This document shows, piece after piece, positions 1-64,000 of a DNA stretch of 64,000 bases (position 1 is the first letter of the stretch; each line of letters starts with the position of its first letter). The translations under genes and the position numbers were made by a program. Source of the stretch: a bacterium (GTDB lineage: Bacteria; Bacillota; Clostridia; Lachnospirales; Lachnospiraceae); contig CAVGHS010000001.1 of the NCBI GenBank assembly GCA_963629085.1, positions 12,222-76,221 of the forward strand, given 5' to 3'. The notes under the pieces are model-generated. The model was given only the letters and a program-made list of their open reading frames with translations. It had not been told where the DNA came from and did no database searches.

Positions 1-37
1 GGGGAGTGCAATGGTCTGACAGAGGAGTGGCAAAAGA

Positions 38-1648
38 ATGAAAAAACGGACCTATGAGAAAAAAGCACATGTGAAAAACGGTATTGCAAGACTCTTTTTC
101 TCCGTACTTGCGATCGCTTTGGAGATTGCCTTTATCGTCGTGATCTTTACAAAATTAAATGATTATGCCGAGTGGATTAACATTGCTACGCGTGTGCTTG
201 CAACCATCCTGGTCGTCTGCATTTATGCGCAGGATCGGACAAGCAGTATGAAGACCCCCTGGATCATGCTGATCCTAGCCTTTCCGATCTTTGGCATCAT
301 TATGTATCTTCTGGTCGGTCTGAATGGTCATACCTATAAGATGCGGCAGCGCTATGATACCGTGGACGCAGTCGTTCTGCCTATGCTGGCGCAGGAACCG
401 GGGGAATGCCATGTGAAGTCCTCCATGGAAGAACTGCGGGAGAGGAACGAACAACTGGCAAGTATCTCCTATTATTTACAGGAAAAGAGCGGATTTCCGG
501 TTTATGCAGATTGTCCCATCACCTATTATGATGAGGCTTACAAGGGTTTTGAGGCACAAAAAGAAGCCTTAAAAAAGGCAAAGCATTTTATCTTTATGGA
601 GTATTTTGCCATAGAGCAGGCAGAAGCCTGGAATCAGGTACAGGATATTTTAGTCGAGCGGGTCAAGGCAGGCGTGGAAGTCCGTGTATTCTATGATGAT
701 ATCGGAAGTATCGCTTTTATCAACGGAGATTTTGCCAAGCACCTCAATGCGCTGGGTATCCAGTGCCGTATCTTCAACCCTTTTATGCCGGGTCTGAATT
801 TCTTTTTAAATAACAGAGACCACAGAAAGATCATGGTCATTGACGGATTGGTCGGTTTTACCGGCGGCTATAATATGGCAAATGAATACTTTAATCTGAC
901 CCATCCTTATGGCTACTGGAAAGATACGGGCGTGAAGATCACAGGGCTGGCAGTGCGGAGCCTTACGGCGACCTTCTTGGAAAACTGGAATGCGGTCAAG
1001 GACAACGATATTGATGATGCCGATTTTGGCAAATATCTGGATCAGCCCTATGCGGATCTGGAAACTGTGACGGAACCGGTTGGAGAGAGCGGACAAAGCA
1101 TGGCTTATGTGCAGCCTTATGCAGACCGCCCTATGGATAACGAGCAGGTGGGCGAGGAGGTCTATATCAGCCTGGTCAATAAGGCGACCAGGTATTGCTG
1201 GTTTGTCACGCCTTACCTCATCCTGACCGATGAGATGGTACATGCCATCCGTCTGGCAAAAAAGAGGGGCGTGGATGTGCGCATCATCACACCGGCGATC
1301 CCGGACAAACGCATTGTCTATGCCGTGACCAGGTCTTACTATCATTGTCTGGCAAAGCACGGTGTCCGCATCTATGAATATACACCGGGCTTCTGCCATG
1401 CCAAGATGTGTGTGGTGGATGACGTGGCAGCCACTTGTGGCACGATCAATCTGGACTACCGCAGTCTCTATCATCATTTTGAAAATGGCTGCATGTATGC
1501 TTATGGGGCGGCAGTCTTAGAGACCAAAGCGGATATGGAATCCATGATGCGGGAAAGTCTGGAAGTTACCGAAAAGTACAATACCGGACGCAGCCAGGGC
1601 ATGCGTTTTATCCAGATGCTCCTGCGTCTGATCGCACCACTGTTATAA
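38..1648 (+). CDS. cls: Cardiolipin synthase (phospholipase D family)
   Basis: N-terminal TM helices and two HKD motifs (HRKIMVIDG, HAKMCVVD). Confidence 0.9.
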   Translation: MKKRTYEKKAHVKNGIARLFFSVLAIALEIAFIVVIFTKLNDYAEWINIATRVLATILVVCIYAQDRTSSMKTPWIMLILAFPIFGIIMYLLVGLNGHTYKMRQRYDTVDAVVLPMLAQEPGECHVKSSMEELRERNEQLASISYYLQEKSGFPVYADCPITYYDEAYKGFEAQKEALKKAKHFIFMEYFAIEQAEAWNQVQDILVERVKAGVEVRVFYDDIGSIAFINGDFAKHLNALGIQCRIFNPFMPGLNFFLNNRDHRKIMVIDGLVGFTGGYNMANEYFNLTHPYGYWKDTGVKITGLAVRSLTATFLENWNAVKDNDIDDADFGKYLDQPYADLETVTEPVGESGQSMAYVQPYADRPMDNEQVGEEVYISLVNKATRYCWFVTPYLILTDEMVHAIRLAKKRGVDVRIITPAIPDKRIVYAVTRSYYHCLAKHGVRIYEYTPGFCHAKMCVVDDVAATCGTINLDYRSLYHHFENGCMYAYGAAVLETKADMESMMRESLEVTEKYNTGRSQGMRFIQMLLRLIAPLL

Positions 1649-1675
1649 AAAGAAGAGGAGTTTACAAAAGAGAGT

Positions 1676-4489
1676 ATGGGTCAGGGAATCTTAATTTTTC
1701 AAGCAATCGTGACGATCGCCTGTATCGCCTTTGTTCTGGCGGCAGGGATCCAGAAGTCCAACCGTCTTTCCAAATTGATGTTGATCGTGGCATTTTTATG
1801 CCTGATCGAAAATGCGGCATATCTGATGGAAATACAGGCAGATTCGATTTCTGCCACCTTGCTGATCATGAAACTGCGCTATATCGGTGTGGCATTTATT
1901 GATACCTTTTTTCTCCTTTTTTGTATGCGCTATACCGGCAAAAAGATACACGGGCATCTGGTCGGTGTTATGCTTTTAGCAGATATCATTGTCATGCTCA
2001 GTGCATGGACCGGCCAGTATCATACGCTCTTTTATCGGAATGTCTATTATGTGACTGCAGGCAGTCTGACCTATCTGCACAGGGTTTACGGACCGGTCAT
2101 CTATTTTAACTCCGTCTATAATGCGTGTCAGATCTTTGCCTGCGCGGGGCTGGCGCTCCAGGGCTGGCGCGAGGCAAAGGATGACAAATATCGCCGCAGT
2201 TGCAAGATGCTCTTTTTCTGTGTCCTGCTGCCTTTTGTGGTCATTCCTATCCGTCTTTCGGGACTGGATCGGGGCTATGAACTCATTCCGTCTTTGAACG
2301 CGGTCGGTATCATCCTTTTCTTTTCCTCTGCCATGGTGCAGGATATGTTTGATATCTCCCGTGTGGCACACAACAATATCTTTGAAAATATGCATGAGCC
2401 GATCATCATTGTCAATGGCAATTATGGCTTTGTAGAAGCAAACGCAAAGGCAAAAGAACTTTTCCCATCCCTGAGAGAACAACGGCAGGGGCAACTTTTG
2501 ACCGAGACCAAACTTTTGTCCTATCTGCGTACCGGGATCGCCAATAAGATGTATTTAGGCGAGCAGGTCTATGACGTGCATATCGACCAGATCTATGAGG
2601 AGGATGTCCTCATGGGCTATTCCATCCTCCTCATGGATATGACGGATGAGGAAAAGCAGATGAAGCGGATCCAGTCTCTTGTGACAGCCGCCAACGAAGC
2701 CAATCAGGCAAAGAGTGATTTTATCGCCAGTATGTCACACGAACTGCGGACTCCGATCAACTCCATCATGGGCATGAATGAGATGATCCTGCGCGAGGCA
2801 AAGGAACCACAGATCTTGCAATATGGAAAAGATGTGGAGAGTGCGGCAAATATGCTGCTGAGTCTGGTAAATGACATTTTGGATTCTTCCAAGTTATCGA
2901 CCGGCAAACTCAATATCCTTCCGGTACATTATGATCTGGGCAATATGCTGTCCGATCTCTATCAGATGTTGTCGCCGCATGCAAAGAAAAAGGATCTGAC
3001 CTTTCAGGTCGTGGTGGATCCAAACCTGCCGCGTGCTTATATCGGGGATGATATCCGTATCCGTCAGGTCTTGATCAATCTTTTGACCAATGCCATCAAG
3101 TACACAGCCCGGGGCAGTGTGACCTTTTTTGTGGAGCCGGTGCATACGACGGAAAATGCAGATCCGGGCGTGCGCTTTTCGGTCAAAGATACCGGAAATG
3201 GCATCAAACCGGAAAAGATCCCACAGATCTATGAACGCTTTGACCGTGTAGAGGAAGCGGCAGTCCGCCATATTGAAGGCAGCGGTCTGGGACTGAGTAT
3301 TTCTTCTTCCCTTTTACAGTTGATGGGAAGCAAGCTGGATGTCTGGAGCCAGGAAGGTGTCGGCAGTGACTTTTCCTTTGTCTTGTACCAGCCGGTAGCG
3401 GATCCGACACCGATCGGGGAGTTTGAGCAGATGGTGGCACAGAATGTGGCATATGAGGAGTTCGCCTCCGGATTTGTAGCACCAAAAGCCCGGATCCTTC
3501 TGGTTGATGACAACGAGATGAACCGACGTGTCTTTGTGGAACTCTTAAAGGAGAGCAAGATACAGATCACTGAGGCAGACAGCGGTGCGCAGTGTCTGCG
3601 CCTGACAAAAGAACATGCCTATGATCTGATCTTTTTGGATCATATGATGCCGGAAATGGATGGTATCGAGACGCGGCGCCATATGCTTGCGGATGAGGGC
3701 AATCTCTGTCAGCAGGTGCCGATCGTCATGTTGACTGCAAATGTGACTGCGGGTGCGAGAGAAAAGTATCTGGCAGAGGGCTTCTGTGACTTTTTGCCAA
3801 AGCCGATCCTTTATGACCAATTGGAAAAGATGCTTTTGACCTATCTGCCAAAAGAACTGGTGGAAAAAGGGCAGATGGAAGATCCAGATCAGGCGCAGGC
3901 AGATATGGAACTGCCCCAGATCGAGGAGTTTGATGCGGAATATGCCATGCTGATCTGGAAGAACCCATCGCGCTATCGTACCGGCTTGCAGGAATTTGCC
4001 CGTGATCTCGCGAGAACGCAGGAAAAGTTGACGACTCTTTTTGAGGCAACATGGACGGATGAGACAAAAGAGGACTACAGACGCTGCATCCACACCCTAA
4101 AGGGAACGGCGGCGACTGTGGGAGCCCTGCTTTTGTCAAAGACAGCCCGCCTGCAAGAGATAGCGCTGGGCGGTGGACAGACCGATCAGGTGCAGACCCT
4201 GCATCCTATGCTCATGGAGCAGATCAGGGACGCCAGAAGGCACTTGGCGGACTATTTCAAAGATCACAAGGATACGACGGCGGAGACCAAGGAAAATCTC
4301 TTGGAAATGATGCAGTCTGCACTGGAAAATCAGGATCTACAGGCGGTGGATTTCCTTTACCGGCAGTTGCAGGCAAGTGCCTGGAGTGTGGATGCGGCAT
4401 CGGTGCTGGCGACACTGGGACAGGATCTGGCGGAATTTTCCTGGGATTCTGCGGCACGCAAGGTGGAAATCCTGCGGACTTTCTGCTAA
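1676..4489 (+). CDS. Hybrid sensor histidine kinase (N-terminal multi-TM/7TM-like sensor, PAS-like, HisKA, HATPase, receiver, Hpt-like)
   Basis: H-box MSHELRTP, N-box NLLTNAIKYT, DTGNG and GSGLGL boxes, receiver LLVDD...DHMMPEMDG, C-terminal HTLKG. Confidence 0.9.
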   Translation: MGQGILIFQAIVTIACIAFVLAAGIQKSNRLSKLMLIVAFLCLIENAAYLMEIQADSISATLLIMKLRYIGVAFIDTFFLLFCMRYTGKKIHGHLVGVMLLADIIVMLSAWTGQYHTLFYRNVYYVTAGSLTYLHRVYGPVIYFNSVYNACQIFACAGLALQGWREAKDDKYRRSCKMLFFCVLLPFVVIPIRLSGLDRGYELIPSLNAVGIILFFSSAMVQDMFDISRVAHNNIFENMHEPIIIVNGNYGFVEANAKAKELFPSLREQRQGQLLTETKLLSYLRTGIANKMYLGEQVYDVHIDQIYEEDVLMGYSILLMDMTDEEKQMKRIQSLVTAANEANQAKSDFIASMSHELRTPINSIMGMNEMILREAKEPQILQYGKDVESAANMLLSLVNDILDSSKLSTGKLNILPVHYDLGNMLSDLYQMLSPHAKKKDLTFQVVVDPNLPRAYIGDDIRIRQVLINLLTNAIKYTARGSVTFFVEPVHTTENADPGVRFSVKDTGNGIKPEKIPQIYERFDRVEEAAVRHIEGSGLGLSISSSLLQLMGSKLDVWSQEGVGSDFSFVLYQPVADPTPIGEFEQMVAQNVAYEEFASGFVAPKARILLVDDNEMNRRVFVELLKESKIQITEADSGAQCLRLTKEHAYDLIFLDHMMPEMDGIETRRHMLADEGNLCQQVPIVMLTANVTAGAREKYLAEGFCDFLPKPILYDQLEKMLLTYLPKELVEKGQMEDPDQAQADMELPQIEEFDAEYAMLIWKNPSRYRTGLQEFARDLARTQEKLTTLFEATWTDETKEDYRRCIHTLKGTAATVGALLLSKTARLQEIALGGGQTDQVQTLHPMLMEQIRDARRHLADYFKDHKDTTAETKENLLEMMQSALENQDLQAVDFLYRQLQASAWSVDAASVLATLGQDLAEFSWDSAARKVEILRTFC

Positions 4490-4527
4490 GATAGGTAGGC
4501 GAAAAAGAGAAAAAGGATAGGTTAGAA

Positions 4528-5322
4528 ATGAAGCAAAAGGTAAAACTGATCGCATCGGATCTGGACGGCACGCTTTTACAGAATTATATGCCGGATTGTT
4601 CCGAGGAGGCGATCGAACTGATCACGGCACTGACGAAAAAGGGCGTGATCTTTGTGCCTGCCAGCGGCAGACAATATTTTAACTTATATAATATGTTCAA
4701 AAAGGTGGATGGGGATGTCATGTATCTCTGTGAAAACGGAGCCTTGGTCTTTTATCGGGACAGGGTTCTGCTCAAACGGGAGTTTGACAGAGATTTAGCC
4801 TTGGAACTTTGTCATATGGTCATTGACGATCCAAAATGTGAAGTACTGATCTCCGGGGAGCGCACCTGTTATGTGGTGCCAAAGACGGATGATTATGTGG
4901 ATTATCTGAGAAACCACATCAAAAACGATGTGACCGTGATCGGAGCACCGGAGGAGATCACGGAGCCGATCATCAAAGTGTCGTATTTTACCCCAAAGGA
5001 CTACCGGGATCAGGTGACGGCATATTTTACCGAAAAGATCGCCGGCAGATGCCAGTTGATGGTATCCGGTAATGAGTGGGCGGACTTTGCACCGCTCGGC
5101 GCCAATAAGGGAACGGCACTCGCTGCCATCGGTCAACAGATGGGAATCGCACCGGAAGAAATGGTCGCATTTGGTGACAACGAAAACGACCGTTCTATGT
5201 TGGAATTTGTAGGACAACCTTATCTAATGCAAAAATGCAATCCGACCATGGAGGATGTCAAGGCGAATCGCTGTGACCGTGTGGAAGATGTTTTACGTCA
5301 GATTTTAAATGAAATGTTGTAG
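4528..5322 (+). CDS. Cof-type HAD hydrolase
   Basis: DLDGTLL motif I, ASGR, FGDNEND. Confidence 0.9.
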   Translation: MKQKVKLIASDLDGTLLQNYMPDCSEEAIELITALTKKGVIFVPASGRQYFNLYNMFKKVDGDVMYLCENGALVFYRDRVLLKREFDRDLALELCHMVIDDPKCEVLISGERTCYVVPKTDDYVDYLRNHIKNDVTVIGAPEEITEPIIKVSYFTPKDYRDQVTAYFTEKIAGRCQLMVSGNEWADFAPLGANKGTALAAIGQQMGIAPEEMVAFGDNENDRSMLEFVGQPYLMQKCNPTMEDVKANRCDRVEDVLRQILNEML

Positions 5323-5357
5323 ATACAACATATTTTTTCGGACAAATGTCTTATGAT
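5314..5357 (+). promoter_or_regulatory. Crp/Fnr-type (HcpR) palindrome TGTTGT-N4-ACAACA with downstream -10 TATGAT
   Basis: ATGTTGTagatACAACAT at 5314-5331 and TATGAT at 5352-5357; same motif and spacing as upstream of hcp. Confidence 0.65.
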
Positions 5358-5391
5358 CGAGTCATCTTAGGAAACAAAAGGAGAATAGATC

Positions 5392-6096
5392 ATGAGAAGA
5401 AAGATTGTTCATATTGAAGAAGAAAAATGTAATGGATGTGGCTCCTGTGCGACAGCCTGCCATGAGGGAGCCATTGAGATCGTAAACGGCAAGGCAAAAC
5501 TCATCAAGGATGATTATTGTGATGGGCTTGGCGACTGCCTGCCGCATTGTCCGATGGATGCCATCCATATCATTGAAAGGGAAGCGGCAGATTATGACGA
5601 GGTCGCAGTCAAGGCGCGTATGGAAGCGGCAAAAGATCAGCCAAAGCCATTCGTATGCCCGGGCAGCATGGCAAAAGCCATTGCACATGAGGATGTACCG
5701 GAGGATGCGGCAGTGACAAAGGCTGCAAGTGTCAGCCGTCTTGCCAACTGGCCGGTGCAGATCAAACTGGCTCCGCCACAGGCACCTTATTTTGACGGTG
5801 CCAGACTTCTGATCGCGGCAGACTGTACGGCATATGCTTATGCAGCCTTCCATGAGGAATTTATCAAGGGGCATGTGGCGTTGATCGGTTGCCCAAAGTT
5901 GGATGCGATCGATTACAGTGAAAAATTAACGGAGATCATCAAGGCAAATGACATTAAGAGCGTGACGATCGTGCGTATGGAAGTACCGTGTTGCGGCGGG
6001 CTGGAGTATGCAGCCAAGACTGCTTTACAAAACAGCGGCAAATTCCTTCCTTGGCAGGTCGTGACCATCTCCATTGATGGCAGGATCCTTGATTAA
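5392..6096 (+). CDS. 4Fe-4S dicluster (ferredoxin-like) iron-sulfur protein
   Basis: CNGCGSCATAC and CDGLGDCLPHCP motifs; C-terminal AADC, GCPKLD, MEVPCC. Confidence 0.85.
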   Translation: MRRKIVHIEEEKCNGCGSCATACHEGAIEIVNGKAKLIKDDYCDGLGDCLPHCPMDAIHIIEREAADYDEVAVKARMEAAKDQPKPFVCPGSMAKAIAHEDVPEDAAVTKAASVSRLANWPVQIKLAPPQAPYFDGARLLIAADCTAYAYAAFHEEFIKGHVALIGCPKLDAIDYSEKLTEIIKANDIKSVTIVRMEVPCCGGLEYAAKTALQNSGKFLPWQVVTISIDGRILD

Positions 6097-6102
6097 GGGA
6101 AA

Positions 6103-6684
6103 ATGTTGACAGAACTGATTATTGCCTTAGAAAATGAAGAAATCGAGGTCGAGATTGTAAGATCCAAGCGAAGAAGCATGGCGCTTCAGATCCGGACGGA
6201 TGGATCTGTCCTTGCGCGTGTACCCATGCGGATTTCAGATCGGACCATCCGTCGTTTTGTGACCTCGCACGCCCGTTGGATTGAGGAGAACCGCAGCCGG
6301 ATGTTTGCGAGAAGACAGCATCTGGCAGAAAATCCTTATGACATCCCGGCATGGGAGAGCCTGACGGCGTCTGACAAAAAAATAGCAAAGCAAAAGATAA
6401 TAGAGCGCGTAGACTACTATGCAGACTGCATGGGAATAGACTACGGCTCTATTTCTATGCGTAATCAAAAGAGCAGGTGGGGCAGTTGCAGCAGCAAGGG
6501 GAATCTTAACTTCAATTATCGTCTGGCTTATCTGCCGCAGGAACTCTTAGACTACGTCGTGGTGCACGAACTGGCGCACCGTCGGCATATGGACCATTCC
6601 AAGGCTTTCTGGCAGGAGGTAGAGACCAACTATCCCGCTTATAAAGACTGTCGCAGGATATTAAACGATATTATGTTAGTATAA
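6103..6684 (+). CDS. M48/YgjP-like zinc metalloprotein
   Basis: SRWGSCS, YVVVHELAH (HExxH), HSKAFW. Confidence 0.85.
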   Translation: MLTELIIALENEEIEVEIVRSKRRSMALQIRTDGSVLARVPMRISDRTIRRFVTSHARWIEENRSRMFARRQHLAENPYDIPAWESLTASDKKIAKQKIIERVDYYADCMGIDYGSISMRNQKSRWGSCSSKGNLNFNYRLAYLPQELLDYVVVHELAHRRHMDHSKAFWQEVETNYPAYKDCRRILNDIMLV

Positions 6685-6694
6685 GGAGGGACAG

Positions 6695-7336
6695 ATGCGG
6701 TATTACATTGCGGATTGCCATTTTTTCCATGAGGCACTCAACCGGGAAATGGATCACAGGGGCTTTGCCTCCGTGGAAGAAATGAATGAATATATGATAA
6801 AAAGATGGAATGAAAAGGTCAGAAACCGCGATGAAGTTGTGATCTTAGGCGATCTTTCCATGGGAAATGCCGAGCAGACCAACGCTCTTTTAGATCGTTT
6901 GCAGGGCAAGTTGTTCTTGATCGTTGGCAATCATGACAACCGTTATCTGCGGAGCAAGACTTTTCATAAGGAGCGCTTTGGCTGGATCTATCCTTATGCA
7001 GAACTCCATGATGACGGGCGCAAGGTCGTCCTTTCCCATTATCCCATTGCCTGCTATAACGGGCAGTATCTGAAAAACAAAAAGGGGGAGCCGCGGACTT
7101 ATATGCTTTACGGGCATGTGCATGACAGCCATGATGAGCGCCTGATCGAGCAGTATCAGCAGATGGTGCAAAAGACCCAGATCACGGATCGTGAGGGGAA
7201 TCCCCAGTCCCTTTCTTCCCATATGCTGAATTGCTTTTGTATGTATTCGGACTACCAGCCCCTGAGTCTGGACGAGTGGATCGCGCTGACCGAGCAGCGA
7301 CTTATCCGTTGCCAGAATGTGGAAGATTCATTATAA
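6695..7336 (+). CDS. Calcineurin-like metallophosphoesterase
   Basis: DCHF, LGD, GNHD, SHYP, GHVH motifs. Confidence 0.85.
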   Translation: MRYYIADCHFFHEALNREMDHRGFASVEEMNEYMIKRWNEKVRNRDEVVILGDLSMGNAEQTNALLDRLQGKLFLIVGNHDNRYLRSKTFHKERFGWIYPYAELHDDGRKVVLSHYPIACYNGQYLKNKKGEPRTYMLYGHVHDSHDERLIEQYQQMVQKTQITDREGNPQSLSSHMLNCFCMYSDYQPLSLDEWIALTEQRLIRCQNVEDSL

Positions 7337-7372
7337 TATAAGAGTTATCATCTAAGGAGGTAATCATACGAA

Positions 7373-7948
7373 ATGAAGAAAGAAAATAAAAAAATGGCGC
7401 AGGAGAGAAGAGCCGCAGAACGTAAAAAACAGGCAACCATGCGCTTGGTGAGAAATGCCATCATCATCGCACTTATCGTTGCATTTTTTGTCGGCATGAT
7501 CGTCTATGGCGTGATCGACAGCCGTAAGCAAAAGGCGGCTGCTGAGGCAAATGATACCCAGCAGACAACGACAGATACCACTGAGGATTCCACCACACAG
7601 GATGCTTCGGATACGACAAAGACGACATTACTTACAGATACCAGTCTGGAAGTCAAGGAAGGCGACACGGTCAATATCGACTATTCCGGCAGTATTGACG
7701 GCTATGTTTTCCAGGGAGGAACCGCAGAAGGACAGGATCTGACCATTGGATCCCATACTTTTATCGATGACTTTGAGGAGCAGTTGGAGGGTCATAAGGT
7801 AGGAGAGACTGTTGAGGTCAATGTGACTTTCCCGGAAAATTACGGACGTTCTTACACAGACGATAATGGCGAGACCAAGAGTTTCAATGGGGCTGAGGCA
7901 GTCTTTACCGTCAAGATCAACGGAATATACGGACAGGCAGAAGAATAA
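7373..7948 (+). CDS. Membrane-anchored FKBP-type peptidyl-prolyl isomerase (trigger-factor-like FKBP domain only)
   Basis: TM helix, Thr/Asp linker, [38 protein letters not shown]. Confidence 0.8.
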
Positions 7949-7962
7949 GGGAGGAAAAGCAA

Positions 7963-8988
7963 ATGAGAAACATTACCTTAGGAAGCACAGGGATCACAGT
8001 GCCGCAGAATGCCTTTGGGGCACTCCCGATCCAGCGTATCAGTGCTGAGGATGCAGCGGGACTTTTGAAAAAGGCATACGAGGGCGGTATGCGGTTTTTT
8101 GACACGGCGAGAGCCTACAGCGACAGCGAAGAAAAAATGGGCTTGGGACTTGCGGATGTCAGAGAAAATATCTACATCGCCTCCAAGACGGCAACCAAGA
8201 CACCGGAAGGATTCTGGAAAGATCTGGAGACTACACTGGGCAACTTAAAGACCGATTATCTGGATATCTACCAGTTCCATTGTGCAGACCGCGTTTTTGC
8301 ACCGGGGGATGACACAGGTATGTATGAGGCAATGCTGGAGGCAAAAGCCCAGGGCAAGATCCGTCATATCGGTATCACGGCACACAAGATCGGTATTGCA
8401 GAGGACATCATCGAATCCGGTCTGTATGAGACCTTGCAGTTCCCATTTTCTTATCTGTCAGCGGACAGAGAACTGGCACTGGTGGAGAACTGCCGCAAAC
8501 ACAACATGGGCTTTATCGCCATGAAAGGCTTAGCAGGAGGACTGATCAACAATTCCACCGCAGCCATGGCATATATGACACAGTTTGATAATGTCCTGCC
8601 GATCTGGGGCATCCAAAAGGAGAGCGAGTTGGACGAATGGCTTGCCTTTATGGATCAGACACCGGAAATGACCGATGAGATCCGGGCATTTATTGCCAAG
8701 GAATGTCAGGAACTGACCGGAGATTTCTGTCGTGGTTGTGGCTATTGTATGCCATGTCCGGCAGGTATCATGATCAACCAGTGCGCCCGTATGTCCCTCA
8801 TGCTCCGTCGTGCGCCGTCAGCAAACTGGCTGACCGAGGAGATGCAGGCAGAGATGAAAAAGATTGAGGGCTGTAAAGAATGTGGCGCCTGCAAAAAGAA
8901 GTGTCCGTATGAATTGGATACACCGACATTACTAAAGAAAAATTACGAGGACTACAAGCGCGTGCTTGCAGGGGAAGTAGAGGTATAA
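7963..8988 (+). CDS. Aldo/keto reductase with C-terminal 4Fe-4S motifs
   Basis: FFDTARAY, DYLDIYQFH, GKIRHIG; CRGCGYCMPCP and CKECGACKKKCP. Confidence 0.88.
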   Translation: MRNITLGSTGITVPQNAFGALPIQRISAEDAAGLLKKAYEGGMRFFDTARAYSDSEEKMGLGLADVRENIYIASKTATKTPEGFWKDLETTLGNLKTDYLDIYQFHCADRVFAPGDDTGMYEAMLEAKAQGKIRHIGITAHKIGIAEDIIESGLYETLQFPFSYLSADRELALVENCRKHNMGFIAMKGLAGGLINNSTAAMAYMTQFDNVLPIWGIQKESELDEWLAFMDQTPEMTDEIRAFIAKECQELTGDFCRGCGYCMPCPAGIMINQCARMSLMLRRAPSANWLTEEMQAEMKKIEGCKECGACKKKCPYELDTPTLLKKNYEDYKRVLAGEVEV

Positions 8989-8990
8989 AT

Positions 8991-9218
8991 ATGATCAATC
9001 CGGGAACCATGATGAAACTTATGAACGCAAAAAATACGTTTACAAACAATCACCCTAAGTTTGTAAAGTTCTTACAGGTGGTATTTTCTTCCCGCGTGGA
9101 GGAAGGAACCGTCTTTGAGATTACCGTGACCAAGCCGGGTGAGGAACCGATCACGACAAATTTTAAGGTATTACAGTCGGATCTGGAATTGATGGAGAGC
9201 CTGAAAGACTTACAGTAG
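8991..9218 (+). CDS. Small hypothetical protein
   Basis: 75-aa ORF with RBS (GAGGT), tightly packed between co-oriented genes. Confidence 0.7.
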   Translation: MINPGTMMKLMNAKNTFTNNHPKFVKFLQVVFSSRVEEGTVFEITVTKPGEEPITTNFKVLQSDLELMESLKDLQ

Positions 9219-9236
9219 CAGGCAGTGGAGTATAAA

Positions 9237-10175
9237 ATGGAAGAAAAACGTCTGGCACTTTTGATCGATGCGGAGAACGCGAGTTCCAAGTATATCGATG
9301 CCATTATCAGTGAATTAAAAAAATATGGTGTGATCACCTATCAGAGAATGTATGGGGATTTTACCAGTCCCAATCTGGCAGACTGGCACAAAAAGGCATT
9401 GAAGCATGCCATTGTGCCGATCCAGCAGCCCCGCTACTCGTCCGGCAAAAATGCATCGGACATCATGCTGGTGATCGATGCCATGGATATTTTGTATCAG
9501 GACAAGACGGATGGATTTTGTATCGTGACTTCGGACAGTGATTTTACCAGACTGGTCAACCGCCTGCGTGAAGAGGGCATGTTTGTGATCGGCATGGGCA
9601 AATCCGACGCATCCAAGACCTTTATCGCAGCCTGCAATGAGTACAAGTTTTTGGATAAGATCGTGGATGAGGAAGTCAAGGAGACTTCTAAGGCAAAGAG
9701 TCATAAGGAAAGCGCCCATGACAGCAAGGGCGATTCCATCACACCGATAGGAGAAATTAAATCAGCAATTAACGAACTGATCCAGCAGAGCGAAAATGAA
9801 GGCGAGCATGCCAATCTGGGATCTACCAAGAGCAATCTGCAAAGACTTTTCCCGGACTTTGACGAACGAAATTACGGTTACAGTTCCATGCGCACCTTTA
9901 TCGAGGAAGCGACCAAGTTTGAGACCATGCAAAAGGGCACTGCCATCTATATCCTGCGCAGCAGTGACCATGGCAAGGATATTGAAAAAGACGTACAAAA
10001 ATTTGTCCAAAAAGCGGCAGCCAGCACGGTGGAACTGGGAACACTTGGCAGAATGATCGCGACGGAATATCCGGATTTCAAATACAAGGATTACGGTTAT
10101 GCCAGACTTTCCAAGTATGTCAGCAGCGTACCGGGCGTACAGATCGAGAACAATCTGGTAACTGCCATTTTGTAG
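9237..10175 (+). CDS. NYN (PIN-like) domain protein with two OST-HTH/LOTUS domains
   Basis: LLIDAEN, YGD, GKNASDI, TSDSDF acidic motifs; two PDF..xxYGY repeats; ATG 9237 follows GGAG. Confidence 0.85.
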   Translation: MEEKRLALLIDAENASSKYIDAIISELKKYGVITYQRMYGDFTSPNLADWHKKALKHAIVPIQQPRYSSGKNASDIMLVIDAMDILYQDKTDGFCIVTSDSDFTRLVNRLREEGMFVIGMGKSDASKTFIAACNEYKFLDKIVDEEVKETSKAKSHKESAHDSKGDSITPIGEIKSAINELIQQSENEGEHANLGSTKSNLQRLFPDFDERNYGYSSMRTFIEEATKFETMQKGTAIYILRSSDHGKDIEKDVQKFVQKAAASTVELGTLGRMIATEYPDFKYKDYGYARLSKYVSSVPGVQIENNLVTAIL

Positions 10176-10228
10176 AGACAGGCGTATAGAATGCTTGTAT
10201 TTTCAAAAAATAAAGATAGGATAGCAAT

Positions 10229-10957
10229 ATGAAGAACACAAGTCAGCGCAAAAAATTAAAAATAGAGATCACTATTGTGATCGCTATTTCCCTGATCACA
10301 GGGATCATGGCATACCTCAACCAATATTATCACGCCGAAGGCGTAGAGGATGCACTGGAATCGGATGCAGAGGTTACCGTGACCAAGACGGAGGAAGGCT
10401 ATTTCTTTGATGGCAAGGGGACAGAGAGTGCCATGGTCTTTTATCCGGGAGCCAAGGTGGAGGAGATCTCCTACGCACCGCTCATGAAGCAGTTGGCGGC
10501 AAATGGTTTGGATTGCTATCTGGTCACCATGCCGGGCAATCTGGCGATTTTTGGCATGAATAAGGCGACGGATGTCATGACAGCCTATAAGTATAAGCAT
10601 TGGTATATCGGCGGACATTCTCTGGGCGGAGCCATGGCGGCTTCTTATGCGGCAGATCATACTGAGGAACTGGACGGACTCCTTCTTTTGGCAGCCTATT
10701 CGACCAAGGATCTTTCGGACAGCGATCTTACGGTCATTTCTCTGGTCGGCAGCGAGGACGGTGTCATCAACCGGGATAAACTGGCAAAATATGCAGATGA
10801 TCTGCCAAAGGATACGACGGATGATATCCGGTTTGCAGGTGGCAATCACGCTTACTATGGCAATTACGGAGAGCAGGACGGCGATGGCAAAGCCGGCATT
10901 TCACGAGAGGAACAGCAGGCAACTGTAGTGGATGCCGTGCTGGAAGACTGGCTGTAA
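10229..10957 (+). CDS. Alpha/beta hydrolase with N-terminal membrane anchor
   Basis: FYPGAKV, GGHSLGG nucleophile elbow, GGNH. Confidence 0.85.
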   Translation: MKNTSQRKKLKIEITIVIAISLITGIMAYLNQYYHAEGVEDALESDAEVTVTKTEEGYFFDGKGTESAMVFYPGAKVEEISYAPLMKQLAANGLDCYLVTMPGNLAIFGMNKATDVMTAYKYKHWYIGGHSLGGAMAASYAADHTEELDGLLLLAAYSTKDLSDSDLTVISLVGSEDGVINRDKLAKYADDLPKDTTDDIRFAGGNHAYYGNYGEQDGDGKAGISREEQQATVVDAVLEDWL

Positions 10958-10998
10958 GATTTATATAGACCGATCTATGAAGGAAGGGATAAAATTAA

Positions 10999-11985
10999 AT
11001 GAAGATCTTATTTTATGATGCAAAGAAATATGATATCGATTCTTTTGATAAGGAAGGGACAAACTATGCGACCATAGAGATCGAGTATCTGGATGCAGAT
11101 ATCAATGTGAGAACGGCGGCTCTGGCAAAAGGCTATGATGCTGTCTGTGCCTTTGTCAGTTCCGACTTATCCGCACCGGTTCTGGAAGTCTTGCATGAAG
11201 AAGGCGTAGGGCTGATCCTATTACGTTGTGCAGGCTTCAACAATGTAGATCTGGAAAAGGCAAAAGAACTTGGCATCACGGTTTTGCGTGTGCCGGGCTA
11301 TTCCCCGGAAGCAGTAGCAGAACATGCCATGACACTGGCTATGAGCGTCAACCGCCGCATCCATAAAGAATATATCAAGGTGCGGGAAAACAATTTCAGC
11401 CTGGAAGGGCTCATGGGAATCAACTTCTACGGCAAGACCGCAGGCATTATCGGTACAGGCAAGATCGGTGCCGCTATGGCGCGCATCTGCTGTGGCTTTG
11501 GTATGCGGGTGATCGCCTATGACAAGTATCCCAATCCGTCCTTAGATTTTATCGAGTATAAAGAATTAGAAGAAGTTTTCCGGGAAAGTGACCTGATCTC
11601 TTTACATTGTCCGCTCACGATCGACAACTATCATATGATCAATGCCAAGACCATTTCCCTGATGAAAGATCAGGTGGTGCTGGTCAATACTTCACGCGGA
11701 GAACTGGTAGATACGGACGATCTGATTGCCGGGATCCGTGCCCACAAATTTCATGGTGTGGGATTGGATGTCTATGAGGAGGAGTCCGGCAATGTCTTTG
11801 AAAACCGCGAGGCAGATATCATGGAACATTCCGTTACGGCAAGACTTTTGTCTTTCCCGAATGTGATCGTCACCTCACATCAGGCATTCTTTACCGAGGA
11901 GGCTATGGAAGCCATCAGCCACACGACCTTGGAGAATGCACTGGGCTATGAAAAAGGAGAGATCCCTACAGGCAATCAGGTGTAA
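10999..11985 (+). CDS. ldhA: D-lactate dehydrogenase / D-2-hydroxyacid dehydrogenase
   Basis: LRCAGFNNVD, YSPEAVAEH, GIIGTGKIG, NTSRG, DVYEEE, SHQAF. Confidence 0.85.
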   Translation: MKILFYDAKKYDIDSFDKEGTNYATIEIEYLDADINVRTAALAKGYDAVCAFVSSDLSAPVLEVLHEEGVGLILLRCAGFNNVDLEKAKELGITVLRVPGYSPEAVAEHAMTLAMSVNRRIHKEYIKVRENNFSLEGLMGINFYGKTAGIIGTGKIGAAMARICCGFGMRVIAYDKYPNPSLDFIEYKELEEVFRESDLISLHCPLTIDNYHMINAKTISLMKDQVVLVNTSRGELVDTDDLIAGIRAHKFHGVGLDVYEEESGNVFENREADIMEHSVTARLLSFPNVIVTSHQAFFTEEAMEAISHTTLENALGYEKGEIPTGNQV

Positions 11986-12631
11986 GTTTAAAATGATTTT
12001 TTTTGGAACTTAGGATGCCTTCACGTTGCATCTTGCTGAGTTCGTTGGATAGGGCGCTGCGATCGACCCCCAGATAATCTGCCAGTTGTTGGCGGTCAAA
12101 GGGGATGTCGAATTCGTAGTTGCCCTCTTTTTGTGCATAAAAGGACAGGTAGGATAAGAGCCTGCCGCGGATGGTCTTGGGGGAGGTGTGGAGGATGTGG
12201 CGGGACATATGCAGGTTTTTCTGTGAGGAGATAGCAAGCAGGTTGCCAAGCAGGGCGCGGTGGCTGTAGCAGGACTCTCGGCAGGGATTTAAGATGGTCT
12301 TTGTCTGTAAGAAGAGGACTTCTGTCGGCTCGTTGGCGACGATATCGACCATGAGGATCTCGTCGGGTGTCAGGGCGTAGGACTCGGCAAAGATGGCGCC
12401 TGCGCCCAACCGATCCATGACCGTGCGGTTGCCCCAGAGATCATTATTTTCAATGGTGATATTGCCGGAGAGGATCAGTCCTATGGCAGAAATGGTCTGT
12501 CCGGCGCGCAGGATCAGACTGCCTTTTTCGTATTGTTTGGTCTGCACGGAAAAACAGGTCAGCATCTTCTCCAGTTCGACCACGGCGATGCCACGAAATA
12601 ATCTGGTATTTGCTAAAAATTGGTAATTCAT
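11966..12631 (-). CDS. hcpR: Crp/Fnr family regulator, probable HcpR
   Basis: cNMP-binding-like domain plus HTH (RQQLADYLGVDRSALSNEL), divergent from hcp; ATG 12631 follows AAGGAG. Confidence 0.8.
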   Translation of the reverse strand: MNYQFLANTRLFRGIAVVELEKMLTCFSVQTKQYEKGSLILRAGQTISAIGLILSGNITIENNDLWGNRTVMDRLGAGAIFAESYALTPDEILMVDIVANEPTEVLFLQTKTILNPCRESCYSHRALLGNLLAISSQKNLHMSRHILHTSPKTIRGRLLSYLSFYAQKEGNYEFDIPFDRQQLADYLGVDRSALSNELSKMQREGILSSKKNHFKLTPDCL

Positions 12632-12643
12632 TTTATCTCCTTT

Positions 12644-12686
12644 TGTTGTCATAACAACATAATTGTTATGATAATCATATTATAAT
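12644..12686 (+). promoter_or_regulatory. HcpR-type box TGTTGT-N4-ACAACA and -10 TATAAT of the hcp promoter
   Basis: TGTTGTcataACAACA at 12644-12659 and TATAAT at 12681-12686. Confidence 0.7.
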
Positions 12687-12737
12687 GAGTCTGTCAGTGA
12701 AAAACAAGACAAATAAGCAAGATTAAGGAGAATAAAA

Positions 12738-14375
12738 ATGGAAAATAAGATGTTTTGCTATCAATGTCAGGAAACAGCAGGGTGCAAGGGCTGTAGTGTG
12801 CGCGGTGTCTGCGGTAAGACACCGGAAGTGGCTGCATTGCAGGATCTTTTGATATATGTGACCAAGGGAAGCGCTGCGCTTACGACGGCACTGCGCGGGG
12901 AAGGCAAAGAGGTTTCCCAGGAGGTCAACCACCGTATCACTTTAAATCTTTTTACTACCATCACCAATGCAAATTTTGATGGGGCACAGATTGAAAAGCG
13001 GATCGCAGATACCTTAGTCTGCAAGGAGGCACTCTTGCAGCAATTAGAGGATAGAAGTGGATTGCCGGAGGCAGCCCTTTGGACGGCAGATCCATCGGCT
13101 TATATGGAAAAAGCAAAAAGCGTCGGCGTTTTGGCAACCCAGGATGAGGATATCCGGTCTCTGCGTGAATTGATAACTTATGGGCTCAAGGGTCTGTCTG
13201 CCTATTCCAAGCATGCCAATGTATTGTTGGCAGATGACGACGAACTGGATACCTTTTTACAGCGGGCGCTGGCAGCAACTCTGGATGATACTTTATCCGT
13301 GGATGATCTGGTGGCGCTGGCATTGGAGACAGGACAGTATGGTGTCAAGGGCATGGCACTTTTGGATGGAGCCAATACAAGTGCCTATGGCAACCCGGAG
13401 ATCACAAAGGTCAATATCGGCGTTGGCAAGCGCCCGGGTATCCTGGTATCCGGACACGATCTGCGGGATCTGGAGATGCTCTTAGAACAGACCAAGGACA
13501 GCGGCGTGGATGTTTATACCCATTCGGAAATGTTGCCGGCACATTATTATCCTGCATTCAAAAAGTACCAGCATTTTGTTGGCAACTACGGAAATGCATG
13601 GTGGAGGCAGACGGAAGAGTTCGAGTCCTTCCATGGTCCGATCCTGATGACGACCAACTGTATCGTACCGCCAAAGGATTCCTATAAAGACCGTCTCTTT
13701 ACCACGGGAGCATCCGGTTATCCGGGCTGCAAGCATATTGCAGGCGAGATAGGCCGGGAAAAAGACTTCAGCCAGATCATCGCACTTGCCAGGACCTGTC
13801 AGCCACCGGAGGAGATTGAACAGGGCGAGATCATCGGTGGCTTTGCTCATGCACAGGTATTTGCGCTGGCAGATCAGATCGTGGATGCCGTAAAGACTGG
13901 TGCGATCAAAAAATTCGTAGTTATGGCAGGCTGCGACGGCAGAGCCAAGTCCCGCTCTTACTATGCTGATTTTGCAAAGGCATTGCCGGAGGATACGGTC
14001 ATCCTGACAGCCGGTTGTGCCAAGTATAAATACAATAAATTAAATCTGGGTTCTATTGGAGATATTCCGCGTGTGCTGGATGCAGGACAGTGTAACGACT
14101 CTTATTCGCTGGCGGTTATCGCTATGAAGTTGCAGGAGATCTTTGGACTGGATGACATCAATGAACTGCCGATCGTCTATAATATTTCCTGGTATGAGCA
14201 GAAAGCAGTCATTGTCCTTCTGGCACTCTTAGCCCTTGGTGTGAAAAACATCCATCTGGGACCGACTTTACCGGCATTCCTATCACCGAATGTGACGAAG
14301 GTTTTGGTTGATAACTTCGGGATCGCAGGTATTGGCAGTGTGGAGGAAGATATGAAGATCTTCTTTGACAGGTAA
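12738..14375 (+). CDS. hcp: Hybrid cluster protein (hydroxylamine reductase)
   Basis: MFCYQCQET...C...GVCGK, SGHDL, YTHSEM, GCDG, GQCND, SWYEQKA. Confidence 0.97.
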
Positions 14376-14408
14376 ATCTTTACAGAAAGGAAGTGGCTTG
14401 TTATTATA

Positions 14409-14435
14409 TTCTGGTGTCAGGTTCTGACACCAGAA
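14409..14435. repeat. Perfect 12-bp inverted repeat abutting the next RBS
   Basis: TTCTGGTGTCAG-gtt-CTGACACCAGAA. Confidence 0.7.
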
Positions 14436-14447
14436 GGAGAACAAGCC

Positions 14448-15164
14448 ATGCTTTCTTTAAACCGTAATCAGATCAAATATATTGTGATCCTAGCCATGCT
14501 CATCGATCACATTGCCTGGGCTTTTGTGCCGCTGGCTTCCTGGCAGGGTCAGATCATGCATATGATCGGTCGGCTGACAGGACCGACCATGGCATATTTT
14601 ATTGCCGAGGGATATGTGCATACAAGGAGCGTAAAAAACTATGCCAAGAGGCTCGCTATTTTCGCGGTCATATCCTGGATCCCCTTTACCTTTTTTGAGT
14701 ACGGACATTTACCAATTCATAAATCAAATGGAAATTATATATTTGAATTTTCGCCGGGTGTTATTTATACTCTCTTTTTAGCCCTGCTTGCCATCTGGTT
14801 ATGGGATAAAGGGACGCTGATGGAGGCGCAGAAAAAAGCCATCATTGCTTTCCTTTGTATCCTGTCCATTTTTGGAGACTGGCCCGTTTTTGACATCCTC
14901 TATGCCTTGTGCTTCTTTTGCTACCGGGATGACGCAAAGAAGAAGTGGTCGATCTATACCCTGATCTCTATCTGCAGTTTTGTCTTTGGTGGATTTGGCA
15001 TCTGGGGGATCTATCAGGTGGGCGTCTTTTTGGTACCTCTGCTCTTACATTTTACTTATAATGGAAAGGCAGGCAGTAAGAAGTCCCTACACAAGTGGTT
15101 CTTTTATGTATTCTATCCCCTGCATTTACTGGTACTGGGATTTTTAAAAATGATGCTGTTATAA
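14448..15164 (+). CDS. TraX-family membrane protein (putative acyltransferase)
   Basis: KYIVILAMLIDH, IGRL, EGYVHT, YNG..G, FFYVFYPLHL. Confidence 0.85.
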   Translation: MLSLNRNQIKYIVILAMLIDHIAWAFVPLASWQGQIMHMIGRLTGPTMAYFIAEGYVHTRSVKNYAKRLAIFAVISWIPFTFFEYGHLPIHKSNGNYIFEFSPGVIYTLFLALLAIWLWDKGTLMEAQKKAIIAFLCILSIFGDWPVFDILYALCFFCYRDDAKKKWSIYTLISICSFVFGGFGIWGIYQVGVFLVPLLLHFTYNGKAGSKKSLHKWFFYVFYPLHLLVLGFLKMMLL

Positions 15165-15185
15165 TAAGAAGAAAGTTATACAAAC

Positions 15186-15226
15186 AGAAAGCCTCGTGCG
15201 CATGGTGCGCGCGGGGCTTTTCTTTT
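15186..15226. terminator. Intrinsic terminator between convergent genes
   Basis: AAAGCCTCGTGCGCA-tgg-TGCGCGCGGGGCTTTT. Confidence 0.8.
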
Positions 15227-15250
15227 ATTTGACCGAGAAGTGCCGGAAAC

Positions 15251-16105
15251 TTAAACCGTTCCGGTGATGGTCAGGGTTGCGGAACCCGGGACGACGGCGA
15301 TGGCACCGGTCGTCGGATCCTGGGTATAGGAGGCAGCAGGGACGGTGATGGCACCGGCGGTCGATACAAACTGTCCGCTTGTGGTGTCGTAAGTGTATTC
15401 TGTACCCTCCGTCCAGGCAGTGCCGTTGAAGGAAACCGTGATCGGATTTAAGATCGGATCAAAACGGTCGGAAACGATCAGGGCATCGGCCTCATCGGCT
15501 GCGGTGTTGCCATAGTTCTGGATGATGAAGGTGTAGGTCAGTTGTCCGTTTTCGGAAACGGTCGTTGGTGTCAGAGATTTGCTGATGCGGAGCACCGGCT
15601 CACTGTAAGCATTTACCGTGGCATTTGCCGTGATCGGATTAGCGATATTGTTGGCGTTGATGGTCGCCGTATTGGTGATGCTGCTTTCTTCCGCCAGCGG
15701 CGCATAGGCATTGGTCTTAGCCTGATAAATGACGGTGACATTGCCTTTTGCCGGAACAGACAGACCGGAAATGGTCAGTGGCGGGCCGGCGGTCACGGTC
15801 GGTGTCGGCTGTAAGACACCGCCGACATAATAGCGGACGGTGCCGGTCACATAGTCCATAGGAACCAGTGTTAAGGTGTTCACGGTGTAGGCACCCAGAT
15901 TATCGGAGATGGTCACTCCGGTCATGGTGGTGTTGCCTGAGTTTAAGATATTGACGACATAGGTCAGGGTATCATCCTGCTGATACTCAGTCTGTACGGC
16001 GGTCTTGGTGGCAGAGAGCACTTCGACCAGTTCACCGGTCGTGATATTGGATGTGGTCGTATTGCCGTTGTAGGACAAGGTCGCCTGATTGTAAAAAGTT
16101 GCCAT
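15251..16105 (-). CDS. DUF11-like repeat (Ig-like) Thr-rich protein
   Basis: Two repeats, SATKT..DTLTYVVNILNSG and ISKSL..GQLTYTFIIQNYG; probable start ATG 16105. Confidence 0.7.
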   Translation of the reverse strand: MATFYNQATLSYNGNTTTSNITTGELVEVLSATKTAVQTEYQQDDTLTYVVNILNSGNTTMTGVTISDNLGAYTVNTLTLVPMDYVTGTVRYYVGGVLQPTPTVTAGPPLTISGLSVPAKGNVTVIYQAKTNAYAPLAEESSITNTATINANNIANPITANATVNAYSEPVLRISKSLTPTTVSENGQLTYTFIIQNYGNTAADEADALIVSDRFDPILNPITVSFNGTAWTEGTEYTYDTTSGQFVSTAGAITVPAASYTQDPTTGAIAVVPGSATLTITGTV

Positions 16106-16177
16106 AACTGAAATTCTTTCTTTTTTTATTATTCTATGTGGAATAGAAAAAAAGGTACAGAAATTTAGGAGTAAGTG

Positions 16178-16220
16178 TTGACAACACATGAACATATGAA
16201 TATAATTACATATGAACAGA
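16178..16220 (+). promoter_or_regulatory. Consensus sigma-A promoter overlapped by ArsR/SmtB-type ATGAA half-sites
   Basis: TTGACA(16178)-17 bp-TATAAT(16201); repeats ACATGAACA, ACATATGAATA, ACATATGAACA. Confidence 0.8.
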
Positions 16221-16271
16221 TGATAAAGGCAAAAAGTACAAAAGACAAAGAAAAAGAAGGGAGGATTTCAG

Positions 16272-16622
16272 GTGGCAGAGCAGAAGTCAGAATTTTTGGC
16301 AGCACACGAGGAACTGGTAGAAAAGGTACTGCAGAACCAGCCGGAGGATGAATACCTCTATGATCTGGCAGAACTTTTCAAGGTCTTTGGAGATTCGACC
16401 AGGATCAAGATCTTGTATGCTTTATTTGAAAGCGAACTCTGTGTCAGCGATATTGCACAGATCTTAAACCTGAACCAATCGGCGGTCAGTCATCAACTCC
16501 GTATTTTAAAGGACGCTAAGTTAGTCAAGTTCAAACGGAGTGGTAAGAGTATTTTTTACTCGCTGGATGATGACCATGTGCGCACGATCCTATCCATGGG
16601 TATGGATCATGTAGAGGAGTAG
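16272..16622 (+). CDS. ArsR/SmtB family metal-sensing repressor
   Basis: LAELFKVFGDSTRIKIL, ELCVSD, SAVSHQLRIL, YSLDDDHV...HVEE. Confidence 0.92.
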   Translation: MAEQKSEFLAAHEELVEKVLQNQPEDEYLYDLAELFKVFGDSTRIKILYALFESELCVSDIAQILNLNQSAVSHQLRILKDAKLVKFKRSGKSIFYSLDDDHVRTILSMGMDHVEE

Positions 16623-16682
16623 ATACAGATGGATGACCATCTTGTATGATAAAGAATAAAAAGAAAAAAGGAGAACAAAATT

Positions 16683-16901
16683 ATGAAAAAGACATATGAT
16701 GTAGAGGTTGATTGCGCAAACTGTGCAGCAAAGATGGAGGAAGCCGTAAAGAATACCGAGGGCGTCAAGAACGCGACCTTGAGTTTCATGACCTTGAAGT
16801 TAAAGGTGGAATTTGAAGAAGGCGCAGACGTCGATGCGGTTATGCAGCAGGCATACAAGAATTGCAAGGTCGTAGAGGACGATTGCGAGATCTTTTTATA
16901 A
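16683..16901 (+). CDS. Heavy-metal-associated (HMA) domain protein
   Basis: VDCANCAAKME motif, stand-alone gene before the ATPase. Confidence 0.9.
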   Translation: MKKTYDVEVDCANCAAKMEEAVKNTEGVKNATLSFMTLKLKVEFEEGADVDAVMQQAYKNCKVVEDDCEIFL

Positions 16902-16961
16902 GAAGAACCGCATTTCGGGGCAGTGCCACGGAGGCGGTGTGAGTCGTAAAGGAGAAAGCAT

Positions 16962-18839
16962 ATGAGTAAGAAGCAAAAAAACGTACTTTATCGCATTATC
17001 GTTTCCCTGATCTTACTGGTGGCAGTGTCTGTGCTGGATGCATTGGTAGAACTGCCCTGGATTGCCCGGTTAGCCCTGTATATTGTGCCATATCTGGTCA
17101 TTGGATACGATATCTTAAAAAAGGCGGGCAAGGGCATTTTAAATCGTCAGGTCTTTGATGAGAATTTTTTGATGGCAGTCGCAACCGTGGGTGCTGTTTG
17201 TCTGGGTGAATACAAAGAAGGCGCAGCGGTTATGCTCTTTTACCAGATCGGCGAACTCTTCCAGAGTGTAGCCGTAGGAAAGAGCCGTAAGAATATCGCG
17301 GCACTTATGGATATCCGACCGGATTACGCCAATATGATGGTGGACGGCAAACTGGAAAAGGTCGATCCGGATGACGTGGAGATCGGTTCTGAGATCATCA
17401 TCAATCCGGGAGAAAAGGTGCCGATCGACGGCGTCATCACAGAGGGCAATACGACATTAAATACCAGCGCACTTACGGGAGAAAGTGTGCCGAGAGATGC
17501 ATCCTGCGGCGATGAGATCATCAGTGGCTGTATCAATATGACCGGCAGGATCAAGGTAAAGACGACCAAGGAGTTTGGCGATTCTACGGTATCCAAGATC
17601 TTAGATCTGGTGGAGAATTCTGCGATGAAGAAGTCCAGATCCGAGAACTTTATCACCAAGTTTGCCAAGTATTATACACCGGCGGTCTGCTACAGTGCCC
17701 TGGCACTTGCTATTTTGCCACCGATCGTGCGCCTGCTTATGGGGATTAGTCCAATGTGGGGCGAGTGGATCATCAGAGCATTGACCTTCCTTGTTATCTC
17801 TTGTCCGTGTGCGCTGGTGATTTCCATTCCACTGTCTTTCTTCGGTGGTATCGGTTGTGCATCCAGCAACGGTATTCTGGTCAAGGGATCCAATTATCTG
17901 GAAGCACTGTCTGCGACCAAGTATATTGTCTTTGACAAGACTGGAACATTGACCAAGGGTGTATTTGAGGTGACCGCCTCCTATCCGGAAAATGGATTTG
18001 ATCAGGAGACTCTGCTTGGCATGGCAGCCTATGCAGAGAGTTCTTCCTCCCATCCGATCAGCCTGAGTCTGAAAAAGGCATATGGACAGGAACTGGATCT
18101 TTCCCGTGTCTCTGACATCGAGGAGATCGCCGGACATGGTGTGTGTGCACAGGTAGACGGCAAGAAAGTCTATGTCGGTAATATGCGCCTGATGCAGCGG
18201 GAGAATCTGACCGTTACCAATGAGCACAAAGAGGGAACCGTCTGCTATGTTGCCGTGGATGGCACTTATGCGGGATGTATCGTCATTTCCGATGTGGTAA
18301 AACCGACCACAAAGGATGCCATTGTTGGTCTGAAAAAAAATGGTATCAAAAAGACCATCATGCTGACCGGGGATGCCAATGAGACGGCACAGCGTGTGGC
18401 AGCGGAGATTGGCATTGACGAAGTCCACAGCGAACTGCTCCCGGCAGATAAGGTCGCCCAGGTTGAGCGGATTTTAGATGCCAAGGGAGAAAAGGAAAAC
18501 TTAGCCTTTGTCGGTGACGGCATCAACGATGCTCCGGTATTATCCCGCGCAGACATTGGTATTGCCATGGGAGCCATGGGATCGGATGCAGCGATCGAGG
18601 CAGCCGATGTGGTACTCATGGACGACGATCCGGCAAAGATCGCACTTGCCATGAAGATCTCTGTACGGACTTTGAAGATCGTGCGGGAAAACATTGTCTT
18701 TGCACTTGCGGTCAAGGCAGTCTGTCTGATCTTGGGCGCACTGGGTATTGCCAATATGTGGGTTGCCATTTTCGCCGATGTCGGTGTTATGGTGCTGGCA
18801 GTCTTGAATGCAACCAGAGCCTTGAAGATAAGACTATAA
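16962..18839 (+). CDS. cadA: P1B-type Cd/Zn/Co-translocating ATPase
   Basis: LTGES, SCPCAL, FDKTGTLT, SHP, GDGINDAP. Confidence 0.92.
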   Translation: MSKKQKNVLYRIIVSLILLVAVSVLDALVELPWIARLALYIVPYLVIGYDILKKAGKGILNRQVFDENFLMAVATVGAVCLGEYKEGAAVMLFYQIGELFQSVAVGKSRKNIAALMDIRPDYANMMVDGKLEKVDPDDVEIGSEIIINPGEKVPIDGVITEGNTTLNTSALTGESVPRDASCGDEIISGCINMTGRIKVKTTKEFGDSTVSKILDLVENSAMKKSRSENFITKFAKYYTPAVCYSALALAILPPIVRLLMGISPMWGEWIIRALTFLVISCPCALVISIPLSFFGGIGCASSNGILVKGSNYLEALSATKYIVFDKTGTLTKGVFEVTASYPENGFDQETLLGMAAYAESSSSHPISLSLKKAYGQELDLSRVSDIEEIAGHGVCAQVDGKKVYVGNMRLMQRENLTVTNEHKEGTVCYVAVDGTYAGCIVISDVVKPTTKDAIVGLKKNGIKKTIMLTGDANETAQRVAAEIGIDEVHSELLPADKVAQVERILDAKGEKENLAFVGDGINDAPVLSRADIGIAMGAMGSDAAIEAADVVLMDDDPAKIALAMKISVRTLKIVRENIVFALAVKAVCLILGALGIANMWVAIFADVGVMVLAVLNATRALKIRL

Positions 18840-18844
18840 AAAGG

Positions 18845-18889
18845 AAAAGACACCACTTACAATGGGTATTGTAAATGGTGTCTTTTTTT
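18845..18889. terminator. Bidirectional intrinsic terminator
   Basis: AAAAGACACCA-c-TTACAAT-gggt-ATTGTAA-a-TGGTGTCTTTTTTT. Confidence 0.85.
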
Positions 18890-18926
18890 GATGCGCACTT
18901 GCGCGAAACATTTTTACTATATGCAG

Positions 18927-19511
18927 TTACAGTTCTGTCTCGGAAAGATGTTGTTGTAATACATTTAATTGGTTTTCTAATTGGCGATAGGCATATACAA
19001 AACTTGGGAAATATTTTTGCAGAACTAATTCCTCGATTTTCTTGTATGTGGTAGAGGAAGGCGCGATAAATCCCTGATGTTGATATAGAATGCGATTTAT
19101 ACTAACCGTTCGTATGTCATTTAGTTTTAAAATGGAATCATGGGTAATAAATGGAAAATCACAACTTTTTAATAAAAACAGATCACTGTGGGAATTAGGA
19201 AAATCATCTGGATGATAGACATCTTTGTGTTTGGATGGGTTATAGGAAAATATCGGAAGGACATATAGTAATTTTTGTTTTACACCAATCACAAGTCCCC
19301 GGTGTTCATAAGACATTTCAGGTTGAAAATTCTTCCCGAATTCAAACTGGTAAATCTCCCCTTTTTTGACTTTTCTTTGTCGATATGGTCGCTTTCGATT
19401 GTCTGCCCAGCGATAATCGGATTTAGAAAAGCGATCTAACTCATCTGTGGTATAAGTGTTGGATAGAACTGTGTCATTGGTTTTTATTTGTGCTTTCAAG
19501 TATTCTTTCAT
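18927..19511 (-). CDS. PemK/MazF-fold endoribonuclease-like toxin, 194 aa, no adjacent protein antitoxin
   Basis: KKGEIYQFEFGKN..PEMSYEHRGLVI, VLPI, LNDIRTVSINRI resemble PemK family patterns; ATG 19511 follows GGGGGGAAAG; AT-rich. Confidence 0.7.
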   Translation of the reverse strand: MKEYLKAQIKTNDTVLSNTYTTDELDRFSKSDYRWADNRKRPYRQRKVKKGEIYQFEFGKNFQPEMSYEHRGLVIGVKQKLLYVLPIFSYNPSKHKDVYHPDDFPNSHSDLFLLKSCDFPFITHDSILKLNDIRTVSINRILYQHQGFIAPSSTTYKKIEELVLQKYFPSFVYAYRQLENQLNVLQQHLSETEL

Positions 19512-19536
19512 TAACTTTCCCCCCGTGGTATGATTG

Positions 19537-19565
19537 AAAAAAGGGTACGGCGCTAACCATACCCT
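19537..19565 (-). terminator. Intrinsic terminator between the leader RNA and the toxin ORF
   Basis: 9-bp stem plus U-tract, about 25 nt before the ATG. Confidence 0.75.
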
Positions 19566-19649
19566 ACTCTGAAAATCCAGAGCGACCTCGTCGGTCAAAT
19601 GATGCTTTTATTTATGGTCTTGTCGACCAAAAACATGTAAACAAGTTGT
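19537..19649 (-). ncRNA. Putative structured leader/antitoxin RNA upstream of the PemK-like gene
   Basis: Minus-strand hairpins TGGTC-GACAA-GACCA, GACC-GACGA-GGTC, GCTCTG-GATTTT-CAGAGT, then terminator AGGGTATGG-TTAGCG-CCGTACCCT-TTTTT; G-U pairs work only on this strand. Confidence 0.6.
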
Positions 19650-19655
19650 ATTTAT

Positions 19656-19683
19656 ATTATATGTATTGATATTAAAATGTCTA
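19656..19683 (-). promoter_or_regulatory. Sigma-A promoter for the leader RNA and PemK-like gene
   Basis: TAGACA-16 bp-TATAAT on the minus strand. Confidence 0.6.
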
Positions 19684-19782
19684 TAGGAAAATTATACAAA
19701 TTTGATACAGAATTTTCTATAAATGCGTTATACTAAGGGAAAGTAAAGAATAGGATCTACTACAGATAAAGAGGGTGTGCGT

Positions 19783-21756
19783 ATGAAGCAGTTATATACC
19801 AAATGGGGCGAGGCATTACAGGCACGGGTGCAGGAAAATTCCGAGGGCAGTGTCTTGGAGCAATACCCAAGACCGACCATGATCCGTGAATCCTATTACA
19901 ATCTCAACGGTTGGTGGGACTATGCGATCACAGACCAGGAAGAAGGAGAAAAGCCACCGCTTGCCTATGACGGAAAGATCCTGGTGCCCTTTTCCCCGGA
20001 GGCAGCCTTGTCCGGGGTGAGCAGACAGTTACAGCCGGATCAATATCTCTGGTATCATAAGACCATTTGTTTTAAAAGTGAAAAGATTAAAGAGGATATG
20101 CGGCTTCTCTTACATTTTGGTGCCGTAGATCAGACGGCAAGGTTGTATGTGGATGGAAAAGAAGCCTTGAACCACCTTGGTGGATATCTGCCTTTTACCC
20201 TTGATCTGACGCCATATGCAAAGGAGAGCCAGAAAGATACGCTGGATCTGGTCGTACGCGTGACTGATGTCAGTGATACTTCCTACCATGCCAGAGGCAA
20301 GCAGAAACTGCAGCGGGGCGGCATGTACTATACTGCGCAGAGCGGTATCTGGCAGACCGTCTGGATGGAATATGTGCCGGCGCTGTCACTTGCAGATGTG
20401 GAGATTCAAACCGACATAGATACCGGACAGGTGCGATTTGACATAGGCGTGGAGTATAGGGCGGAGGATAGATCTAGTCTCTCAAAAACAGAATTGCATG
20501 AAAAATCTGATTTTAAAGAAAATAATTTGATAAATGCATATATTCCTGTAGAGATAAAAATTTTTGCATCAGATCATGCGCAACTGAATGTCAATACGCC
20601 ACACGCGAAAATACAGGAAATCAGCGGAAGAACAGTGGTGGCATCTTTTGGGGGACAGGCAAAGATTGCGAAAAAGACGTCAAAATCTGACAAAACAGAC
20701 ATCTGGCAGATGACCTTGGAGCCAATCTATGTGGAGATCCCGGAGGATTGCCTGCATCTATGGGATATAGAGACACCTTACCTATATGATTACGAACTCA
20801 CGGTCAGGGAGTCGGAAAAAGAAAATGTAAAAGAAGATCGTATCTATGGTTATTTTGCCCTGCGCACCTTTACAAAGGAAACAGATGGCGATGGCATCCT
20901 TCGTATTTGTCTGAACCACAAACCGATCTTTATGGAGGGGGTATTGGATCAGGGATATTGGCCGGACGGACTTTTGACAGCACCGGATGATGAGGCCTTT
21001 ATCTTTGATATTACGGGCATGAAAGAAAGCGGATTTCACATGATCCGTAAACACATCAAGATCGAACCGGAACGTTTTTATTTTCATTGCGACCGTCTGG
21101 GTATGATCGTATGGCAGGATATGGTCAATGGCGGCAGCCCATACAAGGATTGGTATGTGACTTATCTTGCCACCGCGCTGTCTTTCCTACAAATCAGGAG
21201 CAAAGATACACACAGAAAATTATTATCGCGCGATGAGGAAGCCGGGCGTATGGAATGGAAGCAGGAAATGCTTGCAACTATAGGACTTTTGAAGAAGCAT
21301 CCCTGTATCAGTACATGGGTCATTTTCAACGAGGGCTGGGGGCAGTTTTCGACCAATGAAATGGTGGCACTGGCAAGGCAGGCGGATCCGACCCGTCTGA
21401 TCGATGCGGCAAGCGGCTGGTACGATCAGGGAAGCGGCGATATGAATTCCTTCCATAATTATTTCTTTCCGCTGGTCATCCCGCGAGATAAGAAAAAGGC
21501 GGGGCGTGTTGCAGTATTGTCCGAGTATGGTGGCTATTCCTATGGTATCCCGGAACACTCGACGACAGAAGATATCTATGGCTATGGGACATATAAGGAT
21601 ACAGAGAGTCTGCGCCAGGCTTATCAGAAACGTCGGCATGAGGCGATGGCGCTGATTCCGGACGGCCTATGTGCCAGTGTATATACGCAGGTGTCCGATA
21701 TTGAGGACGAGGTCAACGGTATCTATACCTATGACCGCAAGATCAAGAAAATCTAA
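19783..21756 (+). CDS. Glycoside hydrolase family 2
   Basis: LLHFGAVD, SGIWQTVW, LDQGYWPDG, RKHIK, FNEGWGQF (acid/base), LSEYGG (nucleophile); start ATG 19783 or GTG 19777. Confidence 0.9.
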   Translation: MKQLYTKWGEALQARVQENSEGSVLEQYPRPTMIRESYYNLNGWWDYAITDQEEGEKPPLAYDGKILVPFSPEAALSGVSRQLQPDQYLWYHKTICFKSEKIKEDMRLLLHFGAVDQTARLYVDGKEALNHLGGYLPFTLDLTPYAKESQKDTLDLVVRVTDVSDTSYHARGKQKLQRGGMYYTAQSGIWQTVWMEYVPALSLADVEIQTDIDTGQVRFDIGVEYRAEDRSSLSKTELHEKSDFKENNLINAYIPVEIKIFASDHAQLNVNTPHAKIQEISGRTVVASFGGQAKIAKKTSKSDKTDIWQMTLEPIYVEIPEDCLHLWDIETPYLYDYELTVRESEKENVKEDRIYGYFALRTFTKETDGDGILRICLNHKPIFMEGVLDQGYWPDGLLTAPDDEAFIFDITGMKESGFHMIRKHIKIEPERFYFHCDRLGMIVWQDMVNGGSPYKDWYVTYLATALSFLQIRSKDTHRKLLSRDEEAGRMEWKQEMLATIGLLKKHPCISTWVIFNEGWGQFSTNEMVALARQADPTRLIDAASGWYDQGSGDMNSFHNYFFPLVIPRDKKKAGRVAVLSEYGGYSYGIPEHSTTEDIYGYGTYKDTESLRQAYQKRRHEAMALIPDGLCASVYTQVSDIEDEVNGIYTYDRKIKKI

Positions 21757-21776
21757 TATAGAAATCATGTCATTGC

Positions 21777-21807
21777 AAAAGCGCCACGATCACTCGTGGC
21801 GCTTTTT
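21777..21807. terminator. Bidirectional intrinsic terminator (GH2 gene on +, ncRNA on -)
   Basis: AAAA-GCGCCACGA-tcac-TCGTGGCGC-TTTTT. Confidence 0.85.
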
Positions 21808-21813
21808 ACGAAC

Positions 21814-21906
21814 ATAGAATATCTGGCTACCGTCGCCTCTGTAGCATCTCTTTTGACCTCGAAAGGTGTGTGGTTGCAACGTATTTTACCACCTCAGATA
21901 TCCTAT
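21814..21906 (-). ncRNA. Putative four-way-junction small RNA with kissing-loop pseudoknot (possibly skipping-rope-like)
   Basis: P1 AUAGGAUAUCUG/CAGAUAUUCUAU; P2 GUGGU/ACCAC; P3 ACCU-UUCG-AGGU; linker CAAAAGAGAU; P4 GCUAC/GUAGC; loops CGUUGC and GCGACG are complementary; own promoter and terminator. Confidence 0.75.
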
Positions 21907-21919
21907 TTATTCTATAATT

Positions 21920-21948
21920 ATAGTATCAAAATTATTTTTTCCTGTAAA
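21920..21948 (-). promoter_or_regulatory. Sigma-A promoter of the ncRNA, overlapping the 3' end of the nuclease gene
   Basis: TTTACA-17 bp-TACTAT with extended -10 TGn. Confidence 0.65.
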
Positions 21949-22331
21949 GTATCGTTTTATTTCTTAAATATCCCTGTAAACGTTTATCACTGATCTTCCA
22001 GCCGGATATAACAGAATTTCCGAATCCTGCTTTGGGAATGCCGGTATAGAGACGGAGAACAATAAAAGTATGTTCTACCATACTGGAGGAAGAAGCAATT
22101 TGTTTTACAACAAGCACGGTTTGTGCATGTTTTTCATCTTTAATAATATAGTCTGGATCTGTAATTGTATTCTGGATTTGAGATAGGATTTCTTGAAAAA
22201 ACTTCTGCGTGTTTATCTGCCATGTGTAGCATTTGTTTATTGGTCAGAAAGACCTTGTCAGTTGAAATTTCTGAAGATATACATTGATATAAATGCTTGT
22301 CTAAAACACAAAATTCTTTTCGTTGTTGCAT
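21932..22331 (-). pseudogene. PBECR2-like (barnase/EndoU/colicin E5/RelE-fold) nuclease, frameshifted by one base in a T6 run
   Basis: Removing one A from 22196-22201 joins two ORF-track fragments into a 132-aa ORF (MQQRKEF..HMADKHAEVFQEILSQIQNTITDPDYIIKD..NSVISGWKISDKRLQGYLRNKTILYRKK); RBS AAGGA. Confidence 0.7.
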
Positions 22332-22418
22332 GTTTTTATCCTTGGTTTCAATGGAAAATGCATAGAGAAGACTATGCTTTTCTGTGGAATATAATTCTTT
22401 GATATAGAAGTGAGGATA

Positions 22419-22447
22419 ATCATAGCATGCAAAGAAGATTATTGCAA
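22419..22447 (-). promoter_or_regulatory. Sigma-A promoter for the PBECR2-like gene
   Basis: TTGCAA-17 bp-TATGAT with TGn extension. Confidence 0.55.
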
Positions 22448-22611
22448 GTAATAAATCTATTTTACCATGTCCACCCAATTTTTCCCTTAAAAAAACATAA
22501 GACATCTGCCTAAAAGTGTGCTAGAATGTGGTAAGTCTAAACAAACAATGGTTGCAAAAGAACAACGCAAGTAAAGATACACTAATAAAAATGAGAAAGG
22601 AAAAACTCGTT

Positions 22612-23502
22612 ATGGCAAAAGAAGAAAATAAAAGTTATCGCATGGAAAAAGATGGTTTTTATGGCGAATTATTTACACCGGCAGAGGACAAATATCCGAA
22701 AAAAGCCCTGATCTGTTTCAGTGGCAGTGATGGTGGCATCGAACTGGCAAAGACGCTGGCAGACACCTTTGCTTCCCGTGGACTGACAACGCTTGCACTT
22801 GCCTACGTTTTGGAGGAGGGACTGCCGGATCAGTTCCTGCGCGTTCCCATTGATCCGATCGAGGCGGCGGCAAAGCATCTGCACGCCATGGGCTATGAAA
22901 AGGTCGGTCTGTGGGGCATCTCCAAAGGAGCAGAATTAGTACTTGTGGCAGGAAGTCTCCTGCCGGATACGATCCATGCCGTCGTTGCGGTAGCACCTAT
23001 GAACACGGTATGTCAGGGATTTGTCAAGGACAAGGGCATTTCCTTTTTACCGGGCAGCAGTTGGAGTCTGCATGGGCAGGAGATCCCCTATAGCGCTTAT
23101 AAAGTGCAGAAGTTCCCAATGGGACAGATTCTCTTAAAGAGCATCCAAAGAAGAGACATCAGCATGTACGAACTCTATCAGCCTTTGGTGGAAGATCCAA
23201 ACCCGGAGGCTGTCATCCGGGTGGAAAAGATCACCGGACCGATCCTTCTGATCTCATCTAAAATGGATGTCATGTGGCCGTCAGAACTTGCGGCAAAGCA
23301 GATACTAAAGCGTTTAAAAGACTATGATTTCCCATACGAATATCAGCATTTGTCTTATGAATATGGCAGCCATATGTTTGTGCCGTTTGACACGCCGAGT
23401 ACAAAGTTCTTCCGGGGAGACCGGGGCAAATACAAAGAATTGGGTCACAGGGACCGTATGGATTCTTTGGAAAAAACTTTGGATTTTGTGTCCAGATGGT
23501 AA
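22612..23502 (+). CDS. Acyl-CoA thioesterase / BAAT-like alpha/beta hydrolase
   Basis: FSGSDGG, GLWGISKGAE, D.MWPS, GSH; ATG 22612 follows AAGGA. Confidence 0.8.
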   Translation: MAKEENKSYRMEKDGFYGELFTPAEDKYPKKALICFSGSDGGIELAKTLADTFASRGLTTLALAYVLEEGLPDQFLRVPIDPIEAAAKHLHAMGYEKVGLWGISKGAELVLVAGSLLPDTIHAVVAVAPMNTVCQGFVKDKGISFLPGSSWSLHGQEIPYSAYKVQKFPMGQILLKSIQRRDISMYELYQPLVEDPNPEAVIRVEKITGPILLISSKMDVMWPSELAAKQILKRLKDYDFPYEYQHLSYEYGSHMFVPFDTPSTKFFRGDRGKYKELGHRDRMDSLEKTLDFVSRW

Positions 23503-23530
23503 AAAGTAAGAAAGAGGAGAGTATCAACCG

Positions 23531-25297
23531 ATGATGATGAATAAACGCCTCATCGCCATGGTAGGCGAGAGCAAAAAATACATAGCGGGCAATGTCATCT
23601 TTCAGTGGCTTGGCATGCTTGCCAACATTCTGATGATGTATAACATTACCGGATTTTTAGGGACACTGCTGCCGGATAGCGGCAGGGGAGGGGACTTCTA
23701 CGCAAATGTCAAGAGACTGAGTTTTGTGGTCGTTTTTTGTATCCTGGCGCGTTTTCTTTGCACCGTCCTTTCCAACCGCATGAGTTTTCTTTCGGCAAAG
23801 ACCGTAAAAAAGACCCTGCGTCAAAAGATCTATGAGAAACTTCTGGCACTGGGATCTTCCTATCAAAAATACGTTGCCAGTTCCGAGGTCGTACAGATCG
23901 CCGTGGAGGGCGTAGACCAGTTGGAGACCTATTTTGGGGCTTACCTGCCACAATTCTTTTATGCCATGTTAGCACCTTTGACCTTATTTATCGTCCTTTG
24001 CTTTGTCAACGTTCCGGCAGCAATTGTGCTGTTGGTCTGTGTGCCAATGATTCCGATGGCGATCGTCTTTGTCCAGAAGTGGGCAAAGAAACTTTTGTCT
24101 AAATACTGGGGACAATATACGGCATTGGGCGACACTTTTCTGGAAGATCTGCAAGGACTTACGACTTTAAAGATCTATCAGGCAGACGGCTATAAGAGTC
24201 AAAAGATGGACGAAGAAGCCGAAAAGTTCCGAAAGATCACTATGAAAGTCCTGACCATGCAGTTAAATTCCATTACCATTATGGATATCGTGGCTTATGG
24301 CGGTGCAGCGCTTGGCATGATCGTTGCCATACTCCAGTACCGCGCCGGTCATATTGATCTGACAGGCACCCTTTTTATCATCCTGCTTTCGGCAGACTTC
24401 TTTATCCCGATGCGACAACTGGGAAGTTTCTTCCATGTTGCCATGAATGGTATGGCGGCCAGCGACAAGATCTTTGCTCTTTTGGATGTCAAAAAGGAAG
24501 AGACAGAGTCTTTGACAGAAGATCTGCCGGAAGCAAACGATCTTTGCATGAAAGATCTGTCTTTTGCTTATGATGAGAGCCGTCAGATCTTAGACCATAT
24601 CAACCTGTCCGTGGGATCCGGGCAGTTCGTTGCCCTTGTCGGAGCCAGCGGCTGCGGCAAATCAACGATCGCTTCTTTATTTATGGGAAGAAATACTGCT
24701 TCTCAGGGGCAGATTACCCTAGGTGGACTTCCACTGGCAGCCATTCCGGAGGATGTGCGGATGCAAGAGATCACCTATGTCAGCCACGATGCCTACCTCT
24801 TTAAGGGAAGCGTGCGCGACAATCTTTTGATGGCAAAGGAAAATGCTACAGACGCGGAGATGTGGCAGGTCTTAGAGCAGACAAAACTGGCGGATTTTCT
24901 GCGGCAGGAGGATGGGCTGGATACCAGGTTATTGGAAAAAGCATCCAATTTGTCCGGCGGACAGCGGCAGCGTCTGGCATTGGCGCGTGCTCTCTTGCAT
25001 GACAGCCCGATCTATATTTTTGACGAGGCAACTTCCAATATTGATGTCGAGAGCGAAAATGACATCATGGAACAGATCCTTGCGCTGGCAAAGAGCAGGA
25101 CAGTCCTTCTGATCTCCCATCGCCTGGCAAATGTCACCGGGGCAGATCAGATCTATGTGCTGGAAAAGGGACGGATCGTAGAAGTCGGAAAGCATGAAAT
25201 GTTGTTAAAAGATCAAAAGACTTATGCAGAACTCTGGCAGGCACAGCAGGCGCTGGAAAATTACGGAAAGAGTGAGAAAGGAGGAGCACGGGCATGA
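23531..25297 (+). CDS. ABC transporter permease/ATPase, CydD-like
   Basis: TM domain, GASGCGKS, LSGGQRQR, FDEATS. Confidence 0.88.
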   Translation: MMMNKRLIAMVGESKKYIAGNVIFQWLGMLANILMMYNITGFLGTLLPDSGRGGDFYANVKRLSFVVVFCILARFLCTVLSNRMSFLSAKTVKKTLRQKIYEKLLALGSSYQKYVASSEVVQIAVEGVDQLETYFGAYLPQFFYAMLAPLTLFIVLCFVNVPAAIVLLVCVPMIPMAIVFVQKWAKKLLSKYWGQYTALGDTFLEDLQGLTTLKIYQADGYKSQKMDEEAEKFRKITMKVLTMQLNSITIMDIVAYGGAALGMIVAILQYRAGHIDLTGTLFIILLSADFFIPMRQLGSFFHVAMNGMAASDKIFALLDVKKEETESLTEDLPEANDLCMKDLSFAYDESRQILDHINLSVGSGQFVALVGASGCGKSTIASLFMGRNTASQGQITLGGLPLAAIPEDVRMQEITYVSHDAYLFKGSVRDNLLMAKENATDAEMWQVLEQTKLADFLRQEDGLDTRLLEKASNLSGGQRQRLALARALLHDSPIYIFDEATSNIDVESENDIMEQILALAKSRTVLLISHRLANVTGADQIYVLEKGRIVEVGKHEMLLKDQKTYAELWQAQQALENYGKSEKGGARA

Positions 25298-26952
25298 AAA
25301 AGAGATCGAATTTAGAAATCATGGCAAAACTGATCGGCATGGTTCGCCCGCTGTTGAGCTATATGATCCTTGCGATTTGCTTGGGACTGATCGGACATTT
25401 ATTGGCATCCTTTATCACCATTTTTGCCGGTTATGCGGCTTTGAAGGTCTGGGGATTTCCGGTGTCACATTCCTTTGCTTTTTTCTTTGTCTGTATGGTG
25501 GTATTTGCCGTTGCCAGAGGCTTTGCCCGCTACACGGAGCAGTCTTGCAATCATTACATCGCATTCAAACTCTTAGCCCTGATCCGTGCCAAGGTCTTTG
25601 CGGCATTGCGCAAGCTTTGTCCGGCGAAACTCGAGGGCAGGGACAAGGGAGATCTGATCTCCGTCATTACCTCGGATATTGAACTTTTAGAAGTCTTTTA
25701 TGCCCACACGATCTCGCCGATCGCGATCGCAGGCATTTACTCTATGATCATGAGCCTCTTTATCGGTCATATCCATTGGGGCTTGGGACTTCTAGCATTG
25801 GCGGCATATGTGACGGTCGGTATCATCGTACCTGTCGTTGCCTCCAAAACGAGTGGCAATCTGGGATTGGAGTTCCGCAATCAGTCGGGTAGTCTGAGTG
25901 CCTTTGTGCTGGATTCTTTGCGCGGGCTGCCGGAGATCATGCAGTACGGCACTGGCAAAAAGCGTATGCAGCAGATGAACGAGCGCACTGACCGGATGAA
26001 CGTCTGTCAGGAAAAAATGAAGCGTGTGACCGGGATCAATATGGCAGTGACCAATACGGCTATCCTGATCTTTGACTTCCTCATGCTTCTGGGCGCATCC
26101 TATTTATATAAAGATCAGACCATTGCCTTTGATGGGATCGTGATCGCAACACTGGCACTCATGTCCTCCTTTGGACCGGTGGTGGCACTTGCAAATCTGG
26201 GAACGACTTTGCAGAATACGTTCGCATCCGGCAACCGCGTCTTAGACATTTTAGAGGAAGAACCACAGGTTGTCGAGATTTCAGGAGAGGCGCAGACGAC
26301 CTACGGTCAGGTGGAGATCGCAGATGTGACCTTTGCCTATGAAAAGGAGACGATCTTAGATCAGGTGTCTTTGGATGTGCCAAAGCAGGGCATTCTTGGT
26401 ATTGTCGGAAAGAGCGGTAGTGGAAAGTCAACCCTCTTAAAACTTTTGATGCGCTTCTGGGATATTGATGCAGGAAAACTTGCAATCGCGAGCCGCGAGA
26501 TTGCGAAGATCAATACGGATGACCTGCGCCGGATGCAGGGCTACATGACCCAGGAGACCCATCTGTTCTGCGACTCTATCGCAGAGAATATCCGCATCGC
26601 AAAATTAGATGCGACCAGAGAAGAGATCGAAGAAGCCTGCAAAAAAGCCTCCATTCATGATTTTATCCTGTCCTTACCGCAGGGCTATGATACGCCGGTG
26701 GGCGAGTTGGGCGATACCTTATCCGGCGGGGAACGGCAGCGTATCGGACTGGCGCGTGCCTTTTTACACGATGCACCGATGATGCTTCTGGATGAGCCGA
26801 CCAGCAATCTGGATTCCTTGAATGAGAGCGTGATCTTAAAGTCTTTGCGTGAGGAAGGCGGAGATAAACTGATCCTTTTGGTCTCACACCGGGAATCTAC
26901 CATGCGTATCGCAGATCAGGTCTATCAGATGAAAGAGGGACGTGTCAGTTAG
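25294..26952 (+). CDS. ABC transporter permease/ATPase, CydC-like
   Basis: RGFARYTEQ..NH, GKSGSGKS, LSGGERQR, LDEPTS; ATGA overlap with partner. Confidence 0.88.
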   Translation: MKKRSNLEIMAKLIGMVRPLLSYMILAICLGLIGHLLASFITIFAGYAALKVWGFPVSHSFAFFFVCMVVFAVARGFARYTEQSCNHYIAFKLLALIRAKVFAALRKLCPAKLEGRDKGDLISVITSDIELLEVFYAHTISPIAIAGIYSMIMSLFIGHIHWGLGLLALAAYVTVGIIVPVVASKTSGNLGLEFRNQSGSLSAFVLDSLRGLPEIMQYGTGKKRMQQMNERTDRMNVCQEKMKRVTGINMAVTNTAILIFDFLMLLGASYLYKDQTIAFDGIVIATLALMSSFGPVVALANLGTTLQNTFASGNRVLDILEEEPQVVEISGEAQTTYGQVEIADVTFAYEKETILDQVSLDVPKQGILGIVGKSGSGKSTLLKLLMRFWDIDAGKLAIASREIAKINTDDLRRMQGYMTQETHLFCDSIAENIRIAKLDATREEIEEACKKASIHDFILSLPQGYDTPVGELGDTLSGGERQRIGLARAFLHDAPMMLLDEPTSNLDSLNESVILKSLREEGGDKLILLVSHRESTMRIADQVYQMKEGRVS

Positions 26953-26961
26953 GAGAATGGG

Positions 26962-27330
26962 ATGAAAGAAAATTTGACAAAGGATCAACTTGTAGAAAAA
27001 AGAGAGCGGGAAAAAGCCATGGTTTCGGATATGATCCGTGTCTACTGTAAAGGAAACCATGTGGATTATGATAAGAAACATAAAAGACTTTGCAAAGAGT
27101 GTCAGGCATTGGATGATTATGCGAGAATGCGCAGTGAAAAATGCCCTTTTATGGAGACAAAGACCTTTTGTTCCAACTGCAAGGTGCATTGCTACAAGCC
27201 CGAGATGCGCCAGCGCATCAAGAAAGTGATGCGCTATAGCGGTCCACGGATGCTCTTTGTGCATCCTATCGCCTGCATCCGCCACCTCGTAGAGACAAGG
27301 CGGGAAAAGAAGCGACTGGAAACTACATAG
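26962..27330 (+). CDS. Nitrous oxide-stimulated promoter (YgbA-like) Cys-rich protein
   Basis: MIRVYC..H, CKEC, CPF..KTFCSNC..HCY, VMRYSGPRML..HP. Confidence 0.85.
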   Translation: MKENLTKDQLVEKREREKAMVSDMIRVYCKGNHVDYDKKHKRLCKECQALDDYARMRSEKCPFMETKTFCSNCKVHCYKPEMRQRIKKVMRYSGPRMLFVHPIACIRHLVETRREKKRLETT

Positions 27331-28696
27331 AGATCCAGCCAAAAGCATTGGCAATGGATGAAATGAAGATGATGATGGCAAAGATCGGACAGAGATACTT
27401 GATCATAAACTGGAAGATCTTTTTGCGGCGGAAAGGTTTTCCACCGTCTGTCACTTCATCCTCTATTTTTTGTGTCCCGATCACCCGGGTGACGAGCAGA
27501 CAGGTCGCAAGGGCAGCCAGTGGCATCATGACAGAGTTGGTAAGGAAGTCGAAGAAATCCAGAAACTGCATGCCGATAATCGTAACATTTGCCAGTGGAC
27601 CATAGCCCAGAGAGGACAAGGTGCCAAGTGCGACCATGATGATACCGACGATGATAGTCGCCTTTTTCCTTCCCCAGCCCAGTTCGTCCTCAAAGGTAGA
27701 AACCGCACTCTCCGTCAGCGCGATGGAACTCGTCATAGCAGCAAAAAGTACCAGGACAAAGAAAAGGATACCAACGCCTGTGCCCAGCCCCATGCTGTCA
27801 AAGACTTTCGGAATGGTAATAAACATAAGGGAAGGTCCTGCCTGTAAGGTATCCGGATCGCCGCCGGAAAAAGCAAAGACCGCCGGAATGATCATCAGAC
27901 CTGCCATAATGGCGATTGCCGTGTCAAAGATCTCTACATTTTTGGTCGAATCCTCAATGGAGACATCTTTTTTCATATAGGATCCAAAGGTCACCAGAAT
28001 GCCCATAGCGATCGATAAGGAGTAAAACATCTGTCCCATGGCAGCAACAACGGTCATCCAGGAGAAGTTTTCCGGGTTTGGCACCAGAAAATATTTGACT
28101 CCGGCAAGGGCACCGGGTCTGGTCACGGAATAGACGGTGATGATGAGGGACAATACGACTAAGATCGGCATCATGATCTTGGACACGCGCTCAATACCGT
28201 TTCTGACACCGGTAAAGATGATGCCGAGGGTCAGCAGGGCAAAGATCAAAAAGCAGATTTCTGGGGAAGCGCCGTCCGAGATAAAGGCACTGAAATAGCC
28301 GTCTTTGGCAAGTGCAGAGCCATTTCCTGACATATAGCCGACCAGATATTTGAGTACCCAGCCGCCGATCACGGAGTAGTAAGGCACGATCAGTACCGGA
28401 ATGATGGCATTGAGCCAGCCGCCGACAGATAGCCATTTGGATTTGCCAAAAGAGTGATAGGCACCGACCGGACTTTTCTTGGTCATACGACCAAGGGATG
28501 TCTCCGCCATGATCATGGTATAACCAAAGGTCAGAGCAAGGATGATATAGATCAAAAGAAAAATACCGCCGCCGTACTTGGCAGCAAGGTATGGAAAACG
28601 CCAGATATTTCCCAGACCGACAGAAGCACCGGCAGCAGATAGGACAAAGCCGATCTTACCGGAAAAGGAACTGCGCTTTTTGTTTGGATCATGCAT
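27323..28696 (-). CDS. Sodium-dependent transporter, NSS/SNF family
   Basis: AGASVGLGNIWRFPY, GQMFYSLS, many TM helices. Confidence 0.93.
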   Translation of the reverse strand: MHDPNKKRSSFSGKIGFVLSAAGASVGLGNIWRFPYLAAKYGGGIFLLIYIILALTFGYTMIMAETSLGRMTKKSPVGAYHSFGKSKWLSVGGWLNAIIPVLIVPYYSVIGGWVLKYLVGYMSGNGSALAKDGYFSAFISDGASPEICFLIFALLTLGIIFTGVRNGIERVSKIMMPILVVLSLIITVYSVTRPGALAGVKYFLVPNPENFSWMTVVAAMGQMFYSLSIAMGILVTFGSYMKKDVSIEDSTKNVEIFDTAIAIMAGLMIIPAVFAFSGGDPDTLQAGPSLMFITIPKVFDSMGLGTGVGILFFVLVLFAAMTSSIALTESAVSTFEDELGWGRKKATIIVGIIMVALGTLSSLGYGPLANVTIIGMQFLDFFDFLTNSVMMPLAALATCLLVTRVIGTQKIEDEVTDGGKPFRRKKIFQFMIKYLCPIFAIIIFISSIANAFGWISM

Positions 28697-28930
28697 GATA
28701 AAATTTCCCCCTCAAGAACATTACTTATTTATATGTAGTTGTGCATACATAATGGGGAAGTTTAGCATAAATACAGAAAATATGCAATGTCGTGCGAAAA
28801 ATAAAGGTTGTCTTGCCAGATGAGGAGTATTACAATATGGATGTGAGACAATGTCCGTGCGCAGACAAAAGGACTTGGGCTCAAATATAGCAGATAGCAC
28901 ATGACGGGAGTATCTCCCGAGGGGAAGACC

Positions 28931-30643
28931 ATGGAAAAACAAGAGACAACCAAGACCATAGAAGGACATGATGTAAAACAGGTACATGAAAAAATTGCAG
29001 ATCTTCTTGTACGAAGTGAGTACGATTATATCTGTGTCATCAATACCAATACAGATATGATCTATGTAGATACCGATGAATTGCATGCCGACTGGGATTG
29101 GACAGGTGAAGAACATAACTATTACGATGCAAGAGCGCTTTTAGTAGAGACTTTTTTGGATGATAATGACGACCGGGACTTTATGTATTGCTCCGAGATA
29201 CCATATATTGTCAAGCAGTTGGAGGAACAGGACGTCTACAGTTTTATGTTCCATTTTAGTAGATCGGAGCACAACCGTCACAAGAAACAATGGAAGTTTT
29301 CTTATCTGAATCGGGAGGAAGGCTTGATCCTTACGACTTTAAAGGATGTGACCAAACTCTTAGAGAAAGACCATCTGACCGGAGAGTTGAACCGTTATGG
29401 CTTTATCCGAAAAGCCCGTGCCGTCCTGCGGGATTCTAAGTTGCAGCATGAACTTGCGATTATGTATATCAATCTCAAGGGCTTCAAGGCGATCAACGAA
29501 TTGTTTGGTACGGAGGGTGGAGACTGGGCACTGCGCGAAGTTGTGCGCCTGATCCATAGATCCAACCTGCATCCGTATGCGCTAGGGCGTATCGAGGCAG
29601 ACCACTTTGTATGTCTGGTAGATCCTGCCAATATCAATTATGAACACCTAAAGCAATTTTTACACCAGACCCTGGTCTTTGGACAGAGATCGCTGGATGT
29701 TTACGGTGTCTGCGGTATTTATATGATACCGGAGGAGGAGCGTCTGGAAAGCGTCAGCAATATGTGTGACCGTGCTCGTATGGCAAAGGATTACATTGAG
29801 GACGAATATGTCAAGCCTTATGCTATTTTTGATAAAAAGATGGGAAGTACTTATATGGCGCGAAACGATGCACTCCGCGACGTGACAAGTGCCATCGAAA
29901 AAAATGAATTCAAGGTCTATTACCAGCCGGTCTATGATGCCTTTTCCGGAGAGATCGCATCTGCCGAAGCTCTGGTGCGCTGGCAGAGAGCCGATGGCGA
30001 CATGGTGTCTCCGGGGGTCTTTGTTCCGGCACTTGAGGACAGCGGACGGATTTCCCAGATGGATCTTTTTGTGGAACGCAGTGTCCTTTCTTTTATGGAG
30101 GAACGCTACAAGAAAGGACAGTTTATCGTCCCGGTTTCCATGAATATGTCCCAGATGGATTTCTTTGATAAGGACATGATGGCATTGGTGCTTTTGGATG
30201 TTTCCAATACCGACCTGCCGATGGATTATACACGCTTTGAGGTGACGGAGACGGCTTATTCTATCGTTGCCAGCAACAACCGCAATGTGCTTTTGGATAT
30301 GAAGCAGATTGGCGTCAAGTTCTATCTGGATGACTTTGGCAGTGGCTATTCATCCTTTAGTACCATCCGTGATTATGATTTTGATATTGTAAAATTGGAT
30401 ATGGGATTTGTGCAAAAGATCGGTACGACAGCCAAGGCAAATGCTGTCATCCAGGCGATCATCGATATGGCGCACGCTATTGGTTCCAAGGTCGTTGCCG
30501 AGGGGGCAGAGACCAAGGAGCAGGTGGATGCCTTGCGGGATATGGGCTGTGATTACATTCAGGGCTTCTATTTTTCCAAGCCTTTGCCGCAGGAAGAATT
30601 TGAGGCACTCTTGAATGCCCAGTATAATGAGCGTATGTTTTAA
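28931..30643 (+). CDS. GGDEF(degenerate)-EAL protein, probable c-di-GMP phosphodiesterase
   Basis: DHLTG.LNR, RIEADHF in place of GGDEF; AEALVRW, DDFGSGYSS, VAEG, IQG; start 28931 or 28901. Confidence 0.85.
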   Translation: MEKQETTKTIEGHDVKQVHEKIADLLVRSEYDYICVINTNTDMIYVDTDELHADWDWTGEEHNYYDARALLVETFLDDNDDRDFMYCSEIPYIVKQLEEQDVYSFMFHFSRSEHNRHKKQWKFSYLNREEGLILTTLKDVTKLLEKDHLTGELNRYGFIRKARAVLRDSKLQHELAIMYINLKGFKAINELFGTEGGDWALREVVRLIHRSNLHPYALGRIEADHFVCLVDPANINYEHLKQFLHQTLVFGQRSLDVYGVCGIYMIPEEERLESVSNMCDRARMAKDYIEDEYVKPYAIFDKKMGSTYMARNDALRDVTSAIEKNEFKVYYQPVYDAFSGEIASAEALVRWQRADGDMVSPGVFVPALEDSGRISQMDLFVERSVLSFMEERYKKGQFIVPVSMNMSQMDFFDKDMMALVLLDVSNTDLPMDYTRFEVTETAYSIVASNNRNVLLDMKQIGVKFYLDDFGSGYSSFSTIRDYDFDIVKLDMGFVQKIGTTAKANAVIQAIIDMAHAIGSKVVAEGAETKEQVDALRDMGCDYIQGFYFSKPLPQEEFEALLNAQYNERMF

Positions 30644-31941
30644 AGGCGGCATTGGGATGGTGTGATGCCATACTCCTTTTGAAAGAGATTTGAAAAATAA
30701 GATTGTGAACAAAAATGCAGTGCTTCTGCTACCTGAGTTACACTCATGTGCTCGGTAGTCAGGAGCATTTTTGCTGCTTCCAGTTTCTGCTTTTGCACAT
30801 ACTGGTTGATGGAGATCCCCATTTCCTCTTTGAATTTGTGGGATAGGTAATAATCGCTGTAGCCGGTAAATATAGACAGGTCTTTGATGTTGATCTTGTC
30901 GCGGATATGGAGGTTGATGTAGTCGATACAGGCGCGGATGGGTGCAGAGAGGTCGGTGTTTTGTCTGGTATCGTGTACACGCGTGATATAATCGGCAAAG
31001 ATGGCATCGTTGATATAGCGGATGTCATTCATCGTAGCACAGTTATCGATGGCAAGGGTGTAGGTATCCATCAAAGAATAGGCGACGGATGCTGACAGTC
31101 CGCCGCGGATGGCGGCACGGCTGCAGAGGGTCAAAAGAGAGATAGATCCGTATTTACAGCGCTGCATATCGCTCTCCAACTGGATCTTGATGCCGTTGGA
31201 AAATTTTCCACCTTCTTTGATCAGGTCCAAAAGTCCCATATTTCCCTGCTCGACAGCGTTGACCAACTGCTGCTCAAAACTGGACACACCGGCATGGTCG
31301 CGGGAGAGGTCTTCGTTTAATTTGTAGGCAGTTTCCTGTAGCGTCCGGATGGAGGCATTATCCCCCTTATAGTCTTCCAGAGCCTGTGAGAATGCCTGTG
31401 TAGCCAGACTTTGTTCGGATGCGGATGGTGTTTTGCTGGTATGATAAAAGTTTTTACGTAGGATTTCGCGAAATTCCAGACGTTCGTCCCGGATGCTGTT
31501 GTGACACATGAGGATATACTGGTCAAAAATGTTGAGCGGGATGATAGGATAATCTTGAAACTGTTCAAACATATATTTGCGGGAAGAAACGGACAGGTTA
31601 TGAAGTTCCAGGTCTTCCTGCAAACGTTTTAAGGATCGGTCATTGGTAAAGGCAGGACCAAGCAGAAGAATCCGGTCGGTCCTGCCACCGGTCTGGGAAA
31701 AAACACAGCCAATGCTGATACCAAGATCGTCAGAAAAGGCATAAGGGGCACAATCTGAGGACTTGGCATAAGCGACCAGAAAGTCTTTCATGCCGTTTAA
31801 GGAGATCAGTCGATCCATGAATTCTGCCTGTCCATTGCGCGCAGAAAGCAGTTCCATATCCGGGGAATATTCCCAGAATTGCAGGGGATAGCAGGTCGAT
31901 AAGATCTTTTTTGTCATTTGATAGTTTGCTTCTGAAAACAT
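30640..31941 (-). CDS. AraC family transcriptional regulator
   Basis: C-terminal double HTH (YLSHKFKEEMG, VAEALHFCSQSYFSNLFQKEYGITP); divergent from MFS gene. Confidence 0.9.
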   Translation of the reverse strand: MFSEANYQMTKKILSTCYPLQFWEYSPDMELLSARNGQAEFMDRLISLNGMKDFLVAYAKSSDCAPYAFSDDLGISIGCVFSQTGGRTDRILLLGPAFTNDRSLKRLQEDLELHNLSVSSRKYMFEQFQDYPIIPLNIFDQYILMCHNSIRDERLEFREILRKNFYHTSKTPSASEQSLATQAFSQALEDYKGDNASIRTLQETAYKLNEDLSRDHAGVSSFEQQLVNAVEQGNMGLLDLIKEGGKFSNGIKIQLESDMQRCKYGSISLLTLCSRAAIRGGLSASVAYSLMDTYTLAIDNCATMNDIRYINDAIFADYITRVHDTRQNTDLSAPIRACIDYINLHIRDKINIKDLSIFTGYSDYYLSHKFKEEMGISINQYVQKQKLEAAKMLLTTEHMSVTQVAEALHFCSQSYFSNLFQKEYGITPSQCRL

Positions 31942-32127
31942 AAGCGGATGCTCCTTTTTTTCGTTTCTTATATCCAGTATAATGGAAAAATATAAAATTT
32001 CTATAAAAAATCATGAAAAAAAGAATATAAACATGAATTTTTATACGCCTATTGTACAAAAGTAGTGTTAATGTATAGTTAAACGAAGGGGAACGAAAAA
32101 GTTCTGCAAGAAAGAGGAGGGCTTATT

Positions 32128-33633
32128 ATGAGCAAAGAAGTAAGTGCTACCGGTACAAAATACCGTAGTGCCAAGACCTGGGAAATGATCATGGCACCGG
32201 CTTGTGCGGGTAACAACATTTGTATGTACATGTGTATGGTTTATGCCAGTTACGCAGGAAGTGAGGGATATGGTATCGCAACTGCGGTTGTCGGTGTTAT
32301 CATTACTTTATCCAGAATCTTAGATGCCGTGACCGATACGGCGATCGCCTATGTATTTGAAAAGTTCCCGACCAAGTATGGTAAATGCCGACCATTCTTA
32401 TTGATCGGCTGGATTATTGAGGCTGGTGCTGTTTACTTAATGTATGGCGTGGCTGCCAACCACTTCAAGGGCGTGGCAGGACTTGTCATGTTTGTATTGA
32501 TCTACATTATTTACATTATCGGTTACACGGTAAATAACGTAGCAGGATCTGTTATGACAGCAGTTCTGACCAACGATCCAAAGCAGCGCCCGATGTTCAA
32601 TTTTGTATCTACCATGTTTTCTTATGGCGTACCGATCCTTTTGAGCAATGTTGTGACATTCAGCATTTTGCCAAAGTATGACAACCAGTACAATATGCCA
32701 ATGTTAAAGGAAATGACCTTGTTCTACATTGCTATTTCTTTTGTTTGCTGTATCGTTTCTATGATCGGTATTGCCAGATCTGACAATGATGAAGTCTGGA
32801 AAGAAGCAAGTGCCAAAGTTGGTGGCAAGCAGGAGAAAGTCGGAATCAAGCAGATGTGGGAAGTCCTTTCCAAGAACAAGGATGTGCAGCGTTACATCGT
32901 TACTTGTGCAACCGATAAATTCGCGCAGACCACGGCAACCCAGTCTGTTATCATCAACTTACTTTCCGGTGTATTGATCGGATCTTATGCAGCAACCCAG
33001 GTGGCAAACAACTATGCATCTGTTATTGGTTTGATCTTCGCTTTTGGTGGTGGTATCGTCATCGGTAAGATCGGGGCAAAGAAAGGAACTGTATGGTTCT
33101 CCTGGTTCTCCATTGCTATTTCGATCATTCAGTTAGCAGTATGCGTGATCTTAGGACCAAGCGGTATGAGAGAGATTGGAACCACAGGCTCTTGGGCATT
33201 TATCCTTTGGGTAGCATGTACGGTTGGTATGACTGCCGGAAGAATGCTTCTTTCCGTTGCGGCAGGTACCATGAGAGCCGATGTAACAGATGCAGAGGAA
33301 CATCGCTCCGGCAACTTTATGCCATCTGTTATCGCAGGTGTTTATTCCCTCTTTGATAAGGGGATGTCATCTATCTGCTCTATGATCGCAACGGCAGCCA
33401 TCTCTTTGATCGGTTATGTCAATACCGTTCCACAGATGGGCGATGAGGTTACCGGTGGTGTATTCTGGATGGCAATCGGACTTTCCTTTGTACTTCCGAT
33501 CATCGGTTTCCTTTGCAATATCTTTGCCATGAAGAACTACACCTTGGATGTAGACACACTGGCGCAGATCCAGGCAGACAACCAGGCAAAGCGTGATGCA
33601 GCAGCAGAACAGTTACATCAGGCAGAGGCTTAA
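32128..33633 (+). CDS. MFS glycoside-pentoside-hexuronide (GPH)-type transporter
   Basis: SRILDAVTD, KYGKCRPF, LTNDPKQRP, ADVTD.E..RSG, multiple TMs. Confidence 0.85.
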   Translation: MSKEVSATGTKYRSAKTWEMIMAPACAGNNICMYMCMVYASYAGSEGYGIATAVVGVIITLSRILDAVTDTAIAYVFEKFPTKYGKCRPFLLIGWIIEAGAVYLMYGVAANHFKGVAGLVMFVLIYIIYIIGYTVNNVAGSVMTAVLTNDPKQRPMFNFVSTMFSYGVPILLSNVVTFSILPKYDNQYNMPMLKEMTLFYIAISFVCCIVSMIGIARSDNDEVWKEASAKVGGKQEKVGIKQMWEVLSKNKDVQRYIVTCATDKFAQTTATQSVIINLLSGVLIGSYAATQVANNYASVIGLIFAFGGGIVIGKIGAKKGTVWFSWFSIAISIIQLAVCVILGPSGMREIGTTGSWAFILWVACTVGMTAGRMLLSVAAGTMRADVTDAEEHRSGNFMPSVIAGVYSLFDKGMSSICSMIATAAISLIGYVNTVPQMGDEVTGGVFWMAIGLSFVLPIIGFLCNIFAMKNYTLDVDTLAQIQADNQAKRDAAAEQLHQAEA

Positions 33634-33656
33634 TTTCTGAATTACATAAGCAAATC

Positions 33657-33693
33657 ATAGAGGTCGGCGATCCCGCTGACCTCTATTTTTTTT
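33657..33693 (+). terminator. Intrinsic terminator
   Basis: ATAGAGGTCGGCG-atcc-CGCTGACCTCTAT followed by a T-run. Confidence 0.85.
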
Positions 33694-33778
33694 CCCCTTC
33701 TTGTGTTATACTCGGGCATGGACGCTTTGAAAAGTATCTCTGAAAAGAGAATGTGATAGCAATAGAAGGAGAAAATTC

Positions 33779-34477
33779 ATGGAAGAGACGATCATGCAGA
33801 TCATAGGGCATATGCATACGGATTTCCCGACTAAGTTTGGCCTGCCAAGACAGAGCGGGCTGGTGGAGGAACTGGTCGGGCGGATCGAATTAGAACCGGA
33901 GTTTCGCCGCGCAGAAGCCTTCCGTGGGATAGAGGATTTTTCCCATCTTTGGATCCTCTGGCAGTTTTCTCTTAGCAAAAAGGAAGGCTGGTCAGCGACA
34001 GTAAAGCCGCCCCGTTTGGGTGGAAAGAAACGTATGGGAGTCTTTGCCACGCGTTCTCCCTATCGACCAAATCCTATCGGACTGTCCTGCGTGCGGCTTT
34101 TAAAAGTTGATTATGAGGATAAAAAAGCACCTGTCCTTTATGTGGCAGGTGTGGATATGGTGGATGGCACGCCAATCTATGACATCAAGCCTTATCTGTC
34201 CTATGCCGATGCGAGAACAGATGCCAAAGGGGGCTTTGCCGATGCAGTCTTTTCGCATGCGCTGGAGGTGAATTTTCCCCGGGAATTGTTAGAACAACTT
34301 CCCAAAGAAAAGCAAAAGGCAGCCATTGCTTTTTTGAAGCAGGATCCCAGACCGCCTTACCACAATCACGCAGATCAGGTCTACAAGATCGCCTTTGATG
34401 TCTGGGATATCCATTTTACCGTGGATGGGGATCAGGCAAAGGTTTGTGATGTGGTAGTGATCCGGGATCAGGAATAG
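33779..34477 (+). CDS. trmO: tRNA (t6A37)-N6-methyltransferase TrmO/TsaA
   Basis: KFGLPRQ, FSHLW, PPRLGG, GVFATRSPYRPNPIGLS, DGTPIYDIKPY. Confidence 0.92.
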   Translation: MEETIMQIIGHMHTDFPTKFGLPRQSGLVEELVGRIELEPEFRRAEAFRGIEDFSHLWILWQFSLSKKEGWSATVKPPRLGGKKRMGVFATRSPYRPNPIGLSCVRLLKVDYEDKKAPVLYVAGVDMVDGTPIYDIKPYLSYADARTDAKGGFADAVFSHALEVNFPRELLEQLPKEKQKAAIAFLKQDPRPPYHNHADQVYKIAFDVWDIHFTVDGDQAKVCDVVVIRDQE

Positions 34478-34501
34478 ATAGAAAAGATGTAAAGGAAAAG
34501 T

Positions 34502-35914
34502 ATGAGACAAGAAGGACAGAGCAAAAAAGTGCATAAGAGAAAAGTAGTGGAAAAGGAAGTTCTGTTGATGCTTCTTACCCTGGCATGGCCGACTATTTTA
34601 GAAAATCTCTTAGAGACCATCTTACAGTATGTAGATACTGCCATGGTAGGGCATCTGGGTGCGCAGGCAACGGCGACCGTGTCTTTGACCTCTACTTATA
34701 CCTGGCTGATTCAGAGCGTGATCGGTGCTTTGGGCGTGGGGTTTCTTTCTTATATTGCGAGGGCGGTAGGAGAAAAGAATCAGGATAAGATCCGCAAGGC
34801 ATCCAGACTTGCCATGGTCGTGGCAGTGCTTGCAGGCGGCATCCTTATGGGCATTACCCTTTGGATGGCACCCCATGTACCGGTCTGGATGGGGGCGGAA
34901 AAAACCATCCATGCAGATGCTACGCGCTATTTTATCTTTATCAACCTGCCTATGATCTTTCGTGCGGCGACCATTATTTTTGGCTCTGCCATCCGTGCGA
35001 CAGGGGATACCAAGACACCTATGGTCGTCAATGTCTGGGTCAATGTCTTTAATATCGGACTGAATTATCTCTTTATCTATGCCTTGGGACAGGGAGCCGT
35101 CGGTGCCGGTATCGCGACCATGGTATCTTATACCATCGGCGGCATCTGCATGACCCTGGTATTTTTGCGAAATGAGAGCCTGGACCTACTGGGAAAGAGA
35201 GCCTCCCGTGTGCAGGAGACCGAGCTGGCACAAAGGGATAGTTCCTTGTCTGTTACAACAAGACAAGTCCTTGTCGCTGTGCTTGCCATCAGCATCCCGG
35301 TCGTTATGACCCGTCTGGCATCCTGTCTGGGACATGTGGTCTTTACCAGTTTTGTATCATCCATGGATACCATCACCTATGCGGCACACGCCATTGCCAT
35401 CACGGCGGAGGAGATCTTTTACATTCCGGGCTATGGCATGATGGCGGCGACATCTACCCTAATCGGACACGCCATCGGTGAGAAAAATAAAAAGAAGGAG
35501 CGGGATGTCAAGGTCGTTTCCATCGCCCTGATCTTTGGTGTCATGTGTATTACGGGTATCCTGCTTTTTGTCGGTGCGCACGGCATGATGTGCCTTTTTA
35601 CCAAGGATCCCCGGGTCATTGCCATTGGCACGCGCCTGCTTCGGATGGTAGCCTTTACGGAGCCGGTCTTTGGTACTTCGGCGGTCATGGAAGGCATTTA
35701 CAATGGTATGGGGCGCACCCGCTATCCTCTGGTCGTGGAACTCATCAGTATGTGGGGTGTGCGTGTGGTCGGCACCTTTATCTGTGTCCGTGTCCTGGGA
35801 ATGGGGATCACGACAGTCTGGGCCATGATGATCTGCAATAATGTCTTAAAAGCCGTCCTTTTGGCACTGGGTTTACTTGTCATGGGACGAAAAAGTGCAA
35901 AAAAAAGTGCATAA
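34502..35914 (+). CDS. MATE family efflux transporter
   Basis: VDTAMVGHLG, RATGDTKTPM, two-fold TM repeat. Confidence 0.9.
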   Translation: MRQEGQSKKVHKRKVVEKEVLLMLLTLAWPTILENLLETILQYVDTAMVGHLGAQATATVSLTSTYTWLIQSVIGALGVGFLSYIARAVGEKNQDKIRKASRLAMVVAVLAGGILMGITLWMAPHVPVWMGAEKTIHADATRYFIFINLPMIFRAATIIFGSAIRATGDTKTPMVVNVWVNVFNIGLNYLFIYALGQGAVGAGIATMVSYTIGGICMTLVFLRNESLDLLGKRASRVQETELAQRDSSLSVTTRQVLVAVLAISIPVVMTRLASCLGHVVFTSFVSSMDTITYAAHAIAITAEEIFYIPGYGMMAATSTLIGHAIGEKNKKKERDVKVVSIALIFGVMCITGILLFVGAHGMMCLFTKDPRVIAIGTRLLRMVAFTEPVFGTSAVMEGIYNGMGRTRYPLVVELISMWGVRVVGTFICVRVLGMGITTVWAMMICNNVLKAVLLALGLLVMGRKSAKKSA

Positions 35915-36017
35915 AAATAGGATTTGGGGTTTGTTTTGCAAAAATTGCTCCGATATAGAAGATAAGAAACGTTGAAAAGGATTTCGACAGGACGATCTGA
36001 TCAAGGAGGACAAGATT

Positions 36018-36638
36018 ATGAGTATGAATCCGGTAGGAACTACTACGACCGATAGCGTTTACAACCGCTATGGAAAGAATTCTTCAGCCAAGACTTCCAA
36101 AGAGGCAGAAAAGACAGCCGCAACAGAAAAAGAGGCTGTTTATGAGAAGGGTACGACGGAAAAGAAAGCAACTTATTCCATCAACAAGATGAGTTCATCT
36201 GATCGTGCAGCACTGGTACAGCAGTTAAAGCAGGATCAGGAGAACAGACAGCAGAGCCTGATCTCACTGGTACAGGATATGATGAACGGACAGGCAAAGT
36301 CCTACAGTCAGGCAACCGGTGATGATTCCATCTGGAAATTCTTAGCCAGTGGCAACTTTACTGTAGATGCCGCTACCAAGGCGCAGGCACAGGCAGACAT
36401 TGCCGATGACGGATATTGGGGTGTTGCGCAGACATCACAGCGTCTGTTTGATTTTGCAAGTGCACTTGCAGGGGATGATGTAGAAAAGATGCAGAAGATG
36501 CAGGCAGCCATGGAAAAAGGCTTCAAGCAGGCGACCGCCGCATGGGGTAAATCACTTCCAAGCATCAGCCAGCAGACCATGGATGCAGCCGACAAATTAT
36601 TTGATGATTATTACAAATCCAAAGGCGTAGAAGCCTAG
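36018..36638 (+). CDS. Hypothetical protein (soluble, helical)
   Basis: Strong RBS AAGGAGG, normal codon usage; motif DGYWGV..TSQRLFDFA..LAG. Confidence 0.75.
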   Translation: MSMNPVGTTTTDSVYNRYGKNSSAKTSKEAEKTAATEKEAVYEKGTTEKKATYSINKMSSSDRAALVQQLKQDQENRQQSLISLVQDMMNGQAKSYSQATGDDSIWKFLASGNFTVDAATKAQAQADIADDGYWGVAQTSQRLFDFASALAGDDVEKMQKMQAAMEKGFKQATAAWGKSLPSISQQTMDAADKLFDDYYKSKGVEA

Positions 36639-36650
36639 AGATACAAGAAA

Positions 36651-36691
36651 CCGCAGGGACGTTCCTTTTGCCACAAGGAACGTCCCTGCGG
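36651..36691. repeat. Perfect 17-bp inverted repeat between convergent genes (REP-like or atypical terminator)
   Basis: CCGCAGGGACGTTCCTT-ttgccac-AAGGAACGTCCCTGCGG. Confidence 0.75.
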
Positions 36692-36697
36692 CTATTT

Positions 36698-38062
36698 CTA
36701 TATCGCAATATGTCCTGCCAACTTCTTTTGCAGTTTTTTGTGCACATGGAAGAAGGCAGGGATGAGAAAGACATCCGCCATGATCCAGGCAAAAGGACTG
36801 GCAAAGCAGGCTCCTAAGAAACCGATGGCAGGAACCAGTGTAAAGGCAACAATGCTTCGCGCCAGCATTTCCATGACACCGGCAAGGATGGCAAAGATGG
36901 AAAAGCCCATGCCTTGAATGAGGAAACGCACGATGTTGACCAGAGCCAGCGGGAAATAAAAGCAGGATTGGATCAGCAGGAAAGTCCGTGCATCTGCGAT
37001 AATGGCTGTCTCGTTTGCGGACAGGAATAAAAGCAGAAGATATTTTCCGGCAAAGAGCAGGACGAAAAAGGCGATGATGGCATAGCAAAGTCCCAGGATG
37101 GTCGCCGCTTTTAAGCCTTCTTTGACACGACCGAGTTCCATGGCACCGACATTTTGCCCGCCATAGGTTGCCATGGTAGAGCCAAGGGCGTCAAACGGAC
37201 AAACGATGAACATGGAGATACGGTTGGCGGCGGTGATGGACGCAACGGCATCCGAGCCTAAATTGTTGACAGCCGCCTGCAAGATGACAGAACCGATCGC
37301 TGTGATGGAATACTGCAAACCCATAGGTACGCCCATGTGACAGAGGGTAGCCACACAGTGACCATTCCAAGCCCATTCGCCCGGCTGCATTTTTAGGATC
37401 GGGAACTTGGCTTTCATATAGAGAAGACAGGAAATCCCGGAGATAAATTGGGAGATCACGGTTGCATAGCCAGCACCTTCTACGCCCATGCCGATCTGTG
37501 TGATAAAGACCAGATCCAGTACGATATTGATGCCGGATGCCAGCAAAAGGAAGTAGACCGGTGTCTTGGAGTCGCCGAGAGATCGCATGATACCGGAGGT
37601 AATATTATATAGGTAAGTAACCGGAATACCCACAAAAATGATAATGATATAGGAATATGCCTGATCTATGATATTGGAAGGGGTCTGCATGAGTTCTAAG
37701 ATCTGTCGGCAAAATACGGAGACGACCAGGGTCATGACCGCAGAAAAAATCAGACAGAGCCAGACGCTGTTGGCAACGTACTTGCGCAGGCTTTCATAAT
37801 CACCGGCACCAAAACGCTGGGCGACCGGGATGGCAAAACCACTGCAAACGCCCATGCAAAATCCTATGATGAGAAAGTTGATGGCACCGGTAGAACCAAC
37901 GGCGGCAAGAGCATCTACGCCCAGAAACTTTCCTACGATAATGGTATCGACCAGACTGTAGAACTGCTGAAAGAGCATACCTACCAAAAGGGGCAGGGAA
38001 AAACCGAGGATGAGTGACATAGGTTTTCCTGTCGTTAATTTTTTTGTTGTATCTTTTGCCAT
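36698..38062 (-). CDS. MATE family efflux transporter
   Basis: QQFYSLVDTIIVGKFLG..ALAAVG, RSLGDSKTP, GQNVGA; ATG 38062. Confidence 0.92.
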   Translation of the reverse strand: MAKDTTKKLTTGKPMSLILGFSLPLLVGMLFQQFYSLVDTIIVGKFLGVDALAAVGSTGAINFLIIGFCMGVCSGFAIPVAQRFGAGDYESLRKYVANSVWLCLIFSAVMTLVVSVFCRQILELMQTPSNIIDQAYSYIIIIFVGIPVTYLYNITSGIMRSLGDSKTPVYFLLLASGINIVLDLVFITQIGMGVEGAGYATVISQFISGISCLLYMKAKFPILKMQPGEWAWNGHCVATLCHMGVPMGLQYSITAIGSVILQAAVNNLGSDAVASITAANRISMFIVCPFDALGSTMATYGGQNVGAMELGRVKEGLKAATILGLCYAIIAFFVLLFAGKYLLLLFLSANETAIIADARTFLLIQSCFYFPLALVNIVRFLIQGMGFSIFAILAGVMEMLARSIVAFTLVPAIGFLGACFASPFAWIMADVFLIPAFFHVHKKLQKKLAGHIAI

Positions 38063-38236
38063 AATTGCATTCCTTTCCTTATATATCAAAATATGCTTTA
38101 GATATAATAGCATGAAAAAATTTTTTGACAATACTTTCCTAATAAACTTTCTTATTGTATAATGTATTTATCTTCATACATAGGGCAGTTGCGGGGAAAA
38201 CTGCACACTTGTATAGTAAACGAGGGGGATAAGACG

Positions 38237-39769
38237 ATGGAGTATAATGACGTCATTCGTAACAAAAACAGGATTTTAGCGATCACACTCTTGATCTGTA
38301 TTGTGCTTCGCTGTATCGTAAATGCATTTTTTACCGGGATAGGCCAGGTCATTCCGATGGGGATCGGAGGTCTGATCTTTACAGCCCTCCTTTTGCTTCT
38401 GAACAAAAAAGTACATCCGGTGGTCATGATGTATGCTATGGTCGTGCTCATGTCGGCGATCAGTATCATTCTGATGATCGCTTTTCCTTGTACGACCAAC
38501 TACCTCATGTTCTTCTTATCGATCTTTTTTGTCGTGATCTATGAGGATATCCGTCCGATCGTCATGCAGTCGGCGATCAGTGCGGTTGCTATGGTATATT
38601 TCTACTTCCGTTATACGCAGAAGTTACAGGAGTCCTGGTCAACCGATGCTATGGCGATGTGCGTTGTCTATATTGTCAGCGGTATGCTGGTATATATTTC
38701 CCTTTGCCGTCTGACCAAGGAACAGTTCCACCAGTTGCGCAAGACCCACAAGGCAAGTGAAAAGGAACGCAAAAAAGCAGAACAACTCTTAGCAGAGATC
38801 GGTAAGTCTGTTGGGGTATTGGATACCACCAGTGGCAAGTTAAATGACAACATCACCATGACCGGTACCATTTCTGACCAGATCGCAGAAGCCACCGAGG
38901 ATATTGCACGCAGGACGGTAGCAGAGGTTGGCGACATTGAAGAGATCAAGGGCATGGTGCAAAACGGAGTTTCTCAGATCAAGGACATTGCAGACAGCAG
39001 TACCCGTATGGCAGGGGCTTCCAATGAGACCAACACCCAGGTACAGACCGGCGGTCAGTTGGTAGGAGATCTGTCTTCCCAGATGCAGGACCTCAACAAG
39101 CGTATGGGGACCGTAGCAGCGTCTATCCAGTCCTTATCTGAGGAGAATGCCAAGATCATTGAGATCTTAGCAACGCTGGATCAGATCACATCCCAGACCA
39201 ACCTCTTGTCTTTGAATGCTTCTATCGAGGCTGCCAGAGCCGGGGAACATGGCAAGGGATTTGCCGTAGTTGCAACCGAGATCCGTCAATTATCCGATGA
39301 TTCTGCCAAGTTCACGGAGCAGATCCACGGCATTTTGAATGGTGTAGAGGAACAGACGGCACAGGTACAAAAGGAGATCTTGGCAGGACAAAAGTCTGTG
39401 GAGACCTGTACGCAGAATGCCAATGATGTCAACTACTCTTTCCAGGAGATCGCAGAGAATACTTCTCAGGTATTGCATCGTGCCAACGTGATCGAGCAGC
39501 AGGCACAGGAACTGGAGACACTCATGAATACGACTTTGGAGAATGTCAACAACATCAACGACAATATCGAGTCGACATCCGCAGCCATGGAGGAGATTTC
39601 CGCAAGTATCAACAACCTCCACAACAACATCGGCAATGTCGCGGATGGCTACCATGACATCAATGAGATCACCGAGGCTTTGGTACAGGCATCGGAGCCG
39701 GAAGCCGAGGAGGAAGACGATGATCTGCCAAAGAAAAAATTAAAGAAAGTCAAGATCGATTTATCTTAA
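38237..39769 (+). CDS. Methyl-accepting chemotaxis protein with integral-membrane sensor
   Basis: QTNLLSLNASIEAARAGEHGKGFAVVATEIR; several N-terminal TMs. Confidence 0.93.
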   Translation: MEYNDVIRNKNRILAITLLICIVLRCIVNAFFTGIGQVIPMGIGGLIFTALLLLLNKKVHPVVMMYAMVVLMSAISIILMIAFPCTTNYLMFFLSIFFVVIYEDIRPIVMQSAISAVAMVYFYFRYTQKLQESWSTDAMAMCVVYIVSGMLVYISLCRLTKEQFHQLRKTHKASEKERKKAEQLLAEIGKSVGVLDTTSGKLNDNITMTGTISDQIAEATEDIARRTVAEVGDIEEIKGMVQNGVSQIKDIADSSTRMAGASNETNTQVQTGGQLVGDLSSQMQDLNKRMGTVAASIQSLSEENAKIIEILATLDQITSQTNLLSLNASIEAARAGEHGKGFAVVATEIRQLSDDSAKFTEQIHGILNGVEEQTAQVQKEILAGQKSVETCTQNANDVNYSFQEIAENTSQVLHRANVIEQQAQELETLMNTTLENVNNINDNIESTSAAMEEISASINNLHNNIGNVADGYHDINEITEALVQASEPEAEEEDDDLPKKKLKKVKIDLS

Positions 39770-39838
39770 AATCGTATAGACAGGATAGAAAAAGATACAT
39801 ACTAAGCGGTAGTAAAGAGATAGGAGATACCACTTAGT

Positions 39839-40729
39839 ATGTATTTTTTATTGGAAAAAAAGGAAGGCTTGGGCTATATCCACCCTTATACATGGGAGGA
39901 GGGAAAAGAAGGTCTGGTTGATCCGCAGACCATCCATTCCTGTCTGGTGGAAAAGAAAGACCATGCCTTGCTTGTGCAGATGCAGGTGCCCTTGCAGGAG
40001 GAGAAAAAAGCGCAGGGCAAAAAGCAGACGGTACCACTTTTGGGGCAGGGACATGCTTTTTCCAAGTTTGCCTTTGTTGTTCGGGAGGATGGGATCTGCT
40101 TTGCAGATTTTGACGGCTATCTGCAGGGGATCATGGATCGCCTGCGCACAGAAAATGGAAAAAAGACACCGGAAGCCATGCTTTACCGGCTTTTTCAGAT
40201 CTTAGTCGAAAATGATATTCACATTCTGGACGTCATCTACAAGCAGTTGGCTGCCTTGGAGGAGGAAATCCCCAAGGACAATGCCCGCTTCTTCCTGCAA
40301 AAAATGTATACCATGAAACACAGTATCTATCAGTTGTTCCGCTACTACCATCAACTGACGGAACTGGCGGATGATCTGATGGAGTGGGAGGGCGGCTTTT
40401 TAGACCAGAAGGAAATGGAGTGTTTTTCCCGTTTTATCACAAGGACAAAACGTCTGGCGGATGATATGGAGATCATGCGGGAGTATGCCATGGAGATCTG
40501 GGAAATCTACCAATCACAGATCTCCATCCGTCAGAATGATATTATGAAGATCCTGACCATCGTTACGACCATCTTTTTGCCTCTTTCTCTTTTGGCGGGC
40601 TGGTATGGCATGAATTTTGAATATATGCCGGAACTGCACTGGCGCTATGGCTATGTGGGCGTTTGGGTTGCGGCAGTCCTGATCGTGCTCTTTTCCCTCT
40701 TTCTCTTTCGCAGGAAGCGCTACTGGTAG
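39839..40729 (+). CDS. corA: CorA family Mg2+ transporter
   Basis: LTIVTTIFLPL..GWYGMNF..MPEL. Confidence 0.88.
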   Translation: MYFLLEKKEGLGYIHPYTWEEGKEGLVDPQTIHSCLVEKKDHALLVQMQVPLQEEKKAQGKKQTVPLLGQGHAFSKFAFVVREDGICFADFDGYLQGIMDRLRTENGKKTPEAMLYRLFQILVENDIHILDVIYKQLAALEEEIPKDNARFFLQKMYTMKHSIYQLFRYYHQLTELADDLMEWEGGFLDQKEMECFSRFITRTKRLADDMEIMREYAMEIWEIYQSQISIRQNDIMKILTIVTTIFLPLSLLAGWYGMNFEYMPELHWRYGYVGVWVAAVLIVLFSLFLFRRKRYW

Positions 40730-40813
40730 ATTGACTTTGCCACTTTAAAGTGCTATATTATATACCATGTATGTGCCTGTTTTAACGAGGAGCGCATGAT
40801 TAGGAGGAAAAAT

Positions 40814-41809
40814 ATGAAAAAGAAATTAGTTGTGATGACGCTGATGGCGTCACTTCTGGTGACAAGTCTTACGGCTTGTGGCGGAAGCAAGGATGGAAGT
40901 TCAAACGGGGGAAATTCCTCAGCAAAGTATCAGGTCGGTGTGTGCCAGTTGGTACAGCATGATGCCTTAGATGCCGCAACACAGGGCTTTGTGGATACTT
41001 TGAAAGAAAAATTAGGTGACGATGTGGATATTGATGTGCAGAATGCAGCAGGTGACTCTGCTACCTGTTCTACCATCTGCAATACCTTCGTGTCCGGTGG
41101 CAAGGATCTGATCCTGGGAAATGCAACGGATGCTCTGGTTGCAGCAACGCAGGCGACAGATTCGATCCCGATCTTAGGTACATCCATCACAGATTATGCG
41201 ACAGCCTTACAGATCGATGACTGGAAGGGAACGACCGGTATGAATGTGTCCGGTACATCAGATCTGGCACCGCTGGATGAACAGGCGGCCATGATCCATG
41301 AGTTATTCCCGGATGCCAAAAAGGTTGGTATTCTTTACTGCTCAGCAGAAGCAAACTCTGTATATCAGGCAACCAGGATCACGGAATACTTAAAAGACTA
41401 TGATGTTTCTGTTAAGGAATATACCTTTGCAGATACCAACGATGTTGCGGGCGTTGTCAAGACAGCCTGTGATAACAGCGATGTTTTGTATATCCCTACC
41501 GATAATACCGCGGCTTCCTGCACCGAGACCATCAACAGTGTAGCTCTGGCAGCAGAGGTTCCGATCGTTGCAGGCGAGGAAGGCATCTGCAAGGGCTGTG
41601 GTGTCGCAACACTTTCTATCAGTTACTACGACATTGGCAAGCGTGCCGGTGAGATGGCATATGACATCCTTGTAAACGGTAAGGATCCATCTACGATGGA
41701 GATCGAGTATGCATCTGATCTGACCAAGGAATACAATGCAGACATCTGCAAAAAACTGGGAATCACGATTCCGGATGATTATGAGGCGATTGCTTCATCT
41801 GAAAAATAA
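40814..41809 (+). CDS. ABC transporter substrate-binding lipoprotein (putative aromatic amino acid type)
   Basis: Lipobox LTAC, QLVQHDALD, SAEANS, PTDNT. Confidence 0.85.
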   Translation: MKKKLVVMTLMASLLVTSLTACGGSKDGSSNGGNSSAKYQVGVCQLVQHDALDAATQGFVDTLKEKLGDDVDIDVQNAAGDSATCSTICNTFVSGGKDLILGNATDALVAATQATDSIPILGTSITDYATALQIDDWKGTTGMNVSGTSDLAPLDEQAAMIHELFPDAKKVGILYCSAEANSVYQATRITEYLKDYDVSVKEYTFADTNDVAGVVKTACDNSDVLYIPTDNTAASCTETINSVALAAEVPIVAGEEGICKGCGVATLSISYYDIGKRAGEMAYDILVNGKDPSTMEIEYASDLTKEYNADICKKLGITIPDDYEAIASSEK

Positions 41810-41833
41810 TCTTTAACATATTTGGAGGACAAG

Positions 41834-42757
41834 ATGAGTATTTCAGCATTATTTTCCGCTATGCCGGGAAATGTGGCACAGGGAATCATCTGGGGCATTA
41901 TGGCTCTGGGTGTGTTCATGACTTACAAATTGCTAAATTTTGCGGATCTGACCGTCGATGGCTCTTTTGCCACCGGCGGTGCGGTGACCGTGATCCTGAT
42001 CACGAGCGGCTGGTCGGTGCCGTCCGCACTTTTGATGGCTTGTCTTGCCGGTATTCTTGCCGGTATGGTGACAGGTATCTTACATACGATCTTTGGTATC
42101 CCGGATATTTTGGCGGGCATCCTTTCCCAGATCGCCTTGTATTCCATCAACTTAAATATCATGGGCGGCAAGGCAAATGTTGCGGTCAGCGTAGACCGCT
42201 ATGATCTCTTGATCTCACTTCGCTTTGTGCCAAAGACCATTGCCATCGCGGCGGTCTTTGCCATTGTGTTGATCGCATTGATGTATTGGTATTTTGGAAC
42301 GGCACAGGGTTCTGCCATCCGTGCGACCGGAAATAACCCGGCAATGAGCCGTGCCCAGGGGATCAATATCGGGCTGATGAAGGTCATCACCTTAGCGCTT
42401 TCCAATGGCGTTGTGGCTTTGTCCGGTGGACTCATGGCGCAATATCAGGGTTTCGCGGATATCAATATGGGACGTGGTGCCATTGTTATCGGGCTGGCAG
42501 CCGTTATCATCGGTGAAGTCTTAGGACATGCGATCTTTGGCAAACGGATGAATTTTATCATCCGTATGACTTTTGTGGTCTTAGGTGGAGTGATCTACTA
42601 TATCGTCATTGGTATTGTATTGTGGCTGCGTATGCCGACCAATGACCTGAAACTCTTTACGGCGATTATTGTTGCAGTCTTTCTGGCAGTGCCTTACTTA
42701 CGCGGACAGACAAAGTCCTCTTTCCGCAAGGCAGCAAAGAGAGGAGGAAATCCATAA
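41834..42757 (+). CDS. ABC transporter permease
   Basis: DLTVDGSF..GGA, RATGNN, GFADINMGRG. Confidence 0.88.
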   Translation: MSISALFSAMPGNVAQGIIWGIMALGVFMTYKLLNFADLTVDGSFATGGAVTVILITSGWSVPSALLMACLAGILAGMVTGILHTIFGIPDILAGILSQIALYSINLNIMGGKANVAVSVDRYDLLISLRFVPKTIAIAAVFAIVLIALMYWYFGTAQGSAIRATGNNPAMSRAQGINIGLMKVITLALSNGVVALSGGLMAQYQGFADINMGRGAIVIGLAAVIIGEVLGHAIFGKRMNFIIRMTFVVLGGVIYYIVIGIVLWLRMPTNDLKLFTAIIVAVFLAVPYLRGQTKSSFRKAAKRGGNP

Positions 42758-43551
42758 TGCTTGAAGTAAATCAGATCTATAAGACATTTAATCCGGGAAC
42801 CGTCAATGAAAAACGGGCACTGGATGGGGCTTCTCTTATCCTGCAGGAAGGTGAATTTGTCACCGTGATCGGTGGCAATGGTGCCGGAAAGTCAACCTTT
42901 ATGAATGCGGTTGCAGGTGTCTGGCCGGTGGATGCCGGAAATATCGTTATCGACGGACAGGATGTGACCGGTCTTTGCGAATACAAACGTGCCAAATACT
43001 TAGGCAGGGTCTTTCAGGATCCTATGACCGGAACGGCGGCGGATATGGAGATCCAGGAAAATCTGGCACTGGCGGCAAGACGCGGTGGAAAAAGAGGTCT
43101 GGGATGGGGAATCTCGAAAAAAGAAAGAGAGTATTACCATGAACAGTTAAAGACACTGGATCTGGGATTGGAAGACCGCATGACCTCCAAAGTAGGACTT
43201 TTGTCTGGTGGACAGAGACAGGCGCTGACCCTTTTGATGGCGACTCTACAAAAGCCAAAGGTATTGCTTTTGGATGAGCATACGGCGGCACTGGATCCAA
43301 AGACGGCAGCCAAGGTACTGGAGACGACCGAACGCATTGTAACAGAGAATCATTTGACAACCATGATGGTTACCCATAATATGAAAGATGCCATTGCACA
43401 TGGCAACCGTCTGATCATGATGAACGAGGGCAAGGTCATCTTAAATATCGCAGGAGAAGAAAAAAAGAAACTGACGATCGAAGATCTTTTGCATAAGTTC
43501 GAGGAAGTATCCGGATCGGAGTTTACCAATGACAAGGCAATCCTGTCATAA
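42757..43551 (+). CDS. ABC transporter ATP-binding protein
   Basis: GGNGAGKS, LSGGQRQ, LLDEHTAALDP. Confidence 0.92.
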   Translation: MLEVNQIYKTFNPGTVNEKRALDGASLILQEGEFVTVIGGNGAGKSTFMNAVAGVWPVDAGNIVIDGQDVTGLCEYKRAKYLGRVFQDPMTGTAADMEIQENLALAARRGGKRGLGWGISKKEREYYHEQLKTLDLGLEDRMTSKVGLLSGGQRQALTLLMATLQKPKVLLLDEHTAALDPKTAAKVLETTERIVTENHLTTMMVTHNMKDAIAHGNRLIMMNEGKVILNIAGEEKKKLTIEDLLHKFEEVSGSEFTNDKAILS

Positions 43552-43576
43552 TTTCATCAAAGAAAGGAAAAAAGAT

Positions 43577-44350
43577 ATGAAGTTAAAAAGAGCGGTAGCA
43601 GCGGCTATGGTACTTACCCTGGCAGTAGGTATGCTGGCAGGCTGCGGAAGCAAGAGCAGTGACAAGCAGACTACAAGTGATAAAAAGGAAACACTGGTCA
43701 TGGCGACCAATGCTACATTTCCACCATATGAATATGTAGATGGTAATGATTATGCCGGTATTGATGTGGAGGTTGCACAGGCGATCGCCAAGGAACTGGG
43801 GATGGAATTGCAGATCCAGGATGTTGAGTTTGGCTCTATCATTTCCGGTGTGCAGAGCGGCAAGTTTGACATTGGTATGGCGGGTATCACCGTAACCGAT
43901 GAGAGAAAGAAGAGCGTCAACTTTACCAATACTTATGCATCTGCCAAGCAGGTCATCATTGTAAAAGAGGGCAGTGATATTAAGACTGTGGATGATCTGA
44001 GTGCAGAGACCAAGATCGGTGTGCAGCAGGATACGACCGGTGACATCTATACGACCGACGATTATGGCGAGGATGCGGTTACCCGATACAACAAGGGCGC
44101 GGATGCCGTACAGGCACTTTTGACCGGCAAGGTTGACTGTGTGGTCATCGACAGTGAGCCGGCAAAAGAATTTGTGGCAGCCAACCAGGGCTTACAGATC
44201 TTAGATACGGAATATGTCGAAGAAGAATATGCGATCTGTGTTGCAAAGGACAATGATGAACTTTTGAACCGGATCAACGAGGCACTTGACAAGTTGAAGA
44301 GTAATGGTACAATTGATGAGATTGTAAATAAATATATTTCAGCAGAATAA
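43577..44350 (+). CDS. Polar amino acid ABC transporter substrate-binding lipoprotein
   Basis: Lipobox LAGC, ATNATFPPYEY, GIDVE, TDERKK. Confidence 0.9.
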   Translation: MKLKRAVAAAMVLTLAVGMLAGCGSKSSDKQTTSDKKETLVMATNATFPPYEYVDGNDYAGIDVEVAQAIAKELGMELQIQDVEFGSIISGVQSGKFDIGMAGITVTDERKKSVNFTNTYASAKQVIIVKEGSDIKTVDDLSAETKIGVQQDTTGDIYTTDDYGEDAVTRYNKGADAVQALLTGKVDCVVIDSEPAKEFVAANQGLQILDTEYVEEEYAICVAKDNDELLNRINEALDKLKSNGTIDEIVNKYISAE

Positions 44351-44364
44351 AAGCCAGATGAAAG

Positions 44365-44397
44365 AAAGGGTCAGACCCAAGCGTCTGATCCTTTTTT
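44365..44397 (+). terminator. Intra-operon stem-loop/terminator after the binding-protein gene
   Basis: AAAGGGTCAGAC-ccaagc-GTCTGATCCTTTTTT. Confidence 0.7.
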
Positions 44398-44429
44398 CCA
44401 TATGACGGCGGTAGGAAGGAACATAACAT

Positions 44430-45164
44430 ATGAGTGAAGGATGGAAGAATTTTGTGACGGATTTCCAGTTTGTCTTTATCCAGGACCAGCGTTGGAAATC
44501 ACTGTTTCAAGGATTGGGGAATACACTGATCATCACCTTTTTTGCAGTCATGATCGGTATTGCCTTAGGAGCGATCGTAGCCACCGTGCGTACCACCTAT
44601 GATAAGAATAACGGTGACATGAAAAAGAGAAATCCATTGGGATTTTATATCCTTGGTATTGCAAATGTCATCTGTAAATTGTACCTGACGGTGATCCGTG
44701 GAACGCCGGTAGTTGTGCAGTTGATGATCGCATACTTTATCATATTTGCCACCTCCAACAACTCTACGGCTGTTGCCATCTTTGCTTTTGGTATCAATTC
44801 CGGTGCCTATGTGGCAGAGATCATCCGTGGCGGTATCATGTCGATCGACGAGGGGCAGTTTGAGGCAGGTCGTTCTCTTGGTTTTAACTATGGACAGACC
44901 ATGATCTATATCATCATCCCGCAGGTATTTAAGGTGGTGCTTCCTACCTTATGTAATGAGTTTATCGTTCTTTTGAAGGAGACTTCCGTTGCAGGTTATG
45001 TGGGTATCATGGATCTGACCAAGGCGGGCGACATCATCCGCGGCAGAACTTTCTCTGCATTTTTGCCATTGCTTGGCGTTGCGGCGATCTATCTTGTTAT
45101 GGTCGTTATTTTGACTGCCTTAGTGGGATGTCTGGAAAGGAGTTTGCGTAAGAATGAGCGATAA
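44430..45164 (+). CDS. Polar amino acid ABC transporter permease
   Basis: [32 protein letters not shown]. Confidence 0.92.
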
Positions 45165-45900
45165 GAATGTATTGATCCAGGTCACAGACTTGAAAAAACA
45201 TTATAACAAAGGGGAGATCAAGGCACTCGACGGCGTGTCTTTGGAGATCGATCAGGGCGAGGTTGTCGTTATCATAGGACCCAGTGGCAGCGGCAAGTCT
45301 ACCCTGCTTCGGTCTTTAAACCTTTTGGAAGAGCCGACCAGCGGACAGATTCTTGTGGATGGCGTGGATATTACCGACCCAAAGGTAGACATCAATGTGC
45401 ATAGGCAAAAGATGGGCATGGTATTCCAACATTTCAATCTTTTCCCCAATATGACAGTGCTCCGCAATATGACCATTGCACCCATGAAACTTTTGCATAA
45501 GCCAAAGGATGAGATCGAGGCAAAGGCAATGGAACTGCTTGACATGGTAGGACTTGCAGACCGTGCCAATGCCTACCCGAGCCAGTTGTCTGGCGGACAG
45601 AAGCAGCGTATCGCTATCGTGCGTGCCCTTTGCATGGAACCGGAGATCCTGCTTTTTGACGAGCCGACATCTGCCTTGGATCCGGAAATGGTCGGAGAAG
45701 TCCTGGATGTTATGAAAAATCTGGCAAAGGAGGGCATGACCATGGCGGTCGTTACCCATGAGATGGGATTTGCCAGAGAAGTGGCAAGCCGTGTCGTCTT
45801 TATGGATGTGGGAGCCATTGTAGAGCAGAATACGCCGGAGGAGATCTTTGAACATCCGCAGAGTGAGCGTTTACAGAACTTCCTGGCAAAAGTCTTGTAA
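45154..45900 (+). CDS. Polar amino acid ABC transporter ATP-binding protein (GlnQ-like)
   Basis: [38 protein letters not shown]. Confidence 0.93.
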
Positions 45901-46019
45901 AAATAAAAAAAGTATAAACCAATTCGAAAATTATCATAAAAGGCACCCGGGTAGTATTGCTTTTGCCATTTAGGTCAAATATAATGAATGAGGTAAAACC
46001 TACGCGAGTGGAGGATAAA

Positions 46020-48023
46020 ATGAACGAAAACAACAATGGTTCACAGCAGGGTGGACCGAATAACCATAATAACAACAAAAAACGACAGCCGATCATGCTC
46101 TTTGTGCTCTTTGCACTGATCGCTATGTTTATCACCAGTCTTTTATATAGCAGTGCAGGCTCCAGTACAACAGAGGCGATCACTTATTCCAAGTTCTTAG
46201 ATCTGGTTGAGAAGGACCAGGTCAAGTCGGTTGTCTTTGATGGTGACCAGATCAATATCAAATTGGTAGACGGCGCCAAGGTAAAATCAGACTCCCAGAC
46301 GGCGTCCATTCAGGCACAGTTATACAAGGAGAGCACCGGACAGGATCTGACCATCACTTATTACACCGCTTATATTTCCGATGCAGACCTGCTTCCTTTA
46401 TTAAAGGAACATGATGTGGAGATCGACGGAGAGATCTCGGATTCTACCGCTGTCATCATTTACAATGTCCTGAGTTTTGTCATTCCGATCGTCCTTTTAT
46501 GGATCCTCATGTCCTTCCTTATGAAGCGCATGGGCGGCGGAGCCATGGGCGTCGGCAAGTCTAACGCCAAGGTCTATGTGGAAAAGTCCACCGGTGTGAC
46601 CTTCAAGGATGTTGCGGGACAGGATGAGGCAAAGGAATCCTTACAGGAAGTAGTGGATTTCTTGCACAATCCACAGAAATATACCTCGATCGGTGCCAAG
46701 TTGCCAAAAGGTGCTCTTTTAGTAGGACCTCCGGGAACCGGTAAGACTTTGCTTGCCAAGGCGGTAGCCGGAGAAGCAGGTGTACCTTTCTTCTCATTGG
46801 CAGGATCTGATTTCGTAGAAATGTTCGTCGGTGTCGGTGCTTCCCGTGTCCGTGACCTCTTTAAGGAGGCACAGAAGGCTGCACCATGTATCATCTTCAT
46901 CGATGAGATCGATGCTATCGGTAAGAGCCGTGACTCTCGTTATGGCGGTGGCAATGACGAGCGTGAGCAGACTTTGAACCAGTTATTAGCAGAAATGGAT
47001 GGTTTTGATACGTCCAAGGGTCTTTTGATCTTAGCGGCTACCAACCGTCCGGAAGTCTTGGATAAGGCACTTCTTCGCCCGGGACGTTTTGACCGACGGA
47101 TCATCGTAGACCGCCCGGATCAAAAAGGACGTCTGGAGACTTTAAAGGTACATGCCAAGGATGTGGCTATGGATGAGACAGTAGATCTGGATGCATTGGC
47201 ACTGGCTTCTGCCGGACTGGTGGGATCCGATCTTGCCAATATCATCAACGAAGCTGCCATCATCGCTGTAAAGCATGACCGCAAGTTTGTCAACCAGAGC
47301 GACTTGTTTGAAGCATTTGAATTAGTGGCTGTCGGCGGTAAAGAGAAAAAAGACCGCGTTATGAGCGACAAGGAGCGCAAGATCGTTTCTTATCATGAAG
47401 TCGGACATGCGCTTGTCTCTGCTTTGCAGAAGAACACCGAGCCGGTACAAAAGATCACGATCGTACCGCGTACCATGGGTGCATTGGGCTATACCTTACA
47501 GACCCCGGAAGAAGAAAAGTTCCTTGAGACCAAGGATGAACTGCTTGCCAAGATCACGACCTTTATGGGCGGACGCGCGGCAGAGCAGATCGTCTTTGAA
47601 TCTCCGACCAGTGGTGCTTCCAATGATATCGAGAATGCGACCAGTATTGCCAGAAATATGGTGACACGTTTTGGTATGTCTGATAAGTTTGGCATGATGG
47701 GACTGGCGACCGTAGAGAACCAGTATCTGGAAGGCAGAGCCTCCATGACCTGTGGTGAGCAGACGGCGGCTCAGGTGGATCAGGAAGTCCTTCGCATCGT
47801 GACCGAGTGTTACGACAAGGCGACCGGTCTTTTGGAAGAGAACCGCGAGATCTTAGACAAGATCTCAGACTACCTCTACGAGCATGAGACCATCACCGGT
47901 AAGGAATTTATGAAGATCTTCCGTGAGTTGAAGGGACTGGATGACCCGGAGGACAAGAAAGAGGATACTTCTGCTGAGGCAGTAGAGGAGATCGACGACA
48001 AAGATTTATTTGTGGAAGAGTAA
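46020..48023 (+). CDS. ftsH: ATP-dependent zinc metalloprotease FtsH
   Basis: Two TMs, [27 protein letters not shown]. Confidence 0.96.
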
Positions 48024-48028
48024 AAAAT

Positions 48029-49921
48029 ATGGATTTTTCGATTGAAGAAGAATTAGCAAAACTCCCGGATTCTCCGGGAGTTTATATTATGCATGATGCC
48101 AAAGAAACCATCATCTACATTGGTAAGGCAAAATCCCTGCGCCATCGTGTGCATCAGTATTTTCAGCCCAGCCATGATGAGGGCATCAAGAAACAGCGCA
48201 TGGTGCAGCAGATCGCCTATTTTGAATACATTGTGACGGATTCGGAATTGGAGGCACTGGTCTTAGAGTGCAATCTGATCAAAGAGCATCGCCCAAAGTA
48301 TAATACCATGCTTCGTGACGATAAGACTTATCCGTATATCAAAGTGACGCTGGGGGAAGCCTACCCCAGAGTCCTTTTTTCGCGTCAGTTGAAAAAAGAT
48401 AAGTCCAAATACTTTGGACCTTTTACCAGTGCAGCGGCAGTCAAGGATACCATTGACCTGGTGCAGAAGATCTATCATCTGCGCACCTGCAATCAGAAGT
48501 TTCCGGATAATTTCGACAAGCGCAGGCCTTGTCTGAATTATCATATGAAGCAGTGCCCCGGGGTTTGCACCGGCAGGGTTTCGGAGGAAGAGTATCAAAA
48601 AAGCGTGCAGGGAGCCATTGACTTTTTGAATGGTTCCTATGGCGAGGTGGAAAAGATGCTGACCGAAAAGATGCAAAAGGCAGCAGCGGATATGGAGTTT
48701 GAAAAAGCGGCAGAATACAGAGATCTGTTGGGCAGTGTCCGTGCCTGTGTGCAGAAGCAGAAGATCACCAATGCAAGCGAGATGGATGATAAGGATATTG
48801 TCGCTATGGCAAAGCAGGGCGAGGATGCGGTCGTGCAGGTATTCTTTGTGCGGTCAGGCAAATTGATCGGACGCGAGCATTTCTTTATGAATGTGCGTAT
48901 GGATGAGGAAGATGGGGAAGTTGTAACACGTTTCATCCAACAGTTTTATGCCGGTACGCCGGTGATACCGCGCGAGATCTTTTTGCAGGAAGAGATCGCG
49001 GACAAAGAAGTGATCGAGCAGTGGCTGACGGAGAAAAAGGGACAGCGGGTCTATCTGCGTGTGCCGCAAAAAGGCATGAAAAACAAGATGGTGGAATTGG
49101 CAGAAAAGAATGCTGCCATGGTTCTGGCACAAGACAGGGAACGGATCAAAAAAGAAGAAGGGCGAACCATCGGCGCCTTAAAGGAGATCGCAGGGCTGCT
49201 GGGCATGGAGGGATTGAACCGTATGGAGGCTTACGATATTTCCAATATCAACGGATTTCAGACCGTCGGCTCCATGGTCGTTTTTGAAAAGGGCAAACCC
49301 CTGCGCAGTGACTATCGCAAGTTCAAACTTAAGACTATCACGGGACCGGATGATTACGCTTCCATGCGGGAAGTTTTGACCAGACGTTTTTCCCATGGCT
49401 TGCAGGAGAGGGAAGAACTGCGTGCCAAGGGGGCGGATGAATCGCTGGGGAGTTTTACCCGTTTCCCGGATGTCATCATGATGGATGGCGGACGCGGACA
49501 GGTCAATATCTGCGAGGAGGTCTTAGCCGACCTGCATCTGTCCATACCGGTCTGTGGTATGGTAAAGGATGACCATCATAGAACCAGAGGTCTGTACTTC
49601 CATAACGAACTCATCCCCATTGACCGGACATCGGAGGGCTTTCATCTGATCACGCGTCTGCAGGATGAGGCGCACCGTTTTGCCATTGAGTATCACCGGT
49701 CTTTGCGCAGCAAGTCACAGGTGCACAGTTTCTTGGATGATGTGGAGGGCATCGGACCGGCAAGGCGCAAGGCTCTGATGAAACGCTATGCCAGTGCGGA
49801 CCAGATGCGAGATGCCAGCATAGAAGAACTGGCAGAGACCCCGTCCATGGATATGCGCGCGGCGGAAAAACTCTATCAGTATTTTCACGGAAGTGAGCCG
49901 GGGACTACTGTACAAAAATGA
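48029..49921 (+). CDS. uvrC: Excinuclease ABC subunit C
   Basis: GIY-YIG (PGVYIM..YIGKAK), UVR motif, [21 protein letters not shown], HhH. Confidence 0.97.
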
Positions 49922-49982
49922 AAAAGTTGGTTACAATAGCAGAAGTGATGATATTGTGATTTGACGATAAAGGAGCAGGACT

Positions 49983-50918
49983 ATGGAACCAATACAGGCA
50001 AAACTTTCCATCATTGCAGAAAAACTGCAATTAAAGAATTTTACAGAAGACCTCAATCTGGAGGAGCATTTTGTATGCGTTGCGGATGTCAACCGTCCGG
50101 CATTACAGTTGAATGGATTCTATGAGCACTTCGAGGCAGACCGGATCCAGATGATCGGTATGGTCGAGCACGCATATATGAACAATAAAACAGCAGAGGA
50201 ACGGGCGGAGATCTACCGCAAACTGCTTTCCTACGATATACCATGTGTGATCTTTTGCCGTGGTTTCGTACCGGAGCAGTCGCTGATGGATATTGCCCAT
50301 GAGCGCAAGATCCCGATCCTTGGAACCGAGCGTGGAACATCCGAGTTTATGTCGGAGTTGATCTTTGAACTCAATGTACTTCTGGCACCATGTACGACCA
50401 TCCATGGCGTACTGGTCGATGTCTATGGCGAGGGACTTCTGATCACAGGAGAAAGCGGTATCGGAAAGAGCGAGGCTGCTTTAGAGTTGATCCGCAGAGG
50501 ACACCGTCTGGTGGCAGATGATGTGGTTGAGATCCGAAAGACCAATGCCCATACCCTGATGGGACGTGCCCCAAAGATCACCAAGCATCTGATCGAACTG
50601 CGTGGTATCGGTATTATTGATGTCAAGAGCCTCTTTGGTGTTGAGAGCATCAAGGAGAGCCAGAAGATCGATTTTGTCATCAAATTGGAGGATTGGAAGA
50701 AAGAAAACGATTATGACCGTCTGGGTCTGGAGGATGAGCATATGAATATCTTAGGTATTGATGTGGTATGTCATTCCCTGCCGATCCGCCCGGGACGTAA
50801 TCTCGCCGTGATCTGTGAGACGGCAGCCGTCAACCATCGTCAAAAGAAGATGGGCTATAATGCCGCACAGGAACTCTATCGCCGTGTCCAGGACAATATC
50901 AGTCAGGGACAGGACTAG
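49983..50918 (+). CDS. hprK: HPr kinase/phosphorylase
   Basis: HGVLVDVYG.G, GESGIGKSE, VADD, ELRGIGII, PGRNLA. Confidence 0.97.
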   Translation: MEPIQAKLSIIAEKLQLKNFTEDLNLEEHFVCVADVNRPALQLNGFYEHFEADRIQMIGMVEHAYMNNKTAEERAEIYRKLLSYDIPCVIFCRGFVPEQSLMDIAHERKIPILGTERGTSEFMSELIFELNVLLAPCTTIHGVLVDVYGEGLLITGESGIGKSEAALELIRRGHRLVADDVVEIRKTNAHTLMGRAPKITKHLIELRGIGIIDVKSLFGVESIKESQKIDFVIKLEDWKKENDYDRLGLEDEHMNILGIDVVCHSLPIRPGRNLAVICETAAVNHRQKKMGYNAAQELYRRVQDNISQGQD

Positions 50919-50978
50919 TTTTGACAGGCATGAAGGCTTAGATTTTGCATATATTATAAAAGGTAAGGAGTGTTTATT

Positions 50979-52361
50979 TTGGAAAGAGCAAATGCATGGA
51001 AAAAATATCAGGAAGAGGACAAGCGTCAGGCAGTCTATGATTTCGCAGACGGCTACCGCGAGTTCTTATCAGACCATAAGACCGAAAGAGAGTGCGCAGC
51101 ATTCTTTGAGGCAGAGGCAAAGCAGGCAGGTTTTGAAGATCTGGATGATGTCATCGCTTCCGGCAAGACCTTAAAGGCAGGCGACAAGGTCTATGCTATC
51201 AACAAGAAAAAGATGGTGGCTGCCTTTGTGATCGGTAAGCGTCCGCTTTCCGATGGTATGCGTATTTTGGGCGCACATATCGATTCTCCAAGACTGGATC
51301 TCAAACAGAATCCATTATACGAAGATACCGATATGGCACTTTTAGATACCCACTATTATGGTGGAGTCAAGAAATATCAGTGGGTGACCCTGCCGCTGGC
51401 ACTGCATGGTGTGATCGTCAAAAAAGACGGCAGTGTCATCAATGTATGTGTTGGTGAAAAGGACGAGGATCCGGTATTTGGTGTCAGCGATCTTTTGATC
51501 CATCTTTCCGCAGAGCAGATGGAGAAGAAGGCATCCAAGGTGATCGAGGGAGAAGACCTCAATGTGCTTGTGGGAAGTATTCCGGTAGAGAGCAAAGAAG
51601 AAAAAGAATGTGTCAAGGCAAATGTCCTTCGTATTTTGGCAGAACAGTATGACATTGAAGAAGAAGATTTCCTGTCTGCTGAGATCGAGGTCGTACCGGC
51701 TGGAAAGGCAAGAGATTACGGTTTTGACCGTTCTATGATCATGGGCTATGGTCATGATGACAGAGTATGTGCTTATCCTTCTTTCAAGGCGATCGCAGAG
51801 GTTTCGGATGTGGAATACACCAGTGTCTGCCTTTTGGTAGACAAGGAAGAGATCGGATCTGTCGGCGCGACCGGTATGGAATCCCGTTTCTTTGAAAATA
51901 CAGTAGCAGAGGTCATGGCATTGACCGGTCAGACTTCTGAGTTGTTGTTGCGCCGGGCATTGCGTAATTCCAAGGTCTTATCTTCGGATGTCAGTGCAGC
52001 CTATGATCCAAACTATCCGTCTGTGATGGAAAAGAAAAATGCGGCTTACTTTGGCAGAGGTCTTGTCTTTAATAAGTACACAGGATCACGCGGTAAGTCC
52101 GGTTCCAATGATGCCAGTGCAGAATATATGGCTGAGATGCGTAGAGTTATGGATGATGCGGATGTATCTTTCCAGACAGCCGAACTTGGCAAGGTAGATG
52201 CCGGTGGCGGCGGAACCATCGCCTATATTTTAGGAAATCTGGATATGCAGGTCATCGACAGTGGTGTGGCAGTACTCAACATGCACGCACCATGGGAGAT
52301 CATCAGCAAGGTGGATCTCTACGAAGCATATAAGGGATATGTAGCATTTTTGCACAATTAA
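50979..52361 (+). CDS. M18 family aminopeptidase
   Basis: GAHIDSPRLD, HDDRVC, DKEEIGS, SSDV, MHAPWE; TTG start 8 nt after AAGGAG. Confidence 0.92.
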   Translation: MERANAWKKYQEEDKRQAVYDFADGYREFLSDHKTERECAAFFEAEAKQAGFEDLDDVIASGKTLKAGDKVYAINKKKMVAAFVIGKRPLSDGMRILGAHIDSPRLDLKQNPLYEDTDMALLDTHYYGGVKKYQWVTLPLALHGVIVKKDGSVINVCVGEKDEDPVFGVSDLLIHLSAEQMEKKASKVIEGEDLNVLVGSIPVESKEEKECVKANVLRILAEQYDIEEEDFLSAEIEVVPAGKARDYGFDRSMIMGYGHDDRVCAYPSFKAIAEVSDVEYTSVCLLVDKEEIGSVGATGMESRFFENTVAEVMALTGQTSELLLRRALRNSKVLSSDVSAAYDPNYPSVMEKKNAAYFGRGLVFNKYTGSRGKSGSNDASAEYMAEMRRVMDDADVSFQTAELGKVDAGGGGTIAYILGNLDMQVIDSGVAVLNMHAPWEIISKVDLYEAYKGYVAFLHN

Positions 52362-52402
52362 TATCTGACGGTTTATTATTTGACCATGGAGGAAAATAAA
52401 GA

Positions 52403-53296
52403 ATGGAAATCAAAAAGGAATTTCCACATATCAACTTTTTAGAAAAAGAGCCTATGAGCCGCCATACCACTTTTCGGATTGGCGGCCCAGCAGGGCTTTT
52501 TGCGTCTGTACAGGTCGCAGATGTTGTACCTCTGCTGGCATATTGCAAGGCACATGTCATCCCGGTCACCATCCTAGGCAATGGCAGCAATGTCTTAGTG
52601 GCAGACCAGGGGATCGAGGGACTTGTCCTTTCCTTCGGCAAGGAGGCATCCGCCATCACTGTCGAGGGAGATAAGATCCGGGCGGAGGCAGGAGCACTCT
52701 TATCCCAGGTAGCCAGTGCAGCCTTAGAGCATGGACTGGGAGGACTGGCTTTTGCGGCAGGGATCCCGGGTACGATCGGCGGAGCGGTATGCATGAATGC
52801 CGGCGCTTATGGCGGAGAAATGAAGGATGTCCTGCAAGAAGTCAGAGTCCTGCGCCCGAATGGCAGGATCGAGGACTGGTCGGCAGAAGATCTGGATCTT
52901 TCTTACAGGCACAGCCGTATGATGGAAGAAGGTGCCATTGTCCTGTCGGCTACCATGAAACTGCACCCGCAGGATGCAGGACAGATCAAGGCAGAGATGG
53001 ATGATTACAGAGCCAGACGACAGGCAAAGCAGCCATTGGAATACCCGAGCGCGGGATCGACCTTTAAGCGGCCGGAGGGCTATTTTGCGGGCAAGCTCAT
53101 CATGGATGCCGGACTGGCAGGTTATCGTGTCGGTGGCGCCGCAGTTTCTGACAAGCATTGTGGTTTTGTAGTCAATCTGGGAGGCGCGACGGCGGCAGAC
53201 GTACAAAAACTGATGCAGGATGTGGCAGACCGGGTCTATGCAGAGTTTGGTGTCCACTTAGAGCCGGAAGTGAGATTTGTAGGAAAGTTTTCATAG
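52403..53296 (+). CDS. murB: UDP-N-acetylmuramate dehydrogenase
   Basis: HTTFRIGG, GNGSN, GIPGTIGG..MNAGAYG, PSAGSTFKRP. Confidence 0.96.
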   Translation: MEIKKEFPHINFLEKEPMSRHTTFRIGGPAGLFASVQVADVVPLLAYCKAHVIPVTILGNGSNVLVADQGIEGLVLSFGKEASAITVEGDKIRAEAGALLSQVASAALEHGLGGLAFAAGIPGTIGGAVCMNAGAYGGEMKDVLQEVRVLRPNGRIEDWSAEDLDLSYRHSRMMEEGAIVLSATMKLHPQDAGQIKAEMDDYRARRQAKQPLEYPSAGSTFKRPEGYFAGKLIMDAGLAGYRVGGAAVSDKHCGFVVNLGGATAADVQKLMQDVADRVYAEFGVHLEPEVRFVGKFS

Positions 53297-53327
53297 TCGC
53301 ATAGACACATGCAGGAGGCGATGAAGC

Positions 53328-54203
53328 ATGAAATTACTGATATTAACCGGAATGTCCGGTGCGGGAAAGTCGACGGCATTCAAGATGTTGGAGGATCTGG
53401 GCTACTATTGTGTGGACAATCTGCCTATCCCTCTGCTCAAAAGTTTTATCGACTTGTCGGAACAGCCTTCCGCCAAGGAGCAGAAACTGGTGGTCGGTAT
53501 CGACATCCGAAGCGGTGAGTCCTTACATCTTTTGCAGTCGGTCTTATCCGAACTCAGACAGGATGGCAAGAAATACAGCATCCTCTTTCTGGATGCGGAG
53601 GATGATGTCTTAGTCAAGCGTTATAAGGAGACCAGGCGTAATCATCCCCTGTCCGGAACGGAGCGTATTCAGGCAGGCATCATCAAGGAGCGGGCGGCGA
53701 TCGGCTTTTTAAAAGAAGAGGCGGATTATATCATTGACACTTCCCATCTTCTGACGCGGGAATTAAAAGAAGAACTGCAAAAGATCTTTGTCCGGGAAGA
53801 GGACTTCCGCAGTCTTTTTGTGACGGTCATGTCCTTTGGCTTTAAGTACGGCATACCGGCAGACGCAGATCTGGTCTTTGATGTGCGTTTTTTGCCAAAT
53901 CCCTACTATATTGCAGAATTAAGACCAAAGACCGGCAATGATATCGAGATCCAGAAGTTCGTGATGGGCTATGAGGAGTCCCATATCTTTTTGGATAAAC
54001 TGGTAGATATGATCGAGTTTTTGATCCCCAATTACATAAAAGAGGGCAAGAACCAGTTGGTGATCGCCATTGGCTGTACCGGTGGAAAACACCGCTCGGT
54101 CACACTGGCAAACAAACTGCATGAGCGTTTGCTGGATGAGGATGCGATCGGGGTCAAGATCGAACACCGTGATATCGGAAAAGATGCGTTGCGTGGGAAG
54201 TAG
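53328..54203 (+). CDS. rapZ: RNase adapter RapZ/YvcJ
   Basis: TGMSGAGKS, VDNLP, SFGFKYG, DVRFLPNP, GCTGGKHRSV. Confidence 0.95.
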   Translation: MKLLILTGMSGAGKSTAFKMLEDLGYYCVDNLPIPLLKSFIDLSEQPSAKEQKLVVGIDIRSGESLHLLQSVLSELRQDGKKYSILFLDAEDDVLVKRYKETRRNHPLSGTERIQAGIIKERAAIGFLKEEADYIIDTSHLLTRELKEELQKIFVREEDFRSLFVTVMSFGFKYGIPADADLVFDVRFLPNPYYIAELRPKTGNDIEIQKFVMGYEESHIFLDKLVDMIEFLIPNYIKEGKNQLVIAIGCTGGKHRSVTLANKLHERLLDEDAIGVKIEHRDIGKDALRGK

Positions 54204-54212
54204 GAGGTTTCC

Positions 54213-55109
54213 ATGTCCTTTTCAGCAGAAGTAAAAAAGGAATTGAGCCAGCATATCGACGGAAGCAGGCATTGCAGACTGGCGGAATTGGCGGCAATTA
54301 TCAGTCATGAGGGAAAACTTTTGACACAGGGGAACAAGACCTTTCTTTCCATGGAATCGGAAAACCCTCTGGTGCAAAAAAAGTACTTTACTTTATTAGA
54401 TAAAACAACTAATATATCTGAATATGGGGCTTCTTTGGAGGAGCAGGACGCAAAAGATGTCCTGACCATGGTCAAGATGTATAAAGAGAGAGAGGATGGT
54501 GTATCCATCCGCATGGATGTGGTAGACGGGCTGTTGTTGCAGCAGACCTGCTGTCGTCGCGCCTTTATACGAGGTGCCTTTCTGGCGGCCGGATCCATCA
54601 GTGACCCCAACAAGAATTACCACTTTGAAATCGTTTGTAAGACAAGCCCACAGGCTTTGCAGTTGCAGGAGATTATGAAGGGTTTTGCAGTGGATGCAAA
54701 GATAGTAGAGCGAAAGAGACATTACGTGGTTTACTTGAAAGAAGGCGCTCAGATTGTTGACATGTTAAATGTCATGGGAGCCCATGTGGCTTTGATGGAT
54801 CTGGAAAATGTCCGGATCCTGAAGGAAATGAGAAATTCTGTTAATCGAAAGGTGAATTGCGAGACGGCGAATATCACAAAGACAGTCAGTGCGGCTGTCA
54901 GACAGGTGGAAGATATCCAGTGGATCGAACAGACCAGAGGGCTTGGCTCTTTGCCGGACAGTCTCAGAGAGATCGCAGAGGTACGGTTGGAACATCCGGA
55001 TATGCCGCTCAAGGATCTGGGACAGTTGCTGGATCCGCCACTTGGAAAGTCGGGCGTCAATCACCGCCTGCGACGTATTAGCGAGATCGCAGACCGGCAT
55101 AGGGGATAG
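54213..55109 (+). CDS. whiA: DNA-binding protein WhiA
   Basis: MSFSAEVKKEL, RGAFLAAGS..P, NRKVNCETAN, KSGVNHRL. Confidence 0.95.
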   Translation: MSFSAEVKKELSQHIDGSRHCRLAELAAIISHEGKLLTQGNKTFLSMESENPLVQKKYFTLLDKTTNISEYGASLEEQDAKDVLTMVKMYKEREDGVSIRMDVVDGLLLQQTCCRRAFIRGAFLAAGSISDPNKNYHFEIVCKTSPQALQLQEIMKGFAVDAKIVERKRHYVVYLKEGAQIVDMLNVMGAHVALMDLENVRILKEMRNSVNRKVNCETANITKTVSAAVRQVEDIQWIEQTRGLGSLPDSLREIAEVRLEHPDMPLKDLGQLLDPPLGKSGVNHRLRRISEIADRHRG

Positions 55110-55120
55110 GAGGAACAATC

Positions 55121-55369
55121 GTGAGAAAAAACGTAACAATCAATATGACAGACAGCATGGAGTCTACACCAATCGCTCATCTGGTGCAGTTGGCAAATCA
55201 GTTTTCCAGCAGTATCTATTTTGAGATGGATACCAAGAAGGTCAATGCCAAGAGTATCATGGGAATGATGAGTTTAGTCCTTACAGCAGGCGATGTCGTT
55301 ACGATCGATGCAGAGGGCGATGATGAAGCAAAGGCAGTCGATGAGATCGAAAAGTTTTTGACAAAGTAG
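55121..55369 (+). CDS. HPr-family protein lacking the His15 phospho-acceptor (Crh-like)
   Basis: VNAKSIMG (Ser46 motif) retained; SMESTP aligns to GxHARP. Confidence 0.85.
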   Translation: MRKNVTINMTDSMESTPIAHLVQLANQFSSSIYFEMDTKKVNAKSIMGMMSLVLTAGDVVTIDAEGDDEAKAVDEIEKFLTK

Positions 55370-55379
55370 GATTTTTAGC

Positions 55380-56267
55380 ATGAGCAAACGAGTTTTATTT
55401 TTGTTTAATCCGCGTTCCGGCAAAGGCAAGATAAAAGAAAATCTCGCAGACATCATAGATGTGATGGTAAAAGCCGGATATGAAGTGACGGTCTACACGA
55501 CACAGAGTGCAGGTGATGCCGTGCAAAAAGCGCGCGCGGAGGCTGGCAATTATGACAGGATCATCTGTAGTGGCGGAGACGGCACGTTAGATGAGGTCGT
55601 TACCGGTGTTATGGGATCCGGAATTTCGGTGCCGATCGGTTATATTCCTGCCGGAAGTACCAATGATTTTGGCAATTCTTTGGGGATTGGATCGGATATG
55701 GTACAGGCGGCACATATTGCTGCGGAGGGAAGACCTTTCCCTTGTGATGTGGGCAAATTTAATGAGGATTATTTTGTCTATGTTGCAGCCTTTGGTATCT
55801 TTACTGAGGTGAGTTACCAGACCAGTCAGGATCTCAAGAATATGTTAGGACACGCTGCCTATATTTTAGAGGGAGCCAAGCAGATCTGGGATATTCCGTC
55901 TTACCGTATGCAGGTAGAGTATGACGGCAATGTCTTATATGATGAATTTATCTATGGTATGGTGACTAATTCTATGTCTGTAGGCGGCTTTAAAGGAATT
56001 ATTCCGGGCAATATCGCTTTGGATGACGGCGTGTTTGAAGTGACTTTGATCAAGACACCGAAGAACCCGATCGAACTCAATGATATCGTTCGCTTTTTGA
56101 CAGGGATTTCCAAGGATTCCAACCAGGTTTATTCTTTCCAGACCAACTTCTTAAAACTGACCAGCAGCGAAGAGGTGGCATGGACTCTGGACGGTGAGTA
56201 CGGTGGTGACCACAATGTCGTAGCCATCAGCGACTGCAAGCAGGGAATGGAAATTACTGTTGAATAG
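55380..56267 (+). CDS. Diacylglycerol/lipid kinase family (YegS/DgkB-like)
   Basis: NPRSG, GGDGT, PAGSTNDF, LDGE. Confidence 0.92.
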   Translation: MSKRVLFLFNPRSGKGKIKENLADIIDVMVKAGYEVTVYTTQSAGDAVQKARAEAGNYDRIICSGGDGTLDEVVTGVMGSGISVPIGYIPAGSTNDFGNSLGIGSDMVQAAHIAAEGRPFPCDVGKFNEDYFVYVAAFGIFTEVSYQTSQDLKNMLGHAAYILEGAKQIWDIPSYRMQVEYDGNVLYDEFIYGMVTNSMSVGGFKGIIPGNIALDDGVFEVTLIKTPKNPIELNDIVRFLTGISKDSNQVYSFQTNFLKLTSSEEVAWTLDGEYGGDHNVVAISDCKQGMEITVE

Positions 56268-56330
56268 ATTTATAAATTGAGATATAATGTCTCATGGAGT
56301 GAAATTATATAGAAGAATGGAGGAACCGCT

Positions 56331-57194
56331 ATGTTGGTATCTGCAAAAGAGATGTTGGACAAGGCTAAGGCTGGACATTACGCAGTAGGTCAGTTCAATA
56401 TCAATAACTTAGAATGGACAAAGGCTGTATTGTTGACTGCGCAGGAGTTAAATTCCCCTGTTATCTTAGGTGTATCTGAGGGTGCCGGAAAGTACATGAC
56501 CGGGTACAAGACAGTCGCAGCAATGGTAAAGGCAATGATCGAGGAATTGGAAATCACAGTTCCGGTTGCATTGCATTTGGATCATGGTAGTTATGAAGGA
56601 TGTTTGAAGTGTGTTGAGGCAGGCTTCTCATCTATTATGTTTGATGGTTCTCATTATGCAATCGATGAGAACGTTGCAAAGACAACAGAGTTGGTTGCTC
56701 TTGCACATAGCAAGGGAATGTCTATCGAAGCCGAAGTAGGATCTATCGGTGGCGAGGAAGACGGTGTTATCGGCATGGGTGAATGTGCTGATCCTAAGGA
56801 ATGTAAAGCAATCGCTGATCTTGGTGTTGATATGCTTGCAGCAGGTATCGGTAATATCCATGGTAAGTACCCTGCAAACTGGGCTGGTCTTAGTTTTGAG
56901 ACTTTGGATGCTATCCAGCAGTTGACAGGAGATATGCCACTGGTTCTTCATGGTGGAACAGGTATTCCGGATGACATGATCAAGAAGGCAATCTCACTTG
57001 GTGTTGCCAAGATCAATGTAAATACAGAGTGTCAGTTATCTTTTGCAGCAGCAACAAGAGAATACATCGAGGCTGGCAAGGATCTGGAAGGCAAGGGCTT
57101 TGATCCTAGAAAACTTCTCTTACCTGGAACAGAAGCCATCAAGGCAACTGTAAAAGAGAAGATGGAACTGTTTGGTTCTGTAAATAGAGCTTAA
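56331..57194 (+). CDS. fba: Class II fructose-1,6-bisphosphate aldolase
   Basis: HLDHG, MFDGSH, EAEVG, GNIHG, VLHGGTG, KINVNT. Confidence 0.97.
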   Translation: MLVSAKEMLDKAKAGHYAVGQFNINNLEWTKAVLLTAQELNSPVILGVSEGAGKYMTGYKTVAAMVKAMIEELEITVPVALHLDHGSYEGCLKCVEAGFSSIMFDGSHYAIDENVAKTTELVALAHSKGMSIEAEVGSIGGEEDGVIGMGECADPKECKAIADLGVDMLAAGIGNIHGKYPANWAGLSFETLDAIQQLTGDMPLVLHGGTGIPDDMIKKAISLGVAKINVNTECQLSFAAATREYIEAGKDLEGKGFDPRKLLLPGTEAIKATVKEKMELFGSVNRA

Positions 57195-57209
57195 TATTTT
57201 TGATGGTAC

Positions 57210-57251
57210 AAAGGTGTTCCGTATGTGTTTTTCATAGCGGGGCACCTTTTT
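57210..57251 (+). terminator. Intrinsic terminator after fba
   Basis: AAAGGTGTTCCG...CGGGGCACCTTTTT. Confidence 0.7.
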
Positions 57252-57339
57252 GCTTATAAATAGTATGATTTATCAGATTTTTATGATATATTTGATAGAG
57301 TTGTGCTACAAGTGAAAGAAACAAGGAAGGAAAAGTATT

Positions 57340-59460
57340 ATGAAAGAACAGGAATATTTCAACGTTGCTGATATCTTTGGCGAGAATGTCTTTAATGATT
57401 CTGTGATGCATGAGCGTCTGCCAAAGAAAACATATCAGAAGATGAAAGAGGTCATCAGTCAGGGCAGAGAATTGGACCCTGAGACAGCAGATGTCGTTGC
57501 ACATGAGATGAAGGAATGGGCGATTGAAAAGGGTGCAACACACTTTACCCATTGGTTCCAGCCACTTACCGGTGTGACAGCAGAAAAGCATGATTCTTTT
57601 ATCAGTGCGCCGATGTCCAACGGCAAGGTACTTATGAGTTTTTCCGGAAAGGAACTCATCAAGGGCGAACCGGATGCTTCTTCGTTCCCATCCGGCGGTC
57701 TGCGTGCTACTTTTGAGGCGCGTGGTTATACAGCATGGGATTGTACTTCTCCGGCTTTTGTCAGACAGGATGCCGCAGGTGCTACTCTTTGTATCCCGAC
57801 TGCATTTTGTTCTTATACAGGCGAGGCTCTGGATCAGAAGACACCGCTTCTTCGTTCCATGGAAGCTGTTTCCAAGCAGTCTGTCCGTCTGCTCCGTTTG
57901 TTTGGCAATACCACTTCACAGAGAGTTATGCCATCGGTTGGTGCAGAGCAGGAATACTTTATCGTAGACCGCGCCAAGTATTTACAGCGTAAGGATCTGG
58001 TCTACACCGGACGTACCCTTTTTGGTGCTATGCCGCCAAAGGGACAGGAAATGGACGACCATTATTTTGGCGCTATCCGTGAGCGTATCGCTGCTTATAT
58101 GCGTGATGTCAATATTGAATTGTGGAAATTGGGTGTATCTTCCAAGACCCAGCACAATGAGGTGGCACCGGCACAGCACGAACTGGCACCAATCTATGCC
58201 GAGGCAAATGTGGCAGTGGATCACAACCAGCTCATTATGGAGACTTTGAAAAAGGTAGCCGGACGTAACGGTTTACAGTGCCTGCTTCATGAGAAGCCGT
58301 TTGCGGGCGTCAATGGTTCCGGTAAGCACAATAACTGGTCACTGGTTACCGATGACGGTATCAACCTTTTGGAACCGGGCAAGACTCCGCATGACAATAT
58401 CCAGTTTTTGCTGGTTCTGGCATGTATCCTGCGTGCGGTAGATGAGCATGCAGATCTTTTGCGTGAGTCTGCTGCGGATGTAGGAAATGATCACAGATTG
58501 GGAGCAAACGAGGCACCACCTGCCATTATCTCTGTATATCTGGGCGAGCAGTTGCAGGACGTATTGACGCAGTTGATCGATACCGGAGCGGCAACACATT
58601 CGATTTCCGGTGTCAAGTTGGAAACAGGTGTTAAGACTTTACCGGATTTTATGAAAGATGCTACGGATCGTAACCGTACATCACCGTTTGCCTTTACAGG
58701 AAATAAATTTGAGTTCCGTATGGTCGGTTCCCAGGATTCTGTGGGCGAGCCGAATATCGTACTGAATACCATCATTGCAGAAGCATTTGCGGATGCCTGC
58801 GATATCTTAGAGAAGGCAGATGATTTTGATCTCGCAGTACATGATCTGATCAAGCAGTTGATGACAGACCACCAGCGCATCGTATTTAACGGCAACGGTT
58901 ATTCGGATGCCTGGGTAGAGGAGGCTGAAAGACGTGGACTTCCAAATATCAAGTCTATGGTAGAGGCAATCCCGGCACTTACCACAGACAAGGCAATAGC
59001 CCTGTTTGAGCGTTTTGGCGTATTTACCAAGGCAGAATTGGAATCCCGTGCAGAAGTCGAGTACGAACTTTATGCAAAGGAGATCAATATCGAGGCTAAG
59101 ACCATGATCGATATTGCCGGCAAGCAGATCATTCCTGCAGTCATCAAGTATGCAACAGAACTTGGTACTTCCATCAACACGATCAAGGCTGCCTGCGATG
59201 CGGATGTCAGTGTACAGACCGAACTTCTGGTAGAGGTTTCTGACTTGCTGGCTGATACTAAGGTGGCACTTGCCAAGTTACAGGAAGTAGTTGCAGAGGG
59301 ACTTACCATGGAGGAGAATGAATCCAGAGCCAGGTTCTATCATGATCAGGTATTCAAGGCAATGGAAGAATTGCGTGCGCCGGTCGATCAGTTGGAAATG
59401 CTGGTAGACAAGGAAGCATGGCCAATGCCTTCATATGGTGATCTGATCTTCGAGGTATAA
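57340..59460 (+). CDS. glnA: Glutamine synthetase type III
   Basis: THWFQPLTG.TAEKHDSF, GEPDASSFPSGGLR, HEKPFAGVNGSGKH, DRNRTSPFAFTGNKFEFR; 706 aa. Confidence 0.95.
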   Translation: MKEQEYFNVADIFGENVFNDSVMHERLPKKTYQKMKEVISQGRELDPETADVVAHEMKEWAIEKGATHFTHWFQPLTGVTAEKHDSFISAPMSNGKVLMSFSGKELIKGEPDASSFPSGGLRATFEARGYTAWDCTSPAFVRQDAAGATLCIPTAFCSYTGEALDQKTPLLRSMEAVSKQSVRLLRLFGNTTSQRVMPSVGAEQEYFIVDRAKYLQRKDLVYTGRTLFGAMPPKGQEMDDHYFGAIRERIAAYMRDVNIELWKLGVSSKTQHNEVAPAQHELAPIYAEANVAVDHNQLIMETLKKVAGRNGLQCLLHEKPFAGVNGSGKHNNWSLVTDDGINLLEPGKTPHDNIQFLLVLACILRAVDEHADLLRESAADVGNDHRLGANEAPPAIISVYLGEQLQDVLTQLIDTGAATHSISGVKLETGVKTLPDFMKDATDRNRTSPFAFTGNKFEFRMVGSQDSVGEPNIVLNTIIAEAFADACDILEKADDFDLAVHDLIKQLMTDHQRIVFNGNGYSDAWVEEAERRGLPNIKSMVEAIPALTTDKAIALFERFGVFTKAELESRAEVEYELYAKEINIEAKTMIDIAGKQIIPAVIKYATELGTSINTIKAACDADVSVQTELLVEVSDLLADTKVALAKLQEVVAEGLTMEENESRARFYHDQVFKAMEELRAPVDQLEMLVDKEAWPMPSYGDLIFEV

Positions 59461-59550
59461 AAGATCTTATAGAAAAAGACGGATCGAGAGGAATGTGTCT
59501 ATTCCGATCGTATCCGTTTTTTTATGCCCTTGTATATGAAAAATGGAAAT

Positions 59551-59579
59551 AAAAAAAGAACTTCGTAAAGAAGTTCTTG
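59551..59579 (-). terminator. Intrinsic terminator downstream of the tRNA
   Basis: Minus strand AAGAACTTC-tttac-GAAGTTC-TTTTTTT. Confidence 0.75.
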
Positions 59580-59582
59580 AAA

Positions 59583-59654
59583 CTGGCCCACAAGGATTCG
59601 AACCTTGAAATGACGGAGTCAGAGTCCGTTGCCTTACCATTTGGCGATGGGCCA
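59583..59654 (-). tRNA. tRNA-Gln (anticodon CTG), CCA not encoded
   Basis: TGGCCCA acceptor stem, D-arm GCCAAATGGTAAGGC, ACGGA-CTCTGAC-TCCGT, GGTTCGAATCC. Confidence 0.96.
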
Positions 59655-59724
59655 TTATATTGTATGAGCGACTTGTCTAACAGCAACTCAACAATGAACA
59701 TTATATAGAAGGTGAAAAGAAAAA

Positions 59725-60387
59725 TCAAGCCTTTTTTTCAAAAATTATAATTTTTTCTGCATCGTAGCCATAGCGGACGTGGGAACCCCAGGAAAGATGG
59801 GCATTTCCGTTGGTTGCATTGGCAATCTCAGTCGGCAGGCTTTCGTAAAGACCGGCATCAACAACGACTTCCAGACGGACGTCCGCAGCAAATTCGCTGG
59901 TTGAAACAGGTACTTGGTGTTGACGCAGCAGATAGTCGATCTTGCCGTAGGCATTGTAGTCGCTGGTGATGGTAAGTTCGCGCCCGAGACGCTGTTCGAC
60001 CAGGACGCTGGCATCCAAGCCTGCCTTGGTGGCTCCCTGATAAGCGCGCACCAAGCCACCGGTGCCCAGTAGGACACCGCCGAAATATCTGGTCACAACG
60101 ACAACGATATTGTAGACAGAGGCGGAAAGAAGCACATCGAGCATAGGCCGTCCGGCGGTCTGCGCCGGTTCGCCGTCATCGGAACAACGCATAATTTCCT
60201 GTTTGCTGCCAATGATATAAGCATAGCAGTTATGCCGTGCATCCCAGTATTCCTTTTTCTTGGCGGCAATGAAATCCAGTGCCTCTTCTTCCGTTGCAAC
60301 AGGCGCGACATTTGCGATAAAACGGGATTTTTTTTCAACGATCTCGCCCACGCCGCCCTGATATAATATTTTCGTGCATTCTGCCAT
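59725..60387 (-). CDS. yigZ: YigZ/IMPACT family protein
   Basis: EKKSRFI, ARHNCYAY, SDDGEP..TAG, VTRYFGGVLLGTGGLVRAY. Confidence 0.92.
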   Translation of the reverse strand: MAECTKILYQGGVGEIVEKKSRFIANVAPVATEEEALDFIAAKKKEYWDARHNCYAYIIGSKQEIMRCSDDGEPAQTAGRPMLDVLLSASVYNIVVVVTRYFGGVLLGTGGLVRAYQGATKAGLDASVLVEQRLGRELTITSDYNAYGKIDYLLRQHQVPVSTSEFAADVRLEVVVDAGLYESLPTEIANATNGNAHLSWGSHVRYGYDAEKIIIFEKKA

Positions 60388-60521
60388 GACTGTCTCTCCC
60401 ATACATTTTTCTTTATTATATATGAAGTTTTTGGTATAATAAAGAAGGTTTGTTTAAATTCTGATCAATACCCTCGCCTGTATATAGTTTGGGACAGGCG
60501 TGGTAAGTAAAGGAGAACGAT

Positions 60522-63209
60522 ATGAACTACGGTAAAAAAAGTGCACAAAAGCAAAGCGCTAAACTTTCGAGCAAACGTGCCAAAAATAAAAAGAGATTCG
60601 GTATCACTTTTATCAAGACCCTTTTGGTCTGTATCCTCTGCATCATCGCTGTCGGCCTTGTGGCAGGCGGTCTGTATGCGGTCAAATTGATCAAAGCGTG
60701 TCCGGATATTTCAGAGGTCAATATTTCCCCAAATGGATTTTCCACGACAGTCTTGGATTCGGTGGGAAATGAGATCGAGACGCTGGCAGCATCCGGCTCC
60801 AATCGTACCTATGTGACGATCGATGAGATCCCAAAGGATTTGCAGTATGCTTTTGTAGCGATCGAGGATGAGCGATTCTACAAGCACAATGGTATCGATC
60901 TGCGTGGTATTATCCGTGCAGGCTTTACGGGTATCATCAGTGGTGGCGAGAAGATGCAGGGTGCATCGACCATCACGCAGCAGTTGCTGAAGAACAACTA
61001 TTTTACGACCTGGACCAAGGAGGATACACTCCTAGACAGTGTCAATCGTAAGATTCAGGAGCAGTATCTGGCAGTCCAGTTGGAAAAGGTAGAGGACAAG
61101 GATACCATCCTGGAAAATTATTTGAACACGATCAACTTAGGACAGAACACCCTTGGGGTTGAGGCGGCATCAGAGCGTTATTTCAACAAGTCTGTTTCCG
61201 AACTGACCCTGTCCGAGGATGCGGCGATCGCAGCGATCACGCAGAATCCGTCCAAGTACAATCCGATCACCAATCCAAAGGACAATGCGTCCAGACGTAA
61301 AAAAGTCCTCAAAAAGATGTTGGATCTGGGCTATATCGACCAGTCAGAATACGATGAAGCCTTGGATGACAATCTCTATGATCGTATCCAGATTGTGAAT
61401 GCACAGAATGAATCCAGCGCAAGCACTTCTTATTTTGTGGATGCGTTGACGGATGAAGTGGTCAATGATCTGGTAGACCAAAAGGGCTATACCGAGGCAC
61501 AGGCTTATCAGATGCTTTATAGTGGCGGTCTGACCATCAATTCTACGCAGGATAGCAACATCCAGACTATCTGCGAGGAAGAGGTCAACAACAATGCCAA
61601 CTATTCGGATCATGTGTTGTATTCTTTCTCTTACCGCCTGACGGTGACGAAAAAGGATGGCACTTATCAGAACTACAGTGAGCAGACCATGCTGACTTAT
61701 TATCAGGCACAGAATCCGAATTATGATATCAACTTCTCTTCTCAGGAAGAATGCGATCAGGCGATCGAACAGTACAAGTCTGAGATCATGGAAGAAGGAG
61801 ATACCATTGCGGAAGGTGGCGAGACGATCACCTATACCTTACAGCCGCAGGCTGCTATTTCCGTGATCGACCAGGCGACCGGACATGTGGTTGCCTTGGT
61901 AGGTGGCAGAGGCGATAAGACGGCCAGCAAGACTTTGAACCGAGCAACCAATATCACACGTCAGCCGGGATCCTGCTTTAAGATCATCGGCTGCTATGCT
62001 GCAGCGCTGGATGCCGGTGGATTGACCCTTGCAAGTGTACAGGATGATGCACCGACCAGTTATGCGAACGGCACACCGCTGCACAACTACGACAATCGTT
62101 ATCGCGGCTTTACCACGATCCGTGATGCCATCATATCTTCCATGAATGTCGTGACAGTCAAGAATCTGACCCAGATCGGTACCGGACTTGGCTTTGAATA
62201 TGCAGAGGCACTTGGCATTTCCACTCTGGAGCCGGGAGACAACAACCAGACCTTATGCTTGGGCGGTCTTACCAATGGTGTTACAGATCTGGAACTTACG
62301 GCATCTTATGCGACGATCGCCAACGGCGGGGATTACAACGAGCCGGTATTCTATACACAGGTTTTGGATCATAACGGCAATGTGATCCTGGATAATACAC
62401 AGAATACATCCAAGGAAGTCTTAAAGGATACGACAGCATGGCTTTTGACCAATGCCATGCAGGATGTTATCACATCCGGTACAGGTTCCGGTGCAGGACT
62501 TTCCAATATGCCGACGGCAGCAAAGACCGGAACAACAACAAAGAACCGCGATACGGTATTTGCAGGGTACACACCATATTATACGGCGGCAGTCTGGGGC
62601 GGTTATGATGACAATACGGAGCAGACCTATACGGCATACGCTAAATTGATCTGGCATTCCGTAATGCAGCGTATCCATGAAAACCTGCCTCGTAAGGAGT
62701 TTACACAGCCATCCGGTATTGTGACGGCACAGGTATGCAAGAAGTCAGGTAAACTGGCAATCGAGGGTGTCTGTGATGCGGATCCGAGAGGCTCTATGGT
62801 CTATACCGAGTATTTCGATAAGGATTCGGTACCGACAGAGACTTGTGACCATCATGTCAAGTTAGACATTTGTTCTGCATCCGGTCAGATCGCCGGAGAG
62901 TATTGTCCGGCTGAAAATCGTGTGCCGACCGTGTTCATTATCGGCGGTACGGCGGAGACGGAGGATGGACCGTATCTGATCACCGAAGAAGCCTTGAATA
63001 CGGTATGCAGCGTGCATACATCTGCCGGCAGCAGTACAGGTGACGGTTCTGCCAGTGATGGAAGCGTCAAGCCGACGGTAGAGGGCACCATTACCGACAA
63101 TAAATCACAGACAGACACATCTGGGGGAGACAGTAGTTCCGGCAGCAGTTCGGGCGGTTCCTCCGGTGGGGCGTCGGGAGGCGGCACAACGTCGAATACA
63201 ACACCATAA
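60522..63209 (+). CDS. Class A penicillin-binding protein 1A
   Basis: EDERF, GASTITQQL, RKIQE; SCFK, SMN, KTGT; Cys-rich and Ser/Gly-rich tail. Confidence 0.93.
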   Translation: MNYGKKSAQKQSAKLSSKRAKNKKRFGITFIKTLLVCILCIIAVGLVAGGLYAVKLIKACPDISEVNISPNGFSTTVLDSVGNEIETLAASGSNRTYVTIDEIPKDLQYAFVAIEDERFYKHNGIDLRGIIRAGFTGIISGGEKMQGASTITQQLLKNNYFTTWTKEDTLLDSVNRKIQEQYLAVQLEKVEDKDTILENYLNTINLGQNTLGVEAASERYFNKSVSELTLSEDAAIAAITQNPSKYNPITNPKDNASRRKKVLKKMLDLGYIDQSEYDEALDDNLYDRIQIVNAQNESSASTSYFVDALTDEVVNDLVDQKGYTEAQAYQMLYSGGLTINSTQDSNIQTICEEEVNNNANYSDHVLYSFSYRLTVTKKDGTYQNYSEQTMLTYYQAQNPNYDINFSSQEECDQAIEQYKSEIMEEGDTIAEGGETITYTLQPQAAISVIDQATGHVVALVGGRGDKTASKTLNRATNITRQPGSCFKIIGCYAAALDAGGLTLASVQDDAPTSYANGTPLHNYDNRYRGFTTIRDAIISSMNVVTVKNLTQIGTGLGFEYAEALGISTLEPGDNNQTLCLGGLTNGVTDLELTASYATIANGGDYNEPVFYTQVLDHNGNVILDNTQNTSKEVLKDTTAWLLTNAMQDVITSGTGSGAGLSNMPTAAKTGTTTKNRDTVFAGYTPYYTAAVWGGYDDNTEQTYTAYAKLIWHSVMQRIHENLPRKEFTQPSGIVTAQVCKKSGKLAIEGVCDADPRGSMVYTEYFDKDSVPTETCDHHVKLDICSASGQIAGEYCPAENRVPTVFIIGGTAETEDGPYLITEEALNTVCSVHTSAGSSTGDGSASDGSVKPTVEGTITDNKSQTDTSGGDSSSGSSSGGSSGGASGGGTTSNTTP

Positions 63210-63227
63210 ATGATAAAAGATAGGAAT

Positions 63228-63272
63228 CCCAGAAACAGCATTTTTACTATGTTGTTTCTGGGCTTCTTTTTT
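63228..63272 (+). terminator. Intrinsic terminator
   Basis: CCCAGAAACAGCAT...ATGTTGTTTCTGGG followed by T-rich tail. Confidence 0.75.
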
Positions 63273-63310
63273 ATGTGAAGATTTGTTTATAAAAATTTAG
63301 AATTATTTTA

Positions 63311-63925
63311 TTGCATTTCTGTGTGGTATATGGCAAAAATATCTATGGCTCAAAAAAGATACATTTACCTTCGCCGCAGTTTGTGGTATTTTATAATGGA
63401 ATAGAAGATTTGCCGGAGCGGTCGGTCATGCGGCTTTCTGATGCCTACGAGCATGTGGAAGATCCGGATGACATCGCTTTAGACCTAAAGGTTCAGGTTA
63501 TCAATATCAATTATGGCAAGAATGTATCTTTGATGGAGAAAAGCCCGACCCTTGCTCAGTATGCTATCTTTGTGGATACGGTCAGAAAGTATGAAAAAGA
63601 CTATGGACATATAGAAGCGGTCGAATTGGCGATCAATGAGTGTATCGAGCAGGGAGTCTTAGCGGATTTTCTGCGGAAGAACAAGGCGGAGGTATTGCGT
63701 ATGTGTTTGTTTGAATATGATCAGGAAAAACATCTGAAAGATACCTATGAAGATGGATTTGAGGATGGAGAAGCACGTGGTATTGCGATTGGCGAAAAAC
63801 GCGGTATGGATTGTATCAGGCAATTAACGCAACGTCTGCTTGCAGATGATCGTATGGAGGATCTGAACCGTAGTATGTCTGACGAGGACTACTGCGAACA
63901 GTTGTTAAAAGAATACAAACTATGA
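63311..63925 (+). pseudogene. 5'-truncated Rpn / PD-(D/E)XK nuclease-family 'transposase'
   Basis: IYGSKKIHLPSPQFVVFYNG, LSDAY, ININYG, AINECIEQGVLADFL, EDG/EARG repeats; no N-terminal catalytic region, no good RBS at the TTG. Confidence 0.7.
63701..63925 (+). CDS. Putative internally initiated RpnS-like small protein (74 aa)
   Basis: GGAGGT at 63688-63693, 7 nt before in-frame ATG 63701. Confidence 0.55.
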   Translation: MCLFEYDQEKHLKDTYEDGFEDGEARGIAIGEKRGMDCIRQLTQRLLADDRMEDLNRSMSDEDYCEQLLKEYKL

Positions 63926-63940
63926 GAGGATAAAAATAAA

Positions 63941-64000
63941 ATGTATGCATTACATAGCCGGGTAAGATATAGTGAGGCAGATGAAAAAGGCAGATTGTCT
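63941..64000 (+). CDS. Probable acyl-ACP thioesterase, N-terminus only (runs off window)
   Basis: GAGGA RBS then MYALHSRVRYSEADEKGRLS. Confidence 0.6.
   Translation, partial: MYALHSRVRYSEADEKGRLS

Follow-up and report, generated by a model that had tools for sequence, protein, structure and literature searches.

Results

Layout of the locus

The cassette lies on the minus strand of the window, by which we mean the whole 64,000-nt stretch of Lachnospiraceae DNA that was analysed. It is made up of a promoter, a short structured leader, an intrinsic terminator and an ORF whose product has a predicted MazF/PemK fold (Table 1). A preliminary description of this DNA had recognised the promoter, the terminator and the AT-rich character of the 194-aa ORF, and all three observations stood, the GC content of the ORF being 34.7% against 47.2% for the window. 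It had also compared the order of promoter, RNA, intrinsic terminator and toxin-like gene to that of type III toxin-antitoxin loci, and these elements indeed form one unit. Likewise, its statement that no space is left for a MazE/PemI gene agrees with the neighbours, a divergent GH2 gene upstream and a convergent P-type ATPase gene downstream, with a terminator between the two convergent genes. A skipping-rope RNA (Rfam, 57.1 bits, cut-off 36.7) lies elsewhere in the window, in an AT-rich patch at 21818-21902 (minus strand); the 121-aa ORF upstream of it matches no Pfam family.

Table 1. Position of the cassette elements in the window
Feature	Position	Strand	Details
Sigma-70/SigA-type promoter, TAGACA-16-TATAAT	19656..19683	-	11/12 match; best of 11 promoter-like sites
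Leader RNA, predicted, ~113 nt, terminated; candidate antitoxin	19537..19650	-	ends inferred
Repeat unit 1: U-tract, 4-bp stem GGUC/GACC, GACAA pentaloop	19616..19633	-	hairpin 19628-19616
Repeat unit 2: UUU, 4-bp stem GACC/GGUC, GACGA pentaloop	19584..19599	-	hairpin 19596-19584
Hairpin 3, variable loop	19566..19583	-	91% paired; distant members offset in the alignment here
Intrinsic terminator, between leader RNA and gene	19537..19565	-	stem 19565-19542 plus six U
Ribosome-binding-site-like G run, 6 nt 5' of ATG	19518..19524	-	sequence
MazF/PemK-fold ORF, 194 aa	18927..19511	-	ORF, homologue alignment, structure model
Terminator hairpin, 19-bp, between MazF-fold gene and convergent P-type ATPase gene	18845..18886	-	

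A longer ORF call of 223 aa, extending into the leader, was rejected in favour of the 194-aa form, as had been proposed: 18 of 20 aligned homologues begin at the same Met, and the other two are read-through calls into the leader. Relatives nevertheless reach about 223 aa, the difference being in the C-terminal coiled coil, which in the window protein is some 30 residues shorter. The start codons of 80 relatives were TTG (52), ATG (11) and GTG (5), with 12 sequences not at a start, and the ribosome-binding site of most relatives is AGGAG. A −10-like hexamer was found upstream of 73 of the 78 relatives with enough sequence, by a loose pattern used without a control.

The gene had been called an orphan, and the comparison of loci bears this out. 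No neighbouring protein family recurred beside it in more than 7 of 81 loci, once clusters falling on the leader itself had been disregarded as artefacts; both a conserved partner gene and an adjacent protein antitoxin were thus set aside. PF04014 had a single match in the host genome (90% complete), in a 189-aa frame elsewhere. The host also has a canonical MazF/EndoA gene (L515, G000:C2:47562-47885), about 67 nt after an alanine-racemase-like gene, so that no room is left between the two for the usual antitoxin gene.

The leader RNA carries two copies of one hairpin

The 116-nt leader segment folds at −41.2 kcal/mol (z −5.18), a value matched by none of 200 shuffles. The preliminary description had seen a structured leader of about 110 nt with three hairpins and without tandem repeats. 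The structured leader was confirmed, but the hairpins number four, and two of them are degenerate copies of one unit, the second lying 32 nt after the first. Tandem Repeats Finder (TRF), to which such degenerate units are invisible, detected no tandem repeat in the leader. Of the 82 loci that were taken (80 from genomes and two viral), 80 could be assessed, the upstream DNA of the other two being too short; 75 carry the two-unit leader, two carry a single unit and three carry none. The unit in these loci is made up of a U-tract, a 4-bp stem and a pentaloop of the GACRA type. The spacing between units ranges from 29 to 34 nt and is exactly 32 nt in 49 loci.

In an alignment of 67 distinct leaders, 96.9% of the cells pair and both partners vary in 15 of 22 pairs; none of 500 shuffles reached this value and slid controls gave 32-47%, a test inflated by relatedness, as the loci were chosen by similarity to the query and kin are not independent. 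All four pairs of unit 1 change on both sides, with 98.9% of cells paired, unit 2 is paired in 100% of cells with two of its four pairs covarying, and the terminator is paired in 98.7% with five of eight pairs covarying. A pseudoknot was rejected, no conserved partner of at least 4 bp being present for either loop in the 67 rows (best 0.57, on a column made up mostly of gaps).

The Rfam scan of the leader, at gathering and E-value thresholds, returned no family and only four matches far below their cut-offs. RF02913 was absent from it, and the link to the pemK RNA that had been suggested was therefore abandoned. Moreover, 14 instances of RF02913, a Bacillota intergenic motif, proved to be a different RNA, unrelated to the leader in sequence and structure, and none of the 14 has a relative of the MazF-fold protein downstream. 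By inspection, these instances (L089-L102) lie mostly upstream of recombinase/integrase-like or excisionase-like genes, and the family name may mislead. Two further readings were dropped by inspection: a hammerhead reading of CUGACGA, unit 2 having CCGACGA, and a boxA reading of an upstream CUUUC, a sequence that the window lacks and that seems to pair with a GAAAG further downstream.

A MazF fold with a non-canonical active site

A search with the window protein returned 940 relatives at E <= 0.001. The protein itself does not reach the Pfam threshold for PemK_toxin (PF02452; E 0.063), but 43 of 76 family members match this model, and the PemK/MazF fold is also indicated by the ESM Atlas and by a profile search of the PDB. 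PADLOC gave no match and a direct PDB sequence search was uninformative. The structure model of the 194-aa protein (pLDDT 96) matched the MazF fold in Foldseek (E 2e-6, probability 1.00). In VIA the top matches were MazF/Kid proteins, from Z 15.5 (rmsd 1.9, 110 aligned) down to 12.2, followed by CptN (Z 10.4, rmsd 3.8, 118 aligned) and ToxN/AbiQ (6.6-7.0); TenpN was absent from this listing, in which MazF ranks first. The fold proposed earlier is thus recovered by HMM and structure searches alike, and on the model the window protein has the MazF/Kid/CcdB fold. The Pfam and NCBIfam models of ToxN, CptN and TenpN matched none of the 76 members.

In the model, N-terminal helices (2-16 and 22-39) and a basic arm (26-50, median net charge +6) precede the MazF barrel (46-173), which the shortened coiled coil follows. 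The protein is predicted to form a homodimer, with a score of 0.83 against 0.00 for the best control. Of 30 solved pairs, 20 came up to this mark, as did 1 of 23 single chains; as MazF dimers have already been solved, the pass may reflect likeness to them. The runs share at least 94% of contacts, with pLDDT of at least 87. The added helix 22-39 spans the predicted dimer, residues 25-40 touching the 60-65 loop (W35 with 62'), and W35 is present in 60 of 76 members, distant ones included.

The catalytic residues of Bacillus MazF are Arg25 and Thr48, according to the available text of PMC7354611. Neither is kept in the 76-member alignment: the Arg25 position corresponds to His70, invariant in 76/76, and the Thr48 position to Phe88, present in 62 of 71 close members, or to Ser89 next to it. 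This mapping comes from aligning the sequences by way of a phage EndoA-like protein rather than from coordinate superposition. With this pair replaced, RNase activity is not assured. The type III toxins likewise differ from Kid at the active site, in the part of PMC5086642 that treats it, so that the altered active site neither proves nor excludes RNase activity. A PEMSYEHR motif is kept in the family, and judging from the alignment the active site is a non-canonical one on a MazF fold.

Spread and decay of the cassette

The cassette is patchily distributed, being found in none of 12 genomes of the same genus and in 1 of 36 of the same family. The gene is intact in 70 of 82 loci, and the RNA is kept by 67 of the 68 intact genes with assessable upstream DNA. 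The single exception, L060, is also the only sequence among 71 with a P86L change. The other two leaderless genes are broken, one by H70N and a truncation and the other by loss of its N-terminus, and the leaderless copies have lost the promoter as well.

The converse situation, an RNA without its gene, is common. A metagenome scan for the RNA gave at least 119 matches, 73 of them distinct. Six of the matches listed are too short to be assessed. Of the other 113, 94 are followed by the gene or what is left of it, whereas no gene was detected after 19; 8 of these 19 retain gene scraps (16 were inspected). The 16-mer of unit 2 matched 15 times in 401 host-family genomes, against 2 for the control, and all 15 matches fall in full leaders, none with a tRNA within 1.5 kb. 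By profile, 8 of these leaders precede a gene and 7 do not (2 start remnants, 1 cut short and 4 orphans). The RNA thus frequently persists where the gene has gone, as expected if a costly toxin disappears before its antidote; a cis-acting attenuator would give the same pattern.

The RNA is absent from all five distant relatives taken from the phylum sample (L082-L086), which indicates that it belongs to a close clade rather than to the whole family, and two phage PemK-like genes (L486 and L514), which have N-terminal extensions, are likewise without it. A search of 150 phylum genomes with the leader model gave four weak matches of 26-27 bits, and the two that were inspected were terminator-only. 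Together, L082-L086, L486 and L514 make up a broader group of PemK-fold proteins that stand alone and are extended at the N-terminus; in L083 a terminator-like hairpin comes at once after the promoter. Near two cassettes other elements were seen. In L078 an additional leader, with one unit and the decayed start of a gene (2696-2799), is followed by what appears on inspection to be a RelBE-like pair and then by an intact cassette, and in L079 (629-739) a drum RNA lies upstream of the cassette.

Lone hairpins in phages

The 18-mer of unit 1 matched 52 times in IMG/VR, against 12 times for a scrambled-loop control, 11 of whose 12 matches lie in open frames of at least 100 codons. The 52 matches comprise two cassettes, seven GC-rich chance matches and 43 large AT-rich phage contigs without the gene nearby. 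In the latter, a stem position left free by the search pattern pairs in 43/43 copies, compared with 1/7 of the chance matches, and a terminator directly follows the hairpin in 35 of the 43. The flanks have diverged, and the 43 copies represent about a dozen lineages. Each of five phage genomes holds one hairpin (control 0). A looser viral pattern gave 111 matches, and of the 80 searched with the model only the two known cassettes scored.

Most inspected phage copies have a phosphoesterase-like gene on one side and an HU gene on the other, and the HU of the large hairpin phages resembles yonN of SPbeta, which was the only likeness to isolate phages found by BLAST of these regions, with no host indicated. 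A PF02452 search found no PemK gene in 4/4 near-complete hairpin phages. Four other hairpin phages carry a PemK/MazF-like gene elsewhere, without the leader. Three SPbeta-like hairpin phages (L487-L489) possess small MazF-like genes that stand alone and have promoter-like sequences of their own, and no antitoxin was seen next to them; these genes could be the partner of the hairpin. Between the phosphoesterase-like gene and the hairpin of SPbeta-like gut phages (L434-L484), about 250 nt upstream of the latter, recurrent intergenic sequences without an Rfam match are candidates for further non-coding RNAs.

Other copies are associated with tRNA genes. Of 45 matches to the unit-2 16-mer, 7 are located within tRNA arrays on the same strand, as against 0 of 39 controls; with duplicates collapsed the figures are 5/33 and 0/25 (p = 0.063), so that enrichment in phage tRNA arrays is suggestive only. 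On a 2.2-kb metagenome contig (L226), a strong promoter precedes the full two-unit RNA (75.8 bits), which has four predicted tRNAs and a phage-type HNH gene as neighbours. In another array a drum RNA lies near the hairpin (L374:1799-1910), and in L354 (1517-1590) the hairpin abuts a phage tRNA with a CUA anticodon (Pyl by ARAGORN), which may be an amber suppressor. Finally, in one phage fragment (L467) the hairpin lies 10 nt downstream of an abiF motif (44.4 bits, cut-off 37). No Abi_2 gene was found on this contig. The motif is near the contig end, and it was absent from nine other phage records (0/9). Within the non-coding stretch L467:1-300, the abiF motif, the hairpin, further structured sequence and a degenerate tRNA follow in a row, possibly as an array of RNA decoys.

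Discussion

Relation to known toxin-antitoxin systems

The closest working model, by analogy, would be AbiF/RCd22 (two hairpins, one dimer) and not ToxIN. As presented in the available text of the preprint (bioRxiv 10.1101/2025.04.15.648962), AbiF/RCd22 of Clostridioides difficile uses a two-motif RNA with a terminator to neutralise a dimeric toxin in cis and in trans, the toxin homodimer being modelled with one RNA motif per subunit, as we propose here. The two systems have in common a promoter, a two-hairpin RNA (about 100-130 nt for the abiF RNA, RF03085), a terminator and a toxin gene. They differ in that AbiF is a HEPN protein, whereas the protein studied here has a MazF fold and no HEPN/Abi_2 match, and in that the abiF motifs are hairpins of 33-35 nt in the same text, against 13-nt stems with a pentaloop here; indeed, the Rfam scan found no RF03085 match in the leader.

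With ToxIN/AbiQ, CptIN and TenpIN the cassette shares the operon layout, a MazF/Kid-related fold and a patchy horizontal spread, and its repeat period of about 32 nt is near the 34-36 nt given for ToxI/antiQ in the available part of PMC5086642. However, its fold is nearer to type II MazF than to CptN or ToxN (Z 15.5 against 10.4 and 6.6-7.0), a protein-protein dimer is predicted whereas the ToxIN, CptIN and TenpIN complexes have RNA-protein contacts only, and a simple hairpin stands in place of their H-type pseudoknot. The NCBIfam type III toxin models match 0/76 members. Set against the portion of PMC12283969 that describes these families, the cassette has the type III layout but neither the pseudoknot nor the model match of ToxIN, CptIN and TenpIN. 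The fold and predicted dimer are like those of type II MazEF/PemIK (B. subtilis EndoA, S. aureus MazF), which, however, have a protein antitoxin gene, where none is adjacent here; the extra N-terminal helices, the C-terminal coiled coil and the His at the Arg25 position also set our protein apart from type II MazF.

A phage-borne mimic of a type III antitoxin repeat, the pseudo-ToxI of phage TE, is described in the accessible text of PMC3475682. It is an expanded array, whereas the phage copies found here are a fixed single 18-nt unit in about a dozen lineages.

A proposed mechanism

An RNA antitoxin had been put forward in the preliminary description, and it remains the best explanation after the repeat, covariation and linkage analyses. 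We propose that the short terminated RNA, with its two GACRA-loop hairpins, would bind a dimer of the MazF-fold protein, one hairpin per subunit, and keep a likely RNA-cutting toxin inactive. The basic N-terminal arm of each subunit would grip the GNRA-like pentaloop, and the terminator, together with the weak TTG start of most relatives, would keep the RNA in excess over the protein. When a phage shuts off host transcription, the RNA would be depleted and the toxin freed, leading to abortive infection, and single phage hairpins could refill the binding sites as a decoy antitoxin, like pseudo-ToxI. The toxin may either cut the U-tracts to give monomers of about 32 nt, as ToxN does, or bind the uncut RNA, as AbiF does; the latter is favoured because the spacing of the units is tightly held, and the conserved U-tract before each unit is a candidate cleavage site. 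Altogether, we consider it reasonably probable that the cassette represents a type III-like family whose toxin, a MazF dimer, is restrained by an RNA with two hairpins in the manner of AbiF/RCd22, and that phages mimic this RNA. More tentatively, and with real doubt, we suggest an independent RNA-antitoxin defence family with a dimeric MazF, a His-based active site, two boxB-like pentaloop hairpins and, in many lineages of large gut phages, a fixed 18-nt decoy; phage tRNA and other non-coding regions may then hold decoy arrays against several type III systems, as the abiF motif beside the hairpin in L467 would suggest.

Alternative explanations

Could the leader act only on its own gene? A MazF derivative, possibly catalytically dead, might bind its own leader and set the read-through of the terminator without neutralising anything in trans. 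The loss of the catalytic Arg/Thr pair, the position of the hairpins directly 5' of the terminator and the basic arm with its net charge of +6 all suit such an autoregulation, and the loss of the gene before the RNA is equally expected of a cis element. Autoregulation gives no reason, however, for the spread of the cassette (0/12 and 1/36 genomes of the same genus and family) or for phages to retain lone hairpins, and it leaves the invariant His70 and the PEMSYEHR motif unexplained; we regard it as unlikely. Another possibility, which we hold to be quite unlikely, is that the inhibitor is fused to the toxin, the N-terminal helices being a tethered MazE-like inhibitor and the RNA a secondary modulator or sensor. 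The way residues 25-40 cross the predicted dimer to contact the 60-65 loop, the conservation of W35 (60/76) even in distant members, and the existence of stand-alone distant relatives that have N-terminal extensions but no RNA would fit. Yet neither the retention of the RNA by 67 of 68 intact close members nor the phage-borne hairpins would be explained, and the arm is basic whereas the inhibitory tails of MazE are acidic.

The sequence of the loop raises a different question, for GACAA is the pentaloop of P22 boxB, the target of the arginine-rich N peptide, in the available text of PMC12550061. A phage N-like or host factor might therefore read the hairpin, phage-driven read-through would switch the cassette on, and the phage copies would be ordinary antitermination sites, as the terminator after 35 of 43 of them and the location of others in long non-coding tRNA arrays would allow. 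Against this stand the single copy per phage genome (5/5), the lack of a terminator at 8 of the 43 copies and the hairpin that adjoins an abiF motif in L467; moreover, the 15/15 matches in the 401 host-family genomes are all full leaders and none is near a tRNA, which argues that the hairpin is not a general host site. Antitermination is thus very unlikely in our view. Finally, the units might act as DNA operators whose inverted arms, 5 bp apart, are bound by a dimeric repressor, each unit being a short inverted repeat 3' of the promoter and their spacing about three helical turns. We judge this extremely improbable: the conserved part is an asymmetric loop, and the stem sequence varies freely while pairing is maintained, with 10 G.U pairs against 2 mismatches on the transcribed strand among 142 stems, which favours RNA over a DNA operator.

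Significance

The RNA antitoxin thus remains our preferred reading, and this RNA-antitoxin anti-phage system has likely not been described before: a system combining a MazF fold with two hairpins is absent from the titles and abstracts of the openly searchable literature, and the accessible portions of PMC12804078, PMC5737381 and bioRxiv 10.1101/2021.11.03.467129 contain nothing on it. If the proposal is true, it would reveal a second path by which a MazF with a protein antitoxin came under the control of an RNA antitoxin, here with a dimeric toxin and with a minimal hairpin in place of a pseudoknot. Mimicry of RNA antitoxins, known from one phage, would then be standing equipment of common gut phages, and their lone hairpins would lead, by association, to further RNA-antitoxin systems.
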